A stretch of DNA of 64,000 nt from an uncultured Candidatus Binatia bacterium (GCA_965242525.1 OZ251459.1:2784001-2848000), one strand, 5' to 3'; positions 1-64,000 are shown, counted from the stretch's first letter. Translations and numbers: made by a program. Notes: generated by a model not told the origin, from the sequence alone.

Positions 1-934
1 CGCCGACCGGGTGTTCTTCTGCAACAGCGGCGCCGAGGCCAACGAGGCCGCCATCAAGCTGGCCCGGCGTTACGGCTCGGAGCAGGCCCGGGGGAGGAAC
101 GAGGTCATCACCGCCTTCAACTCGTTCCACGGGCGCACCCTGGCCACCATGACGGCCACGGGCCAGGAGAAGATCCGGCTCGGCTACGACCCGCTGCCCG
201 CGGGGTTCCGCCACGTCCCGTTCGACGACCTGGAGGCCGCGGAGGCCGCGGTGGACCGCCGCACCGCGGCCATACTGGTGGAGCCCATCCAGGGCGAGGG
301 CGGGGTGGTGGCGCCGGACCCCTCCTACGTGCGCGGCCTGCGCCGGCTCTGCGACGACCGGGGGCTGCTGCTGATGTTCGACGAGGTCCAGGTGGGCATG
401 GGGCGCACCGGCAAGCTCTTCGCCTACGAGCACTTCGGCGTCGAGCCCGACGTCATGACCCTTGCCAAGGCCCTGGGCGGCGGCCTTCCGCTGGGCGCCA
501 TGCTCGCCCGGGAGCGCGTGGCCGAGAGCTTCCCTCCGGGGTCCCACGCCTCGACCTTCGGCGGCAACCCGGTGGTGTGCCGGGCCGGGCTGGCGGTGCT
601 GGAGACGCTGCTGGAGGACGGACTGGTGGAGCGTTGCGAGGCCATGGGGAACCTGCTCCGGGAGGGCCTGGAGGGCTTGGCCGGGCGGTTCGCCTTCGTC
701 CGCGAGGTCCGGGGCAAGGGGCTCCTCCTGGGCATGGAGCTGGACCTCGATTGCGCCCCGGTGATCCGGGAATGCATGGGGGAAGGGTTGCTGGTGGCCG
801 GCGCGGGGGCCAACGTGCTGCGCATGGCGCCGCCCCTGACCATCGGGGAAGAGGACGTGGCCGAGGCCCTGTCCGTCCTGGAGCGGGTGCTGGCGAGACT
901 CGAGGGCGGTCGGGGCGGAAGCGGGACGGGATGA
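1..934 (+). CDS. argD: Acetylornithine aminotransferase (5' end outside window)
   Basis: FCNSGAEANE, SFHGRT, EPIQGEGG, DEVQ, TLAKALGGG PLP motifs; upstream of argFGH. Confidence 0.93.
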   Translation, partial: ADRVFFCNSGAEANEAAIKLARRYGSEQARGRNEVITAFNSFHGRTLATMTATGQEKIRLGYDPLPAGFRHVPFDDLEAAEAAVDRRTAAILVEPIQGEGGVVAPDPSYVRGLRRLCDDRGLLLMFDEVQVGMGRTGKLFAYEHFGVEPDVMTLAKALGGGLPLGAMLARERVAESFPPGSHASTFGGNPVVCRAGLAVLETLLEDGLVERCEAMGNLLREGLEGLAGRFAFVREVRGKGLLLGMELDLDCAPVIRECMGEGLLVAGAGANVLRMAPPLTIGEEDVAEALSVLERVLARLEGGRGGSGTG

Positions 935-1851
935 GGAAGCGGGACCTGTTGACGCTGCGGGACCTGGCCCGGGCCGACCTGGAGGAGATCCTGGCCCTGG
1001 CCGCGGCCCTCAAGCAGGAGCGCAGGGAAGGGCGGCAGCGGCTCCCCCTGGCCCGCAAGAAACTCGCGCTGGTGTTCCAGAAGCCCAGTCTCCGGACCCG
1101 GGCCACCTTCGACGTGGGCATGACCGAGCTGGGCGGCAGCGTGCTGTTCCTGGGGCCGGAGGACGTCCATCTCGGCGTCAGGGAGACCCCGGCCGACTGC
1201 GCCCGGGTGTTGAGCCGCCTAGTGGACGTCATCGCGGTGCGGACCTTCGCGCAGGAGACCGTCGAGGAGATGGCCCGCTCCGGTTCCGTGCCGGTGATCA
1301 ACGCGTTGTCGGACCTCTACCACCCGTGCCAGGCGCTGGCGGACCTCCTCACCCTGCAGGAGCGCAAGGGGAGGATCGAGGGGCTCCGCGTGGCCTTCGT
1401 CGGGGACGGCAACAACGTGGTCCATTCCTGGCTGCTGGCCGCGGAGAAGCTGCCGTTCCGGTTCACGCTGGCGTGCCCCGAGGGTTTCGAGCCCCGCGGG
1501 GAGATCCTCGACGCGGTGTTGTCCCGGGGGGGCGACGTGGCCGTCACCCGGGACCCGGCCGAGGCGGTGAGCGGCGCCGACGCCATCTACACCGACGTGT
1601 GGACGAGCATGGGCCAGGAGGCGGAAGCCGACGCCCGGCAGCGCGCGTTCGCTCCCTACCAGGTGAACGAAGCCCTGGTGGCCCGGGCCGGGGACCACGC
1701 GGTGGTGATGCACTGCCTGCCGGCCCATCGCGGCGAGGAGATCACCCACGACGTCATCGAAGGGCCGCGTTCGGTGGTGTTCGACCAGGCCGAGAACCGG
1801 CTCCACGCCCAGAAGGCGCTGCTGGTGTGGTGCCTCGCCGGCCGGGCCTAG
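931..1851 (+). CDS. argF: Ornithine carbamoyltransferase
   Basis: SLRTR, HPCQ and MHCLP motifs; ATG overlaps argD stop. Confidence 0.95.
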
Positions 1852-1870
1852 CGGTCATGTGAGGAGGGCC

Positions 1871-3070
1871 ATGAAACCGAACAAGGTGGTGCTTGCCTAC
1901 TCGGGCGGTCTCGACACGTCCGTCTGCCTGCGTTGGGTCAAGGAGCGTTACGACTGCGAGGTCATCGCCTACTGCGCCGACGTGGGCCAGGAAGAGGACC
2001 TGGAGGAGGTCCGCCGCAAGGCGCTGGCCACCGGCGCCAGCAAGGTGGTGGTGGACGACCTCCGGGAAGAGTTCGTCCGCGACTACGTGTTCCCCATGCT
2101 TCGCGGCAACGCGGTGTACGAGGGGTCCTACCTCCTGGGCACCTCCATCGCCCGCCCGCTCATCGCCCGGCGCCAGATCGAGACGGCCGCGGCGGAGGAC
2201 GCCGAGGCCGTCTCCCACGGCGCCACGGGCAAGGGCAACGACCAGGTCCGTTTCGAGCTCACCTACTACGCCTTGAAGCCCGATGTCCGGGTCATCGCCC
2301 CCTGGCGCGAGTGGGACCTCGACTCGCGCACCGCGCTCATCGACTACGCGCGGCGCCACGGCATCCCCGTGCCCGTGACCCGGGACAAGCCCTACAGCAT
2401 GGACCGCAACCTGTTCCACATCAGCTACGAGGGAGGCGTGCTGGAGGACCCCTGGCAAGAGCCCCCCGCGGACATGTACCAGTGGACCGCGGCCCCGGAA
2501 GACGCCCCGGACCGGCCGGAGTACGTGGAGGTGGAGTTCGCTTCCGGCGACCCAGTGGCCATCGACGGCCGGCGGCTGGGGCCCGCGGAGACCCTGGCGG
2601 CGCTCAACGCGATCGGGGCCCGGCACGGAGTCGGGCGCGTGGACATGGTGGAGAACCGCTACGCCGGCATGAAGTCCCGGGGCGTGTACGAGACCCCCGG
2701 GGGGACCATCCTGCACGCGGCGCGCCGGGCGGTGGAGCACCTCACGCTGGACCGGGAGGTGATGCAGTTGCGGGACTCGCTGGCGCCCCGGTACGCCCAG
2801 ATGATCTACAACGGCTACTGGTTCGCGCCGGAGCGGGAGATCCTCCAGCAGGCCCTGGACGCAGCCCAGGCCCGGGTCGACGGGACCGTGCGCCTGAAGC
2901 TGTACAAGGGTTCGGTGTCCGTGGCCGGGCGCAAGTCGCCGGTGTCCCTCTACGACCCGCAGACGGCCACCTTCGAGGCCGACGCCGGCTACGACCAGGC
3001 GGACGCGGACGGGTTCATCAAGTTGAACGCGCTGCGGCTCAAGATGGCCCGGCGGGCGGGGGGCGCGTAA
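1871..3070 (+). CDS. argG: Argininosuccinate synthase
   Basis: [33 protein letters not shown]; GAGGAG RBS before ATG 1871. Confidence 0.97.
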
Positions 3071-3075
3071 CCGGC

Positions 3076-4449
3076 ATGGCGGGGAAGAAGCGGTTATGGG
3101 GCGGTCGGTTCGGCGATTCCACCGCGGACTCGGTGGTGGCTTTCACCGCGTCCATCCACGTGGACCGGCGCCTCTACCGGCACGACATCGCCGGCAGCGT
3201 GGCCCATGCCCGCATGCTCGGCCGGCAGCGCATCATACCCCCCGGCGACGCCCGCAAGATCATCGCCGGGCTGCGGGCCGTCCAGAAGGAGATCGAGAGC
3301 GGCGCGTTCCCCTTCAGCGCCGCGGACGAAGACATCCACATGAACGTCGAGCGGCGGCTGACCGAGAAGATCGGCAGCGTGGGCGAGAAGCTGCACACCG
3401 CCCGGAGCCGCAACGACCAGGTGAGCCTGGACATGCGGCTGTACCTGCGGGAGGCCCTCGACCGGGTCCTGCAGGAGCTCGGTTCCCTGCGGCAGGCGCT
3501 GGCGGGCGCGGCCCGGAGGCACGAGGACGTCCTCATGCCCGGCTACACCCACCTCCAGCGGGCCCAGCCCGTGCTCTTCGCGCACCACCTGCTGGCCTAC
3601 GTGGAGATGCTGGAGCGGGACGAGAGCCGCTATCGCCACTGCCGGGAGCAGACCAACGTCATGCCGCTGGGCTCCGGCGCCCTGGCCGGCACCGGCTTCC
3701 CCATCGACCGGGCCTACGTGGCCGAGCTGCTGGGCTTCCCGCGGCTGTCGCAGAACAGCATCGACGCGGTGAGCGACCGGGACTTCGTGCTGGAGTTCCT
3801 GTCCGCCTCCGCCATCCTCTTCGTCCACCTGAGCCGTCTCGCCGACGAGCTCATCCTGTGGTCCAGCGAGGAGTTCGGGTTCGTCGAGTTGCCGGACGCC
3901 TACTGCACCGGCAGCTCCATGATGCCGCAGAAGAAGAACCCGGACGTGGCCGAGTTGATCCGGGGCAAGACCGGCCGGGTCTATGGGAACCTGCATGCGC
4001 TCCTGAGCGTCATGAAGGGGCTGCCGCTGGCCTACAACCGCGACCTCCAGGAGGACAAGGAGCCCCTGTTCGACACGGTGGACACGGTCACCGCGTGCCT
4101 GGTCATGGCGCGGGAGCTGCTGGACGGGCTGGATGTGCGGGGCGGGAGGATGCGCGCCGCGGCCGAGGACGGCTTCATGAACGCCACCGACCTGGCGGAC
4201 TATCTCGTGGGCCGGGGCTTGAGCTTCCGCGCCGCCCACGACGTGGTGGGACGGGTGGTGCGCCACTGCATCGAAACGGAGCGCAAGCTGCAGGAGCTTT
4301 CCCTGGAGGAGTTCCGGGCGTTCTGCCCGGCCGTCGACGCCGGGGTCCACGAGGTCCTGTCGCTCCGGGCCGGCGTGGAGCGCCGGCGCGCCCCTGGAGG
4401 GACCGCCCCGGTGAACGTCCGCCGCCGGCTCAGGAAGCTGGGAGCATGA
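3076..4449 (+). CDS. argH: Argininosuccinate lyase
   Basis: LWGGRF start, GSSMMPQKKNPD signature. Confidence 0.97.
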   Translation: MAGKKRLWGGRFGDSTADSVVAFTASIHVDRRLYRHDIAGSVAHARMLGRQRIIPPGDARKIIAGLRAVQKEIESGAFPFSAADEDIHMNVERRLTEKIGSVGEKLHTARSRNDQVSLDMRLYLREALDRVLQELGSLRQALAGAARRHEDVLMPGYTHLQRAQPVLFAHHLLAYVEMLERDESRYRHCREQTNVMPLGSGALAGTGFPIDRAYVAELLGFPRLSQNSIDAVSDRDFVLEFLSASAILFVHLSRLADELILWSSEEFGFVELPDAYCTGSSMMPQKKNPDVAELIRGKTGRVYGNLHALLSVMKGLPLAYNRDLQEDKEPLFDTVDTVTACLVMARELLDGLDVRGGRMRAAAEDGFMNATDLADYLVGRGLSFRAAHDVVGRVVRHCIETERKLQELSLEEFRAFCPAVDAGVHEVLSLRAGVERRRAPGGTAPVNVRRRLRKLGA

Positions 4450-4465
4450 CCGGAGGGCTGGGGGC

Positions 4466-4984
4466 ATGACCGGAGGCGCCCCGGGCCGCCCGGACGCGGG
4501 CGCCGCGGACCGGGGCGCCGTGTGCGCGGCGCGCTCCCGGAGGCGCCGGGCGGGGGTCCTGTGGCTGGTATTGCTGCTCGCCCTGGCGGCCGGTTGCGGC
4601 AGGAAGGGACCGCCGCGGGCCCCCGGGCTCGCGGCGCCCGAGGCCGTCGCCGACCTGACCGCCCGGGTGGAGGGCCGCGGCGTCCGGCTGGGATGGTCGC
4701 GTCCGCGGCGGACCCTCGACGGGCGCGCCCTGGACCACCTCGGGGCCTTCGTGCTGTACCGCAGGAGCGTGCGGGCGGATTGCCGGGACTGCCGGGCCGC
4801 GTACCGGGAGCGCGCGGTCATCCGCGTGGAGGACGAGGGGAAGTTCTTCCGGCGGTCCCGGTACGGGTTCACGGACCGGGAGCTCCGCCCCGGCACGGTT
4901 TACGGGTATCGGGTCCTGGTCCGACTGCCGGACGGTTCCGCGAGCGGGCCGTCCAACGAGGTGAGCGTCGAATGGCGACCGTGA
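4466..4984 (+). CDS. Lipoprotein with CGRKGP lipobox and FN3-like C-terminal domain
   Basis: Hydrophobic stretch then LAAGCGRKGPP; YGYRV...SGPSNEV FN3-like end; start uncertain. Confidence 0.6.
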   Translation: MTGGAPGRPDAGAADRGAVCAARSRRRRAGVLWLVLLLALAAGCGRKGPPRAPGLAAPEAVADLTARVEGRGVRLGWSRPRRTLDGRALDHLGAFVLYRRSVRADCRDCRAAYRERAVIRVEDEGKFFRRSRYGFTDRELRPGTVYGYRVLVRLPDGSASGPSNEVSVEWRP

Positions 4985-6237
4985 AGGATGGTTTCACCCA
5001 CAGGAACGACGAGATGTACTGCGAGGACGTGCCCGTCCGGGACATCGTGGACGCGGTGGGTACGCCGGTGTACGTCTATAGCCTTGCCCGGCTGCGCGGC
5101 GCCTTCCGGGCCTTCGACGACGCGTTCGCCGGCGCCCGGCGCCTGGTGTGCTTCTCGGTGAAGGCCAACTCCAACCTCGCGGTGCTGCGCTCCTTCGTCA
5201 ACGAGGGGTCGGGCTTCGACATCGTTTCCGGGGGCGAGCTCTTCCGCGTGCTCAAGGCCGGAGCGGACCCGGGCAAGGTGGTCTTCTCGGGGGTGGGCAA
5301 GACCCGGGAGGAGATGGAGTACGCGCTCCGGTCCGGCATCCTCATGTTCAACGTGGAGTCGGAGCAGGAGATGGAGGCCCTGAACCAAGTCGCCGAAGGC
5401 ATGGGCGCGGTGGCGCCGGTGAGCTTCCGCATCAACCCCGACGTGGACCCGAAGACCCATCCCTACATCGCCACCGGCATGAAGCAGAGCAAGTTCGGCA
5501 TCGGCGTGGGGCCCGCGGCCGAGGCGTACCGGCGGGCGCTTTCCCTGCCCCACGTGGAGGTGGTGGGAGTCGATTGCCACATCGGCTCGCAGCTCACCTC
5601 GACGCTGCCGTTCTCCGACGCCGCGGCGCGGGTCCGGGCGTTCATCGACGCGCTGCGGCGGGAGGGGGCCCACATCCGCTACGTGGACCTCGGCGGCGGC
5701 CTCGGCATCCGCTACGACGCCGAGGAGCCGCCGGAGCCGGGGGAGTACGCCAGGGCCCTGATGGACGGCGTGCGCGGCCTGGACGCGACCCTGGTGCTGG
5801 AGCCGGGCCGCTCGCTGGTGGGCAACGCCGGGGTGCTGGTGACCCGGGTGCTCTACCTCAAGCGGACCGAGGCCAGGAACTTCGTGGTGGTGGACGGCGC
5901 CATGAACGACCTGGTGCGCCCGGCCCTCTACGGCGCGTTCCAGGGCATCCGCCCGGTGTTCCGACGGGAAGCCGAGTCCATGACCGCGGACGTGGTGGGA
6001 CCCATCTGCGAGAGCGGCGACTTCCTGGCCCGGGACCGGAGCATCCAGACCCCGGTCCAGGGGGACCTCCTGGCGGTCATGAGCGCCGGGGCCTACGGCT
6101 TCACCATGGCGTCCAACTACAACACGCGGCCGCGGGCCCCGGAGGTGCTGGTGGACCGCGGGGAGTTCGCGGTGGTCCGCGAAAGGGAGACCCTGGAGGA
6201 CCTCGTTGCCTGCGAGAAAATCCCGGCAACGCTGTGA
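4972..6237 (+). CDS. lysA: Diaminopimelate decarboxylase
   Basis: FSVKANSN, HIGSQ, EPGRSL, GPICESGD, MASNYN. Confidence 0.96.
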   Translation: MATVKDGFTHRNDEMYCEDVPVRDIVDAVGTPVYVYSLARLRGAFRAFDDAFAGARRLVCFSVKANSNLAVLRSFVNEGSGFDIVSGGELFRVLKAGADPGKVVFSGVGKTREEMEYALRSGILMFNVESEQEMEALNQVAEGMGAVAPVSFRINPDVDPKTHPYIATGMKQSKFGIGVGPAAEAYRRALSLPHVEVVGVDCHIGSQLTSTLPFSDAAARVRAFIDALRREGAHIRYVDLGGGLGIRYDAEEPPEPGEYARALMDGVRGLDATLVLEPGRSLVGNAGVLVTRVLYLKRTEARNFVVVDGAMNDLVRPALYGAFQGIRPVFRREAESMTADVVGPICESGDFLARDRSIQTPVQGDLLAVMSAGAYGFTMASNYNTRPRAPEVLVDRGEFAVVRERETLEDLVACEKIPATL

Positions 6238-6258
6238 GGCGAGGACCCGGAGGAACCC

Positions 6259-7080
6259 ATGGCGGAGATCGCGTTCACCAAGATGCACGGCTGCGGCAAC
6301 GATTTCGTGGTGCTGGACTGCATGGAGCGGCAGCCCGCGGGCCTGGCCGAGATCGCCCGGAGCCTGTGCCACCGCCGGTTCGGCGTGGGCGCGGACCAGT
6401 TGCTCACCATCAAGCCGTCCGAGTCCGCGGACTTCCGGATGGAGATCTACAACGCCGACGGCAGCGAGGTGGAGATGTGCGGCAACGGCATCCGTTGCTT
6501 CGCCAGGTACGTTTACGAGCACGGCCTGACCCGGAAGCGGGAGATCGAGGTGGAGACCCTGGCGGGCCTCATCCGGCCCCGGCTCGATGGCGAGAGGGTG
6601 GAGGTGGACATGGGCCGGCCCGTGCTGGACGGCCGGGCCATCCCGGTGGACGCCGACGGCCGCATCGTCAACCGTCCGCTCACCGTGGATGGCGGCGAGT
6701 ACGCGGTCACCTGCGTGTCCATGGGCAACCCCCACTGCGTGCTCTACGTGGACGACGCGGACGCCCTGGACCTGCCGCGCCTGGGTCCCTCCTTCGAGCG
6801 CCACGCCTTCTTCCCCAACCGCGTCAACACGGAGTTCGTCCAGGTGTTGGGGCGGGACCGGGTCCGCGTGCGCGTCTGGGAACGCGGGGCCGGCGAGACC
6901 TGGGCCTGCGGCACCGGCGCCAGCGCGGTGGCGGTGGCCGGAGTCCTGACCGGCAGGACGGACAGGCGGGTGACCGTCCACCTGATGGGCGGCGACCTGG
7001 AGATCCGCTGGGCGGACGACGACCGGGTCTATATGACCGGGCCGGCGCAGGAGGTGTTCCGGGGCAGCGTCCGGGTGTGA
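6259..7080 (+). CDS. dapF: Diaminopimelate epimerase
   Basis: FTKMHGCGNDF, EMCGNGIRC, ERGAGETWACGTG. Confidence 0.96.
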   Translation: MAEIAFTKMHGCGNDFVVLDCMERQPAGLAEIARSLCHRRFGVGADQLLTIKPSESADFRMEIYNADGSEVEMCGNGIRCFARYVYEHGLTRKREIEVETLAGLIRPRLDGERVEVDMGRPVLDGRAIPVDADGRIVNRPLTVDGGEYAVTCVSMGNPHCVLYVDDADALDLPRLGPSFERHAFFPNRVNTEFVQVLGRDRVRVRVWERGAGETWACGTGASAVAVAGVLTGRTDRRVTVHLMGGDLEIRWADDDRVYMTGPAQEVFRGSVRV

Positions 7081-7113
7081 CCCCGGGACGCACGAGCGGG
7101 ACGCAGGGGAGCC

Positions 7114-7992
7114 ATGACGATGTTCACCGGATCGATGACGGCCCTGGTCACGCCGTTCGAGGACGGCAGGGTCGATTTCGCTGCGCTCGAAGCCCTGGTG
7201 GAGTTCCAGGTGGAGCAGGGAAGCCACGCGGTGGTCCCGTGCGGCTCCACCGGGGAATCGGCTACACTGGACCACGGCGAGCACGACGCGGTGGTCCGGG
7301 CGGTGGTCCGGGCCGCCCGGCGGCGGGTCCCGGTCATCGCCGGCGCCGGCTCCAACTCCACCCGCGAGGCCATGGACCTCACCCGCAGGGCGGAGGAGTC
7401 CGGGGCCGACGGCGCGCTGCTGATCTCCCCCTACTACAACAAGCCGACCCAGGAGGGCATCTACCGGCACTACCGGGCGGTGGCCGAGCACGTGGGCATC
7501 CCGCTCATCGTCTATAACATCCCCGGACGAACCGCCTCGAAGATCGAGCCGGAGACCCTGGCCCGGCTCGCGGAGGTCGGCAACGTCGCGGGCGTGAAGG
7601 AAGCCACCGGGTCGGTGGACCAGGCACTGGACGTCGTCCGCCTGTGCGGCGACGCCCTGGCCGTCTATTCCGGCGAGGACTCGCTGACCTACTCGCTCAT
7701 GGCCCTGGGCGGCAAGGGCGTCATCACCACCACCGGCAACGTGGCCCCCCGGGCCATGGCGGACCTTGCGGAAGCCTGCCTCCGGGAGGACTGGGCCGCG
7801 GGCCGCCGGCTCCAGTTCGAGCTGCTGCCGCTCATCCGCAGCCTCTTCACCGAGACCAACCCCATCCCGGTAAAGACCGCCCTGGCCCTCATGGGCAAAT
7901 GCGGGCCGGAGCTCCGCCTCCCGCTGACCCCCATGGCCGAGCCGAACCGGGAGCGCCTGGAGGCAACCATGAGGCAATGCGGACTGATTTAG
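7114..7992 (+). CDS. dapA: 4-hydroxy-tetrahydrodipicolinate synthase
   Basis: GSTGESATL, PYYNKP, YNIPGRT, NPIPVK. Confidence 0.96.
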   Translation: MTMFTGSMTALVTPFEDGRVDFAALEALVEFQVEQGSHAVVPCGSTGESATLDHGEHDAVVRAVVRAARRRVPVIAGAGSNSTREAMDLTRRAEESGADGALLISPYYNKPTQEGIYRHYRAVAEHVGIPLIVYNIPGRTASKIEPETLARLAEVGNVAGVKEATGSVDQALDVVRLCGDALAVYSGEDSLTYSLMALGGKGVITTTGNVAPRAMADLAEACLREDWAAGRRLQFELLPLIRSLFTETNPIPVKTALALMGKCGPELRLPLTPMAEPNRERLEATMRQCGLI

Positions 7993-8131
7993 GGAACCTC
8001 GGAACAATCAGGCAGAGGGTATGAGAGCGTCCTTCGACTTCGCTTCGCTACGCTCAGGACGAACGGGGATAGGGGCGTCAGGGTGAGGGAATCGGGAATC
8101 CATCCCGGATGTCTCGATTGTTCAGAGGTCC
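7993..8131. mobile_element. MITE family A (IS5-like ends, REP-like core)
   Basis: GGAACCTCGGAACAATC...GATTGTTCAGAGGTCC flanked by TTAG on both sides. Confidence 0.8.
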
Positions 8132-8161
8132 TTAGTGTGAGATGTCCTCGAAAGAACTTGA

Positions 8162-8600
8162 GGCGCTTCAGGAATTCGTGTGGGTCGTGACACTCCCACC
8201 CACGCGATGATGTCCGCTTCCTTCCCATTACGACCGTGCCGTCCTCGGTTTGGCGTCGCGGATGCCCTACTCCGTCATTCCCGCAGCCGCCCGCCCCGTC
8301 ATTCCCGCGGACGCCCACTCCCCGTCATTCCCGCGAAAGCGGGAATCCATCCGTTCTTATGAAAGGAACATCTGAACAGTCGAGACATCCGGGATGGATT
8401 CCCTCACCCTGACCCTCCTATCCCCGTTCGTCCTGAGCGTAGCGAAGCGAAGTCGAAGGACGCGCTCATACTCCCCCGATTGTTCCGAGATTCCTCTGGA
8501 TTCCCGCTTTCGCGGGAATGACGGGAGGTGGGCGGCTGCGGGAATGACGAGACAGGTGTACGCGGGAATGACGGGGTGGACCTCCACAGGAATGACGAGG
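8162..8600. repeat. Family B end plus GTCATTCCCGCG palindromes, with a family A MITE (8365-8494) nested between an inverted pair
   Basis: GGCGCTTCAGGAATTCGTGTGGGT at 8162; CGTCATTCCCGCGAAAGCGGGAATCCA 8323-8349 and its reverse complement 8497-8523. Confidence 0.75.
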
Positions 8601-8756
8601 CGGGCGTCCGCGACGCCGTCCCAGGCCTACTGTCTCCCGGAGAAGGACCGTGGAAGCGGAGGAATGACAGGCATTCGTCTGATGTGGAGGGGATGGGAAC
8701 GGAAGCCTGCCCGCAGCGTCATGGCGGGGAACCGGGTTGCAAACCGAGACCCGATC

Positions 8757-8853
8757 CATTATCCCCGTTCGTCCTGAGCGTAGCGAAGCGAAGTCGAAGG
8801 ACGCGCTTTTCCACAGGGAGATGGGGTGCAAGCGGGAACCGTCCAGTTGTTCC
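8757..8853. mobile_element. MITE family A, subtype 2 (partial)
   Basis: Core CCGTTCGTCCTGAGCGTAGCGAAGCGAAGTCGAAGGACG followed by TCCACAGGGAG tail. Confidence 0.7.
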
Positions 8854-8866
8854 TTGGGAAACCGGC

Positions 8867-9688
8867 ATGAAGTCGAACGCGTTGGGCTTGGTCGTGTGCG
8901 GCGTGGGGGGGAGGATGGGCGGGGTCCTGGTGCGGCTGGTCCGGGAGACCTCGGGGGTCGCGCTGGCGGGGGCGGTGGACCGGCCCGGCGGCAGACGGGT
9001 GGGGCGGGACGCGGGCGAGGCGGCGGGGGCGGGGCGCATGGGCGTGGCCGTCGGGGACCGCATCGAGGCGTTGCTTGGGCCGGGGCGGGTGATCGTGGAC
9101 TTCACCGCGCCGGAGGCGTCCGTGGTCCACATGGAGGCCGCGGCCGAGACCGGGACCCCCATCGTCATCGGGACCACCGGCTTCGACGCGGGACAGCTTC
9201 GGCGGATCCGCAGGCTTGCGGCGCGGACCCCCACCGTCCTCGCCCCCAACATGAGCCTCGGGGCGAACCTGCTGCTGGGCTTGGTGGGACAGGCGGCCCG
9301 CAGCCTGGGCGACGCGTACGACGTGGAGATCGTGGAGGCGCACCACCGTTTCAAGAAGGACGCCCCGAGCGGCACCGCCCTGGCCCTGGCCGGGGCCGTG
9401 GGCGAGGCCCTGGGGCGGAGGGCCGAGCGCGTGGGGGTGGCGGGGCGCAGCGGGTTTTCCAGGAGGCGGAAAACCGACATCGGCCTGCTCTCCGTGCGCG
9501 CGGGAGACATCGCCGGCGAGCACACGGTCCTGTTCGGCGGCATCGGCGAGCGCGTGGAGATGACCCACCGGGCCCACACCCCGGAGGCGTTCGGGCGCGG
9601 GGCCATCCGGGCGGCCCGATGGGTTGCGGTCCGGGAAAACGGCCTCTATACCATGCAGGACGTGCTGGGGTTGGCGTCCCGTGGTTGA
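8867..9688 (+). CDS. dapB: 4-hydroxy-tetrahydrodipicolinate reductase
   Basis: GVGGRMG, DFT, IGTTGF, EAHHRFKKDAPSGTA. Confidence 0.95.
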   Translation: MKSNALGLVVCGVGGRMGGVLVRLVRETSGVALAGAVDRPGGRRVGRDAGEAAGAGRMGVAVGDRIEALLGPGRVIVDFTAPEASVVHMEAAAETGTPIVIGTTGFDAGQLRRIRRLAARTPTVLAPNMSLGANLLLGLVGQAARSLGDAYDVEIVEAHHRFKKDAPSGTALALAGAVGEALGRRAERVGVAGRSGFSRRRKTDIGLLSVRAGDIAGEHTVLFGGIGERVEMTHRAHTPEAFGRGAIRAARWVAVRENGLYTMQDVLGLASRG

Positions 9689-9728
9689 CATGGGGAGCCT
9701 TCTATACTAATCAGGGTCTCTACTCTCA

Positions 9729-10079
9729 GTGGCTTCGGAACCTTCAAAATCGGACCATGAGTCTGCGGAAGAAGAGGTGGAGCGGCTCGCCGAGCGGATC
9801 GGCAGGCTGATCCGTTCCGTCGAACCCGAGATGCGGGAGGACCTGAAGGAACTGGCCTTCTCGCTGGTGCGCGAGGAGTTGATCCGGGGCGAGGAGCCGC
9901 AGACGGGCGAGGGCGGTTCCGCGGCGCCGGCGCCGATGAACCCCCTGGGCGCCGGGGTGCTGTTCCTGCTGTTGGGGGCAGGCCTTTCTTTCGTGTTCGG
10001 GCCGGTGGGTCTGGCGCTGATGGCCGGAGGCCTGTTCTTCATCGTCTGGGGGGCCGCCATAAGCTGGCTGAAGAAGTAG
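9729..10079 (+). CDS. Hypothetical membrane protein (two C-terminal TM helices)
   Basis: Acidic N-terminus, hydrophobic C-terminus; directly before the Rieske gene. Confidence 0.6.
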   Translation: MASEPSKSDHESAEEEVERLAERIGRLIRSVEPEMREDLKELAFSLVREELIRGEEPQTGEGGSAAPAPMNPLGAGVLFLLLGAGLSFVFGPVGLALMAGGLFFIVWGAAISWLKK

Positions 10080-10086
10080 GGGCGCG

Positions 10087-10611
10087 ATGGCTGCGAACGA
10101 GAAAAGGGAAATCAAGAGGGGCATCTGGAGTCGTCGGGACTTCTTCGGTCGGCTTGGCTGGTGCGGTTTCGGGGTGTTCTCCCTGGTCAGCCTCTTCGGC
10201 TTCCTCCGGTCTGCGTTTCCGCGGGTGCTGTTCAAGCCCCCCTCCACGTTCAAGGCCGGTTTCCCTTCCGACTACACGGTCGGCGAGGTGAGCGAGAAGT
10301 TCAAGAAGGATTACCGGGTGTGGATCGTGCGCGAGGAGGCGGGCTTCTACGCGGTCTTCGCCAAGTGCACCCACCTGGGCTGCACCCCGCGCTGGCTCGC
10401 GGCCGAGGCCAAGTTCAAGTGTCCCTGCCACGGCAGCGGCTTCTTCAAGTCGGGGCTGAACTTCGAAGGGCCGGCGCCCCGGCCCCTGGACCGGTTCGAG
10501 ATCGCGCTGGCGGAAGACGGCCAGCTCATCGTGGACAAGGCGAAGGAGTACCGGATGGCCCCGGGCGCGGAGCCGGACGAGCAGCACCCCAACAGCATCC
10601 TCAAGGCTTGA
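10087..10611 (+). CDS. Rieske 2Fe-2S subunit
   Basis: Tat motif SRRDFF; CTHLGC and CPCHGS; GPAPRPL. Confidence 0.95.
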   Translation: MAANEKREIKRGIWSRRDFFGRLGWCGFGVFSLVSLFGFLRSAFPRVLFKPPSTFKAGFPSDYTVGEVSEKFKKDYRVWIVREEAGFYAVFAKCTHLGCTPRWLAAEAKFKCPCHGSGFFKSGLNFEGPAPRPLDRFEIALAEDGQLIVDKAKEYRMAPGAEPDEQHPNSILKA

Positions 10612-10619
10612 GACGGACC

Positions 10620-11390
10620 ATGATCAACCTGGAACAGATCAAGAAGGACATCGTGGAGAGCCATGTCTGGAAGTCCATCTTCCGGCACGGCTACGAGGAC
10701 ACGCCCAGGAACCGCGTGCTCATGGTCACGGGCAACGTGTGGATGCACCTGCACCCCGCCAAGGTCCGCAAGCACGCCGTGCGCATGCGCTTCACCTGGT
10801 GCATGGGGGGGCTCACCTTCCTCATGTTCCTGCTCACGGTGGTGACCGGCATCTACCTCATGTTCTACTACCGTCCGGTGCCCCAGTACGCCTACGCGGA
10901 CATGAAGTACCTGGAGTTCGACATGCCCTTCGGCATGCTCATGCGCAACATGCACCGGTGGGCCGCCCACGCCATGGTCATATTCGTGTGGCTGCACATG
11001 TTCCGGGTCTTCCTCACCGGCTCCTACAAGCCGCCGCGGGAGTTCAACTGGATCGTCGGCGTGCTGCTGCTGGTGCTGACCCTGCTGCTGAGCTTCACGG
11101 GCTACCTGCTGCCGTGGGACCAGCTCGCCATCTGGGCCGTGACCGTGGGCTCCAACATGGCGCGGGCCACGCCGCTCCTGGGGCACGAAGGCCCCTTCGC
11201 CGAGCTGGTGGGGGCCAACCCGGTGTACGATGCGCGCGCGTTCCTGTTCGGCGGCGGCGAGATCGGTCCGCACACGCTGCTGCGTTTCTACATACTCCAC
11301 TGCATCTTCATCCCGCTGGTGGCCAGCCTGCTCATGGCGGTGCACTTCTGGCGCATCCGCAGGGACGGCTTTTCCGGCCCTCCGCTATAA
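10620..11390 (+). CDS. Cytochrome b6-like (N-terminal cytochrome b)
   Basis: WCMGG, RNMHRWAAH, HMFRV, TGYLLPWDQ, RFYILH. Confidence 0.93.
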   Translation: MINLEQIKKDIVESHVWKSIFRHGYEDTPRNRVLMVTGNVWMHLHPAKVRKHAVRMRFTWCMGGLTFLMFLLTVVTGIYLMFYYRPVPQYAYADMKYLEFDMPFGMLMRNMHRWAAHAMVIFVWLHMFRVFLTGSYKPPREFNWIVGVLLLVLTLLLSFTGYLLPWDQLAIWAVTVGSNMARATPLLGHEGPFAELVGANPVYDARAFLFGGGEIGPHTLLRFYILHCIFIPLVASLLMAVHFWRIRRDGFSGPPL

Positions 11391-11433
11391 GAGTCCACGG
11401 GGTTCGTCGTTCCAGGGGAAAGGTAGCGAGGGC

Positions 11434-12204
11434 ATGGCTCAGGCCGAGGAAAGAAGCCGGGCGATCATCGTGGACGACAAGATCCACACGTGGCCGCACC
11501 TGGTCCGGGGCGAGTTCCTGGTGACCATATTCGTGCTGGTGGCCATGGCGTTGTGGTCGCTGCTGGTGGACGCGCCGCTGGAGGAGCCCGCCAACCCCGC
11601 CCGCACCCCCAACCCGTCCAAGGCCCCCTGGTACTTCCTCGGCCTGCAGGAGATGCTGGTCTATTTCGACCCGTGGTACGCGGGGGTGGTGCTGCCCACG
11701 TTCATCATCATCGGCCTGATGGTGGTCCCCTTCATCGACATCAACCCCAAGGGCAACGGCTACTACGCCTTCAAGGACCGCAAGTGGGAGATCCTCACCT
11801 TCTACCTGGGGTTCCACGTCCTGTGGGTGGTCACCATCATCATCGGCACGTTCTTCCGTGGCCCCGGGTGGAACCTGTTCTGGCCGTGGCAGCGCTGGGA
11901 CCCCCACAAGGTGGTGGCGCTCACCAACGTGGACCTGCCGTACCTGGTGGGCCTGCGGGACTACTGGGCCATGGCCGCCTTCGGGTTCGTCCTGGTGCTG
12001 CTCTACTTCGTGGTCTCGGTGTGGCTGTTCTACAAGTGGGTCATCTGGATCAAGGGCAGGGAGTTCATGGTCCGGTGGGGCGCCGTCCGGTTCGCCATAA
12101 CGGCCTTCCTCTTCGTGACGATGATGGGGCTCCCGGTCAAGATGTTCTTGCGGCTGGTCTTCAACATCAAGTACATCATGGTTACCCCCTGGCTCAACAT
12201 CTGA
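11434..12204 (+). CDS. Subunit IV-like (C-terminal cytochrome b)
   Basis: PANPARTPNPSKAPWYF; several TM helices. Confidence 0.85.
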   Translation: MAQAEERSRAIIVDDKIHTWPHLVRGEFLVTIFVLVAMALWSLLVDAPLEEPANPARTPNPSKAPWYFLGLQEMLVYFDPWYAGVVLPTFIIIGLMVVPFIDINPKGNGYYAFKDRKWEILTFYLGFHVLWVVTIIIGTFFRGPGWNLFWPWQRWDPHKVVALTNVDLPYLVGLRDYWAMAAFGFVLVLLYFVVSVWLFYKWVIWIKGREFMVRWGAVRFAITAFLFVTMMGLPVKMFLRLVFNIKYIMVTPWLNI

Positions 12205-12371
12205 TGTTCTACGTGGCAAAGCTCCTCCAGGCCCTGGGCATTGCAGACGTGGGTTACGCGGTGTTCGTGGGCGTCTTCCAGGGCATCGCAATGGCCGAGG
12301 AGATCGTCCTGACCCTCATCGGCGTGGCGGTGTTCTCGCTGGGGCGCCTGTTGGAGAGCAAGGCGGCCTGA
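12204..12371 (+). CDS. Small two-helix membrane protein (55 aa)
   Basis: ATG overlaps upstream TGA; hydrophobic MFYVAKLLQALG... Confidence 0.6.
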   Translation: MFYVAKLLQALGIADVGYAVFVGVFQGIAMAEEIVLTLIGVAVFSLGRLLESKAA

Positions 12372-12426
12372 GTCCGCCGCAAGACGGCGGCAGGCCGGAT
12401 CCTCTGCGTGCGGCAAGGGAGAGTGA

Positions 12427-15150
12427 ATGGCGGTTCGCGGCGTCGATCCCGACGAAGAAAAGAAATCCTACGGGACGGCCTTTTTCGTAGGCTCCATCCT
12501 CCTGGTGGTGGTGTCCCTGTGGGCGGTCTTCGACGACAACTTCACGAGACGGGTGTGGAAGGTCCACCAGTCGGAGTTCTTCCGCACGGATTACGAGCGC
12601 GCCGCGGCGGCGTTGGCCGGGGAACAGGAGCGCCTGGACGCGGACCCCGAGTACCAGGAGCTGGTGCGGAAGCGGGACGCCGAAGCCCGGAGCCTGGAGA
12701 GCGGCGAGAAGGGCGCCCGGCTGGCCGCGCTCAGGGAGCGCCTCGCCCAGGTGGAGGTGGAGTTCTTCGACGCCGACCAGAACGTCAAGTTCGTCAAGAG
12801 CGAGCTCGAAGAGGCCTGGTACGAGTTCGACCACGCGGTCCAGCAGGGGCGCGACGGCAGTCCCTACAGGAAGCACATCGCCGAGCTGGACGAGGTCCGG
12901 CACTCGCTGGAGCCGGCCCTGGAAGCCGCGCGCAAGGAGCGCGTGGACCTGAAGGCCGAGATCAAGGCGCTGGAGAGCGGGGTCAAGGAGATCGAGGAAG
13001 AGATCTACGGGCTGGAAGGCGAGAAACGGAAGTGGCGGCGCCAGATGGACAACGCCACCGTCACCGTCGGCCCGGAGGGTCTCCCGCAGTTCACGCTGTA
13101 CAAGGTCCCCAAGATCGAACAGGTGGTGCTCAAGGACTTCGACCGCAACAACTTCGACCAGATGGTGGACCGGGTGGACCGCTGCCAGACGTGCCACATC
13201 GCCGTCAACCGGGAGGGTTTCGACGACCTCCCGCATCCCCTCAGGACCCATCCCAAGCGGAGGCTGTTCCTGGGCGACGCGGCGCACCCGCCGAGGATCT
13301 ACGGCTGCACCACCTGCCACGACGGACAGGGCGAAGCGGTGAACAGCCTGGCCCAGGCCCACGGCCATGTGAAGTTCTGGGAGCATCCGCTGCACGAGGG
13401 CGACGACGTCCAGGCCAACTGCGTCACCTGCCACCTGAACGTCCAGGGCCTGGAGGGCGCGGAAGTCGTGGGACGGGGGCAGCGCATATTCGAGCAGGTG
13501 GGTTGCACGGGTTGCCACCTGGTGGAAGGCTACGACGACATCCCCAAGGTGGGTCCGAGCCTCCGGCGGGTCCGCGCCAAGCTGGATCCCGGCTGGATGG
13601 TCCGGTGGATCCTGGACCCCCGGGCGTACCGGCCCCATACCCGGATGCCCCACTTCTATTTCGACGAGGACCAGGCGCTGGCCGCGGCCTCCTACCTGTG
13701 GTCCGCGTCCAGGAAGGATGCGGAGGCATGGCTGGCTGAGCACCCCATGCCCGAGGGTTACCGGCCCGACCACCCGGCCACGGTCGAAAAGGGCGCGGAG
13801 CTCGCCCGTTCGCTTGGGTGCCAGGGGTGCCACGGCTTGGCCGAGGGCGAGTTCGCCACCCGCATCGCGGGCAAGGACTTGGTCCCCAACCTCAAGGACA
13901 TCGCCGCCAAGGTAGGGCCTCGATGGACCTACAACTGGCTGCGGAACCCCGAGAGCTACAACCCCGACACGCGGATGCCGAGCCTGCGCCTGACCGACGA
14001 CGAGGCCTTGGCCCTCACCGCCTACCTCATGACGCTGGGAACGAAACCGGAACCCGCCCCCGAGTTGGCCGCGCGCCTCGATGACCCGGCCAACGTGGCC
14101 GAGGGCGAGAAGCTGGTGCGGAAATACGGCTGCGCCGGTTGCCACGACATCCCCGGGATGGAGAATGAGTCCCGCATCGGCGTCGAGTTGACGGTCTTCG
14201 GCTCCAAGCCCCTGGAAGAGCTGTTCTTCGGCAACGAGACGGAGGTCCCGCATACCTGGAGCGACTGGACCTACCACAAGGTCCTCAACCCCCGCGTGTA
14301 CGCCACCGAGCGCGTGGAGCAGTTGATGCCCCATTTCGACCTCCCCGGCGAGGACATCGAGGCGCTGCGGGTGCTGCTGCGCGGTTTCGTAGAGCGCAAG
14401 GTGCCCGAGGCGTTCCGGGCGGACCGTTCCGAGCGCGCCGCGCAGATATCCAGGGGCCGCCGCAAGATCCAGGAATACAACTGCGTGGGCTGCCACGTGG
14501 TGGACGGGGACGGCGGGTACGTTCGCAAGTATTACGAGGAGAGTCCGACCCTGGCGCCACCGGTGCTCGACGGCGAAGGCGAGAAGGTCCAGCCCAACTG
14601 GTTGTTCGGCTTCCTGCAGAACCCGCAGCCGGGCATCCGGCCGTGGCTCAGGATCCGCATGCCCAGCTTCGGTTTCGACGCCCCGCAGGCCGACGTCTTC
14701 GTGGACTATTTCGCCGCCCGGTCCGACGTGGAGATCCCCTACGTCCACTTCGACGAAGCGCAGGCCCCCGCGGGTTACCTGGAAGCCGGCCGCAAGCTGT
14801 TCTCCGACGACTACTTCGAGTGCGGCAACTGCCACCAGCAGGGGGACAAGAAGCCGGAGGGCCCGGTGGAGGACTGGGCGCCGGACCTGAACCTGGCCTA
14901 CCGGAGGTTGAACCCGGACTGGATCGAGAAGTGGATCCTCGACCCGCAGAAGCTGGAGCCGGGGACCAGGATGCCCTCCTTCTATCCGGGCGGACCCGAG
15001 GACATCCTCGACGGGGACGAGAAGAAGCAGATCGAGGCGCTGACCGACTACATCATGAGTCTGGGCCTCGGGCCGGCCAAGGCCGCCAGGGCGCGAGGCG
15101 CGTCCGCCGCGGCCGGGACCGGTGTTGCGGAAACGAACAAACGGGGCTAG
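12427..15150 (+). CDS. Membrane-anchored multiheme cytochrome c (8 CxxCH)
   Basis: CQTCH, CTTCH, CVTCH, CTGCH, CQGCH, CAGCH, CVGCH, CGNCH; N-terminal TM and coiled coil. Confidence 0.92.
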   Translation: MAVRGVDPDEEKKSYGTAFFVGSILLVVVSLWAVFDDNFTRRVWKVHQSEFFRTDYERAAAALAGEQERLDADPEYQELVRKRDAEARSLESGEKGARLAALRERLAQVEVEFFDADQNVKFVKSELEEAWYEFDHAVQQGRDGSPYRKHIAELDEVRHSLEPALEAARKERVDLKAEIKALESGVKEIEEEIYGLEGEKRKWRRQMDNATVTVGPEGLPQFTLYKVPKIEQVVLKDFDRNNFDQMVDRVDRCQTCHIAVNREGFDDLPHPLRTHPKRRLFLGDAAHPPRIYGCTTCHDGQGEAVNSLAQAHGHVKFWEHPLHEGDDVQANCVTCHLNVQGLEGAEVVGRGQRIFEQVGCTGCHLVEGYDDIPKVGPSLRRVRAKLDPGWMVRWILDPRAYRPHTRMPHFYFDEDQALAAASYLWSASRKDAEAWLAEHPMPEGYRPDHPATVEKGAELARSLGCQGCHGLAEGEFATRIAGKDLVPNLKDIAAKVGPRWTYNWLRNPESYNPDTRMPSLRLTDDEALALTAYLMTLGTKPEPAPELAARLDDPANVAEGEKLVRKYGCAGCHDIPGMENESRIGVELTVFGSKPLEELFFGNETEVPHTWSDWTYHKVLNPRVYATERVEQLMPHFDLPGEDIEALRVLLRGFVERKVPEAFRADRSERAAQISRGRRKIQEYNCVGCHVVDGDGGYVRKYYEESPTLAPPVLDGEGEKVQPNWLFGFLQNPQPGIRPWLRIRMPSFGFDAPQADVFVDYFAARSDVEIPYVHFDEAQAPAGYLEAGRKLFSDDYFECGNCHQQGDKKPEGPVEDWAPDLNLAYRRLNPDWIEKWILDPQKLEPGTRMPSFYPGGPEDILDGDEKKQIEALTDYIMSLGLGPAKAARARGASAAAGTGVAETNKRG

Positions 15151-15185
15151 GCTGGAGAAGAGACGCCTCAGAAGGAGAGACAGAC

Positions 15186-15896
15186 ATGAACCGCAGTTTC
15201 GCAACCCTCGCCGTGCTGTTCCTTTCGATGACGGTTCCGCCTGCCCTGGGCGCTTACGTGGGAGGCGACGTCTCCAACGGCGGATCGATCTCGGGCGCCG
15301 TGCTGTTCGAGGGGACCGTGCCCAAGCCCAAGAAGCTCAAGGTCACCAAGGACAAGAAGCGGTGCGACCAGTCGCCCAAGTTCGACCAGTCCCTGGTGGC
15401 CAAGGACGGCAAGCTGGTGAACGCGGTGGTCTATATCCGCGAGATCGAGAAGGGCAAGAAGATGGACATGTCGGGGGTCACCCTCGACCAGAACGGTTGC
15501 GAGTACCAGCCGCACGTCCTCGCCGTTCCCGCGGGCGCGGACGTCACCATCCTGAACCCGGACAAGGTGCTCCACAACATCCACACCTACAGCAAGGTCA
15601 ACAAGCCCATGAACCGGGCCCAGCCGAAGTTCAAGAAGAAGCTCAAGGTGAAGTTCGACAAGCCGGAGATCATGGAGGTCAAGTGCGACGTCCACGGCTG
15701 GATGGGCGGCTGGATCTTCGTGGCCGGCAACCCCTACTACAGCGTCACCGGGGAGGACGGCGCGTTCAGCCTCACCGACGTGCCCGCGGGCAGTTACAAG
15801 GTCGAGCTCTGGCACGAGACCCTGGGCACGCAGTCCGTGGAAGTCGAAGTGAAGGCCGGAGAGACCGCCAGGGTCGATTTCAAGTTCGCCGGCTGA
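15186..15896 (+). CDS. Secreted carboxypeptidase-regulatory-like/cupredoxin-like protein
   Basis: Signal peptide; HNIH and CDVHGWM; GGAG RBS. Confidence 0.75.
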   Translation: MNRSFATLAVLFLSMTVPPALGAYVGGDVSNGGSISGAVLFEGTVPKPKKLKVTKDKKRCDQSPKFDQSLVAKDGKLVNAVVYIREIEKGKKMDMSGVTLDQNGCEYQPHVLAVPAGADVTILNPDKVLHNIHTYSKVNKPMNRAQPKFKKKLKVKFDKPEIMEVKCDVHGWMGGWIFVAGNPYYSVTGEDGAFSLTDVPAGSYKVELWHETLGTQSVEVEVKAGETARVDFKFAG

Positions 15897-15948
15897 GCCG
15901 CCCCGTCCGCACTCGCCGCGGCGCCGGTCATCGCGCGCCGCGGCGCGA

Positions 15949-16632
15949 CTACATCCCCACACGGTTCCTGAAGAAGTTCCAGGCGCGTTCCATGTCCGGG
16001 GGCGGGAGGGCCTCCCTCTGCCGCGGGCCCGCGGCCTCCCGGGGAAGGAACCGCGGCTTGCCCACCTGCATGGCGCCGTAGAGCACCTGCGCCGCTTCCT
16101 CCAGGTAGATGGCCATCATCACCGCTTCCGGGACGGTCCTGCCCACGGTCACCTGCCCGTTCCCCTGGAGCAGCACCGCGGGCCCGTCGGACAGGGCCGC
16201 GGCCGCGCCCTCGCCCAGGGCGCGGGTGGAGACGAGGTCGATGGTCCTGAAGACCGGCACCCCGCCGCTGAAGAAGCTGCCGTGGTTGTGCACCGCGTCC
16301 AGAGGCGTGTCCGTCACCGAGAAGACGTTGGCGGTCCGGGCGTGGATGCGCGTGACCGCGTTCACGTCCGGCCGGGCGTTGAAGACCGCGGTGTGGAGCG
16401 CGGTCTCGAACGGCGGCGGCGCCGGCGCTTCCAGCACCTGCCCTTGCAGGTTCAGGACCACGAGCTGGCTTGCCTCCACCAACTCCAGGCTGACCCGCGG
16501 GGTGATCACGAACAGGTCCGAGTCCGGGATCCGGGCGCTCACGTGGCCGAAACCCTGCACCAGGCCCTCACGGCTCAAGATCCGCGCCGCGGCGATGACG
16601 TCCTCGTTGAGTTGCTCGACTCCGTCCGGCAT
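15949..16632 (-). CDS. Class II aldolase/adducin family protein
   Basis: GFGHVSAR, ETALHTAVFNARPDV, VLLQGNG. Confidence 0.85.
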   Translation of the reverse strand: MPDGVEQLNEDVIAAARILSREGLVQGFGHVSARIPDSDLFVITPRVSLELVEASQLVVLNLQGQVLEAPAPPPFETALHTAVFNARPDVNAVTRIHARTANVFSVTDTPLDAVHNHGSFFSGGVPVFRTIDLVSTRALGEGAAAALSDGPAVLLQGNGQVTVGRTVPEAVMMAIYLEEAAQVLYGAMQVGKPRFLPREAAGPRQREALPPPDMERAWNFFRNRVGM

Positions 16633-16732
16633 CCTTCGTCTCCCACTTCGGCTTCGAGGATAACTCCGGTCCCCTCCCCCCGAACTCCGATTACTACCAC
16701 ACGTACCGGCGTGCTGACCAGCCAGGCATCGA

Positions 16733-16939
16733 GGAACATCTGGACGATCGGGACATGCAGGATGGATTCCCTCGCCCCGACCCTCCTATCCCCGTTCGCC
16801 CCGAACGTAGCGAAGCGGAGTCCCTCCGTTCATGCCGAGCGTAGCGAAAAGCGGAAGCCCCCTTCCGTTCGTCCTGAGCGTAGCGAAGCGGAGTCGAAGG
16901 ACGCGCTCATGCCCCCTGTCCCGATTGTTCAGAGGTTCC
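16733..16939. mobile_element. MITE family A with triplicated core
   Basis: GGAACATCTGGACGATCG...CGATTGTTCAGAGGTTCC; flanks TCGA/TTGA. Confidence 0.75.
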
Positions 16940-17139
16940 TTGATTTCGGGGCGTTTGCGAGCGACGTAGTTGTCGGCGGTCATAGGGCCGCCGACCGGGC
17001 GGCTCAAGGATCCCCTCGTTCCTTACGCGAGGGAGAGGTTGCAACCTGTTGAAATTACGGGCAAAATGTAACTTGTCATTGCAAGATGGCACGTTGCCGA
17101 GCCTGCTGGGGGAGTGCGGACATGCTCATCAAGCTCTGG

Positions 17140-17242
17140 AAGAGGCGAACCCGAAGCCCATTACCATTCCGAACAAGCCGGGCTACCGTGACCCCGATGC
17201 AATCCCTAGCGGAACGTGGGAGACGTTCGAGCGTATCCCGGG
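17140..17242 (+). pseudogene. Remnant of a DUF4276-like protein C-terminal part, ending at a partial family A core
   Basis: TIPNKPGYRDPDAIPSGTWETFERI resembles the YRDPDAI.GGTWE.LER segment I recall from DUF4276 proteins. Confidence 0.5.
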
Positions 17243-17321
17243 ACCGTCCTGAGCGAAGCGAAATCGAAGGACGCGCTTTCACGGAAACGCCGCCTATACC
17301 CTCCATGCAGGGAAGAAGCCC

Positions 17322-18434
17322 ATGATGAAGAACAGGCTCGATTCCATAACCCTCAAGGGCTTCAAGACCATTCAATCCCTGGATGACTTCAAGCCCGGTT
17401 CGTTGACGGTGCTCATTGGCCCCAACGGAGTGGGCAAGTCTAACTTCATCTCGTTCTTCCGCATGATGAGATGGGCGCTGGGGGATGAGGGCGGCCTCCC
17501 GGAATACGTGGCGCGGCAAGGAGGCGCAAGCGCGCTCCTGCACGACGGTTCCGATCGCAGCCGCGAGATCGAAGCCGAACTGACGATCCGAACCGTTCGC
17601 GGCGAGAACCAATATGGTTTCCGTCTGATCCATGCGGCCGGAGACACACTGATATTCACCGTCGAACGCTACCGTTTCTCCAGCGAAAGCCGCGACGATA
17701 CGGCCCCCTGGCAGGGCGAGGACGAGGCCGGCCACCGCACTCCGAGCCTCACTCGACACGCCGACACCCACCGGACGGCTCTCGTCATTCGGAACCTCCT
17801 GCGCAGGATCATCGTGCACCAGTTTCACGACACCTCTGCGACCGCCCGTATCCGGAACAAATGGAACGTGCAAGACGCCCGTTATCTCAAGGAAGACGCA
17901 GCCAACCTCGTGCCGGTGCTGAATCGTCTGCAACAGCACGAACCCGATTACTACCGGCGGATCGTGGACACCATTCGCCTGATCCTGCCCTTCTTCTCGG
18001 ATTTCGAGTTGGTTCCCGACCATGGATACCTGCTGCTCGCCTGGCGTGAACGGGACAGTGACCGGGTGTTCGATGCGTCACAGGCATCGGACGGGATGCT
18101 CCGAGTCATGGCCCTCGTTACGCTCCTGCTTCAACCGAAAGACGACCTGCCTGACGTCCTGATCCTAGACGAACCGGAGCTTGGACTTCACCCCTACGCC
18201 ATCAACGTGATAGGCGGGCTGATACGCGCCGTGTCCACGAAAGTACAGGTCATTGCCGCTACCCAGTCCACGGCCTTCGTGGACAGCTTCGATCCCGAGC
18301 AAATAGTCGTCGTGGAGCGCGACGGACGCAGGTCCGTATTCCGACGGCTGGATTCCGACGGCCTGGCGGAGTGGCTCGGAGACTATTCGCTGTCCGAGCT
18401 ATGGGAGAAGAACGTGCTCGGCGGACGACCCTGA
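17322..18434 (+). CDS. ABC/AAA_21-type ATPase 1 (no intact partner)
   Basis: GPNGVGKS, ASDG, LILDEPELGLHP, LWEKNVLGGRP tail. Confidence 0.88.
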   Translation: MMKNRLDSITLKGFKTIQSLDDFKPGSLTVLIGPNGVGKSNFISFFRMMRWALGDEGGLPEYVARQGGASALLHDGSDRSREIEAELTIRTVRGENQYGFRLIHAAGDTLIFTVERYRFSSESRDDTAPWQGEDEAGHRTPSLTRHADTHRTALVIRNLLRRIIVHQFHDTSATARIRNKWNVQDARYLKEDAANLVPVLNRLQQHEPDYYRRIVDTIRLILPFFSDFELVPDHGYLLLAWRERDSDRVFDASQASDGMLRVMALVTLLLQPKDDLPDVLILDEPELGLHPYAINVIGGLIRAVSTKVQVIAATQSTAFVDSFDPEQIVVVERDGRRSVFRRLDSDGLAEWLGDYSLSELWEKNVLGGRP

Positions 18435-18505
18435 TTTCGGAGAATGGCTCAACCGCTTGGAAAGTATCGAGTAAGGATGACGCCGCGATGGGGAAGATTG
18501 ATCCC

Positions 18506-18607
18506 ATGACGTATTCTGAACTGCTATCGTGTATCACCGCACGCCCCGATGTCTTCAGCAAGGAGGACCGCAACATCGCCGCCTTCGAGATGGAGCGCGC
18601 AGTATAG
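18506..18607 (+). pseudogene. Possible DUF433 antitoxin N-terminal remnant
   Basis: ELLSCITARPDVF resembles DUF433 start (LL.RIT..P.VFGGKP), then diverges. Confidence 0.4.
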
Positions 18608-18701
18608 GTCTGTCGCAGGGCCGACGCCGTCCTGTCCCGCTCCAACAGGCATCCATGGATGCAGGTTGAAGCCCTGACGACCCATACCAGGAGATTGACA
18701 C

Positions 18702-19886
18702 ATGCTCATCAAAAGCATCCGGCTGACCAACCTGCTCTCCTTCGGACCGGACACGGAGGAGTTGGAGCTCGCGCCCCTGAACGTCTTGATAGGACCCAAC
18801 GGATCGGGGAAGTCGAACTTCATCGAAGCGCTGGGCCTGTTGAAGGCCATACCCAGGGACCTCACGGCTCCCATCGTGGCGAGCGGAGGCATCTACAACT
18901 GGATCTGGCGAGGCGAACCCGAAGCGTCCCTTGCCTGTATCGAGACGGTTATCGACTATCCCCAAGCCAATTATCCCCAGGCTCGGACACTCAAGTATCG
19001 TCTCGGGTTCACCGAAAAGGGTCAAAGGTTCGGATTGACGGAGGAATGGATCGGGAATGAATCTGCAATCGAAGACCATCGTAAACCGTATTTTTACTAC
19101 GAGTTGCAGGGCACCCGTGCGGTGCTGAACTACAAGGATGGCGAAGAACGTCAGTTGCGACCCGAGGAGTTCGATCCCGAGCAGTCCATCCTCGCCCAGC
19201 GCAAGGACCCGGACCATTACCCGGAATTGACTTGGCTCGGCCAAGAGTTCGCCCGTATGCGAATCTATCGGGAGTGGTCCTTCGGTCGGCAGACGCCGCC
19301 ACGTGTGCCACAGGATGCGGCACTGCCCAATGACTTCCTGAGCGAAAACGGGAACAACCTCGGCCTGGTGCTGAACAAGCTGCGAAGGACACCGAGCACC
19401 AAACAGCAAATGCAGGAAGCGTTATGCCAACTCTACGACAGCGTTAAAGACTTCGACGTGGTCATAGAAGGCGGAACCGTTCAAGTCTTCATGGAGGAAG
19501 ACGACATAACCAGGACGATGCCGGCCACACGCCTGTCGGACGGGACCTTGCGCTACCTCTCCCTGCTGACCATACTGTGCCATCCCAATCCGCCGCCGCT
19601 GGTCTGCATCGAGGAGCCGGAACTGGGTCTGCATCCCGACATCCTGCCCGGTCTCGCCGACCTCATCCGGGACGCCTCCGAACGGTGCCAATTGGTCGTG
19701 ACCACCCATTCGGACGTACTCGTGGACAAGCTCACCGACACCCCCGAAAGCGTCGTCGTTTGCGACAAACACGACGGCAAGACGGAAATGCAACGCCTGG
19801 ACAAGGACAAGCTCTCCGATTGGCTCAAGAAATACAGTCTGGGAGACCTATGGACGAAAGGCGGGTTGGGAGGGACGCGCTGGTGA
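18702..19886 (+). CDS. ABC/AAA_21-type ATPase 2
   Basis: GPNGSGKS, LSDG, CIEEPELGLHP, TTHS; AGGAG RBS. Confidence 0.9.
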   Translation: MLIKSIRLTNLLSFGPDTEELELAPLNVLIGPNGSGKSNFIEALGLLKAIPRDLTAPIVASGGIYNWIWRGEPEASLACIETVIDYPQANYPQARTLKYRLGFTEKGQRFGLTEEWIGNESAIEDHRKPYFYYELQGTRAVLNYKDGEERQLRPEEFDPEQSILAQRKDPDHYPELTWLGQEFARMRIYREWSFGRQTPPRVPQDAALPNDFLSENGNNLGLVLNKLRRTPSTKQQMQEALCQLYDSVKDFDVVIEGGTVQVFMEEDDITRTMPATRLSDGTLRYLSLLTILCHPNPPPLVCIEEPELGLHPDILPGLADLIRDASERCQLVVTTHSDVLVDKLTDTPESVVVCDKHDGKTEMQRLDKDKLSDWLKKYSLGDLWTKGGLGGTRW

Positions 19887-20503
19887 AAACCATAATATAC
19901 GTCGAAGGCGGTGGAGACACCAAGGTTAACAGAACCGCATGTCGGAAGGCGTTTAACAGGTTTTTCGACAAGGCAGGGCTGAAGGGTCGTATGCCCCGGA
20001 TTTTCGCCAGTGGCGGCCGGGAGCAGGCTTACAGGGATTTCTGCAACGACTTCGAGAAAGCCAGCAGCAGCGAATTCATTGTCCTGTTGGTGGACAGCGA
20101 GACACCGGTGGACAAGGACTCTGATGCCTGGTCGCACTTGAAGGCCCGCCCCGGCGACAACTGGGGCAAACCTGCGGGAGCAGACGCTGACAACGTGCAT
20201 CTCATGGTCCAGTGCATGGAAGCCTGGTTCCTGGCGGACAAGGAGGCACTGAGCGAGTTCTTCGGCCAGGGATTCAACCGAAACGCCTTGCCAGCGCACG
20301 TAGAGATCGAAGACATCCGGAAGGAGGACATCTATCAAGGCCTAGAGAGGGCCACGCGCCAGTCTGTCCGAAAGAAAACGTACCACAAGGGACGCCATTC
20401 GTTCGACATTCTTGCCGAACTGGATCCTGCCAAGGTGGTAAATGCGTCGCCGCACGCGGAGCGACTCGTCCGCACGCTGCTGGACAAGGCGTCGGGAAGT
20501 TGA
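19883..20503 (+). CDS. DUF4276-like (TOPRIM-like) partner protein
   Basis: IYVEGGG, LLVDSE, MVQCMEAWFLAD, YHKG; GTGA overlap with ATPase 2. Confidence 0.8.
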   Translation: MKTIIYVEGGGDTKVNRTACRKAFNRFFDKAGLKGRMPRIFASGGREQAYRDFCNDFEKASSSEFIVLLVDSETPVDKDSDAWSHLKARPGDNWGKPAGADADNVHLMVQCMEAWFLADKEALSEFFGQGFNRNALPAHVEIEDIRKEDIYQGLERATRQSVRKKTYHKGRHSFDILAELDPAKVVNASPHAERLVRTLLDKASGS

Positions 20504-20633
20504 AGTTGCCGTCAAGTCTTGCCGGTCGAGGTTCGGGGAATCTCCCTGTTTCACGGATATCCTTCGATGCTTCCCGTATCGCGCTTCCGGGAGGCTGGCT
20601 TGCAAGTTTCGGCGGGGTTTCCGAGGGAATGCG

Positions 20634-21842
20634 ATGCAGGTTGCCTTCGTGATCGAGAATCTTCATGGGGGCGGCGCTCAACGGGTGGTGCTGGGTGTGG
20701 CGGGAGGATTGGCCGACCTTGGCCACACGGTGGACCTCGTGCTGTTCGAGCCGATCATTCGCCAGACGGTTCCGGACGGAGTGCGGCTGTTCGCCATAAA
20801 AGACACGCCGGACAAGCCCACGGAAGAACGATTCGGTCAGGCGCTGGCGAGAGTGGCGCAACTCTCCGTCACTTCCGGCATTCCGGACTGGATACGAGTG
20901 GCAGGCGCTTTCCGCTGGGATCCGTTCTGTCTTCCGAGCAGACGCAGGGTTCATATGGCTCGCGGCATGACACATTACGCGGCCCGTGAGCAGCCGGACT
21001 GCATCCTGCCGTCGCTGCACCGTTCGATCGTGGCCACCCTCCTGGCTCGCGGTTTGTCCACCCGCCATCCACCCGTCATACCCATCGTCCATTCCTCCCT
21101 GGAAGCCGGTCAGAACCTACGGACCAGAGGCAGGTACCGGCGCCTGTTCGCGGCCGCGACACATTTCGTTGGCGTCTCCCGGGGCGTCTCCGACAGTCTG
21201 GAAACGGTCGCCAGGGTGCCGAGAGACAGGATCAGGACCATCTACAATCCGGTGGTCACCCCGGACCTTCATGACAAGGCCGCAGAGCAACCGGACCATC
21301 CGTGGCTTCGGGACGACGGCGCGCCGGTGGTCCTCGCCGCAGGTAGATTGACACGGGAGAAGGACTATCCGACTCTCATCAAGGCCTTCGCCCGGCTCGC
21401 AACTCGGCGCCCGTGCCATCTGGTCATCCTTGGCGAAGGAAGCAAGAGGAAGGAGATCGAAGGACTGGTCGAAGAATCTCGGCTGATCGACCGGGTCTCG
21501 TTGCCTGGATGGGTGGAGAATCCCTTTGCCTTCATGGCTCGCGCCTCCCTGTTCGTGCTGTCATCCCGATGGGAAGGGTTGCCGACGGTCTTGGTGGAGG
21601 CGCTGGCCTGCGGCTGCCCCTGTGTCAGCACGGACTGTCCTTCCGGTCCGGCAGAGATACTTCGGAATGGAGAGATCGGGCCGCTCGTTCCCGTCGGCGA
21701 CGACGTAGCTTTGGCGGAGGCGATGGATCGGGTGTTGGACCGTCCGCCGGAACGTCATGTGCTGCAACGGCGGGCTGCCGACTTCTCCGCAGACCGGGCG
21801 GTCACCGCTTACGAGAAACTGCTCTCGGAACTCGTTCGTTGA
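20634..21842 (+). CDS. GT4 glycosyltransferase
   Basis: GGGAQRV, IYNP, AGRL..EK, SRWEGLPTVLVEALACG. Confidence 0.9.
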   Translation: MQVAFVIENLHGGGAQRVVLGVAGGLADLGHTVDLVLFEPIIRQTVPDGVRLFAIKDTPDKPTEERFGQALARVAQLSVTSGIPDWIRVAGAFRWDPFCLPSRRRVHMARGMTHYAAREQPDCILPSLHRSIVATLLARGLSTRHPPVIPIVHSSLEAGQNLRTRGRYRRLFAAATHFVGVSRGVSDSLETVARVPRDRIRTIYNPVVTPDLHDKAAEQPDHPWLRDDGAPVVLAAGRLTREKDYPTLIKAFARLATRRPCHLVILGEGSKRKEIEGLVEESRLIDRVSLPGWVENPFAFMARASLFVLSSRWEGLPTVLVEALACGCPCVSTDCPSGPAEILRNGEIGPLVPVGDDVALAEAMDRVLDRPPERHVLQRRAADFSADRAVTAYEKLLSELVR

Positions 21843-21898
21843 TTCGGTTCCGATCCGGTCACGTGGGGTCAACGTCAGGAATCCCGGGGAAACATTAC

Positions 21899-23164
21899 GT
21901 GCACGTTGCCTTCGTGATCGACCACCTTGGGGGCTACGGCGCCGAGCAGGTCGTGTACAGGTTGGTCCACGGTCTGAGCGAGCGCGGCCACAAGGTGGAC
22001 GTCATACTGCTTCAGCCGATCATCCACCGTCGCCTTCCTCGAAACGTCCGGGTGTTCTTGCAAGGAGGGAAACCGGACCGGCTCACGGAAGAACGGTCCG
22101 CGTACGTGCTTGAGCGGACCATCTGGCTCCGTCCACGGTCTCGAACCCTCGAATGGGCGCATCGAGCCTTCGAATGGGCGTGCGCGGCAAACGTCCTGCA
22201 CCGGGATCGTCGTGTTCTGCCGAGCAAGCGCTTGCTTGACCAAGCGCGTGCACTGGCCTCGTACTTGAATGTTGAGGGACCGGACTGCGTGCTGCCACAA
22301 CTCCCACGTGCACTGTGGGCGACGCTTCTGGGATGTCGCATAACAGGTGGACACCCACCCGTCATAGCCGCGATTCACGGCAACGTTCATCATCTAAGCC
22401 GCCGTTCCAAGCTAAAGTTCCACCGCCTGTTTTCCGAGGTGACACATTTCGTGGGAGTATCTCATGGCGTTTCCGACAGTCTAATGACCGCATTCGAAGT
22501 CCCGAGAGAACGCATCACCACGATCTACAATCCAGTGGTCATGCCGGATCTTCACGTCAAGGCTCTGGAACAGCCGCACCATCCGTGGTTCCTGGACCGC
22601 GATGCGCCATTACTTCTTGCCGTCGGACGACTGGAGGAAAGGCAAAAGGATTGGCCAACTCTGATCAAGGCTTTCACCCGTCTCGCAACGCAGCGTCCGT
22701 GTCGCCTGATCATTTTGGGCGAAGGACCGCTCAGGAAGCAGATCGAAGGACTGGTCGAAGAATCCAAGCTGACCGACCGGGTCTCGTTGCCGGGATGGGT
22801 GGAGAATCCCTTCGCCTTCATGGCCCGGGCCTCCCTGTTCGTGCTGTCCTCCCGATGGGAAGGGTTGCCGACGGTCCTGGTGGAGGCGCTGGCCTGCGGC
22901 TGCCCTTGCGTCAGCACCGACTGTCCTTCCGGTCCGGCAGAGATACTGTTGAACGGCGACCTCGGGCCGCTCGTGCCCGTCGGCGACGACGCAGCGTTGG
23001 CGGAAGCAATGAAGCGAGTACTGGACCGGCCGCCCGACAAACGGGTGTTGCGGCAGCGGGCTATGGACTTCTCGGCTGAAAGAGCCCTTGACGACTACGA
23101 GCAGTTGATCGAGAGCCTGCTCGTCTCGCACGGCAAGACGTCCGAAGACGCGCGTCTTGCCTGA
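21899..23164 (+). CDS. GT4 glycosyltransferase
   Basis: GGYGAEQV, IYNP, EGLPTVLVEALACG; GTG start by alignment with paralogues. Confidence 0.88.
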   Translation: MHVAFVIDHLGGYGAEQVVYRLVHGLSERGHKVDVILLQPIIHRRLPRNVRVFLQGGKPDRLTEERSAYVLERTIWLRPRSRTLEWAHRAFEWACAANVLHRDRRVLPSKRLLDQARALASYLNVEGPDCVLPQLPRALWATLLGCRITGGHPPVIAAIHGNVHHLSRRSKLKFHRLFSEVTHFVGVSHGVSDSLMTAFEVPRERITTIYNPVVMPDLHVKALEQPHHPWFLDRDAPLLLAVGRLEERQKDWPTLIKAFTRLATQRPCRLIILGEGPLRKQIEGLVEESKLTDRVSLPGWVENPFAFMARASLFVLSSRWEGLPTVLVEALACGCPCVSTDCPSGPAEILLNGDLGPLVPVGDDAALAEAMKRVLDRPPDKRVLRQRAMDFSAERALDDYEQLIESLLVSHGKTSEDARLA

Positions 23165-23183
23165 ACCAGTGAAGAAAAGCCGC

Positions 23184-24425
23184 ATGCATATCGCTTTCGT
23201 CATCCATGATCTTGGCAGAGGCGGCGCCGAGCGAACGGTGCTCCAACTCGCGTCAGGGTTGAGCTTGGCGGGACACAGGGTTGACGTGGTTCTGTTGACG
23301 GGAGAAATTGGTTATCCCGAGGAGGTCCCGGACGAGGCAGGCCTCTTCGTCTTGCAGAAGGCCCTCGACAGACGTACGGAGGACGGTGCAGCAGATGCGT
23401 TGCGGCGTGCGGTCGAGCTTCGCGGGTCGCCGCAGGTTCTCGATTGGTTCCGTCTGGCAAGCGCCTTGAACTGGGACCCGCTCTGCCTGCCTCACAGGGG
23501 ATTGGTGCGTCAGGCTCGCGCCATCGCGTCCTACATGGAGCGTGAGAAGCCGGACTGCGTGCTGCCAAGCCTCCCCCGTGCGGACGCAATTACCCTGTTG
23601 GCCTCTCGCCTCCTGAAAGAACCTCCGCCAATCATCCCGACGCTTCACAACGTCAGTAAGAGTAACCGACCCATCGACGATCGTCGATACCGTCGTTTAT
23701 TCCCCTACGCGTCGCACGTCGTCGCGGTATCCCAAGGCGTCGCAGACGATCTGGCCGTAACCGCGGACGTACCGAGAGACAGGATCACCACCATATACAA
23801 TCCGACGATCACGCCGAACCTGCATGCCAAGGCCGCAGAGCAGCCGGATCATCCTTGGCTCCTCGACCGTGGCGCGCCCGTGATCCTCGCCGCCGGGCGA
23901 CTTACGGAACAAAAGGACTATCCCACCCTCATCGAGGCTTTTGGCCGTCTCGTGGCGCGGCGCCCGTGTCGCCTGGTTATTCTGGGTGAAGGCCCCCTGC
24001 AGCAGGAACTCGAAGGACTCGCCGGGAAGCTCGACCTTACCGACCGAATCTCGTTCGCCGGGTGGAGCGACAATCCCTTCGCCTTCATGTCCCGCGCCTC
24101 CCTGTTCGTGCTGTCCTCCCGATGGGAAGGTTTTGGGATGGTTCTTGCGGAGGCGCTGGCCTGCGGCCTCCCCTGCGTCAGCACGGACTGTCCTTCCGGT
24201 CCGGCAGAGATACTGCTGAACGGAGAGATCGGGCCGCTCGTTCCCGTCGGCGACGACGCAGCGTTGGCGGAGGCAATGGGACGAGTCCTCGACGACCCGC
24301 CCGACCGGCGCCTGTTGCAACAACGGGCAGCGTATTTCTCCGCAGACAGGGCCGTGGCCGCATACGAGGAATTGATCACATCCGTAGTCCGGCGTTCCGG
24401 GGGACCCCCATGCGTATCGTCCTGA
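23184..24425 (+). CDS. GT4 glycosyltransferase
   Basis: GRGGAERT, IYNP, EGFGMVLAEALACG. Confidence 0.9.
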   Translation: MHIAFVIHDLGRGGAERTVLQLASGLSLAGHRVDVVLLTGEIGYPEEVPDEAGLFVLQKALDRRTEDGAADALRRAVELRGSPQVLDWFRLASALNWDPLCLPHRGLVRQARAIASYMEREKPDCVLPSLPRADAITLLASRLLKEPPPIIPTLHNVSKSNRPIDDRRYRRLFPYASHVVAVSQGVADDLAVTADVPRDRITTIYNPTITPNLHAKAAEQPDHPWLLDRGAPVILAAGRLTEQKDYPTLIEAFGRLVARRPCRLVILGEGPLQQELEGLAGKLDLTDRISFAGWSDNPFAFMSRASLFVLSSRWEGFGMVLAEALACGLPCVSTDCPSGPAEILLNGEIGPLVPVGDDAALAEAMGRVLDDPPDRRLLQQRAAYFSADRAVAAYEELITSVVRRSGGPPCVSS

Positions 24426-25189
24426 TCAGCCTGGAGCGCGCGGCGCACCGGCGAGCGGAAATGGCGCGCGAGTTCGACGCCGCCGGCTTGCGGTACGAGA
24501 TCAAGACGGCCATCGACGGCCGCCGCCTTTCGCCGGACCATCTCGTCCAGGTCGATTGGGAGGGGCGGCGGCGTCTCGGCCTCCGTCCCCACGACAACGG
24601 CTCCATTGCCTGTTGGCTGACGCATCGAGAGGTCATGCGCGACCTCGTAGCGAACGGACCCGACATGACGGCGGTGTTCGAGGACGACGCCCGGTTCACC
24701 CCCGAGCTCCCCGATGTTCTCAAGGCGCTGGAAACCAGGCCCTTTGCCTTCGACCTCGTGGCACTCTACCGGGGACATCCCCGACGGCCCTTCGTCCCGT
24801 GCGTCTCGCTGGCGGACGGCCACTCCGCGGGCCGGGTGCGGTACTCCGACACCGGCTCCGTGGGATACGTCATCACTCGACCCGCTGCCCGCCATTTTCT
24901 CGAGACGACGCCCAGGATGGTCCTGGCCCTGGACCACGCCCTGCTGCGCTTCTGGGTCAGCGGACTCAACACGTTCTACGTGGACCCGCCGGTGGTCCGT
25001 CACGGCGGCGCGCACGACTCCGAGATCGACGACCACCGCGGCACAGCGCGGGCCGAACGAGACGCGACCGATGCACCGGCCGCGATCCTCTGGCGGCGCA
25101 CGGTTGCCGGCGCACGGCGAGCGGTCAAGAAGCGTCTCGCCTTCCGCAGGCTCCTGCGGGGAGAGATCGGAGTGACGCGATGGCTTTAG
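24410..25189 (+). CDS. GT25 (LPS biosynthesis-like) glycosyltransferase
   Basis: LISLERAAHRR, AIDG, IACWLTH, VFEDD. Confidence 0.85.
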   Translation: MRIVLISLERAAHRRAEMAREFDAAGLRYEIKTAIDGRRLSPDHLVQVDWEGRRRLGLRPHDNGSIACWLTHREVMRDLVANGPDMTAVFEDDARFTPELPDVLKALETRPFAFDLVALYRGHPRRPFVPCVSLADGHSAGRVRYSDTGSVGYVITRPAARHFLETTPRMVLALDHALLRFWVSGLNTFYVDPPVVRHGGAHDSEIDDHRGTARAERDATDAPAAILWRRTVAGARRAVKKRLAFRRLLRGEIGVTRWL

Positions 25190-25398
25190 GGCCCTGCTCC
25201 GCGTGAGCCGGACAGCCGAACGATCGGGTACTGCGGATACCTCCGAGCTACCTGATACCTCTTGGCAGGGTCCGAACCGAAGTCCACGACTTCCCCGGGA
25301 TGCCATACTCCTTGACGGAAAGGACCCTTGTACGATAGGAAAACAGGCACGTTAGAGAAGCTATTCTACCTTGCAGTCCCGGATCGAAGGGAAGGCCG

Positions 25399-26519
25399 AT
25401 GCTGCAAAGACTATACGTCGACAACTACAAGTGCCTGGTCAATTTCGACCTGCGCCTTCAGCATCTCTCGCTACTGCTCGGACCCAACGGCGTGGGAAAG
25501 ACCTCCGTCCTCGACGTCGTGTTCGCACTACGCCGGCTTCTCGACGGGAGCGCCAGGATCACCGACGCCGACGCGTTTCACGCCCGCACGTTGACCTGCT
25601 GGCAAAAAGGGCAACTTCAAGTCTTCGAGATCGAGGTCCTGCTGGACCCGGATCGTTTTACGTATCGGCTCGAGGTGGAGCATGATCGGTCGGCCCGGCG
25701 CGCTCGTATCCAACTTGAGAAACTGGTTCACCAGGATGACCGGGGTAAAGGACCCCTGTTCGAGTTCGAGAATGGCGAGGTGCGGCTCTATCGTGACGAC
25801 TACTCGCCTGGTCCCAAGTACACTTACGATTGGTCGGAGTCCGCGCTGGCCCGAATCATGCTCGGGAAGGACAACCAACGCCTTGCGCGCTTTCTGGATT
25901 TCGTCAGAAAGATCATGGTGTGCAGCCTCTACCCACCCGTCTTCAGCACAGAATCGAGGAGCGAGGCCCCGCTCCTTCAGCGAGACTCCCGGAACTTCGC
26001 GGCTGGTATCGGCACGTGGTCCAGGAACGTCCGGACCTGTTGTCGGAGTTCACGAATACGTTGCAAGAAATCATCCACGGCTATCGCAGCATCCGGCTGG
26101 AAAAAGTCGGCCAGGAGACACGCGCCCTCATGGTCGCATTCGCCGAGGGCCGCGAACGATACGAGTTGTCGTTCGATGAGCTTTCGGATGGACAGCGGGC
26201 GCTCATCGCGCTGTATGCCATGGTTCACCTGACCGCAGACCAGGGCTACACGCTTTTCCTCGACGAGCCCGACAACTATGTCGCGCTTCCGGAGATTCAA
26301 CCCTGGCTCCAGGAGATCGAAGACGCCTGCGGAGAGACGGTGCCACAAGCCGTAATCAGCTCTCATCACCCGGAATTGATCGACTATCTGGGCTCCGAAA
26401 ACAGCTACATGCTTCAGCAGGAGAAGTCAGGGGTCGTGACAGTGCACAAACCGGAGGCCAATCCGGCCGAGCCCGGGCTCAAGCTTTCCGAGTTGATCGC
26501 CAGGGGATGGGATACGTGA
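25399..26519 (+). pseudogene. ABC/AAA_21-type ATPase 3, frameshifted near 26001
   Basis: Walker A GPNGVGKT in one frame; LSDG, FLDEPDNY, SSHHP in another; one added base joins RNFA to GWYRH. Confidence 0.8.
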
Positions 26520-26568
26520 GCAGGGAAGCGCACATCGTCCTGTTGTGCGAAGACAAGCAGCATCAAAG
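26516..26568 (+). pseudogene. First 17 codons of the ATPase 3 partner, cut by element B
   Basis: GTGA overlap; VSREAHIVLLCEDKQHQ is a TOPRIM-like hydrophobic-CED start. Confidence 0.6.
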
Positions 26569-26893
26569 GGATCTTCCGGCTTTTGTGTGGGTAAGGTAGA
26601 AGGGAAGGATGAGGGAAAGGGGTCACGCCGTCATTGCTCCGCAGACGCCTGCCCCGTCATTCCCGCGAAAGCGGGAATCCAGTTTCATTGTTCTCATGCA
26701 GGGCGCCATGGGGTTGGGTCGGAAGGATGGAAGCACGAGGAGTTTTCACAAGGATGGATTCCCGCTTTCGCGGGAATGACGGGATGGGGCGTCCACGCCG
26801 CCAAACCGAGGACGGCATGGTCGGAATGGGAGAGAAGCGGATTTCGTCGCGTGCGTGGGGAGTGTCTCAACCCACACGAATTCCTGAAGAGCC
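26569..26893. mobile_element. MITE family B (ISL3-like ends) with an inverted pair of dRS3-like palindromes
   Basis: Ends GGATCTTCCGGCTTTTGTGTGGGT and ACCCACACGAATTCCTGAAGAGCC; same ends at 36335-36639 and one end at 8162. Confidence 0.75.
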
Positions 26894-27164
26894 CGTAGAG
26901 AAAGGAATCCCGATACTTGTATTTGAGGTCTTCGTCGATTTGGCCTTTCTTGAACCGCTGGAGATAGGCGCCGCCCTCCGGATCGGACCCGGCCGGGTTT
27001 TGCGGATCCTTGAACTCGATGTACAGGTAATGGTCAGGAAGCTCCACGATGAAGTCCACGGCCTTCATGCAATGGCTGAGTCCGTGGTCGAGTCCGTCGA
27101 ACTTTCGCGCAGACACGACGTTCGTGAAGGTGATTTGCAGGTCGTCTTCGGTGAAGGTGCTCAC
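26894..27164 (-). pseudogene. ATPase 4 partner (PD-(D/E)xK-like), truncated by element B
   Basis: KAVDFIVE...IEFKD; frame runs into element sequence after KYRDSFLY. Confidence 0.6.
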
Positions 27165-28195
27165 TTCAGCGACCCTCCCAAGCTGCGCTCGATCTTCCGG
27201 TCGTAGAGGCTGTCGAACGTTTCTGCAATCGCATTGGGATCGATTTCAAGGTAACTGTTCGCAGTGTTGCACGCTATGTCCACCTCCCCTTCCCCTTTCA
27301 ATTGGTACAGGGAGTGAAAAGCCACCTCGTCCGTCTTCTCCTTTCGGAGATCGATCTCCTCCAGGATGACGTAATCGTGCGTCGCAAGGAATACCTGGAC
27401 TTCCCTGCGTTGGAGTTCGAGCAGGATGGCCGTCAGTGGGCCGAACAGTTTCGGGTTCAGGTTGGCCTCGGGCTCGTCCCAGAACAGTACGGAGCCGGCC
27501 CCGAGGGAGCCGTTCTGTACCAACAACCACAACAGCGCGAGCTTGCGCATCCCTTCCGCGAGCAACGTGAACTCGAGGTTGCCCTGTGAGTTGTGCAGGA
27601 AGAACTCCTCGTTGCGGACGGTGACCTTGCCATCCATGGCTTTCTCGAGTTCGCGGAGCAGGCTCTTGCGTTGTTGGTCCGCGGGGCCGCGCAGCACCGG
27701 GAGGTAGGCGCGGCGCAGGATGTCCGCATAGACTTCCTCGAAGTGGATTTCGCGGCTCTCGTAAAGGGACCGGAACCCCGGGGCGTTGGAAAGCATTTCC
27801 TTTACCGGGATGTACACGCTCTCGACGGGTTCTCGAGTCCAATCCGGAACGCCGGTGACGCGGACCTTGTCGGAAGTCGCTTTCGTGACCAAGGTAGAGA
27901 ACGAGGCGGTCAACTTGCGATGGCCGCGGCACACTTCCACGACTGCTCCTGCGCGCCCCTGCTGCCGCTTCACCAGCCGACCCGGCCCCCGGCCTGACGG
28001 CAGAAACACCCGGATCATCTTCTCCACGAAATGTACGTCAGGCCTGGATGCCTCGCACGCCGCATAGCAGACCTTCATCAAGTGGGTCTTGCCCGTGCCG
28101 TTGGCTCCCACGAGGACGTTGATGCCGGGGGAGAAGTCGAGGCTGAAATCCGAAAACGCCGTAAAGCGTTTCAGTCGTACTCTGGTCAGGGCCAT
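27161..28195 (-). CDS. ABC/AAA_21-type ATPase 4
   Basis: GANGTGKT, LAEG, FWDEPEANLNP, ATHD. Confidence 0.88.
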   Translation of the reverse strand: MALTRVRLKRFTAFSDFSLDFSPGINVLVGANGTGKTHLMKVCYAACEASRPDVHFVEKMIRVFLPSGRGPGRLVKRQQGRAGAVVEVCRGHRKLTASFSTLVTKATSDKVRVTGVPDWTREPVESVYIPVKEMLSNAPGFRSLYESREIHFEEVYADILRRAYLPVLRGPADQQRKSLLRELEKAMDGKVTVRNEEFFLHNSQGNLEFTLLAEGMRKLALLWLLVQNGSLGAGSVLFWDEPEANLNPKLFGPLTAILLELQRREVQVFLATHDYVILEEIDLRKEKTDEVAFHSLYQLKGEGEVDIACNTANSYLEIDPNAIAETFDSLYDRKIERSLGGSLK

Positions 28196-28211
28196 GCCTT
28201 GGCACCCTCCT

Positions 28212-28364
28212 TCAGCGGCTCTCCCGTTTCCTTGTGGCGTCCCACTCCACGCCGGTGCTCAGCAAGTCGCCGTTGATCCTGACCTGGCCCTTCAGGCGCC
28301 CGATGAACTGCGCAAAGCCCGGTTCATCTTCGGTCCGGTCGTCCTTCGTTGCTTTCGGTTCCAT
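28212..28364 (-). pseudogene. Possible antitoxin C-terminal remnant (Phd-associated tail)
   Basis: FIGRLKGQVRINGDLLSTGVEWDA resembles antitoxin tails; no toxin follows. Confidence 0.35.
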
Positions 28365-28468
28365 CTCTCGTTCGCTTCCATCTTTCACCAAGGTATTCCT
28401 CTGGCATGGACCGGTTGACATGAATCTGGTATCGCACACCGGGACGGACATTTCCACCCGGCTGTGCT

Positions 28469-28497
28469 TTGACCCTTCCTTGGCAAGGGGTTATGGT
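28469..28497 (+). promoter_or_regulatory. Sigma70-like promoter
   Basis: TTGACC-17 bp-TATGGT, 6 bp before ATG 28504. Confidence 0.5.
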
Positions 28498-28503
28498 GTC
28501 TCC

Positions 28504-28638
28504 ATGAGCCTTCCCGGCACCGCTTGGCGCAAGCTGCCCATCGGCGTCCAGGCCTTCCGCAAGGTCCGCGAAGAGGGCCGCTACTACGTGGGCAAGACCC
28601 CCTGGATCGAGCGGTTGGTGGACGAGGGAAACCAATGA
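28504..28638 (+). pseudogene. N-terminal remnant of an AAA-ATPase-like/PD-(D/E)xK family protein
   Basis: RKLPIGVQAFRKVREEGRYYVGKT matches the LPIG.Q.F..IR....YVDKT start; stops before RPRRFGKS. Confidence 0.65.
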
Positions 28639-28982
28639 CGGACGCGAACGAACAGGTCACCTTCGAGGAGTTCCGGCGGATACGGATCCATGCCGGCACC
28701 GTCGTGGAGGCGGCGCCCAATCCCAAGGCGCGGACGCCGGCCTACGTGCTGCGCATCGACTTCGGGCCGCTGGGGATGCGCACGAGTTCCGCCCAGGTCA
28801 CCCGGAACCATACACCGGAGCAGTTGGTGGGCCGGCAGGTGGTGGCGGTGCTGAACTTCCCGCCCAAGCGGGTGGCGGGAGTCAAGTCCGAGGTCCTGGT
28901 GCTCGGGGCGGTGGACGAAGCGGACGGCGTAGTGCTGCTCCAGCCGACGTTCCCGGTGGCCAACGGCTCCCCCGTGGCCTGA
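28635..28982 (+). CDS. csaA: CsaA/Trbp111 tRNA-binding chaperone
   Basis: IDFGPLG..SSAQVT, VLNFPPKRVAGVKSEVLVLG. Confidence 0.85.
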   Translation: MTDANEQVTFEEFRRIRIHAGTVVEAAPNPKARTPAYVLRIDFGPLGMRTSSAQVTRNHTPEQLVGRQVVAVLNFPPKRVAGVKSEVLVLGAVDEADGVVLLQPTFPVANGSPVA

Positions 28983-29000
28983 GTACGGACTCCCTCCCCC

Positions 29001-29072
29001 TGTGGGAAAGCGTGTCCTTCGACTTCGCTGCGCTACGCTCAGGACGAACGGAGACGATCGTTCCGGGTTTCC
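29001..29072. repeat. Partial family A copy between convergent genes
   Basis: Core plus one end GATCGTTCCGGGTTTCC. Confidence 0.65.
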
Positions 29073-29095
29073 TGCACCGCCCTTGCGCGCACGCC

Positions 29096-31375
<2,280 letters not shown>

Positions 31376-31482
31376 AGCAGGAGCCTTTCCCTAGCCGGAA
31401 TGACGTTCGGACGGCCCCTCTTGCAGCGCTGCAACTCGGAGGCCCCGCTTCGGCGCTCATGGACGAGTCCGAACGGAAGGAG

Positions 31483-31559
31483 TGGTCGGGGCGACTGGAT
31501 TTGAACCAGCGACTTCACGGACCCGAACCGTGCGCTCTACCAGGCTGAGCCACGCCCCG
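31483..31559 (-). tRNA. tRNA-Pro(CGG)
   Basis: Minus strand CGGGGCGTGGCTCAGCCTGGTAGAGCG-CACGG-TTCGGGT-CCGTG...GGTTCAAATCC...CCA, 77 nt. Confidence 0.95.
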
Positions 31560-31652
31560 ACTCCCGGTCCGACTGGACCTTGGGTTGAGAAATATCTAGC
31601 ACACGAGCAGCGCAAGGTAAAATCATGCAGCCCGCCGGGGAGGCACGACTTG

Positions 31653-31900
31653 GGAAACCCTGAACAATCGGGACAGAGAGCATGAGAGCGTCCTTCGACT
31701 TCGCTTCGCTACGCTCAGGACGAACGGAAATAGGGACGTCAGGGTGAAGGAATCGGGAATCCATCCTGGATGCCTCGATTGTTCAGATGTTCCTTATGGA
31801 AACCCTGAACAATTATCCCCGTTCGTCCTGAGCGTAGCGAAGCGAAGTCGAAGGACGCGCCTTCCCACAGGGAGAGGGAGTTCAAGCCGGAATTCAGGGA
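31653..31900. mobile_element. Two adjacent family A MITEs (31653-31793, 31798-~31900)
   Basis: Both start GGAAACCCTGAACAAT; 4 bp apart; cores in opposite orientation. Confidence 0.75.
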
Positions 31901-31975
31901 AAGTCGAAAGAGGCGCTCCACGAGGTCGGCAAAGACCGCGAAAAGGGGCGTGCGGACGCCGCAAGCGGCAACGAA

Positions 31976-32215
31976 CTATTGCTGAGGCTGGGGACTACTT
32001 GGCGCGGCCGGCGTAGCCGGCGCAGATCTCGTAAACCCTTCGAACAGGCCTTCGATGCGGGCCATCCGTTCCCGAAGGTCACCGATGTCCCGGTGCATCT
32101 CGCCCATTTCCTGGCGCATGGCCCGTTGGCCGGGAACGATGACGGCCGCCAGGGAGATGGCCACGCCGATGACGGTTACCATGATGGTTGCGATGGCCGC
32201 GAGTTCGAGCGTCAT
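31976..32215 (-). CDS. Small TM + coiled-coil protein, copy 1 (79 aa)
   Basis: GGAG RBS; TM helix then RQEMGEMHRDIGDLRERMARIEGLF. Confidence 0.75.
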   Translation of the reverse strand: MTLELAAIATIMVTVIGVAISLAAVIVPGQRAMRQEMGEMHRDIGDLRERMARIEGLFEGFTRSAPATPAAPSSPQPQQ

Positions 32216-32340
32216 GGTTCGACTCCGAAACGGGAAACCTGACTCACGTACCGATGACCTCCCGCTGTCCCCCCGAAGTCAAGGATCGGGTCCACTGCTT
32301 CCGTCTCTGGGACCCGGCCCGGTCACGAAGCGGCAACGAA

Positions 32341-32619
32341 CTACGGCTGAGGCTGGGGACTTGGCGCGGCCGGCGTAGCCGGCGCAGATCTCGTGAACCC
32401 TTCGAACAGGCCTTCGATGCGGGCCATCCGTTCCCGAAGGTCACCGATGTCCCGGTGCATCTCGCCCATTTCCTGGCGCACGTCTCCGATTTCCTGGCGC
32501 ACGTCCCCGATTTCCTGCCGCATGGCCCGTTGGCCGGGAACGATGACGGCCGCCAAGGCTATGGCCGCGCCGATGATGGTCAGCATGATGGTTGCGATGG
32601 CTATGAATTCGAGTTTCAT
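32341..32619 (-). CDS. Small TM + coiled-coil protein, copy 2 (two extra heptads)
   Basis: Same RBS context; RQEIGDV twice. Confidence 0.75.
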   Translation of the reverse strand: MKLEFIAIATIMLTIIGAAIALAAVIVPGQRAMRQEIGDVRQEIGDVRQEMGEMHRDIGDLRERMARIEGLFEGFTRSAPATPAAPSPQPQP

Positions 32620-32743
32620 GGTTCGACTCCGGGACGGAAGACTTGGCCCACGCACTGATGATCCCCCGATGTCCCTCCGAAGTCAAGACCGAGGTCGCTG
32701 CTTCCGTCCGCGGGACGCCGCCCGGTCACGAAGGGGCAACGAA

Positions 32744-33001
32744 CTACGGCTGAGGCTGGGGATCTGGCGCGGCCGGCGTAGCCGGCGCAGATCTCGTGAA
32801 CCCCTCGAACAGGCCTTCGATGCGGGCCATCCGTTCCCGAAGGTCGCCGATGTCCCGGCGCATCTCGCCCATTTCCTGGCGCACGTCCCCGATTTCCTGC
32901 CGCATGGCCCGTTGGCCGGGAACGATGACGGCCGCCAAGGCTATGGCCGCGCCGATGATGGTCAGCATGATGGTTGCGATGGCTGCGAGTTCGAGTGTCA
33001 T
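32744..33001 (-). CDS. Small TM + coiled-coil protein, copy 3 (one extra heptad)
   Basis: Same RBS context; RQEIGDV once. Confidence 0.75.
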   Translation of the reverse strand: MTLELAAIATIMLTIIGAAIALAAVIVPGQRAMRQEIGDVRQEMGEMRRDIGDLRERMARIEGLFEGFTRSAPATPAAPDPQPQP

Positions 33002-33028
33002 GGTTCGACTCCGGGACGGAAGACTTGT

Positions 33029-33160
33029 GGAACCTCTGAACAATCGAGACATCCAGGATGGATTCCCCTCACCCGGACCATCCTGTCCCCGTTCGTCCTG
33101 AGCGTAGCGGAGCGAAGTCGAAGGACGCGCTCATGCTCCGCCCGATTGTCCAGAGTTTCC
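33029..33160. mobile_element. Family A MITE inserted in the leader of copy 3
   Basis: Absent from the leaders of copies 1 and 2; ends GGAACCTCTGAACAATCG / CGATTGTCCAGAGTTTCC. Confidence 0.85.
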
Positions 33161-33244
33161 CTGACCCATCTTACTGATGATCTCCCGATGTCCCCCCGAA
33201 GTCAAGACCGAGGCCGTCGCTTCCGGCTGCGGGACCCGGTCCGG

Positions 33245-34609
33245 TCACGAGGGCGCCGGGAGCCGGCGCAACCGGGCGGCGAAGAAACCGTCCGTGTCGT
33301 GGCGGTGGGGCAGCGCGAGGAGATACCCGCGGGCGGTCATGGGGGCGGCCGCGGCCGGGAGGCAGGCGGCGGCGTCCTCCACCGCGAAGTCGGGGCGGCG
33401 CTCGACGAAGGACTCCACCACCTGCTCGTTCTCGATCCGGGAGAGCGTGCAGGTGGCATAGACCAGGACCCCGCCGGGGCTTACTCGTCCCGCGGCCTGT
33501 TCCAGTATCCGGCTCTGGAGCGCCGCAAGCCGGTGCAGGTCCGCTTGGGTGCGGCGCCACTTGACCTCCGGATGCGAGCGCAGACTCCCCAGGCCCGAAC
33601 ACGGCGCGTCCACCAGCACGCGCTCGAAGGCCTCGGGCCCGCCGGGCAACCCGCGGGCCGAGTCGCACGCGCGGGCGCGGATGCAGCCGAGCCCCAGTCG
33701 GCGGGCGTTGTCCCCGAGCTTCGCCAGACCGCGCTCCGAGACGTCGCACGCCACGACCCGGCCCCGGTCCTGCATCAGTTCCGCCAAGTGCGTGGTCTTT
33801 CCGCCGGGCGCGGCGCAGACGTCGAGCACGCGCATGCCGGGCTTGGGATCGACCAGGAAACCGACCATCTGGGAGGCTTCCCCCTGCACCAGGCACAGGC
33901 CGTCGCGGAACTCGGCCAAGCCCGCGGGGGACGCCGACCCGCGCAGGCGAACGGCGAGCGGCGACCACGCCCCGGGCCGGGCGTCGAGGCCGCGGGAACC
34001 CAGGCGCCGCACCAGTTCGTCCCGGTCGATCCTCATGCCGTTGGCCCGCAGCACCAGGGGGGCTTCGAGGTTGTTGGCCTCCATGAGGCGCCGGCTCTCC
34101 ACCGCGCCCAACTCCCCCCGCCACAGGTCCACCAGCCAGGACGGGTGGGAGACCAGCGCGGCCACGTCCCGGTCCTTGCCGGACGCCGGCGGCGACCAGG
34201 CGTCCCGCTCCCGGCGCGCCACCTGCCGCAGCACGGCGTTGACCAGCCGCGCCTTGCCCGGGCCGGCGCGCTTACGGGCCAGCGCCACCATCTCGTTGAC
34301 GGTGGCGTAGGAGGGCACCCGGTCCAGGAAGAGCAACTCGTAGCCGCCCAGCCGGAGCAGGTTCCGCACCAGGGGGTCCAACTCGTCCAGGGGGTCCCGG
34401 AGCAGACCGCGGAGGACCCAGTCGATGCGCCCGCGCCACCGAAGGGCGCCGTAAACCGTGCGGGTCAGCAGCGCGCCGTCGGCCTGCGGCAGGGCCGCCT
34501 CCCGGAGGCGCGCGTCCAGCAGGGCGTCGGCGTAGGCCTGCCGCCGCTCCACCCGGTCGAGGATGGCGAGGGCGAGCTCACGCGGGTTTCTGGACAGGGG
34601 GCGGCTCAA
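33245..34609 (-). CDS. rsmB: 16S rRNA m5C967 methyltransferase
   Basis: NusB-like N-terminus, DVCAAPGGKT, VDAPCSG, YATCT, DGFF; follows fmt. Confidence 0.93.
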   Translation of the reverse strand: MSRPLSRNPRELALAILDRVERRQAYADALLDARLREAALPQADGALLTRTVYGALRWRGRIDWVLRGLLRDPLDELDPLVRNLLRLGGYELLFLDRVPSYATVNEMVALARKRAGPGKARLVNAVLRQVARRERDAWSPPASGKDRDVAALVSHPSWLVDLWRGELGAVESRRLMEANNLEAPLVLRANGMRIDRDELVRRLGSRGLDARPGAWSPLAVRLRGSASPAGLAEFRDGLCLVQGEASQMVGFLVDPKPGMRVLDVCAAPGGKTTHLAELMQDRGRVVACDVSERGLAKLGDNARRLGLGCIRARACDSARGLPGGPEAFERVLVDAPCSGLGSLRSHPEVKWRRTQADLHRLAALQSRILEQAAGRVSPGGVLVYATCTLSRIENEQVVESFVERRPDFAVEDAAACLPAAAAPMTARGYLLALPHRHDTDGFFAARLRRLPAPS

Positions 34610-35534
34610 ACCGCATGCCCTCCCGGAGCCCGACGCCGCGGAGGAAGGCGTCCGCAGCCATCCGCTTGCGGCCTTCCAGTTGCAGTTCCGTGAGCACCAG
34701 CGCGCCCGCGCCGGTGCTCACCCGGACGCCGTCCGCGCCCGCCCCCACCACCGTTCCCGGCGCCGCCGCTCCCTCCCCCGCGGCCCCGAGCCTGGCGCGG
34801 TGGACCTTGACGCGCTTGCCCCGCCAGTAGCTGAACGCCGACGGCCAGGGGTCGAAGGCCCGCACTTGACGCTCGATCTCGCCGGCCGGCCGGCTCCAGT
34901 CGATGATCCCGTGCTCCTTCCGGAGCATCGGAGCGAATGTGGCCGCGGCCGGGTCCTGGGGGCGCGGCGCGAGGGTCCCCCGCCCCAGCCCCGCGACGGT
35001 CTGCACCAGCAGCCGCGCGCCCACGGGAACCAGCTTCGCCTCCAGCGAGGCCGCGGTCTCCCCCGGATCCATGGCCACCTCCTCGGCCAGCAGGACCGGC
35101 CCCGCGTCCATTTCGGCCACGAGCCGCATGGTGGTCACGCCGGTCACCGCCTCCCCCCGGAGGATCGCCCATTGCATGGGCGCGGCGCCCCGGTACCTGG
35201 GCAGCAGCGAATAGTGGACGTTGACGCAGCCGAGGGGGGCCGCGTCCAGGACCGCCTGCGGCAGGATGCGCCCGTAGGCCACCACCGCCACGAGGTCCGG
35301 GCGCCAGCCTCGCAGTTGCTCCAGCAGGCCGGGGTCCTTCGTCCCCTCGGGGGCCGCAACCGGTATGCCGTGCCGGGCCGCGGCCAGCCGCACCGGCGCG
35401 GGGGCGAGGGCCTGGCCCCGGCCCGAAGGGCGGTCGGGACGGGTCACCGCGCCCACCACCTCGTGGGCGCTGCCCACCAGCGCTTCCAGCGAGGCCGCGG
35501 CCGAGGCCGGGGTTCCCATGAATACGATACGCAT
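34578..35534 (-). CDS. fmt: Methionyl-tRNA formyltransferase
   Basis: MRIVFMGTP, NVHYSLLPRYRGAAP, MDAGP. Confidence 0.95.
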   Translation of the reverse strand: MRIVFMGTPASAAASLEALVGSAHEVVGAVTRPDRPSGRGQALAPAPVRLAAARHGIPVAAPEGTKDPGLLEQLRGWRPDLVAVVAYGRILPQAVLDAAPLGCVNVHYSLLPRYRGAAPMQWAILRGEAVTGVTTMRLVAEMDAGPVLLAEEVAMDPGETAASLEAKLVPVGARLLVQTVAGLGRGTLAPRPQDPAAATFAPMLRKEHGIIDWSRPAGEIERQVRAFDPWPSAFSYWRGKRVKVHRARLGAAGEGAAAPGTVVGAGADGVRVSTGAGALVLTELQLEGRKRMAADAFLRGVGLREGMRFEPPPVQKPA

Positions 35535-35649
35535 GGAGCGTCCGTGCAAGGCGCGTGTCCGGCCGGGGCGCCCCGGAGACGCCGCCGTTTCCCGCGGGAA
35601 GCGGTCCGCGGGCCGGGACCGGCGCGTCCGGGTTTCCGGGGAGCGCGGG

Positions 35650-36186
35650 TCAGATGACGAGGCCGCGGCTCTCTTGCGGTTCCTTGCCGGTGCGAACGGA
35701 CTTCTTGAGCTTGCGCAGGTAGATGTCGCGCTTGAGGCGGCTGATGCGGTCGATGAAGAGCTTGCCGTCGAGATGGTCGATCTCGTGCTGGAGGGCCACG
35801 GCCAGGAGGCCGTCCGCATCCACCTCCACCTCCTCGGCGTTCTCGTCATACCCCGAGACCACCACCCGCTCGGCCCGACTCACCTCCGCGGTGAAATCGA
35901 CGACGCTGAGGCAGCCTTCCTCCACCACCACTTCGCCCTCGGCCGCCCGGACCACCGGGTTGGCCAGCTTGAGGACGTTGGCGCCGGGGTCCTCGTGGTC
36001 CACGTCCAGGACGATGACGCGCACGGACACCCCCACCTGCGGCGCGGCCAGTCCGATGCCCGGCGCGGCGTACATGGTCTCCAGCATGTCCTGCATGAGC
36101 GCGGCGGTCTCGCCCGTGACCGCTTCCACCGGCCGGGCCGGCCGCCGCAGGACCGGGTCGGGAAACTTGAGGACGTCCAGGATCAT
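35650..36186 (-). CDS. def: Peptide deformylase
   Basis: GIGLAAPQ, EGCLS, QHEIDH. Confidence 0.96.
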   Translation of the reverse strand: MILDVLKFPDPVLRRPARPVEAVTGETAALMQDMLETMYAAPGIGLAAPQVGVSVRVIVLDVDHEDPGANVLKLANPVVRAAEGEVVVEEGCLSVVDFTAEVSRAERVVVSGYDENAEEVEVDADGLLAVALQHEIDHLDGKLFIDRISRLKRDIYLRKLKKSVRTGKEPQESRGLVI

Positions 36187-36190
36187 TCGA

Positions 36191-36314
36191 GGAACCTCTG
36201 AAAAATCGGGACAGGGGGCATGAGTGCGTCCTTCGACTTCGCTTCGCTCAGGACGAACGGAAATGGGTCAGCGTGAGGGAATCCATCCTAGATGTTCGAT
36301 TGTTCAGCGGTTCC
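36191..36314. mobile_element. Family A MITE with perfect TCGA target duplication
   Basis: TCGA-GGAACCTCTGAAAAATCG...CGATTGTTCAGCGGTTCC-TCGA. Confidence 0.85.
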
Positions 36315-36334
36315 TCGAGGGCATTCCAAACCAC

Positions 36335-36639
36335 GTCTCTTCCGGCTTTCGTGTGGGTAGGGTAGGAGGGAAAGGGAAGCGACATCACCGCGGACGCTCA
36401 CCCCGTCATTCCCGCAAACGCCCCACCCTCCGTCATTCCCGCGAAAGCATGTCCTCGCGGAAGCGGGGGCGGGAATCCATCCGCTTTCCTCGCTCTCGTT
36501 GTACGAACCTCTCATACAGGGCGCCATGGGGTTTGCTCGCAAGGTCTGGATTCCCGCTTTCGCGGGAATGACGAGTCGGGGCTTTCGCGGGGATGACGGG
36601 ATGGAGAGTGTCGCAATCCACACGAATTCCTGAAGCGCC
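36335..36639. mobile_element. Family B MITE (ISL3-like ends)
   Basis: GTCTCTTCCGGCTTTCGTGTGGGT ... TCCACACGAATTCCTGAAGCGCC; internal ATTCCCGC palindromes. Confidence 0.75.
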
Positions 36640-36791
36640 TGAACAACGTCCCCGTTCGTCCTGAGCGTAGCGAAGCGACGTCCTCTGTTCCCCTCGAGCG
36701 TAGCAACGCGACCTTCCCCGTTCATCCCGAGCGTAGCGAAGCGAAGTCGAAGGACGCGCTCATGCCCCCTGCCCGGATTGTTCAGAGGTTC
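36640..36791. mobile_element. Family A MITE with repeated core, abutting priA stop
   Basis: TGAACAA...three core subunits...GATTGTTCAGAGGTTC. Confidence 0.7.
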
Positions 36792-39017
<2,226 letters not shown>

Positions 39018-39216
39018 GCTTCCGAATTATTGATGAGACTGCGTCAGAATGCCACGTCGTTGACGCGGTTTCGACGCGGCGGAGGGCGCCGCCTTCCGCT
39101 CTTTCCCGGAAGACGGACTTTCCGGCCCTCTCTCCGACGGGCAGACCGCGCGGTTCGCCGGACCCCCGAACGTTCCCGTTGCCGCGCACCGGGGGTTGGC
39201 CCCTGATTTGCTTCTA

Positions 39217-39453
39217 ACAAACCCTGAACGATTGCCCCCGTTCGTCCCGAGCGAAACGGAGTCCTCCGTTCATCCCGAGCGTAGCGAAGCGGAGTCCTCC
39301 ATTCATCCTGAGCGTAGCGAAACGGAGTCCTCCATTCATCCCGAGCGTAGCGAAGCGGAGCCCTCCGTTCGTCCTGAGCGTAGCAAAGCGGAGTCGAAGG
39401 ACGAGCTTTCCCACAGGGAGAGGGAGTTCGAGCCGGAATTGGCCAGACGTTCC
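39217..39453. mobile_element. Family A subtype 2 MITE with five tandem ~33-bp core units
   Basis: CC(G/A)TTCATCC(C/T)GAGCGTAGCGAA(G/A)CGGAGTCCT repeated head to tail. Confidence 0.75.
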
Positions 39454-39465
39454 TTTACGAAGCCC

Positions 39466-40488
39466 ATGGGCCGCATCTTCCCGCTCCGACGGGCGCGAGC
39501 CTGGTTCGCCATCGACGTGGGCTCCAGCTCGGTCAAGGTCGCCGAGGCCATCGACGGCCGCGACGGCGCCCAGGTGCTGCGCACCGCGGTGCTGCCGACG
39601 CCCGCGGGAGCGGTGGAAAACGGGTTCGTGCGCCAGACCCGCATCCTCGGGGACGCCGTCCGGGAGTTCGCCGGCGCCGCCCGCGGAAGGCCGCGCCAAG
39701 CGGTGGCGTCGATCCCGGGCCGGGGGGTCATGCTCAAGCGGCTGCGCCTTCCCGGCCAGGGCAGGGACGGGCTCGACCGGGTCATCGAGTTCAAGGCCAT
39801 GGACGCGGTCCCGGAAGACCTGGACAACGTCAACCTCGACTACCACGTCCTCGGTCCCTCGGATGACGGCGACGGACTGGAGGTACTCCTGGTGGCCGCC
39901 AGGAAGGAGCTGGTCGAGAACTGCGTGGAGTTCCTGGAGGCCGCGGGGCTGGTCCCGGCCATCGTGGACGTGGACCACTTCGCCCTCCGGTCCGGCAGCC
40001 GCGGACTGCCGGACCGGCGCGCGGACGTGCTCGTCCACGTGGGCGCGCGCTCCACCACGGTCCACGTCCCCACGGACGACTTGCCCGGCTATACCGCGGA
40101 CCTGCCCGTGGGCGGGGAGCAGTTGACCGAGAGCCTGGCCGAGGACCTGGGCGTTTCCCGCGACGAAGCCGAGGCGGTCAAGTGCGGCGACCACTCTCCC
40201 GGCGTCGCCCGCCTGCTGGCATCCCCGTGCGACCGGTTCGCCGCGGAGGTGGCGCGCAGCCTCAACCTCTTCGGCGCACTGGGCGACCGCACGGAGCCGC
40301 GCCGGGTCTCCCTGAGCGGCGGCAGCGCCCTGCTGCCCGGCCTGGGTCCGAGCCTGGCCCGCGCCCTGGACGCGGAGGTCCGGGTCTGCGGGCCTTTCTT
40401 CGGCGACAGCCTGCCGCCGGAGGAAGCACACACCGGACCCGCCTTCGCGGTGGTGGCGGGCTTGGTGACCCGGAGTCCGTCCGAGTAG
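39466..40488 (+). CDS. pilM: Type IV pilus assembly protein PilM-like
   Basis: IDVGSSSVKV, VNLDYHVL, LLVAARKE, IVDVDHFAL, LSGGSA. Confidence 0.8.
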   Translation: MGRIFPLRRARAWFAIDVGSSSVKVAEAIDGRDGAQVLRTAVLPTPAGAVENGFVRQTRILGDAVREFAGAARGRPRQAVASIPGRGVMLKRLRLPGQGRDGLDRVIEFKAMDAVPEDLDNVNLDYHVLGPSDDGDGLEVLLVAARKELVENCVEFLEAAGLVPAIVDVDHFALRSGSRGLPDRRADVLVHVGARSTTVHVPTDDLPGYTADLPVGGEQLTESLAEDLGVSRDEAEAVKCGDHSPGVARLLASPCDRFAAEVARSLNLFGALGDRTEPRRVSLSGGSALLPGLGPSLARALDAEVRVCGPFFGDSLPPEEAHTGPAFAVVAGLVTRSPSE

Positions 40489-40617
40489 GCGAGTCGCCGC
40501 GGACGTGAACCGGCGCGCCCGGGCGGTTCGGTACGTCCGGGCGGGAGGGCCCCCAGCGGCGAAACTCGGCGGCGGCAGGCGCGGCGAGGCGCTGCAACGG
40601 AGGGCTTCCCGACGGAA

Positions 40618-40755
40618 GGGACATCCGTTCCATTCCGGCTCGAGGCGCCTCTCCCTGCGGGAAAGCGCGTCCTTCGACTTCGCTTCGCTACGCTCGGGAC
40701 GAACGGAGGAATTCACTCCGCTTGGGACGAACGGGGACGATTGTTCGGAGTTTCC
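40618..40755. mobile_element. Family A subtype 2 MITE between pilM and pilN
   Basis: Core plus GATTGTTCGGAGTTTCC end. Confidence 0.7.
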
Positions 40756-40781
40756 GGAAGGCGCCACAGGAGGATATCGTC

Positions 40782-41336
40782 ATGATCCGCATCAACCTTC
40801 TGCCCACCCGGGAGATCCGGGCGCTGCGGCGCCGGCGCCGCACGATCGTCGTCGGCAGCGCCGCGCTCTGCGTGGTCGTGGGCGCGCTGGCCGCGGTCAA
40901 CGTCTCGCAACTGCGCCGACGCTCCGCGTTGGAGGCTGAGCTCACTGAGGGTCGGCGAGTGGCCGGGGAACTGCGGCTCCGTACCGGGGAGGTCGAGGAG
41001 TTGGAGGAGGGGATCCAGCGGCAACGGGAGAAGAACCGGGCGGTCCGGGAGTGGCTGGAACGCCGGGCGCAGCACCCGCGCATCCTGCGAGCTCTCTCGG
41101 CCGCGGCCCCGGACCGACTGTGGTTGACCCGCTACGCAGAGTCCCGAGGCGCCGTGACCCTGGAAGGCCGCGCCATGGACGACGAGTCCATCGCCCGGTT
41201 CCTGCGCAACCTCTCCGACGCCTTCCATGCACGGGACCTCGCGGAGGCAGGCAAGGCCGAGGGAGAGGATGGCGTCCGGCGCTTCGTCATCCGCGCCGCG
41301 AACGAGCCGCCGGACGCCGCCCCGGCCGGGGAATAG
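40782..41336 (+). CDS. pilN: Type IV pilus assembly protein PilN
   Basis: MIRINLLP, TM, coiled coil, PDRLWLT; AGGAGG RBS. Confidence 0.85.
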   Translation: MIRINLLPTREIRALRRRRRTIVVGSAALCVVVGALAAVNVSQLRRRSALEAELTEGRRVAGELRLRTGEVEELEEGIQRQREKNRAVREWLERRAQHPRILRALSAAAPDRLWLTRYAESRGAVTLEGRAMDDESIARFLRNLSDAFHARDLAEAGKAEGEDGVRRFVIRAANEPPDAAPAGE

Positions 41337-41361
41337 CGGAAAAAGGACGGTCGAACCGGCC

Positions 41362-42432
41362 ATGTGGCTCCAGGTTCTGCTCGAACGCCCGCTCACCCAG
41401 CAGGCACTGCTGATCGCGGCCGCTGCGCTGTCGTTGGCCGCCCTGGACTATGTCTTCGTGTATCGCCACCAAGCCGGGAACATCGCCCGGGCCGCGGGGG
41501 AGCTCAAGCTCGTCCGCCTCGACGAGACCCGGCTGCGCGCGGAGCTGAGCCGCCTGCCGGGGCTGCGCGAGGAACTCGCCGCGCTCCGGGCCGAACTGTC
41601 CTCGACGCTTCCCCGGGGGAGCGGGGCGGCGACGCCCCTGGAGACCATCGCGGCGCGCGCGGACGCGGCCGGACTCGAAGTGGTCCGCTTCCATCCCGGC
41701 GAAGCGGAGGTCGGAGAGCACTTCAGCGAGGTCCCCATGGCGGTGGAGCTGGGAGGGACCTTCCACGAGCTCCTGCGGTTCTTCGATCTCTCCGCCGGGT
41801 CGGACCACCGGCTGAATGCGAGGGACCTGGCCATCGACGCCCACGCCCCGGACCACGGACGCATGGCGCTCCGAATCGAGTTGGAGATGGCGGCGATCCG
41901 GTTGCAGATGGAAGACGCTGGCGACGCGGCAGGGAACCGTACGGCGCCGGACACGGCCGCGGCCGCGCATGCCCTCGTCCACGGACAACCCGCAGAGTTC
42001 CGACGCGCGGGGCCGGACACGGCCGCCCCGGCCCCAACGCCCACACGAGAACCGGCGGAAACCGAAACTTGGCTGCGGGACCCGTTCCAACCTTACGAGC
42101 CTCCCGCCCCGCACGCCCCGGACTCGCCGATGGAACCGCCCCCGCCGCCGGAGGACCCGGCGGAGCCCGTCCCCGAGCCGCGTTTCCATGCGGTGGGCAT
42201 CGTCTGGGAGCCCCGCGCCGCGGTGGCGCTGGTGAAGGACGCCGACGGGTTCGGACACGTGGTCGAACCGGGAGAGCCGTTGGACGCCTTCGGCTACCAG
42301 GTCAAGGCCATCACCTCGTGCGAAGTCGTCCTGGAAACCACCCGCAACCACGCGCAGCCCCGCGAGACCCGTATCAGGGTCCCGCGATGCGGCGACCCCG
42401 CAGGCCCGGCGCGTCCGGACGCCGAGCCGTAA
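41362..42432 (+). CDS. PilO-PilP-like fusion
   Basis: PilO-like GTFHELLRFFD then Pro-rich linker, RDPFQP and GIVW...ALVKDADGFGHVV. Confidence 0.7.
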   Translation: MWLQVLLERPLTQQALLIAAAALSLAALDYVFVYRHQAGNIARAAGELKLVRLDETRLRAELSRLPGLREELAALRAELSSTLPRGSGAATPLETIAARADAAGLEVVRFHPGEAEVGEHFSEVPMAVELGGTFHELLRFFDLSAGSDHRLNARDLAIDAHAPDHGRMALRIELEMAAIRLQMEDAGDAAGNRTAPDTAAAAHALVHGQPAEFRRAGPDTAAPAPTPTREPAETETWLRDPFQPYEPPAPHAPDSPMEPPPPPEDPAEPVPEPRFHAVGIVWEPRAAVALVKDADGFGHVVEPGEPLDAFGYQVKAITSCEVVLETTRNHAQPRETRIRVPRCGDPAGPARPDAEP

Positions 42433-42436
42433 TCGC

Positions 42437-42742
42437 CTACTTGCCGAGGGCGCGGGTGACCGCGTCGGGGTCCCGGTCGATGACGGTCAGCAGGACGCGG
42501 GCGGCCCGATCCGGGGCGCGCCGGCCCTGTTCCCAGTCCTGCACCGCGCGTGCATCGAGGTCGAAACGCTCCGCGAACTTCCGCCGGCTTGGTCCGAGGC
42601 GCTTGCGGAGCGAAAGTATCCGCTCGGCCGACGTATCCTCGCTGATACGGCATGGAAGCGCGGCCTCGCCGCGCATGTGGGCCAGGACCTCTTCGAGAGC
42701 CGCTTCGACCTCGCACCCCACCCGGCTTCGTTCCGTGCTCAT
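42437..42742 (-). CDS. XRE-type HTH antitoxin (HigA-like)
   Basis: FAERF...QDWEQGRRAP; downstream of toxin with ATGA overlap. Confidence 0.8.
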   Translation of the reverse strand: MSTERSRVGCEVEAALEEVLAHMRGEAALPCRISEDTSAERILSLRKRLGPSRRKFAERFDLDARAVQDWEQGRRAPDRAARVLLTVIDRDPDAVTRALGK

Positions 42743-43080
42743 CCGACTTTTCCTTTCGTCTTCATCGCGGCCACCAGTCGCGACAGCCTCTTCTTGTCCG
42801 CTGGGGTCAGGTCATCGCGTTCTGCTTTCGCATAGACGGTCAGCAGGTAAACGGCTTTGGCGCCGGCGTCATAAAGGTAGATCGCCCGGATGCCGCCCCG
42901 CTTACCTCGTCCTGAACCTGTCCAACGCAATTTGCGGATGCCTCCCGTCCCCGGAATGATCGGCGCGTTCTCGGGATCGGTGACGACCACCGCTTCCATT
43001 TCCACTCGCGCGTTGTCGGGCATCAGCTTGCGCACGGCTCGCTCATAGGTTCGGGTGACGAATAGTTGCACCGATTTCAT
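42739..43080 (-). CDS. RelE/HigB-like toxin
   Basis: IPGTGGIRKLRW...GKRGGIRAIY...LLTVYAKAE; start uncertain. Confidence 0.85.
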   Translation of the reverse strand: MKSVQLFVTRTYERAVRKLMPDNARVEMEAVVVTDPENAPIIPGTGGIRKLRWTGSGRGKRGGIRAIYLYDAGAKAVYLLTVYAKAERDDLTPADKKRLSRLVAAMKTKGKVG

Positions 43081-43185
43081 ATGCTGCATCTCCGCATGTT
43101 TCAAGAGATTTCCCCATCCGGGTTTGGGAAACCGGGCCTGCTCTCCTTTCCTTCGAGGGAGGAGGGCGGACTGAGGAAGACGGCG

Positions 43186-43698
43186 CTAGTCCAAGGAACG
43201 CCACGCCGCCAAGCGGACGCGGTCTTGGGGGCTGACGCCCGCGGGGTGGTGCTCCAGCAGGGCCTCCACCACTGCCTTGGCGTTCTCCTGCGGGCACGGG
43301 TCGCCGGCCGGATAGCAGGCGGAGGACTCCAGGCGAAGCCGCGGCGGCGATGAGCCGGCCACGGGCGTAGCGACCACCGTGTAGCTGCCGCCATGGAAAC
43401 CCATGCCGCTGAAGAGCGTCGTCGGCGTCAGGACGGCGGCGAAGTCGCGGTCGCCATCCCCGTCCGACAGTTCATGCCGGCCGTGGACGAGTCCGGCCTC
43501 GGCGATGTGGAACACGACCACGCTCCGGTAGTAGGCGCCGGTGATCTTGAGGTCGGTCAGGGTCGAGGTCATGCTGGCTGCGCCCACCACGGCCAGGACC
43601 GCGACCAGCATGAGCACCGACGGCAGGACGACGCCCTCCTCGTTTCCGGGAAGGACCCCTCGCCGCCGCGCCTTCGCCCCTGGATGATTCGTTTCCAC
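43186..43698 (-). CDS. PilX-like minor pilin
   Basis: NEEG-VVLPSVLML prepilin-like site; FHIAEAGL. Confidence 0.7.
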   Translation of the reverse strand: METNHPGAKARRRGVLPGNEEGVVLPSVLMLVAVLAVVGAASMTSTLTDLKITGAYYRSVVVFHIAEAGLVHGRHELSDGDGDRDFAAVLTPTTLFSGMGFHGGSYTVVATPVAGSSPPRLRLESSACYPAGDPCPQENAKAVVEALLEHHPAGVSPQDRVRLAAWRSLD

Positions 43699-43737
43699 TC
43701 CATCCAGGAAACATCGGCGGATGCCGCAGAAACCATA

Positions 43738-43847
43738 GGAAACGCTGAACGATTATCCCCGTTCGTCCTGAGCGTAGCGAAGCGAAGTCGAAGGACGCGC
43801 TTTCCCACCGGGGAAAGGGAGTTCGAGCCGGAATCGTCCAGGGTTTC
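43738..43847. mobile_element. Family A subtype 2 MITE
   Basis: GGAAACGCTGAACGATT...AATCGTCCAGGGTTTCC. Confidence 0.75.
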
Positions 43848-43927
43848 CCGGAGGTTGCCCGACCGGGGAGAACGGACGAAACAGCGCATCCGTGGGTTTT
43901 TCGCGCGCGCTGCTGTAGGATAACGGC

Positions 43928-45103
43928 GTGGTGCGGACCGGACTGGAAAGGCTTCTCAACGACCCGCGGGCGTGGCTCAGCAGCGCGCGCGTGGGGCTGG
44001 TGGCCAACCCCACCGCGGTGAACCGCGGCCTCGACCACGCCGCGGACCTGCTGCATCGGAGCCCCGCGGTGGACCTGCGCTGCCTGTTCGGCCCGGAGCA
44101 CGGACTTCGCGGGTCCGCCCAGGACATGGCGGCGGTGGCGGACCACACGGACCCGGCCACCGGCCTGCCGGTGGCGAGCCTCTACGGCGACACCCTCGCT
44201 TCCCTGTCCCCCACCCAGGAGCAGCTCGCCCGGCTGGACGTCCTCCTGTTCGACATCCAGGACGTGGGCGCACGGTACTACACATACGGGGCCACCCTGG
44301 CCCTGTGCATGCGCGCGGCCGCGGCTTCCTGGGTCAAGGTGGTGGTGCTGGACCGGCCCAACCCCATTGGCGGCGCCGCGGTGGAGGGCGGCGGCCTGGA
44401 CGAAGGTCTCGAGAACTTCTGCGGCCTCTACCCGGTGCCGCAGCGCCACGGCATGACCCTGGGGGAGCTCGCCCGGCTCTACAACGAGACCTTCGGCATC
44501 GGGTGCGAGCTGGACGTGGCGACGTGCGAGGGATGGTCCCGGAGCGCCTACTACGACCAGTGCGGCCTGCCCTGGGTGATGCCGTCGCCCAACATGCCGA
44601 CCCCGGACACCGCGCTGGTCTATCCCGGCATGTGCCTGCTCGAAGGCGCCAACCTGTCCGAGGGCCGGGGCACCACGCGCCCCTTCGAGCTCTTCGGAGC
44701 GCCGTTCATCGACGGCCCCAGGCTGGCCGAAGAGTTGCGGCGCCACGACCTGCCCGGGGTCGTCTTCCGCCCCTGCGTCATCGAGCCGGCGTTCCACAAG
44801 TTCCAAGGACAGCGCTGCGGCGCGCTCCAGTTGCACGTGAGCGACCGGGACGCCTTCGAGCCGTACCGCACGGGCTTGGCCGTGCTCGTGGCCGTGCGGA
44901 AGCTCTGGCCCGAATCCTTCGCCTGGCGCACGGAGCCCTACGAGTTCCGCGCGGACGTCCCGGCCATCGACCTCCTGACCGGGCGCGCCGCGGTCAGGCA
45001 GGCCATCGACGGGGGCGCAACCCTCGAAGACGTGGTGCGCGCCGCCGGCGGCGGCACGGAACTGTACGACGCCGGGCGCGGCAAGGCCCTGCTGTACGAC
45101 TGA
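43928..45103 (+). CDS. DUF1343/NamZ exo-beta-N-acetylmuramidase family
   Basis: FGPEHG, DIQDVGARYYTY, LDRPNP, PSPNMP, SEGRGTTRPFE. Confidence 0.9.
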   Translation: MVRTGLERLLNDPRAWLSSARVGLVANPTAVNRGLDHAADLLHRSPAVDLRCLFGPEHGLRGSAQDMAAVADHTDPATGLPVASLYGDTLASLSPTQEQLARLDVLLFDIQDVGARYYTYGATLALCMRAAAASWVKVVVLDRPNPIGGAAVEGGGLDEGLENFCGLYPVPQRHGMTLGELARLYNETFGIGCELDVATCEGWSRSAYYDQCGLPWVMPSPNMPTPDTALVYPGMCLLEGANLSEGRGTTRPFELFGAPFIDGPRLAEELRRHDLPGVVFRPCVIEPAFHKFQGQRCGALQLHVSDRDAFEPYRTGLAVLVAVRKLWPESFAWRTEPYEFRADVPAIDLLTGRAAVRQAIDGGATLEDVVRAAGGGTELYDAGRGKALLYD

Positions 45104-45148
45104 GGAACCGAAGCGCCGTCGGCAAGGTCCGGACCCGCGGATCATCGA

Positions 45149-45412
45149 GGAAAAACCCGGACAATCCGGGAGGAAGAAGAGCGCGTCCTTCGACTTCGCT
45201 TCGCTACGCTCAGGACGAACGGGAATAGGGGCGTCAGGGTGAGGGAATCGGGAATCCATCCCGGATGTCTCGATTGTTCAGAAGTTCCCAAAGATCCTCA
45301 ATAGGAACCTCTGAACAACTACCCCGTTCGTCCTGAGCGTAGCGAAGCGAAGTCGAAGGACGCGCTTTCCCACAGGGAGATGGAGTTCGAGCCTGAATTG
45401 TTCAGGGTTTCC
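45149..45412. mobile_element. Two family A MITEs (45149-45288, 45304-45412)
   Basis: Each with core and GGAA...TTCC ends; cores in opposite orientation. Confidence 0.75.
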
Positions 45413-45442
45413 ATAACCGGATTACGGAGGAAGGAGAAGGTC

Positions 45443-46135
45443 ATGGCGGATCAGGAAGTAGCAGTGGTGGTGGGGGGAGGGCCGGGGCTCAGCGCCTCGC
45501 TCGTGCGGCTGTTCACCCGGGAAGGCATGAAGGCGGCCATCGCCGCCCGCAACCCGGACAAGCTGGCGGAACTGGCGGAGGGCGCCGGTTGCCGCGCGTA
45601 CCGTTGTGACGCGGTGGTTCCCGGGGAGGTGGACGACCTGTTCGCCCAGGTGGCCCGGGACCTCGGGGACCCCGACCTGGTGGTCTATAACGCCAGCGCG
45701 CGCGTGCGCGGCCCCATCACCGAGCAGCCGCCGGATGCGGTCCGGGACGCCATCCTGGTGACCTGCTACGGCGGTTTCCTGGTGGGACGGGCGGCCGCGG
45801 CCAGCATGCTCCGGACCGGCGGGGGCACCATCCTGTTCACCGGGGCTTCGGCCAGCGTCAAGGGCTACGCCAACTCCGCGTCCTTCGCCATGGGCAAGTT
45901 CGGCTTGAGCGGCCTGACCCAGAGCATGGCCCGGGAGCTCCAGCCGCAGAACGTCCACGTGGCCCAGGTGGTCATCGACGGCGGCATCGATTCGCCCCGG
46001 CGCGACCCCGGCCGCGGCGACGATGCGTGGCTCCGTCCCAACGCCATTGCCGAGACCTACCTGCACCTCCACCGCCAGCACCGCAGTGCATGGGCCTCCC
46101 ACGTGGAGCTGCGGCCCTGGACCGAGAAGTTCTGA
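45443..46135 (+). CDS. Short-chain dehydrogenase/reductase
   Basis: VVGGGPGL, YNA, FTGASAS, FAMGKF, ELRPWTEKF. Confidence 0.88.
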   Translation: MADQEVAVVVGGGPGLSASLVRLFTREGMKAAIAARNPDKLAELAEGAGCRAYRCDAVVPGEVDDLFAQVARDLGDPDLVVYNASARVRGPITEQPPDAVRDAILVTCYGGFLVGRAAAASMLRTGGGTILFTGASASVKGYANSASFAMGKFGLSGLTQSMARELQPQNVHVAQVVIDGGIDSPRRDPGRGDDAWLRPNAIAETYLHLHRQHRSAWASHVELRPWTEKF

Positions 46136-46247
46136 GCGGCAGGGGGTCTCTCTCCTTGCCGGGCGTGCGGGCGTCCCGCACGCATGCCGGCGAAGGCCTG
46201 CGACGGGAGGATGCGGGCAGGATGCCCGCGCCCGGGCCGCGGCGGCG

Positions 46248-47123
46248 TCAGCCCGCGCCCGCCCTGGAGAAGACCAGCAGCAGGGTGCCCACGAAGGTGA
46301 ACGCGACGCCGACGCACACCCGCAGGTTCACGGTCTCCACGTCGCGCAGGAAGAGCGCGGTGAGGACCACGGTCAGCACCGGGTTGGTGCTGATGAGCGG
46401 CTCCACGATGACGATGTCGCCGGCGGAGAGGGCGTAGAAGTTCGCCAGCATCCCGGCGGTGTTGCAGACCCCCGCGGCCACGAACCACGCCAGCACCTTG
46501 CGGGACATGCGCAGCGCCTTGCGCGGACCGCCCTGGCCATGGACCATGAAGACGGCCAGGGCGAGTCCGGTGGTGGCGTTCACGCACGACGCCATGAGCG
46601 GCAGGTTGTCGATGAAGAAGCCGAGCTTGCGCACGCTGGCCGCAAGGGAGAACGACAACGCGGCCAGGAGCGGGAAGACGAAGTCCCGGCGGCGCCACTC
46701 GGCCTTCTGCTCGTGGGTGCGCGAGATGACCACGACGCCGGAGATGATCAGGGCGGTGCCGAAGAAGGCCCCCAGGGTCCAGTGCTCGCCCACGATGAGG
46801 ACCGCGAGTATGGAGGCGAACATGGGCGTGGCGCTGACCACCGGGATGGAGCGCGCCACCCCCAGGCGGTCGATGGACACATAGACCAGCCAGCGTCCCA
46901 GGCCGGACGCAAAGACGCCGCCCACCGCGAAGTACCAGACGGCGTGGGTCCGGAAAGCGGCCAGGGGCAGGTAGGCCCCCACCAGGGACCAGAGGGTCGC
47001 CGCCGAGATGACGATGGAGAGGAAGAACCCGGCCAGGGGGTTGGACTCGGCCAGCCCCCGGCGGATCAGGATGTGGGACACGGCGAATCCCATCGACGCC
47101 GCCAGGGCGAAGAGGACGCTCAT
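46248..47123 (-). CDS. DMT/EamA family transporter
   Basis: About 10 TM helices in two repeats. Confidence 0.85.
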   Translation of the reverse strand: MSVLFALAASMGFAVSHILIRRGLAESNPLAGFFLSIVISAATLWSLVGAYLPLAAFRTHAVWYFAVGGVFASGLGRWLVYVSIDRLGVARSIPVVSATPMFASILAVLIVGEHWTLGAFFGTALIISGVVVISRTHEQKAEWRRRDFVFPLLAALSFSLAASVRKLGFFIDNLPLMASCVNATTGLALAVFMVHGQGGPRKALRMSRKVLAWFVAAGVCNTAGMLANFYALSAGDIVIVEPLISTNPVLTVVLTALFLRDVETVNLRVCVGVAFTFVGTLLLVFSRAGAG

Positions 47124-47189
47124 TTCAGGGCGCGCCTTGCCGACGACGGGTCCCGGACGCCCGGCCGGCGGTTGGTGCGCGGCGAGGCA

Positions 47190-47417
47190 CTAGGGCTCCG
47201 CCTCGTACCAGCGGGCGACGCGTATCCTGATGGCCCCTACGGGACAGTCCCACTCGCAGATGAAGCAGCCTTGGCAGTCCTCCTCGTACATGGCGAACGG
47301 GTAGCCGTCCTTGCCCATGCGGATCACGTCCGTGGGGCAGGCGTCGTCGCAGGCCGTGCACGAGATGCAGGCTTCCTTGCAGATCTCGACCTTCGGCAGG
47401 TGTTGCGACCGGGCCAT
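47190..47417 (-). CDS. 2[4Fe-4S] ferredoxin
   Basis: CISCTACDDACP and CQGCFICEWDCP. Confidence 0.9.
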   Translation of the reverse strand: MARSQHLPKVEICKEACISCTACDDACPTDVIRMGKDGYPFAMYEEDCQGCFICEWDCPVGAIRIRVARWYEAEP

Positions 47418-47419
47418 GC

Positions 47420-49171
47420 CTACGCGCCTGCCTCCGCCGCCCGGCCGGCGACCTTGAAGAACGGGTGCAGCGTCTTTCCGGGCTTCGGCCGGTAGCGCAC
47501 GTAGAACTCGTCGCGGGGGATGGGTTCGTCCCATATCTTCAACCCGCCGTCCTCCCGCACCGACTTGCTCAGCACCAGCCACCTGTCGTTGTCGGTCTCG
47601 GGATGGTCGCGGTTGACCACCGAGCCGCGGCTCTCCTGCCGGTGCAGCAGGTAGTCGAGCACCGCGGTCAGGGCCTCCATGGAGTTGCGCAGCCCCAGGA
47701 CCTTCACCAGCTCGTGGGGGTCCCTGGCCATGACGTCGTCGTAGGTCTCCAGTATCTCCAGGAGCCCCCGCCGCACCCGGGCGATCTTCTCGTCGCTCAG
47801 GACCACCCCCAACTCGTGGAGCAGGTCCGCGGCCCTGCCGTGGACCTCGGCGAAGGCGGCGCCCCGGGGCTTGAGATAGCGGGTGGCCTCGGCGGAAAGC
47901 GACTCCACCTGACGGGCCGCGGCGCCCCGGAGGTCCTCCTTCCGGGCGTAGTCCGCGGCGTGCCGGCCGGCCCACCAGCCCAGCACCATGCACCAGGACA
48001 GGTTGAGGTTCGGCGAGATGTTCATGCCGTCGCTGCTGGCGCCCGCGGCGAACAGGCCCGGCAGGGAGGTCATGCACCTGTCGTCCACCACCGCGCCGCC
48101 GCCGTGGCTGGATCCGTAGGTGGCGGCCAGCACCGGGAGGTAGGGGATCCGTTCCCGGCTCACGTCATAACCCGCGGCGTCGAAGGTGCTCATGATGATG
48201 GGGATGACCTCGTGCAGCAGCCGGATCTTCTCCGGCGGCAGCCCGGTGCAGTCCAGGTAGATGGGACCCTTGTCTTCCAGCATCTCCAGCGCCGCGGCGT
48301 GCCCCAGGGACAACCGCCGGGTGAGCTCGGCTTCCGATTCCCCGAACCGCCGCATCACGTCTTCGCCCAGGCGGTTGAAGTAGCCGGCGCCCATGGTGGT
48401 GAAGTGCTCGATGCCCGGCGCGCACAGGAACTCCATGGTCTGGAGGTACTTGCTGCCCACCGCCATGTTGCCCATGACCGCGCCCGCCCGGAGCTGCATG
48501 GCCACGCCGTCGCTGGTGATGTTGAGGGGCATTCCGGCGAACCACTGGCCCGGCTGCTTGTAGCCGAAGTTGAAGCCGCCGGCGCACATGACCACGGACT
48601 TGGCCTCGCACACGTGGACCTGGCGCTCCCGGCCGGAGACGCCCAGGGCGCCCACCACGCGGCCGCGGGTGGGAAGCCTGCCGTCGGAGGTCAGGAGGTC
48701 GGTGGCCGAGACCCGGTTGAGCACCCGGACGCCTTCGCGCAGGGCCACGCCGCGCACCACCTTCATCATGGCGGTGCCGCCGCCCACCAGGCCCGCGGCC
48801 AGACCGCCGCTCGCCGCGGCGCCGGACCCGCCCTTGCCGCGCCAGATCTCGCCCCGTTCCCTGACGAACTTCACCCCCCAGCCGTCCAGGATGCCGAGCA
48901 CCTCGTGGGTGGCGTGGATGGCCTCGATGGCCCGGGTCTGGTTGGTGAGCACGCCGCGCCCGCCCAGGTGGACCATGATGTCGTCGCCCGGCATGTAGGT
49001 GATGTACGCGCCCGAAGCCAGCGCCGCGCAGCCGCTCCGCCCGAACACGGACTTGTCCACCAGCAGCACGTCCGCCCCCTCCCGGCGGGCGCGGATGGCC
49101 GCCATGGCCCCGGCCGCGCCGCCGCCGATGACCAGGACGTCGGCTTGGTGGTGGATGGTCTGGTGGCTCAT
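47420..49171 (-). CDS. FAD-binding protein, SdhA/AprA/NadB superfamily
   Basis: DVLVIGGGAAG, LPGLFAAG, RQESRG...DHPETD. Confidence 0.85.
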   Translation of the reverse strand: MSHQTIHHQADVLVIGGGAAGAMAAIRARREGADVLLVDKSVFGRSGCAALASGAYITYMPGDDIMVHLGGRGVLTNQTRAIEAIHATHEVLGILDGWGVKFVRERGEIWRGKGGSGAAASGGLAAGLVGGGTAMMKVVRGVALREGVRVLNRVSATDLLTSDGRLPTRGRVVGALGVSGRERQVHVCEAKSVVMCAGGFNFGYKQPGQWFAGMPLNITSDGVAMQLRAGAVMGNMAVGSKYLQTMEFLCAPGIEHFTTMGAGYFNRLGEDVMRRFGESEAELTRRLSLGHAAALEMLEDKGPIYLDCTGLPPEKIRLLHEVIPIIMSTFDAAGYDVSRERIPYLPVLAATYGSSHGGGAVVDDRCMTSLPGLFAAGASSDGMNISPNLNLSWCMVLGWWAGRHAADYARKEDLRGAAARQVESLSAEATRYLKPRGAAFAEVHGRAADLLHELGVVLSDEKIARVRRGLLEILETYDDVMARDPHELVKVLGLRNSMEALTAVLDYLLHRQESRGSVVNRDHPETDNDRWLVLSKSVREDGGLKIWDEPIPRDEFYVRYRPKPGKTLHPFFKVAGRAAEAGA

Positions 49172-49229
49172 GGTCGATCCGTTACCTGGGGGAACGTCGT
49201 ATCCATACCGGCTCGGGTTCACTCTGCCA

Positions 49230-49280
49230 TGGGAAAGCGCGTCCTTCGACTTCGCTCCGCTACGCTCAGGACGAACGGAG
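49230..49280. repeat. Family A core only
   Basis: CGTCCTTCGACTTCGCTCCGCTACGCTCAGGACGAACGG. Confidence 0.65.
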
Positions 49281-49419
49281 TTCGTCGTGCCGAGTTACCT
49301 AGACCAAGTGAGAGCCGGTGTCAAAGCCGGCGGGTGCACGGACCGTCGGCGCTTGCGCACCGAGGGCCACAAGGTTTATGCAGACTCGGGGACCACATGA
49401 AAGAAGCCGGGAGACGCCC

Positions 49420-51321
49420 ATGAGCCGCAGCCGTTACACGGACGTTTACGAACGCGCCCTGAAGGACCCCGAGGGTTTCTGGGCCGAAGCCGCGGAGGAC
49501 ATCCACTGGGACGAGCGCTGGGACCGGGTGCTGGACGACTCCCGGCCGCCCTTCTACCGGTGGTTCACCGGCGGCGCGCTCAACACCTGCTACAACGCGC
49601 TGGACGTGCACGTGGACCGGGGGGACGGCGACCGGACCGCGTTGATCTACGACAGCCCGGTGACGGACAGCGTCAGTATCTTCACCTACCGGGAGCTTCG
49701 GGACGCGGCCGCAACCTTTGCCGGCGCGCTCCGGGACCACGGCGTGGGCGTGGGCGACCGCGTGATCCTGTACATGCCCATGATCCCCGAGGCGGTGGTG
49801 GCCATGCTCGCGTGCGCCCGTCTCGGCGCGGTCCACTCGGTGGTGTTCGGCGGCTTCGCCGCCAACGAGCTCGCCGCCCGCATCGACGACGCCAGGCCCA
49901 AGGCGGTGGTGAGCGCGAGCTGCGGCATCGAGGGCAACCGCGTGGTCGAATACAAGCCGCTGCTGGACGAGGCCCTGCGGTTGGCGCGGCACGCGCCGGC
50001 GCATTGCGTGGTGCTGCAACGGCCCCAGGCGCGCGCGTCCATGTCGGGCGGACGCGACGTGGACTGGAACGAGGCGGTGGCCGCGGCCAGCCCGGTCCCG
50101 TGCGTCCCGGTGGCCGCCACCGACCCGCTGTACATCCTCTACACTTCCGGCACCACCGGCCAGCCCAAGGGCATCGTGCGCGACAACGGCGGCCACGCCG
50201 TGGCCCTCAAGTGGAGCATGGGGAACGTTTACGGAGTGGACGCGGGCGAGGTGTTCTGGGCCGCCTCCGACGTGGGCTGGGTGGTGGGCCATTCCTACAT
50301 CGTCTATGGGCCGTTGCTGAAGGGTTGCGCCACCGTCCTCTACGAAGGCAAGCCGGTGGGCACGCCGGACCCCGGCGCCTTCTGGCGCGTCATCGGCCAG
50401 CACCGGGTGAGCGTGCTGTTCACCGCCCCCACCGCGTTCCGCGCCATCAAGAAGGAAGACCCCCGGGGCGACTACGTGGGGAAGCACGACCTGGGCGGCT
50501 TCCGGGCCCTGTTCCTGGCCGGCGAGCGCTGCGACCCGGACACGCTGCTGTGGGCCCGGGACCTCCTGGGGGTGCCGGTCATCGACCACTGGTGGCAGAC
50601 GGAGACCGGGTGGGCCATCGCGGCCAACTGCATGGGCATCGAGCCTCTGCCGGTGAAGCCCGGGTCGCCCACCCGGGCCGTGCCGGGCTACGACGTGCGC
50701 GTCCTCGACGACGAGGGCCGGGAGACGCCGGCCGGCGGCATGGGCAGCATCACGGTGAAGCTGCCGCTGCCGCCCGGTTGCCTCCCCACCCTGTGGGGCA
50801 ACGAGGAAGGCTACCGCAAGGCGTACCTGGAGCAGCATCCGGGCTACTACGTCACCGCGGACGCAGGCTACCGGGACGAGGACGGCTACCTGTGGATCAT
50901 GGGGCGCATGGACGACGTCATCAACGTGGCCGGACACCGGCTCTCCACCGGCGCCATGGAGGAAGTCCTCGCCTCCCATCCCGCGGTGGCCGAATGCGCG
51001 GTGCTCGGAGTGGCGGACCAGTTGAAGGGGCAACTGCCGCTGGGGCTGGTGGTGGTCAAGGCGGGGGTCGAGACCACCGAGGAGGCGCTGGCGCCCGAGC
51101 TGGTAAGCCTCGTGCGCCGGAAGATCGGTCCGGTGGCCGACTTCAAGCAGGCCCTGGTGGTCAAGCGCCTGCCCAAGACCCGTTCCGGCAAGATCCTGCG
51201 GGGCACGGTGCGGAGCATGGCGGACGGGACCCCCTACAAACCCCCCGCCACCATCGACGACCCGGCCATCCTGGACGAGATCCGGGAAGATCTGGCGCGG
51301 CTGGGTTACCCGAGGCAGTGA
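49420..51321 (+). CDS. prpE: Propionyl-CoA synthetase-like acyl-CoA ligase
   Basis: YTSGTTGQPKG, RDNGGH, DHWWQTETG, PKTRSGKILR. Confidence 0.8.
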   Translation: MSRSRYTDVYERALKDPEGFWAEAAEDIHWDERWDRVLDDSRPPFYRWFTGGALNTCYNALDVHVDRGDGDRTALIYDSPVTDSVSIFTYRELRDAAATFAGALRDHGVGVGDRVILYMPMIPEAVVAMLACARLGAVHSVVFGGFAANELAARIDDARPKAVVSASCGIEGNRVVEYKPLLDEALRLARHAPAHCVVLQRPQARASMSGGRDVDWNEAVAAASPVPCVPVAATDPLYILYTSGTTGQPKGIVRDNGGHAVALKWSMGNVYGVDAGEVFWAASDVGWVVGHSYIVYGPLLKGCATVLYEGKPVGTPDPGAFWRVIGQHRVSVLFTAPTAFRAIKKEDPRGDYVGKHDLGGFRALFLAGERCDPDTLLWARDLLGVPVIDHWWQTETGWAIAANCMGIEPLPVKPGSPTRAVPGYDVRVLDDEGRETPAGGMGSITVKLPLPPGCLPTLWGNEEGYRKAYLEQHPGYYVTADAGYRDEDGYLWIMGRMDDVINVAGHRLSTGAMEEVLASHPAVAECAVLGVADQLKGQLPLGLVVVKAGVETTEEALAPELVSLVRRKIGPVADFKQALVVKRLPKTRSGKILRGTVRSMADGTPYKPPATIDDPAILDEIREDLARLGYPRQ

Positions 51322-51444
51322 GGGTCCCGTGTCCGGGACGGGGGCAGCCGTTGCCTGTTCCCCTCCCTCTGTCGTAAGAATAACCTTGCAGCGCCGTCCC
51401 GCTTCGGACCGCGGCGCCCGACCACAAGGAAAGGAGACGAAGCA

Positions 51445-51870
51445 ATGCTCAAGATCGAAGGGGTCACCCACTGGTCGATTCCGGTGAACGATTTGGGCGA
51501 GTCGGAGAAGTTCTACGGCGACCTGCTGGGGCTCAAGCCCCTGGGGCGCCTCGCCAACGACGTCATGGCGTGTTTCAACGTGGGCGACCACAACATCCTC
51601 CTGTGCGAGCGCAGGGAGGTCCCCGCCCAGGCGGAGGACGACCGCGTCCACCACTCCTTTACCGTCAGTCCCGAGACCCTGGACGAGGCGTGCAGGGTGT
51701 TCAAGGCCAGGAACGTCCCGGTGGTGGAGCTCTACTACCGCAAGGGCGGATACTTCCCGGGGCGGGAACTCTACTTCACGGACCCCAGCGGCAACCGGCT
51801 GGAGCTCCGGGACCCCACGTGGAAGGACGGCATGCCCGAGCCGACTTTCGACGAAGTGGCCGGTTCCTGA
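51445..51870 (+). CDS. VOC/glyoxalase family protein
   Basis: THWSIPV, FYGDLLG, YFTDPSGNRLE. Confidence 0.85.
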   Translation: MLKIEGVTHWSIPVNDLGESEKFYGDLLGLKPLGRLANDVMACFNVGDHNILLCERREVPAQAEDDRVHHSFTVSPETLDEACRVFKARNVPVVELYYRKGGYFPGRELYFTDPSGNRLELRDPTWKDGMPEPTFDEVAGS

Positions 51871-51902
51871 GACCCCTCACCGACGAGAAGGAGAAACGTT
51901 CC

Positions 51903-53069
51903 ATGGCGCAGGACGACACCCGGACGAGTCCCGACGATTCCGTCGCTCCCGACCTGGAGGTCAAGGAATACACCTACGACGACTGGATGGCCTCGGTGGG
52001 CGTGCCGGTCCACCGAGGCTACTTCATCGAGGACCTGCGCACGGTGGAGCTGGGCTGGTGGGAGGAGCGCGGCTGCGAGAGCGCCTTCATCCAGCTCGTG
52101 GGGCAGGAGGGAGTGACCTCGGCCATGGTGCAGGAGATCCCTCCCGGACAGACCCTGCCGCGGGTGAAGTTCGCCCTGGACGAGTTGGTGTACGTGCTCC
52201 AGGGCCAGGGCGTGACCACGGTGTGGCGGGGCGAAAACGGCCCCAAGAACAGCTTCGAGTGGCAACCCCGGAGCCTGTTCCAGATCCCGCACAACTACCA
52301 CCACACCATGAGCAACATGCGCGGCGACCGGCCGGTGCGCATCCTGCGCTACAGCTACCTGCCGCTGGCCATGTCCCTGAACACCGACCCGGCGTTCTTC
52401 TTCGACAACCGGTACGAGGGCGAGGACCGCCTGTCCGGGGGCGGCGAGCTCTACTCCGAGGCCAAGCTCGTCCGCGACGGCAACCCCGCCAGGACCTGGG
52501 GCGGGCGCAGCGGCATCTTCTGGTACGGCAACTTCTTTCCCGACATGGGCTCCTGGGACAAGCTCAACCGCAGCAGCCGCAGAGGCGCCGGCGGACACAG
52601 CGTGCTGATGACCTTTCCCCACTCCGAGATGTCGTGCCACATGTCGGTGTTCCCCTCCCGCACCTACAAGAAGGCCCACCGCCACGGCCCGGGCCGGGTC
52701 ATCGTCATTCCCGCGGGAGAAGGCTACTCCATCCTCTGGGAGGAAGGGAAGGAGAAGGTGGTGGCGCCGTGGCACGAGGCGAGCATGTTCGTCCCCCCGG
52801 GCAAATGGTTCCACCAGCACTTCAACGCCGGGGGAACGCCCGCGCGGTATCTGGCGCTGCATCCGCCGAGGCAGTTCCGGGGCCACGCGGAGAAGATCGA
52901 GGACCGGGCCAGGGACCAGATCGAATACGCGGATGAGGACCCGCGGATCCGCGAGCGTTTCGAGGCCGAGCTCGACAAGAGGGGACTTGCGAGCCTCATG
53001 CCCGAAGAAGTCTATCAGGACCGCGATTTCCAGTGGAGCTACCGGGACGCCGCGCCTCCGTCGCCTTAG
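51903..53069 (+). CDS. Bicupin protein
   Basis: KKAHRHGPG and WFHQHFN in second cupin; first cupin degenerate. Confidence 0.75.
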   Translation: MAQDDTRTSPDDSVAPDLEVKEYTYDDWMASVGVPVHRGYFIEDLRTVELGWWEERGCESAFIQLVGQEGVTSAMVQEIPPGQTLPRVKFALDELVYVLQGQGVTTVWRGENGPKNSFEWQPRSLFQIPHNYHHTMSNMRGDRPVRILRYSYLPLAMSLNTDPAFFFDNRYEGEDRLSGGGELYSEAKLVRDGNPARTWGGRSGIFWYGNFFPDMGSWDKLNRSSRRGAGGHSVLMTFPHSEMSCHMSVFPSRTYKKAHRHGPGRVIVIPAGEGYSILWEEGKEKVVAPWHEASMFVPPGKWFHQHFNAGGTPARYLALHPPRQFRGHAEKIEDRARDQIEYADEDPRIRERFEAELDKRGLASLMPEEVYQDRDFQWSYRDAAPPSP

Positions 53070-53086
53070 TCGAAACAGGGCTTCGC

Positions 53087-53932
53087 ATGGAGATCATCGA
53101 CTCGCAGGTCCACATATGGGCGCCGGAGACCCCTGACAAGCACTGGGACAGGGTGGACGCGGCCAAGCCCCACCGACCGGAGCCCCTGGGACACGAAGAG
53201 TTGCTGCGCGAGATGGACGACGCCGGGGTCCATCGTGCGGTGCTGGTGCCGCCGACCTGGGAGGCGGACCGGAACGACACTTCCCTGGAAGCGGCGCGCC
53301 TGCATCCGGACCGCTTCGCGGTCATGGGCCGGTTGCCCCTGGACGCGCCAGCCAGCCGGGAACGGATGGCCGGGTGGAAGGACCAGCCAGGCATGTTGGG
53401 GATCCGCCTCACCTTCCACCGCGGCCGCTACCGCACATGGCTCGAAGACGGCGCCGCGGACTGGTTCTGGCAAGCCGCGGAACGGTATGACGTGCCGGTC
53501 ATGGCGCTGGCGCCGCACTCGCTTCCCCGGTTGGGCGAAGTGGCCGCGCGCCACCCGGGGCTGCGTCTGGCCATCGACCACATGGGGCTCAACGCCAGCC
53601 TGGTGGGCAAGCCGCTGGCCCCCATCATCGACGGCCTGCTCGAACTGGCGCCGCTGGAGAACGTGGCGGTGAAGGCGTCGGCCCTCCCCTGCTACTCCAC
53701 CGAGAGCTACCCCTACCCGTCGCTGCATCCGCAGATCCGCCGGGTCATCGACGCCTTCGGGCCGCAGCGCGTGTTCTGGGGCACCGACCTGTCCCACCTT
53801 CCCTGCCCCTACCGGCAGGCGCTGACGCTGTTCACCGAGGAACTGCGCGACCTCACCGCGGTCGAGAAGGAGTGGATCCTGGGGCGCGCCATCGCCGAGT
53901 GGCTCCGTTGGCCCCTGCCCGAGTCCGGCTGA
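53087..53932 (+). CDS. Amidohydrolase_2 family protein
   Basis: IDSQVH, IDHMG, FWGTD. Confidence 0.85.
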   Translation: MEIIDSQVHIWAPETPDKHWDRVDAAKPHRPEPLGHEELLREMDDAGVHRAVLVPPTWEADRNDTSLEAARLHPDRFAVMGRLPLDAPASRERMAGWKDQPGMLGIRLTFHRGRYRTWLEDGAADWFWQAAERYDVPVMALAPHSLPRLGEVAARHPGLRLAIDHMGLNASLVGKPLAPIIDGLLELAPLENVAVKASALPCYSTESYPYPSLHPQIRRVIDAFGPQRVFWGTDLSHLPCPYRQALTLFTEELRDLTAVEKEWILGRAIAEWLRWPLPESG

Positions 53933-54002
53933 CGACGGATCCGGGAAGCCGGGGAAAAAGACGCCGCGGCTCCTCCGGGGCCGGCAAGACCAGGAGGGGA
54001 AG

Positions 54003-55025
54003 ATGCTACCCGACACGTCACTCGAACAGCGCATGGAGATGCTGCGCAAGATGCTGATGATCCGGCGCGCGGAAGAGCACGTCATCCGGTTCCACGAAGA
54101 GCACGAAGGGCTCGTCCGGGGCCATTTCCACCTCTACATCGGCCAGGAAGCCACCGGCGTGGCCGCCTGCGCCGCGTTGGCGCCGGAGGACTACGTCTTC
54201 AGCACGCACCGGAACCACGGCCACGTCATCGCCAAGGGTGGCGACCCCGGCAAGGTCCTGGCCGAGGTCATCGGGCGCGCCACCGGCTACTGCCGGGGCC
54301 GGGCGGGGACCTTCCACGTGGCCGCGCCGGACCTGAACGTGGTCCACACCTCGGCCATCGTCGGCGGTTGCGTGGCCCTGGCCGCGGGGGCCGCGCTGGC
54401 GGCCCGAATGAGGGAGACCCACGCGGTCACCGTGGTCTTCTTCGGCGACGGCGCCATGGAGGAAGGGGTCTTCTACGAGACCCTGAACATGGCCAAGCTG
54501 TGGCGGCTGCCGCTGATCTTCCTGATGGAAAACAACTACCGGAGGGCCGGAAGGGTCAACCCGGGCCACGCCGCCGGGGACCTGGCCAACGTGCCGCGGG
54601 CGCTCAACGTGGAGACCGCGGTGGTGGACGGGGCCGACGCCGGCCTCGTGCACGGGACCGTGTCGGATCTGGTGCGGCGCACCCGCGCGGGCGAGGGGCC
54701 GTTCTTCGTCGAGGCGCGCACGCACCCTTGGCCCGGGAACGATGGCGCGCACCCCCATTTCGTGGCCGGCGCCACGGACATCGGCTGGGCCTGGGACCCC
54801 GTACCGGCGCCCGAAGCGGTGCGCTCCTGGTACTCCGAGGGGGACGGGGTCCTGGCCTTCGCGCGGGAGCTGGCGGACAGCGAAGGATGCGACCGGGACG
54901 CGGTCACGCGCCTGGACCAGGAGGTGCGCCGGGAAGCCGACGCGGCCGCGCAGTTCGCGTTGACGAGCCCGCTTCCCGACCCCGAAGCGGCCCTGGACCA
55001 TGCGTACGCGGGAAGGAGTGGTTGA
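54003..55025 (+). CDS. TPP-dependent dehydrogenase E1 alpha-like
   Basis: HLYIGQEA, STHRNHGH, GDGA...ENN. Confidence 0.88.
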   Translation: MLPDTSLEQRMEMLRKMLMIRRAEEHVIRFHEEHEGLVRGHFHLYIGQEATGVAACAALAPEDYVFSTHRNHGHVIAKGGDPGKVLAEVIGRATGYCRGRAGTFHVAAPDLNVVHTSAIVGGCVALAAGAALAARMRETHAVTVVFFGDGAMEEGVFYETLNMAKLWRLPLIFLMENNYRRAGRVNPGHAAGDLANVPRALNVETAVVDGADAGLVHGTVSDLVRRTRAGEGPFFVEARTHPWPGNDGAHPHFVAGATDIGWAWDPVPAPEAVRSWYSEGDGVLAFARELADSEGCDRDAVTRLDQEVRREADAAAQFALTSPLPDPEAALDHAYAGRSG

Positions 55026-55028
55026 GCC

Positions 55029-56021
55029 ATGCCGCGAGAGATGACCCTGGGAGAAGCGCTGGTGGACGCGCTGGCCGAGGCCCTGGACGAAGACCGGCGC
55101 GTGATCCTCATTGGCGGCGGCCTGACGAGCTCGGAGCCCGGCCAGGCCCGGTTCGCCGAGGTGCGCAAGCGGCACGCCGAGCGCATACTGTCCCCGCCCA
55201 TCGCCGAGCTGGGCTATTGCGGCATCGCCGCGGGCGCGGCCATGGCCGGGCTGCGGCCCCTGGTGGACATCGGCACCGCCACGTTCTCGTACGAGGCCAT
55301 CCCGCAGATCGTCAACGAAGCGGCCATCGCCTACTCCAACTCGGGCGGCCAGACCAGCGTGCCGGTGACCTATTGCATGCGCTACGGCATCCGGGGCGGC
55401 GGGGGCGTGCAGCACTCGGGCAGCCCGCAGCCGTGGTACTGGAACACCCCGGGCCTCCAGGTGGCCATGCCGTCCACTCCGGCCGACGCCAGGGGACTGC
55501 TGCGCACGGCGCTCCTGAAAAGCAGCGACCCTACCGTCTTCCTGGTCCACGAGCGGCTCATGGACCAGCGCGGGCCGGTCCCGGACGGACCCCACGAGAC
55601 CGCCTTCGGCCAGGCTCTGGTGGCCCGGGAGGGGACGGACGTGACGGTCATCGCCACCGGCGTCCAGGCGCCCCGGGCCCTCGCCGCCGCGGACATGCTG
55701 GCCGGGGAGGGGGTGTCGGTGGAGGTGGTGGACCCGCGCACGCTGGAGCCGCTGGACACCGGCAGCCTCGTGGCCTCGGTCAGGAAGACCGGCCGCCTGG
55801 TGGTCACCGACGAGAGCCACGACAACTGCGGCGTGGCCGCGGGGCTGGCCGCGTTGATGGCGGACCTGGCCTTCGACGGCCTGCGCGCCCCCATCCGGCG
55901 AGTCGCCATCCCGCACGTGCCGGTGCCCTTCGCCGTCTCCCTGGAAGACTACGTGACGCCTTTCGCCGAACGCATCGTGGAGGCCGCCAAGGAAACTCTG
56001 AACAATTGCGCAGGGGGATGA
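55029..56021 (+). CDS. TPP-dependent dehydrogenase E1 beta-like
   Basis: PIAE, QIVNEAA, QHS, VVDPRTLEPLD, KTGRLVV. Confidence 0.88.
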   Translation: MPREMTLGEALVDALAEALDEDRRVILIGGGLTSSEPGQARFAEVRKRHAERILSPPIAELGYCGIAAGAAMAGLRPLVDIGTATFSYEAIPQIVNEAAIAYSNSGGQTSVPVTYCMRYGIRGGGGVQHSGSPQPWYWNTPGLQVAMPSTPADARGLLRTALLKSSDPTVFLVHERLMDQRGPVPDGPHETAFGQALVAREGTDVTVIATGVQAPRALAAADMLAGEGVSVEVVDPRTLEPLDTGSLVASVRKTGRLVVTDESHDNCGVAAGLAALMADLAFDGLRAPIRRVAIPHVPVPFAVSLEDYVTPFAERIVEAAKETLNNCAGG

Positions 56022-56118
56022 GCGCGCCCTTCGACTTCGCTACGCTACGCTCAGGACGAACGGGGATAAGAAGGTCGGGGTGAGGGATCCATCCCGGAGT
56101 CTCGTGTTCAGATGTTCC
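55991..56118. mobile_element. Family A MITE overlapping E1 beta 3' end
   Basis: GGAAACTCTGAACAATT...TGTTCAGATGTTCC; flanks CCAA/TCAA. Confidence 0.75.
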
Positions 56119-56290
56119 TCAAGTCGCTGCTCCGGTGAGGTCCGCAGGGGAGGTCCGTGGACCGGGAACGCGCAGGCGCCAACGGCAGGCGACGGACCGG
56201 GAGGCGAGTGTTGCGAGCGGGCGGTCGCGCCTGCGAGCCTGCCCGGCCTCGGGTCCGCGGGCGGGGAGAGGGATGCGTTCCGCGCGCGGG

Positions 56291-57043
56291 TCACCCGGAC
56301 CCGCGGTACTCCCTGACGAACTCGCACAGCCGCTCCACCGCCAGCTCGAACAGCTCGGCGCCCTTCTCGGCGCTGGCGAGGTTCGGATCGCCCATGACTC
56401 CCGACGGCGACAGGTCCTCCCGCGGGGTCTGGACGTAGCCGCCGACCTTGCGCACGAACTCGGGCATCTGCGGGCCGAGGTGGGTGACCAGGCTGCCCTG
56501 GGCGGACAGTTCCGGGCGCAGGTGCAGGTTCATGGAGGTCTCCACCGCGCCGGCATGGCCCACCCGGCCGCCGGGCATCTTCTCGTCCGGGAACAGCCGG
56601 CCCATGTCCTCGTTCACCAGGCCGAACCAGTTCAGCGCCGCCACGCGTATCCCCTCCTCGTCCTGGAGGGCGGAGACCGCGGCCCGGGACAGGGCCACCT
56701 GTCCGCCGTGGCCGTTGAACAGCGCGATGCGGGTGAAGCCGTGCCGCGCCACCGACCGGACCACCTCCCGGATCAACGCCGTCCAGGTGGCCGCGGTGAG
56801 GCTGATGCTGCCGGGGAAGTTCTTGTTGCTGGGGGTGAAGCCGAAGGGGACCGTGGGACCCGCCAGGATCTCCGGGTCCCGCCGCGCGGCCTCACGGGCG
56901 ATCTCCTGGGCGATGAAGGCGTCGGTGTCCAGGGGCAGGTGATGGCCGTGCTGCTCGATGACGCCGATGGGGACCACCACCGCGAAGCCCCGCTGGGCGC
57001 ACTCCCTGATGCGCGGCCAACTCAACTCGTTCCATACGGGCAT
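56291..57043 (-). CDS. Creatininase/amidohydrolase family protein
   Basis: PIGVIEQHGHHLPLDTD, NGHGG, HAGAVETS, SGVMGDP. Confidence 0.88.
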   Translation of the reverse strand: MPVWNELSWPRIRECAQRGFAVVVPIGVIEQHGHHLPLDTDAFIAQEIAREAARRDPEILAGPTVPFGFTPSNKNFPGSISLTAATWTALIREVVRSVARHGFTRIALFNGHGGQVALSRAAVSALQDEEGIRVAALNWFGLVNEDMGRLFPDEKMPGGRVGHAGAVETSMNLHLRPELSAQGSLVTHLGPQMPEFVRKVGGYVQTPREDLSPSGVMGDPNLASAEKGAELFELAVERLCEFVREYRGSG

Positions 57044-57072
57044 CCGTGCTCCTCTCCGTCCACCGGCCCGCT

Positions 57073-57327
57073 TCAAGGCTCGCGGTCGATCCACTGCCTC
57101 ATCAGCCGTTCGAGCTGCGTCTGGAAGGGGACCCCGTGCTCCCGGGCCTTGTCCTGGAACGCCTGCAACAGGTCCTCCCGCACCTCCACGGGGACGAGAC
57201 GGGTCCCCGCGGGACGGGCCGGCGCCTGGAGCCGGCGGAACTCGTCGAGGAACCGCAGGATCTGCTCCGGCGTCATGCTCTTGCAGCGTTCCAGGTACTC
57301 TTCCGAAAAGAACTGCACGGGTCTCAT
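57073..57327 (-). CDS. Small protein with ribbon-helix-helix-like C-terminus
   Basis: MRPVQFFSEEYLERC...GVPFQTQLERLMRQW; ATGA overlap. Confidence 0.65.
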   Translation of the reverse strand: MRPVQFFSEEYLERCKSMTPEQILRFLDEFRRLQAPARPAGTRLVPVEVREDLLQAFQDKAREHGVPFQTQLERLMRQWIDREP

Positions 57328-57788
57328 GGGCCGACGCTCCTCAAAGCCTTGACGTCCTCCAGGTCCTGGGGCCGGGCGCTCTTCTCCTTCATGCGGATCA
57401 GATCGGCCCTGGAAACCACCGGGAATTCGAGCCGTCCGATGACGATGGCATCGACCTTCATGGCCTGGAGGTCCTCGGTGATGATGACGTCCACGATTTC
57501 GACGGGGTTCGCGTGGTTGACGAAGCTCCAGGCGATGAGGTTGCGGTTGCGAACGTACTCCTGTCGGAACCGGAAGACCTCGCGGGCGTTCACCGGCAGA
57601 CGGGACCGCAGCCCCAGGCGGTTGAGCGCCGCTTCCGCGGCTACGAGGTTCTCCTCGGACAGCGCCAGGACCAGGTCCACGTCCGCGGTGGCGCGCACCG
57701 CCCCGTGCAAGGCGACTGCGTAACCCCCGGCGATGGCGAACCGAACTCCTTCCTGCCGCAGCCCGGCGACCACGCGCTCGATGAACAT
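57324..57788 (-). CDS. Nucleotidyltransferase-like protein
   Basis: AGGYAVALHG.VRATADVDL, LIRMKE..ARPQDLED. Confidence 0.75.
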   Translation of the reverse strand: MFIERVVAGLRQEGVRFAIAGGYAVALHGAVRATADVDLVLALSEENLVAAEAALNRLGLRSRLPVNAREVFRFRQEYVRNRNLIAWSFVNHANPVEIVDVIITEDLQAMKVDAIVIGRLEFPVVSRADLIRMKEKSARPQDLEDVKALRSVGP

Positions 57789-57794
57789 GTTACC

Positions 57795-57904
57795 GAAGGC
57801 CTGATCCATTCCGGCTCGATTTCCATCTCCCTTGGGAGAGAGCGCGTCCTTCGACTTCGCTTCGCTACGCTCAGGACGAACGGGGATGGTCGTTTCGAGT
57901 TTCC
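57795..57904. mobile_element. Family A subtype 2 MITE (degenerate ends)
   Basis: Core at 57845-57883. Confidence 0.65.
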
Positions 57905-57943
57905 CTGGAACGGGGAGGGTCCTATCGATTTTCCTCGCTCCGG

Positions 57944-58960
57944 TCAGTCCATCACGAACACGCACTTTCCGGTGGCCGCGGCGTCGAAGGTGCGGAAGGC
58001 CTCGACGGCCTGGTCGAGGCGGAAACGGTGGGTGACGAGGTCGTCCACCGGCACCTTCTCTTCCACCATGAAGCGGCAGATCTCGATGAGCTCGGACTTG
58101 CTGAAGGTCCACGAGCCGAAGATGGTGGCCACCTTGAAGATGACGTCGTTCCGGAAGTCGATGGTGGACGGGTCGCCCATGCCCACGTAGCAGCAGCGTC
58201 CGAAGGTGCGCAGGGCCTTGAGGATCTGTCCGCGGGCTTCCGGGTTGCCGGAGGTTTCCAACGCCGCGGAAGCCCCCAGCCCGCCGGTGAGGTCCCTGAC
58301 CGCCTCCACCGGGTCGGCGTCCCGGGCGTTGACCGCGTGGTCGGCGCCGTACCGGCGCGCCAAGTCCAACCGTTCCGGCACCACGTCGATGGCCACCACC
58401 CGCGCCCCCATGGCCTTGGCGCACATGGTGCCGCTGAGGCCCACCGGCCCTTGTCCGAAGATGGACACCACGTCGCCGCCGGCCACGTCCATCTTCCGGA
58501 GGCCGTTCCAGGCCGTGCCGGTGCCGCAGGAGATGGCCGCCCCGGCCTCGAACGACAACTCGTCGGGGAGGTGGCAGAGGAGGCGCGACGGCACCAGGAT
58601 GTAGTCGGCGTTGGCCCCGTGGGCGTCCACGCCGCCGAAGGTCACGTGGCCGCGGGGACACGCCTGCTCGAAGCCCAGGGCGCAGATCTCGCAGATGCCG
58701 CACCCGGCGTAGTGGTGCACCACCACCCGGTCGCCGACGGCCAGCCCGTCCGGCGCGCCGGCGCCCAACTCCGCGATCACGCCGCAGGGTTCGTGGCCGG
58801 TGATGGCGTCGATGGCCGCGGGTCCGCGGTACCGATGCAAGTCCGTGCCGCACATGCCCGAAGCACGGACCTTTACCACCGCTTCCCCCGGCCCCGCATG
58901 GGGGTCCGGAAACTCCCGGATCTCAGCTTGCCTGTTGCCGTTGAACATGACGCCGCGCAT
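57944..58960 (-). CDS. Zn-dependent alcohol dehydrogenase (MDR family)
   Basis: CGTDLH, GHEPCG, CGICEIC...C, GQGPVG. Confidence 0.92.
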   Translation of the reverse strand: MRGVMFNGNRQAEIREFPDPHAGPGEAVVKVRASGMCGTDLHRYRGPAAIDAITGHEPCGVIAELGAGAPDGLAVGDRVVVHHYAGCGICEICALGFEQACPRGHVTFGGVDAHGANADYILVPSRLLCHLPDELSFEAGAAISCGTGTAWNGLRKMDVAGGDVVSIFGQGPVGLSGTMCAKAMGARVVAIDVVPERLDLARRYGADHAVNARDADPVEAVRDLTGGLGASAALETSGNPEARGQILKALRTFGRCCYVGMGDPSTIDFRNDVIFKVATIFGSWTFSKSELIEICRFMVEEKVPVDDLVTHRFRLDQAVEAFRTFDAAATGKCVFVMD

Positions 58961-59119
58961 GAGCCTTCTCCCGTATGGATTCGTCCCAAGCCCTATCACG
59001 GCCTTCGACCGTCAGGCAAACCCGTTGTCACGGGTTTCCGTCTCCCGAACCGCGTTCCCAAACTTGGGGATTGAGGCAAGCGGGACGCCGTGGTACTTCT
59101 TTGCTTTCTTGACGAGGTT

Positions 59120-59172
59120 CGTCCTTCGACTTCGCTTCGCCATGCTCAGGACGAACGAGGATGGTTGTTCAG
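59120..59172. repeat. Partial family A copy
   Basis: Core plus GTTGTTCAG. Confidence 0.6.
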
Positions 59173-59220
59173 CCCGACCTTTCCCGGAACTTCACCGGGC
59201 GTTCCATGTGACCCCGTGCG

Positions 59221-60438
59221 ATGGATTGCATTGACCCACTTCCCCCAGGCGGCCGGTTCCGCCGTGCGTTGCGACTCATCGGCTGGAATGCGCTTCTGTT
59301 GATCGCTGGCGTCGCGCTGGTGGGGTTGGCCGGAGAAGCCTGGTTCCGCCTGACCGTGCCGTTCATGAGATCGAGCCGCCCCCTGGAGTTCGTCCCGAAC
59401 GTAGGCTATCTCAGACCGCCGAACACGGAGATACGCCATACCAACCACCTCGACTTCTGGAACATCTCCCGCACCAACAGCCTGGGTTTCCTCGACCGGG
59501 AACCCCCGAGCCCCGAACGCGCCGCAGCAACCTGCCACGTCTCCGTCATCGGCGACTCCTTCGTGGAGGCGACGGAGGTTCCCATCGACCGCAAGCTCCA
59601 CGTTCGCCTCGAAGAACTCGCCGCCGACCGGTTGCCCCGCCTGGACGTCACGACTTCGGCCTTCGGGTTGGAAAATACCGGCCAGATCCAGCAACTGCCG
59701 TTCTACGACGAATATGCCCGGCGCCTCCACCCCAAACTGCTCGTGCTGGTCTTCGTCGACAATGATTTCAGGGACAACACGCCGGCTCTGAAGGCACTGA
59801 GAGGACGTCCCTTGGAGCCCATCGTGAGAAAACGCTCAGACGGGGAGTTCCAAGTGGCATACCCCCCCCCCCCCCCCCAAGACCAGCTTCCAGAGGGTTC
59901 CTTGCCCCGGGCATCGTGGGCCGACCGCGACGGAAGGGATACCATTGCCCATTCAAGGTTTGCCGTCTGGTTGTACCGCAAGATCAAAATGTTCATCCAC
60001 GTTGTGGAGAAGCCGAGGCGGCAGCCCGACCGCCGTGCTACGCTGCGCCGAGCCGCGTTGCGAGAGGACACCCTGCCATATACCCGCTTCGCGCTGGAGC
60101 AGTTCAAGCAGCGCGCCGACCGTGACGGCGTCAAGCTGGTCATCCTGGCGATACACAGACTGAAGCTCCCCGGACTGAAGCTCCTTGGAAAAACCCGGAT
60201 GTTCGAGCGAATGAGCCAAATGGCCGCTACCCTCGATATTCCCGTCATCGACCAAGCCGACTACATCCTCCGCCAGGGCGCTGTACTCTTGGACGCCCAA
60301 TGGACCCACGACATCCACTGGAACCCCGCCGGCCACCAATGGGCCGCAGAGGCACTGCTCGAATACATCGAACAACGCCCGGAAGTCTGCGACGGGTGGC
60401 CACCCTCGGCGCGGCTTCCCGGATCCACCACCCAATAA
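59221..60438 (+). CDS. Membrane-anchored SGNH/GDSL-like protein, copy 1 (C17 tract in frame)
   Basis: TM, IGDSF, FVDND, DIHWNPAGH. Confidence 0.75.
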   Translation: MDCIDPLPPGGRFRRALRLIGWNALLLIAGVALVGLAGEAWFRLTVPFMRSSRPLEFVPNVGYLRPPNTEIRHTNHLDFWNISRTNSLGFLDREPPSPERAAATCHVSVIGDSFVEATEVPIDRKLHVRLEELAADRLPRLDVTTSAFGLENTGQIQQLPFYDEYARRLHPKLLVLVFVDNDFRDNTPALKALRGRPLEPIVRKRSDGEFQVAYPPPPPQDQLPEGSLPRASWADRDGRDTIAHSRFAVWLYRKIKMFIHVVEKPRRQPDRRATLRRAALREDTLPYTRFALEQFKQRADRDGVKLVILAIHRLKLPGLKLLGKTRMFERMSQMAATLDIPVIDQADYILRQGAVLLDAQWTHDIHWNPAGHQWAAEALLEYIEQRPEVCDGWPPSARLPGSTTQ

Positions 60439-60661
60439 GGGATAGCCTCGTTGACGCCCGCGGTGGAGATGGCAGAGAGGATGTGGTTGCGGAGGCGGAA
60501 GCGACGGGAGTTGAAGAAGCCGGCGGTGCGGCGCGTCCGCCATGGGTCAGGTGGTGGATTGGGGGAACCTCGCTCCTCGCTACGCCGGGCCGAATCTGAT
60601 AGACACGGACGGACGAGGACCCGCGGTCCTGCGGGCGCACGGTTGCATACAAGGAGGGGAC

Positions 60662-61060
60662 ATGGCCGTTCGACTCATCGTCACGATTACCGCGGCTCCG
60701 GGAAAGGGAGCCGATCTCGGGGCCGCGTATCGGGAGCGTTGCGCGGAAGTCATGGAGGAGCCGGGTTGCGAGCAGTTCGAGGTGTTCCGGAGCGTGGTGG
60801 ACCCGGACAGGCTGGTGCTGGTCGAACGCTGGACCGACCAGGCCGCACTGGACGCCCACGCGGAGGTGAACCGCACCCGGCCGTCGCTGCGGCCGGAGTT
60901 GCGGGCAGGCGCAAACGAGCGGGAAGACTACGAATACAACCATGCCCGAAGCCCGGACCTTCACCACCGCTTCGCCCGGCCCCGCATGGGGTCCGGAAAC
61001 TCCCGAATCTCAGCCTGCCTGTTGCCGTTGAACATGACGCCGCGCGATGGATTACATTGA
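60662..61060 (+). CDS. ABM-domain (putative quinol monooxygenase) protein, copy 1, stop lost at the duplication junction
   Basis: EEPGCEQFEVF, LVERW...ALDAH; tail reads into antisense adh fragment. Confidence 0.75.
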   Translation: MAVRLIVTITAAPGKGADLGAAYRERCAEVMEEPGCEQFEVFRSVVDPDRLVLVERWTDQAALDAHAEVNRTRPSLRPELRAGANEREDYEYNHARSPDLHHRFARPRMGSGNSRISACLLPLNMTPRDGLH

Positions 61061-62245
61061 TTCCCCCCCTCCCGGTAGCCGGTTCCGCCGTGCACTCTGC
61101 CTCATTAGATGGAATGCGCTCATCATCGTCGCGGGGGTCGCGCTGGTGGGGTTGGCCGGAGAAGTCTGGTTCCGCCTGACCGTGCCGCCCATGAAATCGA
61201 GCCGCCCCCTGGAGTTCGTCCCGAACGTGGGCTATCTCAGACCGCCGAACACGGAGATACTCCATACCAACCACCTCGACTACTGGAACGCCTCCCGCAC
61301 CAACAGCCTGGGCTTCCTCGACCGGGAACCCCCGAGCCTCGAACGCGCCGCAGCAACCTGCCACGTCTCCGTCATCGGCGACTCCTTCGTGGAGGCGCCG
61401 GAGGTCCCCATCGACCGCAAGCTCCAGGTTCGCCTCGAAGAACTCGCCGCCAGCCGGTTGCCCCGCCTGGACGTCACGACCTCGGCCTTCGGGTTGAGAA
61501 ATACCGGCCAGATCCAGCAACTGCCGTTCTACGACCAATATGCCCGGCGCCTCCGTCCCAAACTGCTCGTGCTGGTCTTCGTCGACAATGATTTCATGGA
61601 CAACACACCGGCTCTGAAGGCACTGAGAGGACGTCCCTTGGAGCCCATCGTGAGAAAACGCTCAGACGGGGAGTTCCAAGTGGCATACCCCCCCCCCCCC
61701 CCCCCCCCCCCCAAGACCGGCTTCCAGTGGGTTCCTTGCCCCGGACCTCGTGGACCGCCCGCGCCGGAAAGGATGCCATTGCCCATTCAAGGTTTGCCGT
61801 CTGGTTGTACCGCAAGATCAACACCTCCATCCACGTTGTCGAGAAGCCGAGGCAGCAGCCCGGCCGCCGTGCCGCGCTGCGCCAAGCCGCCATGTCCAAA
61901 GGATGGTTCGAGGACGCCCTGCCATATACCCGCTTCGCGCTGGAGCAGTTCAAACAGCGCGCCGACCGCGACGGCGTCAAACTGGTCATCCTGGCGATAC
62001 ACAGACTGAAGCTCCCCGGACTGAAACTCCCCGGAAAACACCGGATGTTCGAGCGATTGAGCCAAATGGCCGCTACCCTCCATATTCCCGTCATCGACCA
62101 GGCCGACTACATCCTCCGCCAGGGCGCCAAACTCACGGACGCCCACTGGCCCCACAACTACCACTGGGGCCCCGCCGGCCACCAATGGGCCGCAGAGGCC
62201 CTGCTCGAATACATCGAGCAACGCCCGGAAGTCTGCGACGGGTGA
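61047..62245 (+). pseudogene. SGNH-like copy 2, frameshifted at C25 tract (61688-61712)
   Basis: Near-identical to copy 1; C-terminal half in another frame. Confidence 0.75.
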
Positions 62246-62507
62246 CCGCCCCGGACGCGGCTTCCCGGATACACCACCCAATAAGGGATAGCCTCGTTGG
62301 CGCCTGCAGTGGAGATGGCGGAGAGGATGTGGTTGCGGAGGCGGGAGCAACGGGAATCGAAGAAGCCGGCGGTGCGGCGCGTCCGCCATGGGTCAGGTGG
62401 TGGATTGGGGGAACCTCGCTCCTCGCTACGCCGGGCCGAATCTGATAGACACGGACGGACGAGGACCCGCGGTCCTGCGGGCGCACGGTTGCATACAAGG
62501 AGGGGAC

Positions 62508-62798
62508 ATGGCCGTTCGACTCATCGTCACGATTACCGCGGCTCCGGGAAAGGGAGCCGAGCTCGGGGCCGCGTACCGGGAGCGTTGCGCGGAAGTCATG
62601 GAGGAGCCGGGTTGCGAGCAGTTCGAGGTGTTCCGGAGCGTGGTGGACCCGGACAGGCTGGTGCTGGTCGAACGCTGGACCGACCAGGCCGCACTGGACG
62701 CCCACGCGGAGGTGAACCGCACCCGGCCGTCGCTGCGGCCGGAGTTGCGGGCAGGCGCAAACGAGCGGGAAGACTACGAATACAACCGCACCCGCTGA
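62508..62798 (+). CDS. ABM-domain protein, copy 2 (intact)
   Basis: AAGGAGG RBS; same motifs; own stop. Confidence 0.82.
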   Translation: MAVRLIVTITAAPGKGAELGAAYRERCAEVMEEPGCEQFEVFRSVVDPDRLVLVERWTDQAALDAHAEVNRTRPSLRPELRAGANEREDYEYNRTR

Positions 62799-62904
62799 CG
62801 CGCCCGCCCGGTCCGCACCAGGAGCGCGCTTCGCCGGTGGCCGCCGGTCCCGGCGCGCAGGCTGGCAACACGCCCAATCCCCCGGAAAGAAAGGTCACCG
62901 CCCC

Positions 62905-64000
62905 ATGAACGGAGCACTGGAAGGCATCAAGATCCTCGACGTCACCAACTACATCGCGGGTCCCTATGCGTCGCTGCTGTTGGCCGACCTGGGAGCGGAG
63001 GTCTGGAAGATCGAGACCCCCGGGGCCGGAGACCCGTTCCGCACCTGGGACAAGGAGCCCAAGGACTACAGTCCGAGCTTCTGCGCCCTCAACCGCAACA
63101 AGAAGAGCCTCACCCTGGACATGAAGACGCCGGAGGGCAAGGAAGTGTTCCTGCGCCTGGCCCGGGGCGCGGACGTGGTGGTGGAGAACCTCCGGCCCGG
63201 AGTGGTGGACCGGCTGGGCATCGGCTACGACGCGGTGCGCGAGACGAACCCGCGCATCATCTACTGCTCCATCTCCGCCTTCGGCCAGGACGGCCCGTAC
63301 CGGAAGAGGCCGGGCTACGACACCATCGGCCAGTCCCTGAGCGGCCTGCTGAGCGTGTTGACCGACCTGGAGCACCCGCACGGCCCGGGCGCCGCCTTCT
63401 CCGACCACCTCGGCGGCCTGTTCGGCTGTTACGGCGTGCTGGCCGCGCTGGCGGCCCGGGAGCGCACCGGCGCGGGCCAGAAGGTGGAGACGTCGCTGCT
63501 GGAGTCCACCATCTGCTTCCTGGGCCTCGGCATCACCCAGTACCTGTTCAGCGGCGACGTGCCCAGCATGCGGAGCCGCATCAAGACCGCGGGCGTCTAT
63601 GCGCTGGTGGCGGGGGACGCCAAGCCCTTCGTCATCCACCTGTCCCATCCGCCGAAGTTCTGGGTCGGGGTCACCGAGGTCATGGGCCGACCGGACTTCC
63701 AGACCGACGAACGCACGAAGGACCGCCCGGCCCGGGCGCGGAACTACGACTTCATCTCCGAAACCTTCGCCGCGGTGGTCCGGTCCGCTCCCCGGGAGCA
63801 CTGGCTGAAGGAGCTGGAAGCCAGGGACGTCCCGTGCGCGCCCATCAACAACTTCGCCGAGGTCTTCGAGGACCCTCAAGTCAAACACCTGGACCGGCTG
63901 ATGGAAGTCGATCATCCCGAGTTCGGCCCGTTCCAACTGGTGCGGAACGGCCTCAACCTGCGCGACACCCCCGTCACCCTGAGGCTCCGACCGCCGAAGC
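62905..64000 (+). CDS. CaiB/BaiF family III CoA-transferase (runs off the window)
   Basis: LADLGAEVWKIE, NRNKKS, VENLRPG, SAFGQDGP, PGYD. Confidence 0.92.
   Translation, partial: MNGALEGIKILDVTNYIAGPYASLLLADLGAEVWKIETPGAGDPFRTWDKEPKDYSPSFCALNRNKKSLTLDMKTPEGKEVFLRLARGADVVVENLRPGVVDRLGIGYDAVRETNPRIIYCSISAFGQDGPYRKRPGYDTIGQSLSGLLSVLTDLEHPHGPGAAFSDHLGGLFGCYGVLAALAARERTGAGQKVETSLLESTICFLGLGITQYLFSGDVPSMRSRIKTAGVYALVAGDAKPFVIHLSHPPKFWVGVTEVMGRPDFQTDERTKDRPARARNYDFISETFAAVVRSAPREHWLKELEARDVPCAPINNFAEVFEDPQVKHLDRLMEVDHPEFGPFQLVRNGLNLRDTPVTLRLRPPK

Follow-up and report, generated by a model that had tools for sequence, protein, structure and literature searches.

A low-GC, probably decaying defence island of HEC-01- and HEC-02-kind modules with lost nuclease genes in an uncultured Candidatus Binatia bacterium

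Three modules of HEC-01 kind (an ABC ATPase paired with a small Toprim-like nuclease) and one of HEC-02 (an ABC ATPase paired with a NERD-like nuclease) lie together in the window, by which we mean the whole 64,000-nucleotide stretch of an uncultured Candidatus Binatia genome that was analysed. With them occur a further DUF4276 gene scrap, the stub of a PF09820-type gene and a glycosyltransferase cluster; the sole whole module is module 2 (18702-20503). Pfam and PADLOC profiles were searched against window ORFs (19 ORFs within 12.4-31.4 kb), and the nearest sampled relative, genome G023, served as reference for intact partner genes. An earlier note on this DNA had listed four ABC/AAA_21 ATPases, and Pfam AAA_21 and PADLOC matches uphold all four, at 17322-18434, 18702-19886 and 25399-26519 on the plus strand and at 27161-28195 on the minus strand (genes below are on the plus strand unless stated). 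GC is 0.58-0.64 in the island versus about 0.67-0.72 outside, and GC3 is also lower. A cluster of dispersed short REP/MITE-like repeats marks the left edge (16720..16940; up to about 680 copies by BLASTN against the own genome), where likeness to the left flank in G023 stops at 16644, and dispersed repeats with about 700 genome copies mark the right edge (28980..29060), ahead of a P-type ATPase gene. We consider it very likely that the window from 16.7 to 29.1 kb is a low-GC defence island in decay, made of known kinds of module and both bounded and interrupted by dispersed repeats.

ATPase 1 (17322..18434) is an intact HEC-01A ABC ATPase of 370 aa (PADLOC PDLC04175, E 1.7e-126, positions 1-362 of 363; AAA_21, E 4e-31) that retains all positions invariant in an alignment of 46 family members and has 88% nucleotide identity to its G023 orthologue. 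It has no partner gene, as had been reported; overlooked was a remnant directly behind it, identified by junction alignment with G023, that holds the last 12 codons and the stop of the partner (18436..18474; FGEWLNRLESIE, then stop). In G023 this partner is intact, overlaps the stop of the ATPase 1 orthologue and encodes 225 aa (DUF4276, E 1e-54; PDLC04188, E 2e-74). Compared with it, about 636 bp are gone from the window, the junction showing an AT microhomology, and the partner was probably removed by a clean deletion of this size beginning at its start codon. A 2982-base contig from runs X1 and X2, which may be the source sample, spans the junction between ATPase 1 and the partner scrap without a difference.

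ATPase 2 (18702..19886), an intact HEC-01A ABC ATPase of 394 aa (PDLC04177, E 8e-176, full length; AAA_21, E 9.5e-38), alone has an intact coupled DUF4276 partner, in agreement with the earlier note. The start of this Toprim-like HEC-01B gene (19883..20503; DUF4276, E 1.8e-26 over 1-191 of 192; PDLC04201, E 7e-80) overlaps the ATPase 2 stop (GTGA), and its product retains all 36 positions that are invariant among 48 homologues, E8, D71 and E73 being among them and read from the description in the papers as the putative Toprim glutamate and acidic pair. Module 2 has decayed in G023 through two internal deletions, while module 1 is whole there, so different lineages lose different parts.

ATPase 3 (25399..26519) is a distant HEC-01A-like ATPase whose N and C parts match AAA_21/HEC-01A in different frames; the gene had been recognized before, its split over two frames had not. 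The break is a 1-base deletion after 26002: the G023 orthologue is a single 375-aa ORF (PDLC04182, E 2.5e-26), and the sole frame-breaking difference is one A. Its partner does end early, although not after the 17 codons first given, being a stub ORF of 30 codons (26507..26599) of which the first ~20 match the 187-aa G023 partner; BLASTN likeness to G023 stops at 26565. The G023 partner has a Toprim-like fold, and its family found no match in Pfam or PADLOC.

ATPase 4 (27161..28195, minus strand) is an intact HEC-02A ABC ATPase of 344 aa (PDLC04213, E 3.5e-124, positions 1-335 of 337) with 85% amino acid identity to its G023 orthologue. Its partner was rightly described as cut, and proves to be a NERD-like HEC-02B, not a DUF4276-like gene, reduced to its first 90 codons (26896..27164, minus strand; PDLC04229, E 7e-32, profile positions 1-95 of 171). 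HEC-02B is intact in G023 at 171 aa, and the alignment ends at codon 90, after ...YRDSFLY; the ORF in the window continues to 26694 across repeat sequence, its residues 84-156 having TBLASTN matches at over 20 genomic sites. Dispersed repeats with up to about 290 genome copies occupy the space (26566..26895) that separates the cut, convergent partners of ATPases 3 and 4, and both partners would have lost their far ends where the repeats now sit, possibly in one event.

Four glycosyltransferase genes, three GT4 and one GT25, stand between the defence modules (20442..25189; Pfam Glycos_transf_1, E 1e-33 to 1e-38; Glyco_transf_25, E 8e-16); they are also in G023 and gave no PADLOC match, and their true starts probably lie downstream of the ORF starts given here. 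The PF09820-type (AAA-ATPase_like) gene retains its first ~33 codons (28537..28636; PF09820 positions 1-32 of 201, E 1.7e-6) and is cut at 28636, the same site in G023 holding a 566-codon open frame, so that the window is short by about 1.6 kb. A 10-copy repeat found by BLASTN against the own genome (18535..18615) elsewhere trails PF09820-type genes; its counterpart in G023 comes after a full gene of this type, and in four runs the loose ends at 18554 lead into the final part of a PF09820-type gene. The DUF4276-like scrap that had been placed near 17140 is real: it is the middle of a DUF4276/HEC-01B gene with no adjoining ATPase (17130..17237), residues 28-63 of ORF 17049-17252 matching PDLC04202 (positions 120-156 of 204, E 2.5e-5). 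By BLASTP it matches five DUF4276 ORFs of relatives (52-75% identity, E 2.6e-8 to 1.7e-5), and 0/200 shuffled controls gave any BLASTP match.

These modules fall in described PADLOC families, HEC-01 and HEC-02, which argues against the undescribed system that the earlier note had offered as one of two readings. A preprint by Payne et al. (bioRxiv 10.1101/2024.01.29.577857) presents HEC-01 (Hma-embedded candidate 01, PADLOC-DB v2) as an ATPase with a TOPRIM protein, and another source makes DUF4276 a Toprim member and Mad4 homologue. ATPases 1 and 2 match HEC-01A full-length, the 19883 protein matches HEC-01B/DUF4276, and the order is that of HEC-01, ATPase then nuclease on one strand with stop and start overlapping. 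Unlike HEC-01, just one of three modules is complete here, ATPase 3 is distant and matches weakly in two frames, and the module 3 partner belongs to a Toprim-like family outside Pfam and PADLOC; an adjacent same-strand HEC-01B is present in module 2 only, module 1 keeping 12 codons and module 3 a 30-codon stub of the other family. The one published test of HEC-01, reported in the same preprint and made in E. coli, showed no defence, so that even the function of module 2 is only putative. Module 4 resembles HEC-02 in ATPase and downstream ORF alike, and differs in that HEC-02B gives way to repeat sequence after 90 of 171 codons; this copy is predicted to be inactive, because HEC-02 is described as defending with both genes needed (bioRxiv 10.1101/2024.01.29.577857).

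PARIS, the best-studied model of such pairs, likewise joins an ABC ATPase of AAA_15/21 kind to a separate small Toprim nuclease, the sensor holding the nuclease and freeing it on a phage trigger; in Burman et al. (Nature 2024, PMC11464382), AriA sequesters AriB and then releases it. Membership in PARIS was rejected: the best PADLOC matches are to HEC-01A and AriA scores far below (for ATPase 1, E 8.7e-29 versus 1.7e-126), and AriB was not among the 14 PADLOC families matched by the 19883 protein. HEC-01 further differs in that it is not known to cleave tRNA or to respond to a trigger. OLD and Gabija GajA were rejected as well, the ATPases being 344-394 aa without a Toprim part, with the nuclease a separate gene, and the Old and GajA profiles matching just short ATPase stretches. 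The MADS mad3 profile matched ATPase 1 far less well than HEC-01A did (E 9e-29), and no other mad profile was among the matches listed (19 ORFs within 12.4-31.4 kb; best 25 families for each of five ATPase ORFs).

The partners missing from modules 1, 3 and 4 are all intact in G023 and would have been destroyed after the split from this nearest sampled relative, as expected of the decaying hotspot, effectors going first, that had been offered as one reading. A genus census points the same way. Among 66 DUF4276 loci above the Pfam cut-off in 28 genomes, both genes were intact in 51, the nuclease alone was broken in 9, the ATPase alone in 2 and both in 3, and one was unjudgeable. For at least 9 of 11 single breaks to fall in the nuclease, P=0.002 at a length-proportional P(B)=0.35 and P=0.03 at even odds, the loci being related and only partly independent of one another (L040 and L041, both counted among the nine nuclease breaks, have a TGA at an identical codon position). 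Among relatives of ATPase 1 from many phyla, 8/76 assessable loci have an intact ATPase with the nuclease broken (7) or absent (1) and none the reverse, in a set chosen by ATPase likeness and hence biased toward intact ATPases. Where relatives show a frameshift-type break, a sequencing error could be the cause.

Defence and addiction modules of two parts can lose their harmful half first while the harmless one persists, familiar cases being solitary antitoxins and orphan restriction-modification methyltransferases. The modules here are alike in having lost the nuclease half and kept the ATPase half, and unlike in that the survivor there protects against the lost half, whereas restraint of the nuclease by HEC-01A is putative. 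The bias would fit either a nuclease that is costly through self-damage or a disadvantage of losing the ATPase from a module whose nuclease is still active; in PARIS, AriB alone has only mild toxicity (PMC11464382), so that an explanation by toxicity alone is not secured.

There is about an even chance that some of the breaks seen here are assembly errors and not biology. The A missing after 26002 is present in 6/6 contigs covering the site, two each from runs X1, X2 and X5, and restores the frame, so the 1-base deletion in ATPase 3 may be an assembly error; against this, minority variants can drop out of contigs, and the runs contain other variants of the stretch. The explanation extends poorly to the partners, since that of ATPase 1 was lost through a deletion which the exact 2982-base contig bridges in two runs, and the cuts in partners 3 and 4, where repeat sequence replaces a large segment, are no slips of a single base.

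Decay also accounts for the orphan ATPases themselves: a module cannot defend without its nuclease, so they are most likely recent leftovers. It is improbable that they are kept instead for a nuclease-free job, such as binding phage-made inhibitors in the manner of AriA and Ocr and thereby shielding neighbouring systems, or some other regulation. The census speaks for such a role insofar as nuclease-alone breaks outnumber ATPase-alone breaks 9 to 2 despite an ATPase gene about twice as long, and the partner-less ATPases listed all have a Walker A motif and, except for L059, the C-terminal motif; two cases in this genome show a deletion that takes the nuclease from its first codon and spares the ATPase, and Ocr is bound directly by AriA (PMC11464382). 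The nuclease-first bias, however, is equally expected from a costly nuclease or a harmful ATPase-first loss, and the both-broken loci (3/66) indicate that orphans do decay further. Comparison of window and G023 gives dN/dS values of 0.35 (orphan ATPase 1) and 0.26 (ATPase 4), and derived changes are not in excess on the window side (22 vs 15 in ATPase 1, 10 vs 14 in ATPase 4), so the orphans do not look neutral; yet the supposedly dead, frame-broken ATPase 3 is equally low (0.23-0.28), so dN/dS cannot separate neutral from kept genes, and conservation may only reflect recent loss.

That the partner-less ATPases 1, and 3 and 4, persist to feed the sole remaining DUF4276 nuclease at 19883 and so broaden sensing, the many-sensors, one-effector system of the earlier note, is very improbable, for although ATPase 1 is intact with all family-invariant residues kept, lies directly upstream of module 2 and has the dN/dS given above, ATPases 1 and 2 have 29% identity, the G023 partner of ATPase 1 and the 19883 protein fall in different DUF4276 subfamilies (PDLC04188 and PDLC04201, respectively), ATPase 4 is an HEC-02 protein, from a family with a NERD nuclease partner, 0/80 loci of ATPase 1 relatives in other phyla have a second such ATPase within 2.5 kb, and in G023 the state of modules 1 and 2 is reversed. 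The C-terminal tail common to ATPases 1 and 2 exists as had been noticed and is no special sign of docking, as it is family-wide and occurs in six ATPases of the genome, including ones with their own partner. Sharing would be plausible in a second array of the same genome (C1:2.083-2.086 Mb), where just the second of two 81.5%-identical ATPases retains a nuclease.

The island thus reads as ordinary gene decay biased toward nuclease loss; it is not a new defence system. That HEC-01 modules lose their nuclease ahead of their ATPase as a rule is a further and rather unlikely proposal, under which either orphan HEC-01A is kept by selection with a role of its own or the ATPase restrains the nuclease and for that reason cannot go first. 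An own role, if true, could lie, for example, in titrating inhibitor proteins made by phages or in working with a nuclease from another locus. If the rule is true, then in either case the pattern of decay would show how the uncharacterised HEC-01 works.

The island is made up of described kinds of defence module in decay, with no new defence system. It differs in composition from its surroundings, with a GC content of 0.58-0.64 between 16 and 28 kb against about 0.67-0.72 in the window, and a GC3 of 0.64-0.78, down from about 0.9. It is flanked on one side by a class II aldolase gene (15949-16632) and on the other by a P-type ATPase gene (29096-31375), behind which comes tRNA-Pro. ORFs picked by GC3 were scanned with Pfam and PADLOC profiles. 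ATPase 1 (17322-18434, plus strand) matches the HEC-01A profile PDLC04175 over its full length (E 1.7e-126), ATPase 2 (18702-19886, plus strand) matches HEC-01A PDLC04177 (E 8e-176) and ATPase 4 (27161-28195, minus strand) matches HEC-02A PDLC04213 (E 3.5e-124). These are PADLOC candidate defence families in which A is the ATPase and B the nuclease. In Payne et al. (bioRxiv 10.1101/2024.01.29.577857) both systems pair an ABC ATPase with a second protein, of the TOPRIM kind in HEC-01 and of the NERD kind in HEC-02; that work reports defence by HEC-02, with both genes required, and no protection by HEC-01 against the phages assayed there. DUF4276, the nuclease domain of HEC-01B, is treated as a Toprim member and Mad4 homologue in one paper (PMC12065111), and is among the partners of AAA_15/21 ATPases listed in another (PMC11464382).

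Between the defence modules, at 20442-25189, lie three GT4 and one GT25 glycosyltransferase genes. The GT4 genes are mutually paralogous and, like the GT25 gene, have the low GC3 of the island; the group matches the Pfam model 'GT4 in conflict systems' weakly (E 1e-8 to 1e-14). Their products may act to alter the cell surface.

A DNA search of 40 relatives gave one close genome, G023, the nearest sampled relative. Its flanks are 90-93% identical to those of the island, and over shared stretches it differs from the window by about 7-12% in DNA. Since the split, the window lineage has lost three nuclease partners, and the G023 lineage an entire module.

The orthologue of ATPase 1 in G023 (88% nucleotide identity) has an intact partner of 225 aa with a DUF4276 domain (Pfam E 1e-54; PDLC04188 E 2e-74), whose ATG overlaps the stop of the ATPase gene. 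In the window the final 12 codons of this partner, FGEWLNRLESIE*, are left at 18436-18474, directly behind the ATPase 1 stop, and alignment with G023 shows that about 636 bp were deleted at this junction, which has an AT microhomology. We compared the window with four of the 14 listed public runs, all as contigs. A 2982-base contig found in runs X1 and X2, which may be the source sample, spans 17248-20229 with zero differences from the window, and the partner 1 deletion therefore stands in those data. Relatives of ATPase 1 (loci L087-L097) occur at 64-73% identity in Acidobacteriota, Chloroflexota, Rhodothermales, Gemmatimonadota and others; such identity across very distant phyla suggests that the module is often transferred horizontally.

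Module 2 is complete in the window. The gene of the ATPase 2 partner, the 19883 protein (19883-20503, plus strand; DUF4276 E 1.8e-26; HEC-01B PDLC04201 E 7e-80), has a GTG start that overlaps the ATPase 2 stop. In G023 this module is present in pieces only, with two internal deletions. Elsewhere in the window's own genome, a paralogue of ATPase 2 (47% identical; C1:4076897-4079498) is without a DUF4276 gene; behind it are a small ORF that by eye is like a HicB antitoxin, then a repeat element, and then an ORF that, also by eye, resembles the beginning of a gene for a restriction- or BREX-type DNA methyltransferase.

The HEC-02B gene downstream of ATPase 4 is reduced to a remnant ORF (26694-27164, minus strand) covering profile positions 1-95 of 171 only. 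HEC-02B is complete in G023 (171 aa), and the window resembles it for 90 codons before running into a repeat with more than 20 occurrences genome-wide. Partner 3, which is convergent with partner 4, is a stub of 30 codons (26507-26599) whose likeness to G023 stops at 26565, about 20 codons in. The far ends of both were possibly removed in one event. Contigs from the public runs are broken by repeats at the two junctions, 26565 and 26896.

ATPase 3 lies in two frames in the window, an N-terminal part at 25399-26232 and a C-terminal part at 25830-26519 (plus strand). Its G023 counterpart is a single ORF of 375 aa in a different chromosomal place, with a partner of 187 aa (L024:5987-6550), and relative to it one A is missing in the window after 26002. 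Every public-run contig covering that site, two from each of X1, X2 and X5, has an extra A restoring the frame. In these runs the 25.5-26.5 kb stretch also occurs in several other variants, at a depth above that of neighbouring genes. Because of these contigs and variants, and because minority forms can drop out of contigs, the frameshift is unconfirmed; it may be an assembly error.

Families of short repeats, dispersed through the genome in 230 to about 700 copies, occur at 16720-16940, 17230-17280, 26566-26895 and 28980-29060, that is, at the island edges and internal breakpoints, including the site of the cuts in the convergent partners 3 and 4; in some frames they encode peptides such as PAKAGIQ, FPRKRES and RFRGNDG. 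A second multicopy element is a PF09820-type gene. Its first 33 or so codons form a stub at 28537-28636 (13 genome copies of this part) where G023 has an open frame of 566 codons, and sequence normally found behind such genes (10 genome copies) lies 10 kb from the stub, at 18535-18615. There has been rearrangement besides deletion, since modules 1 and 2 are ordered differently in the window and in G023, and the G023 counterpart of the left flank is 340 kb away. Multicopy PF09820-type genes may have driven these rearrangements.

The DUF4276-like scrap near 17140 is the leftover of one more module. Residues 28-63 of ORF 17049-17252 match HEC-01B PDLC04202 (E 2.5e-5), and among relatives five DUF4276 ORFs match it at 52-75% identity, while shuffled controls gave 0 of 200. 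ORF 17086-17325 and the partner 3 stub had no noteworthy Pfam or PADLOC match.

The intact partner 3 of G023 fell into no Pfam or PADLOC family, and comparison of its profile with the DUF4276 alignment found no relation. Its family, of about 185 aa, has 387 homologues, none with a domain call. The structural model is confident (pLDDT 90.3); Foldseek found no PDB entry matching at E <= 0.001, and weak matches to C-terminal regions of OLD. A wide structural search ranked Toprim domains of the OLD family close to the top (Thermus OLD, Z 7.9; Burkholderia OLD, Z 6.8; GajA, Z 5.7; AriB, Z 5.3), and since these Z values (5.3-7.9) are middling, a Toprim-like protein is the likely assignment and not a proven one. 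The invariant residues C14, D16, Q18 and D84-G85-D86, in motifs C-E-D-x-Q and D-G-D, fit a Toprim-like site. Module 3 is thus predicted from the model to work like HEC-01, although by profile it is not HEC-01.

The earlier note described the island largely correctly and offered two readings of it, one being a decaying hotspot from which effectors go first. We put numbers on this with a census of the genus, in which DUF4276 gave 88 matches in 22 of 28 genomes. The 67 rows above the Pfam cut-off were kept, making 66 loci after two halves of one gene were joined; the 21 weaker rows were excluded, since a partial match at that level can come from an intact, divergent protein. Sixty loci lie outside the window's own genome, which has eight DUF4276 matches and many AAA_21 genes. 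ATPases were scored by a profile built from 11 ATPases, and doubtful nucleases were read by eye. Both genes are intact at 51 loci, the nuclease alone is broken at 9, the ATPase alone at 2 (both frameshifts, in G010) and both genes at 3, with one locus unassessable at a contig end. For at least 9 of 11 breaks to fall in the nuclease, P = 0.002 if breaks follow gene length (nuclease share 0.35) and P = 0.03 at even odds, with the caveats that the loci are kin, that some frameshifts could stem from sequencing errors and that two of the nine nuclease breaks have TGA at a shared codon. Modules whose nuclease is wholly gone escape a census anchored on that gene, which acts against the observed bias. 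In a cross-phylum set, which was picked by ATPase likeness and is therefore biased to intact ATPases, 76 of 80 loci were assessable: both genes are intact at 66, an intact ATPase stands with a broken nuclease at 7 or an absent one at 1, the reverse occurs at none, and both are broken at 2. The 9 to 2 excess of nuclease-only over ATPase-only breaks in the genus supports loss of effectors first.

Among the nine, loci L040 (G019:C2:1985584-1986240) and L041 (G041:C160:18981-19637) have TGA at the same DUF4276 codon, which could be a recurrent TGG-to-TGA change or a readthrough stop. The two are from different species and their ATPases are less than 60% identical; the codon is W in an intact homologue, and the remaining frames are open. 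The nuclease stop in L127 was rejected as a further case, being at a different codon.

Our window's genome also carries a second array of HEC-01-like modules (C1:2079963-2087363), which includes two tandem ATPases, 81.5% identical. The nuclease of the first is reduced to its last 36 or so codons by a start-to-near-end deletion like that behind ATPase 1.

Against G023, dN/dS is 0.35 for ATPase 1, 0.26 for ATPase 4, 0.32 for the HEC-02B remnant and 0.23-0.28 for the parts of ATPase 3; since the frame-broken ATPase 3 gives like values, the lesions are too recent for this measure to part kept genes from dead ones. Derived amino-acid changes, window versus G023, number 22 versus 15 in ATPase 1 and 10 versus 14 in ATPase 4, with no excess in the window; for ATPase 4 the outgroups used were saturated at synonymous sites.

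The other reading, an undescribed system of many sensors served by one effector, is not supported. Identity between ATPases 1 and 2 is 29%, the nucleases cognate to them fall into different subfamilies, the tail they share is family-wide, and none of 80 loci with an ATPase 1 relative, drawn from many phyla, has another such ATPase within 2.5 kb. That tail, W-L-x-x-Y-[ST]-L-x-[DE]-[LI]-W...GG, which the earlier note suggested could dock the same partner, is a family trait and not a link between the two; it recurs in six ATPases of the same genome, some with a nuclease of their own, and is invariant or nearly so among 46 relatives of ATPase 1. A predicted complex of ATPase 1 with the 19883 protein scored 0.00 (alignments of 46 and 48 rows, no controls), which speaks neither for nor against. 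The unit is one ATPase with one nuclease.

Decay of such units with the nuclease going first hints that the nuclease is costly, that the ATPase is not losable first, or that the ATPase is valuable alone. For PARIS, PMC11464382 has AriB sequestered by AriA and freed on a trigger, AriB alone being mildly toxic only. What goes beyond the ordinary here is the measured nuclease-first bias and the unnamed Toprim-like family intact in G023. The comparison of window and G023 is a clear, dated example of defence-island erosion. For HEC-01, a candidate system that is widespread and has no known activity, the bias in its breaks (9 to 2 in the genus; 8 to 0 in the biased cross-phylum set) is a testable clue to its logic. 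Modules using the partner 3 family would escape current defence-finding tools.
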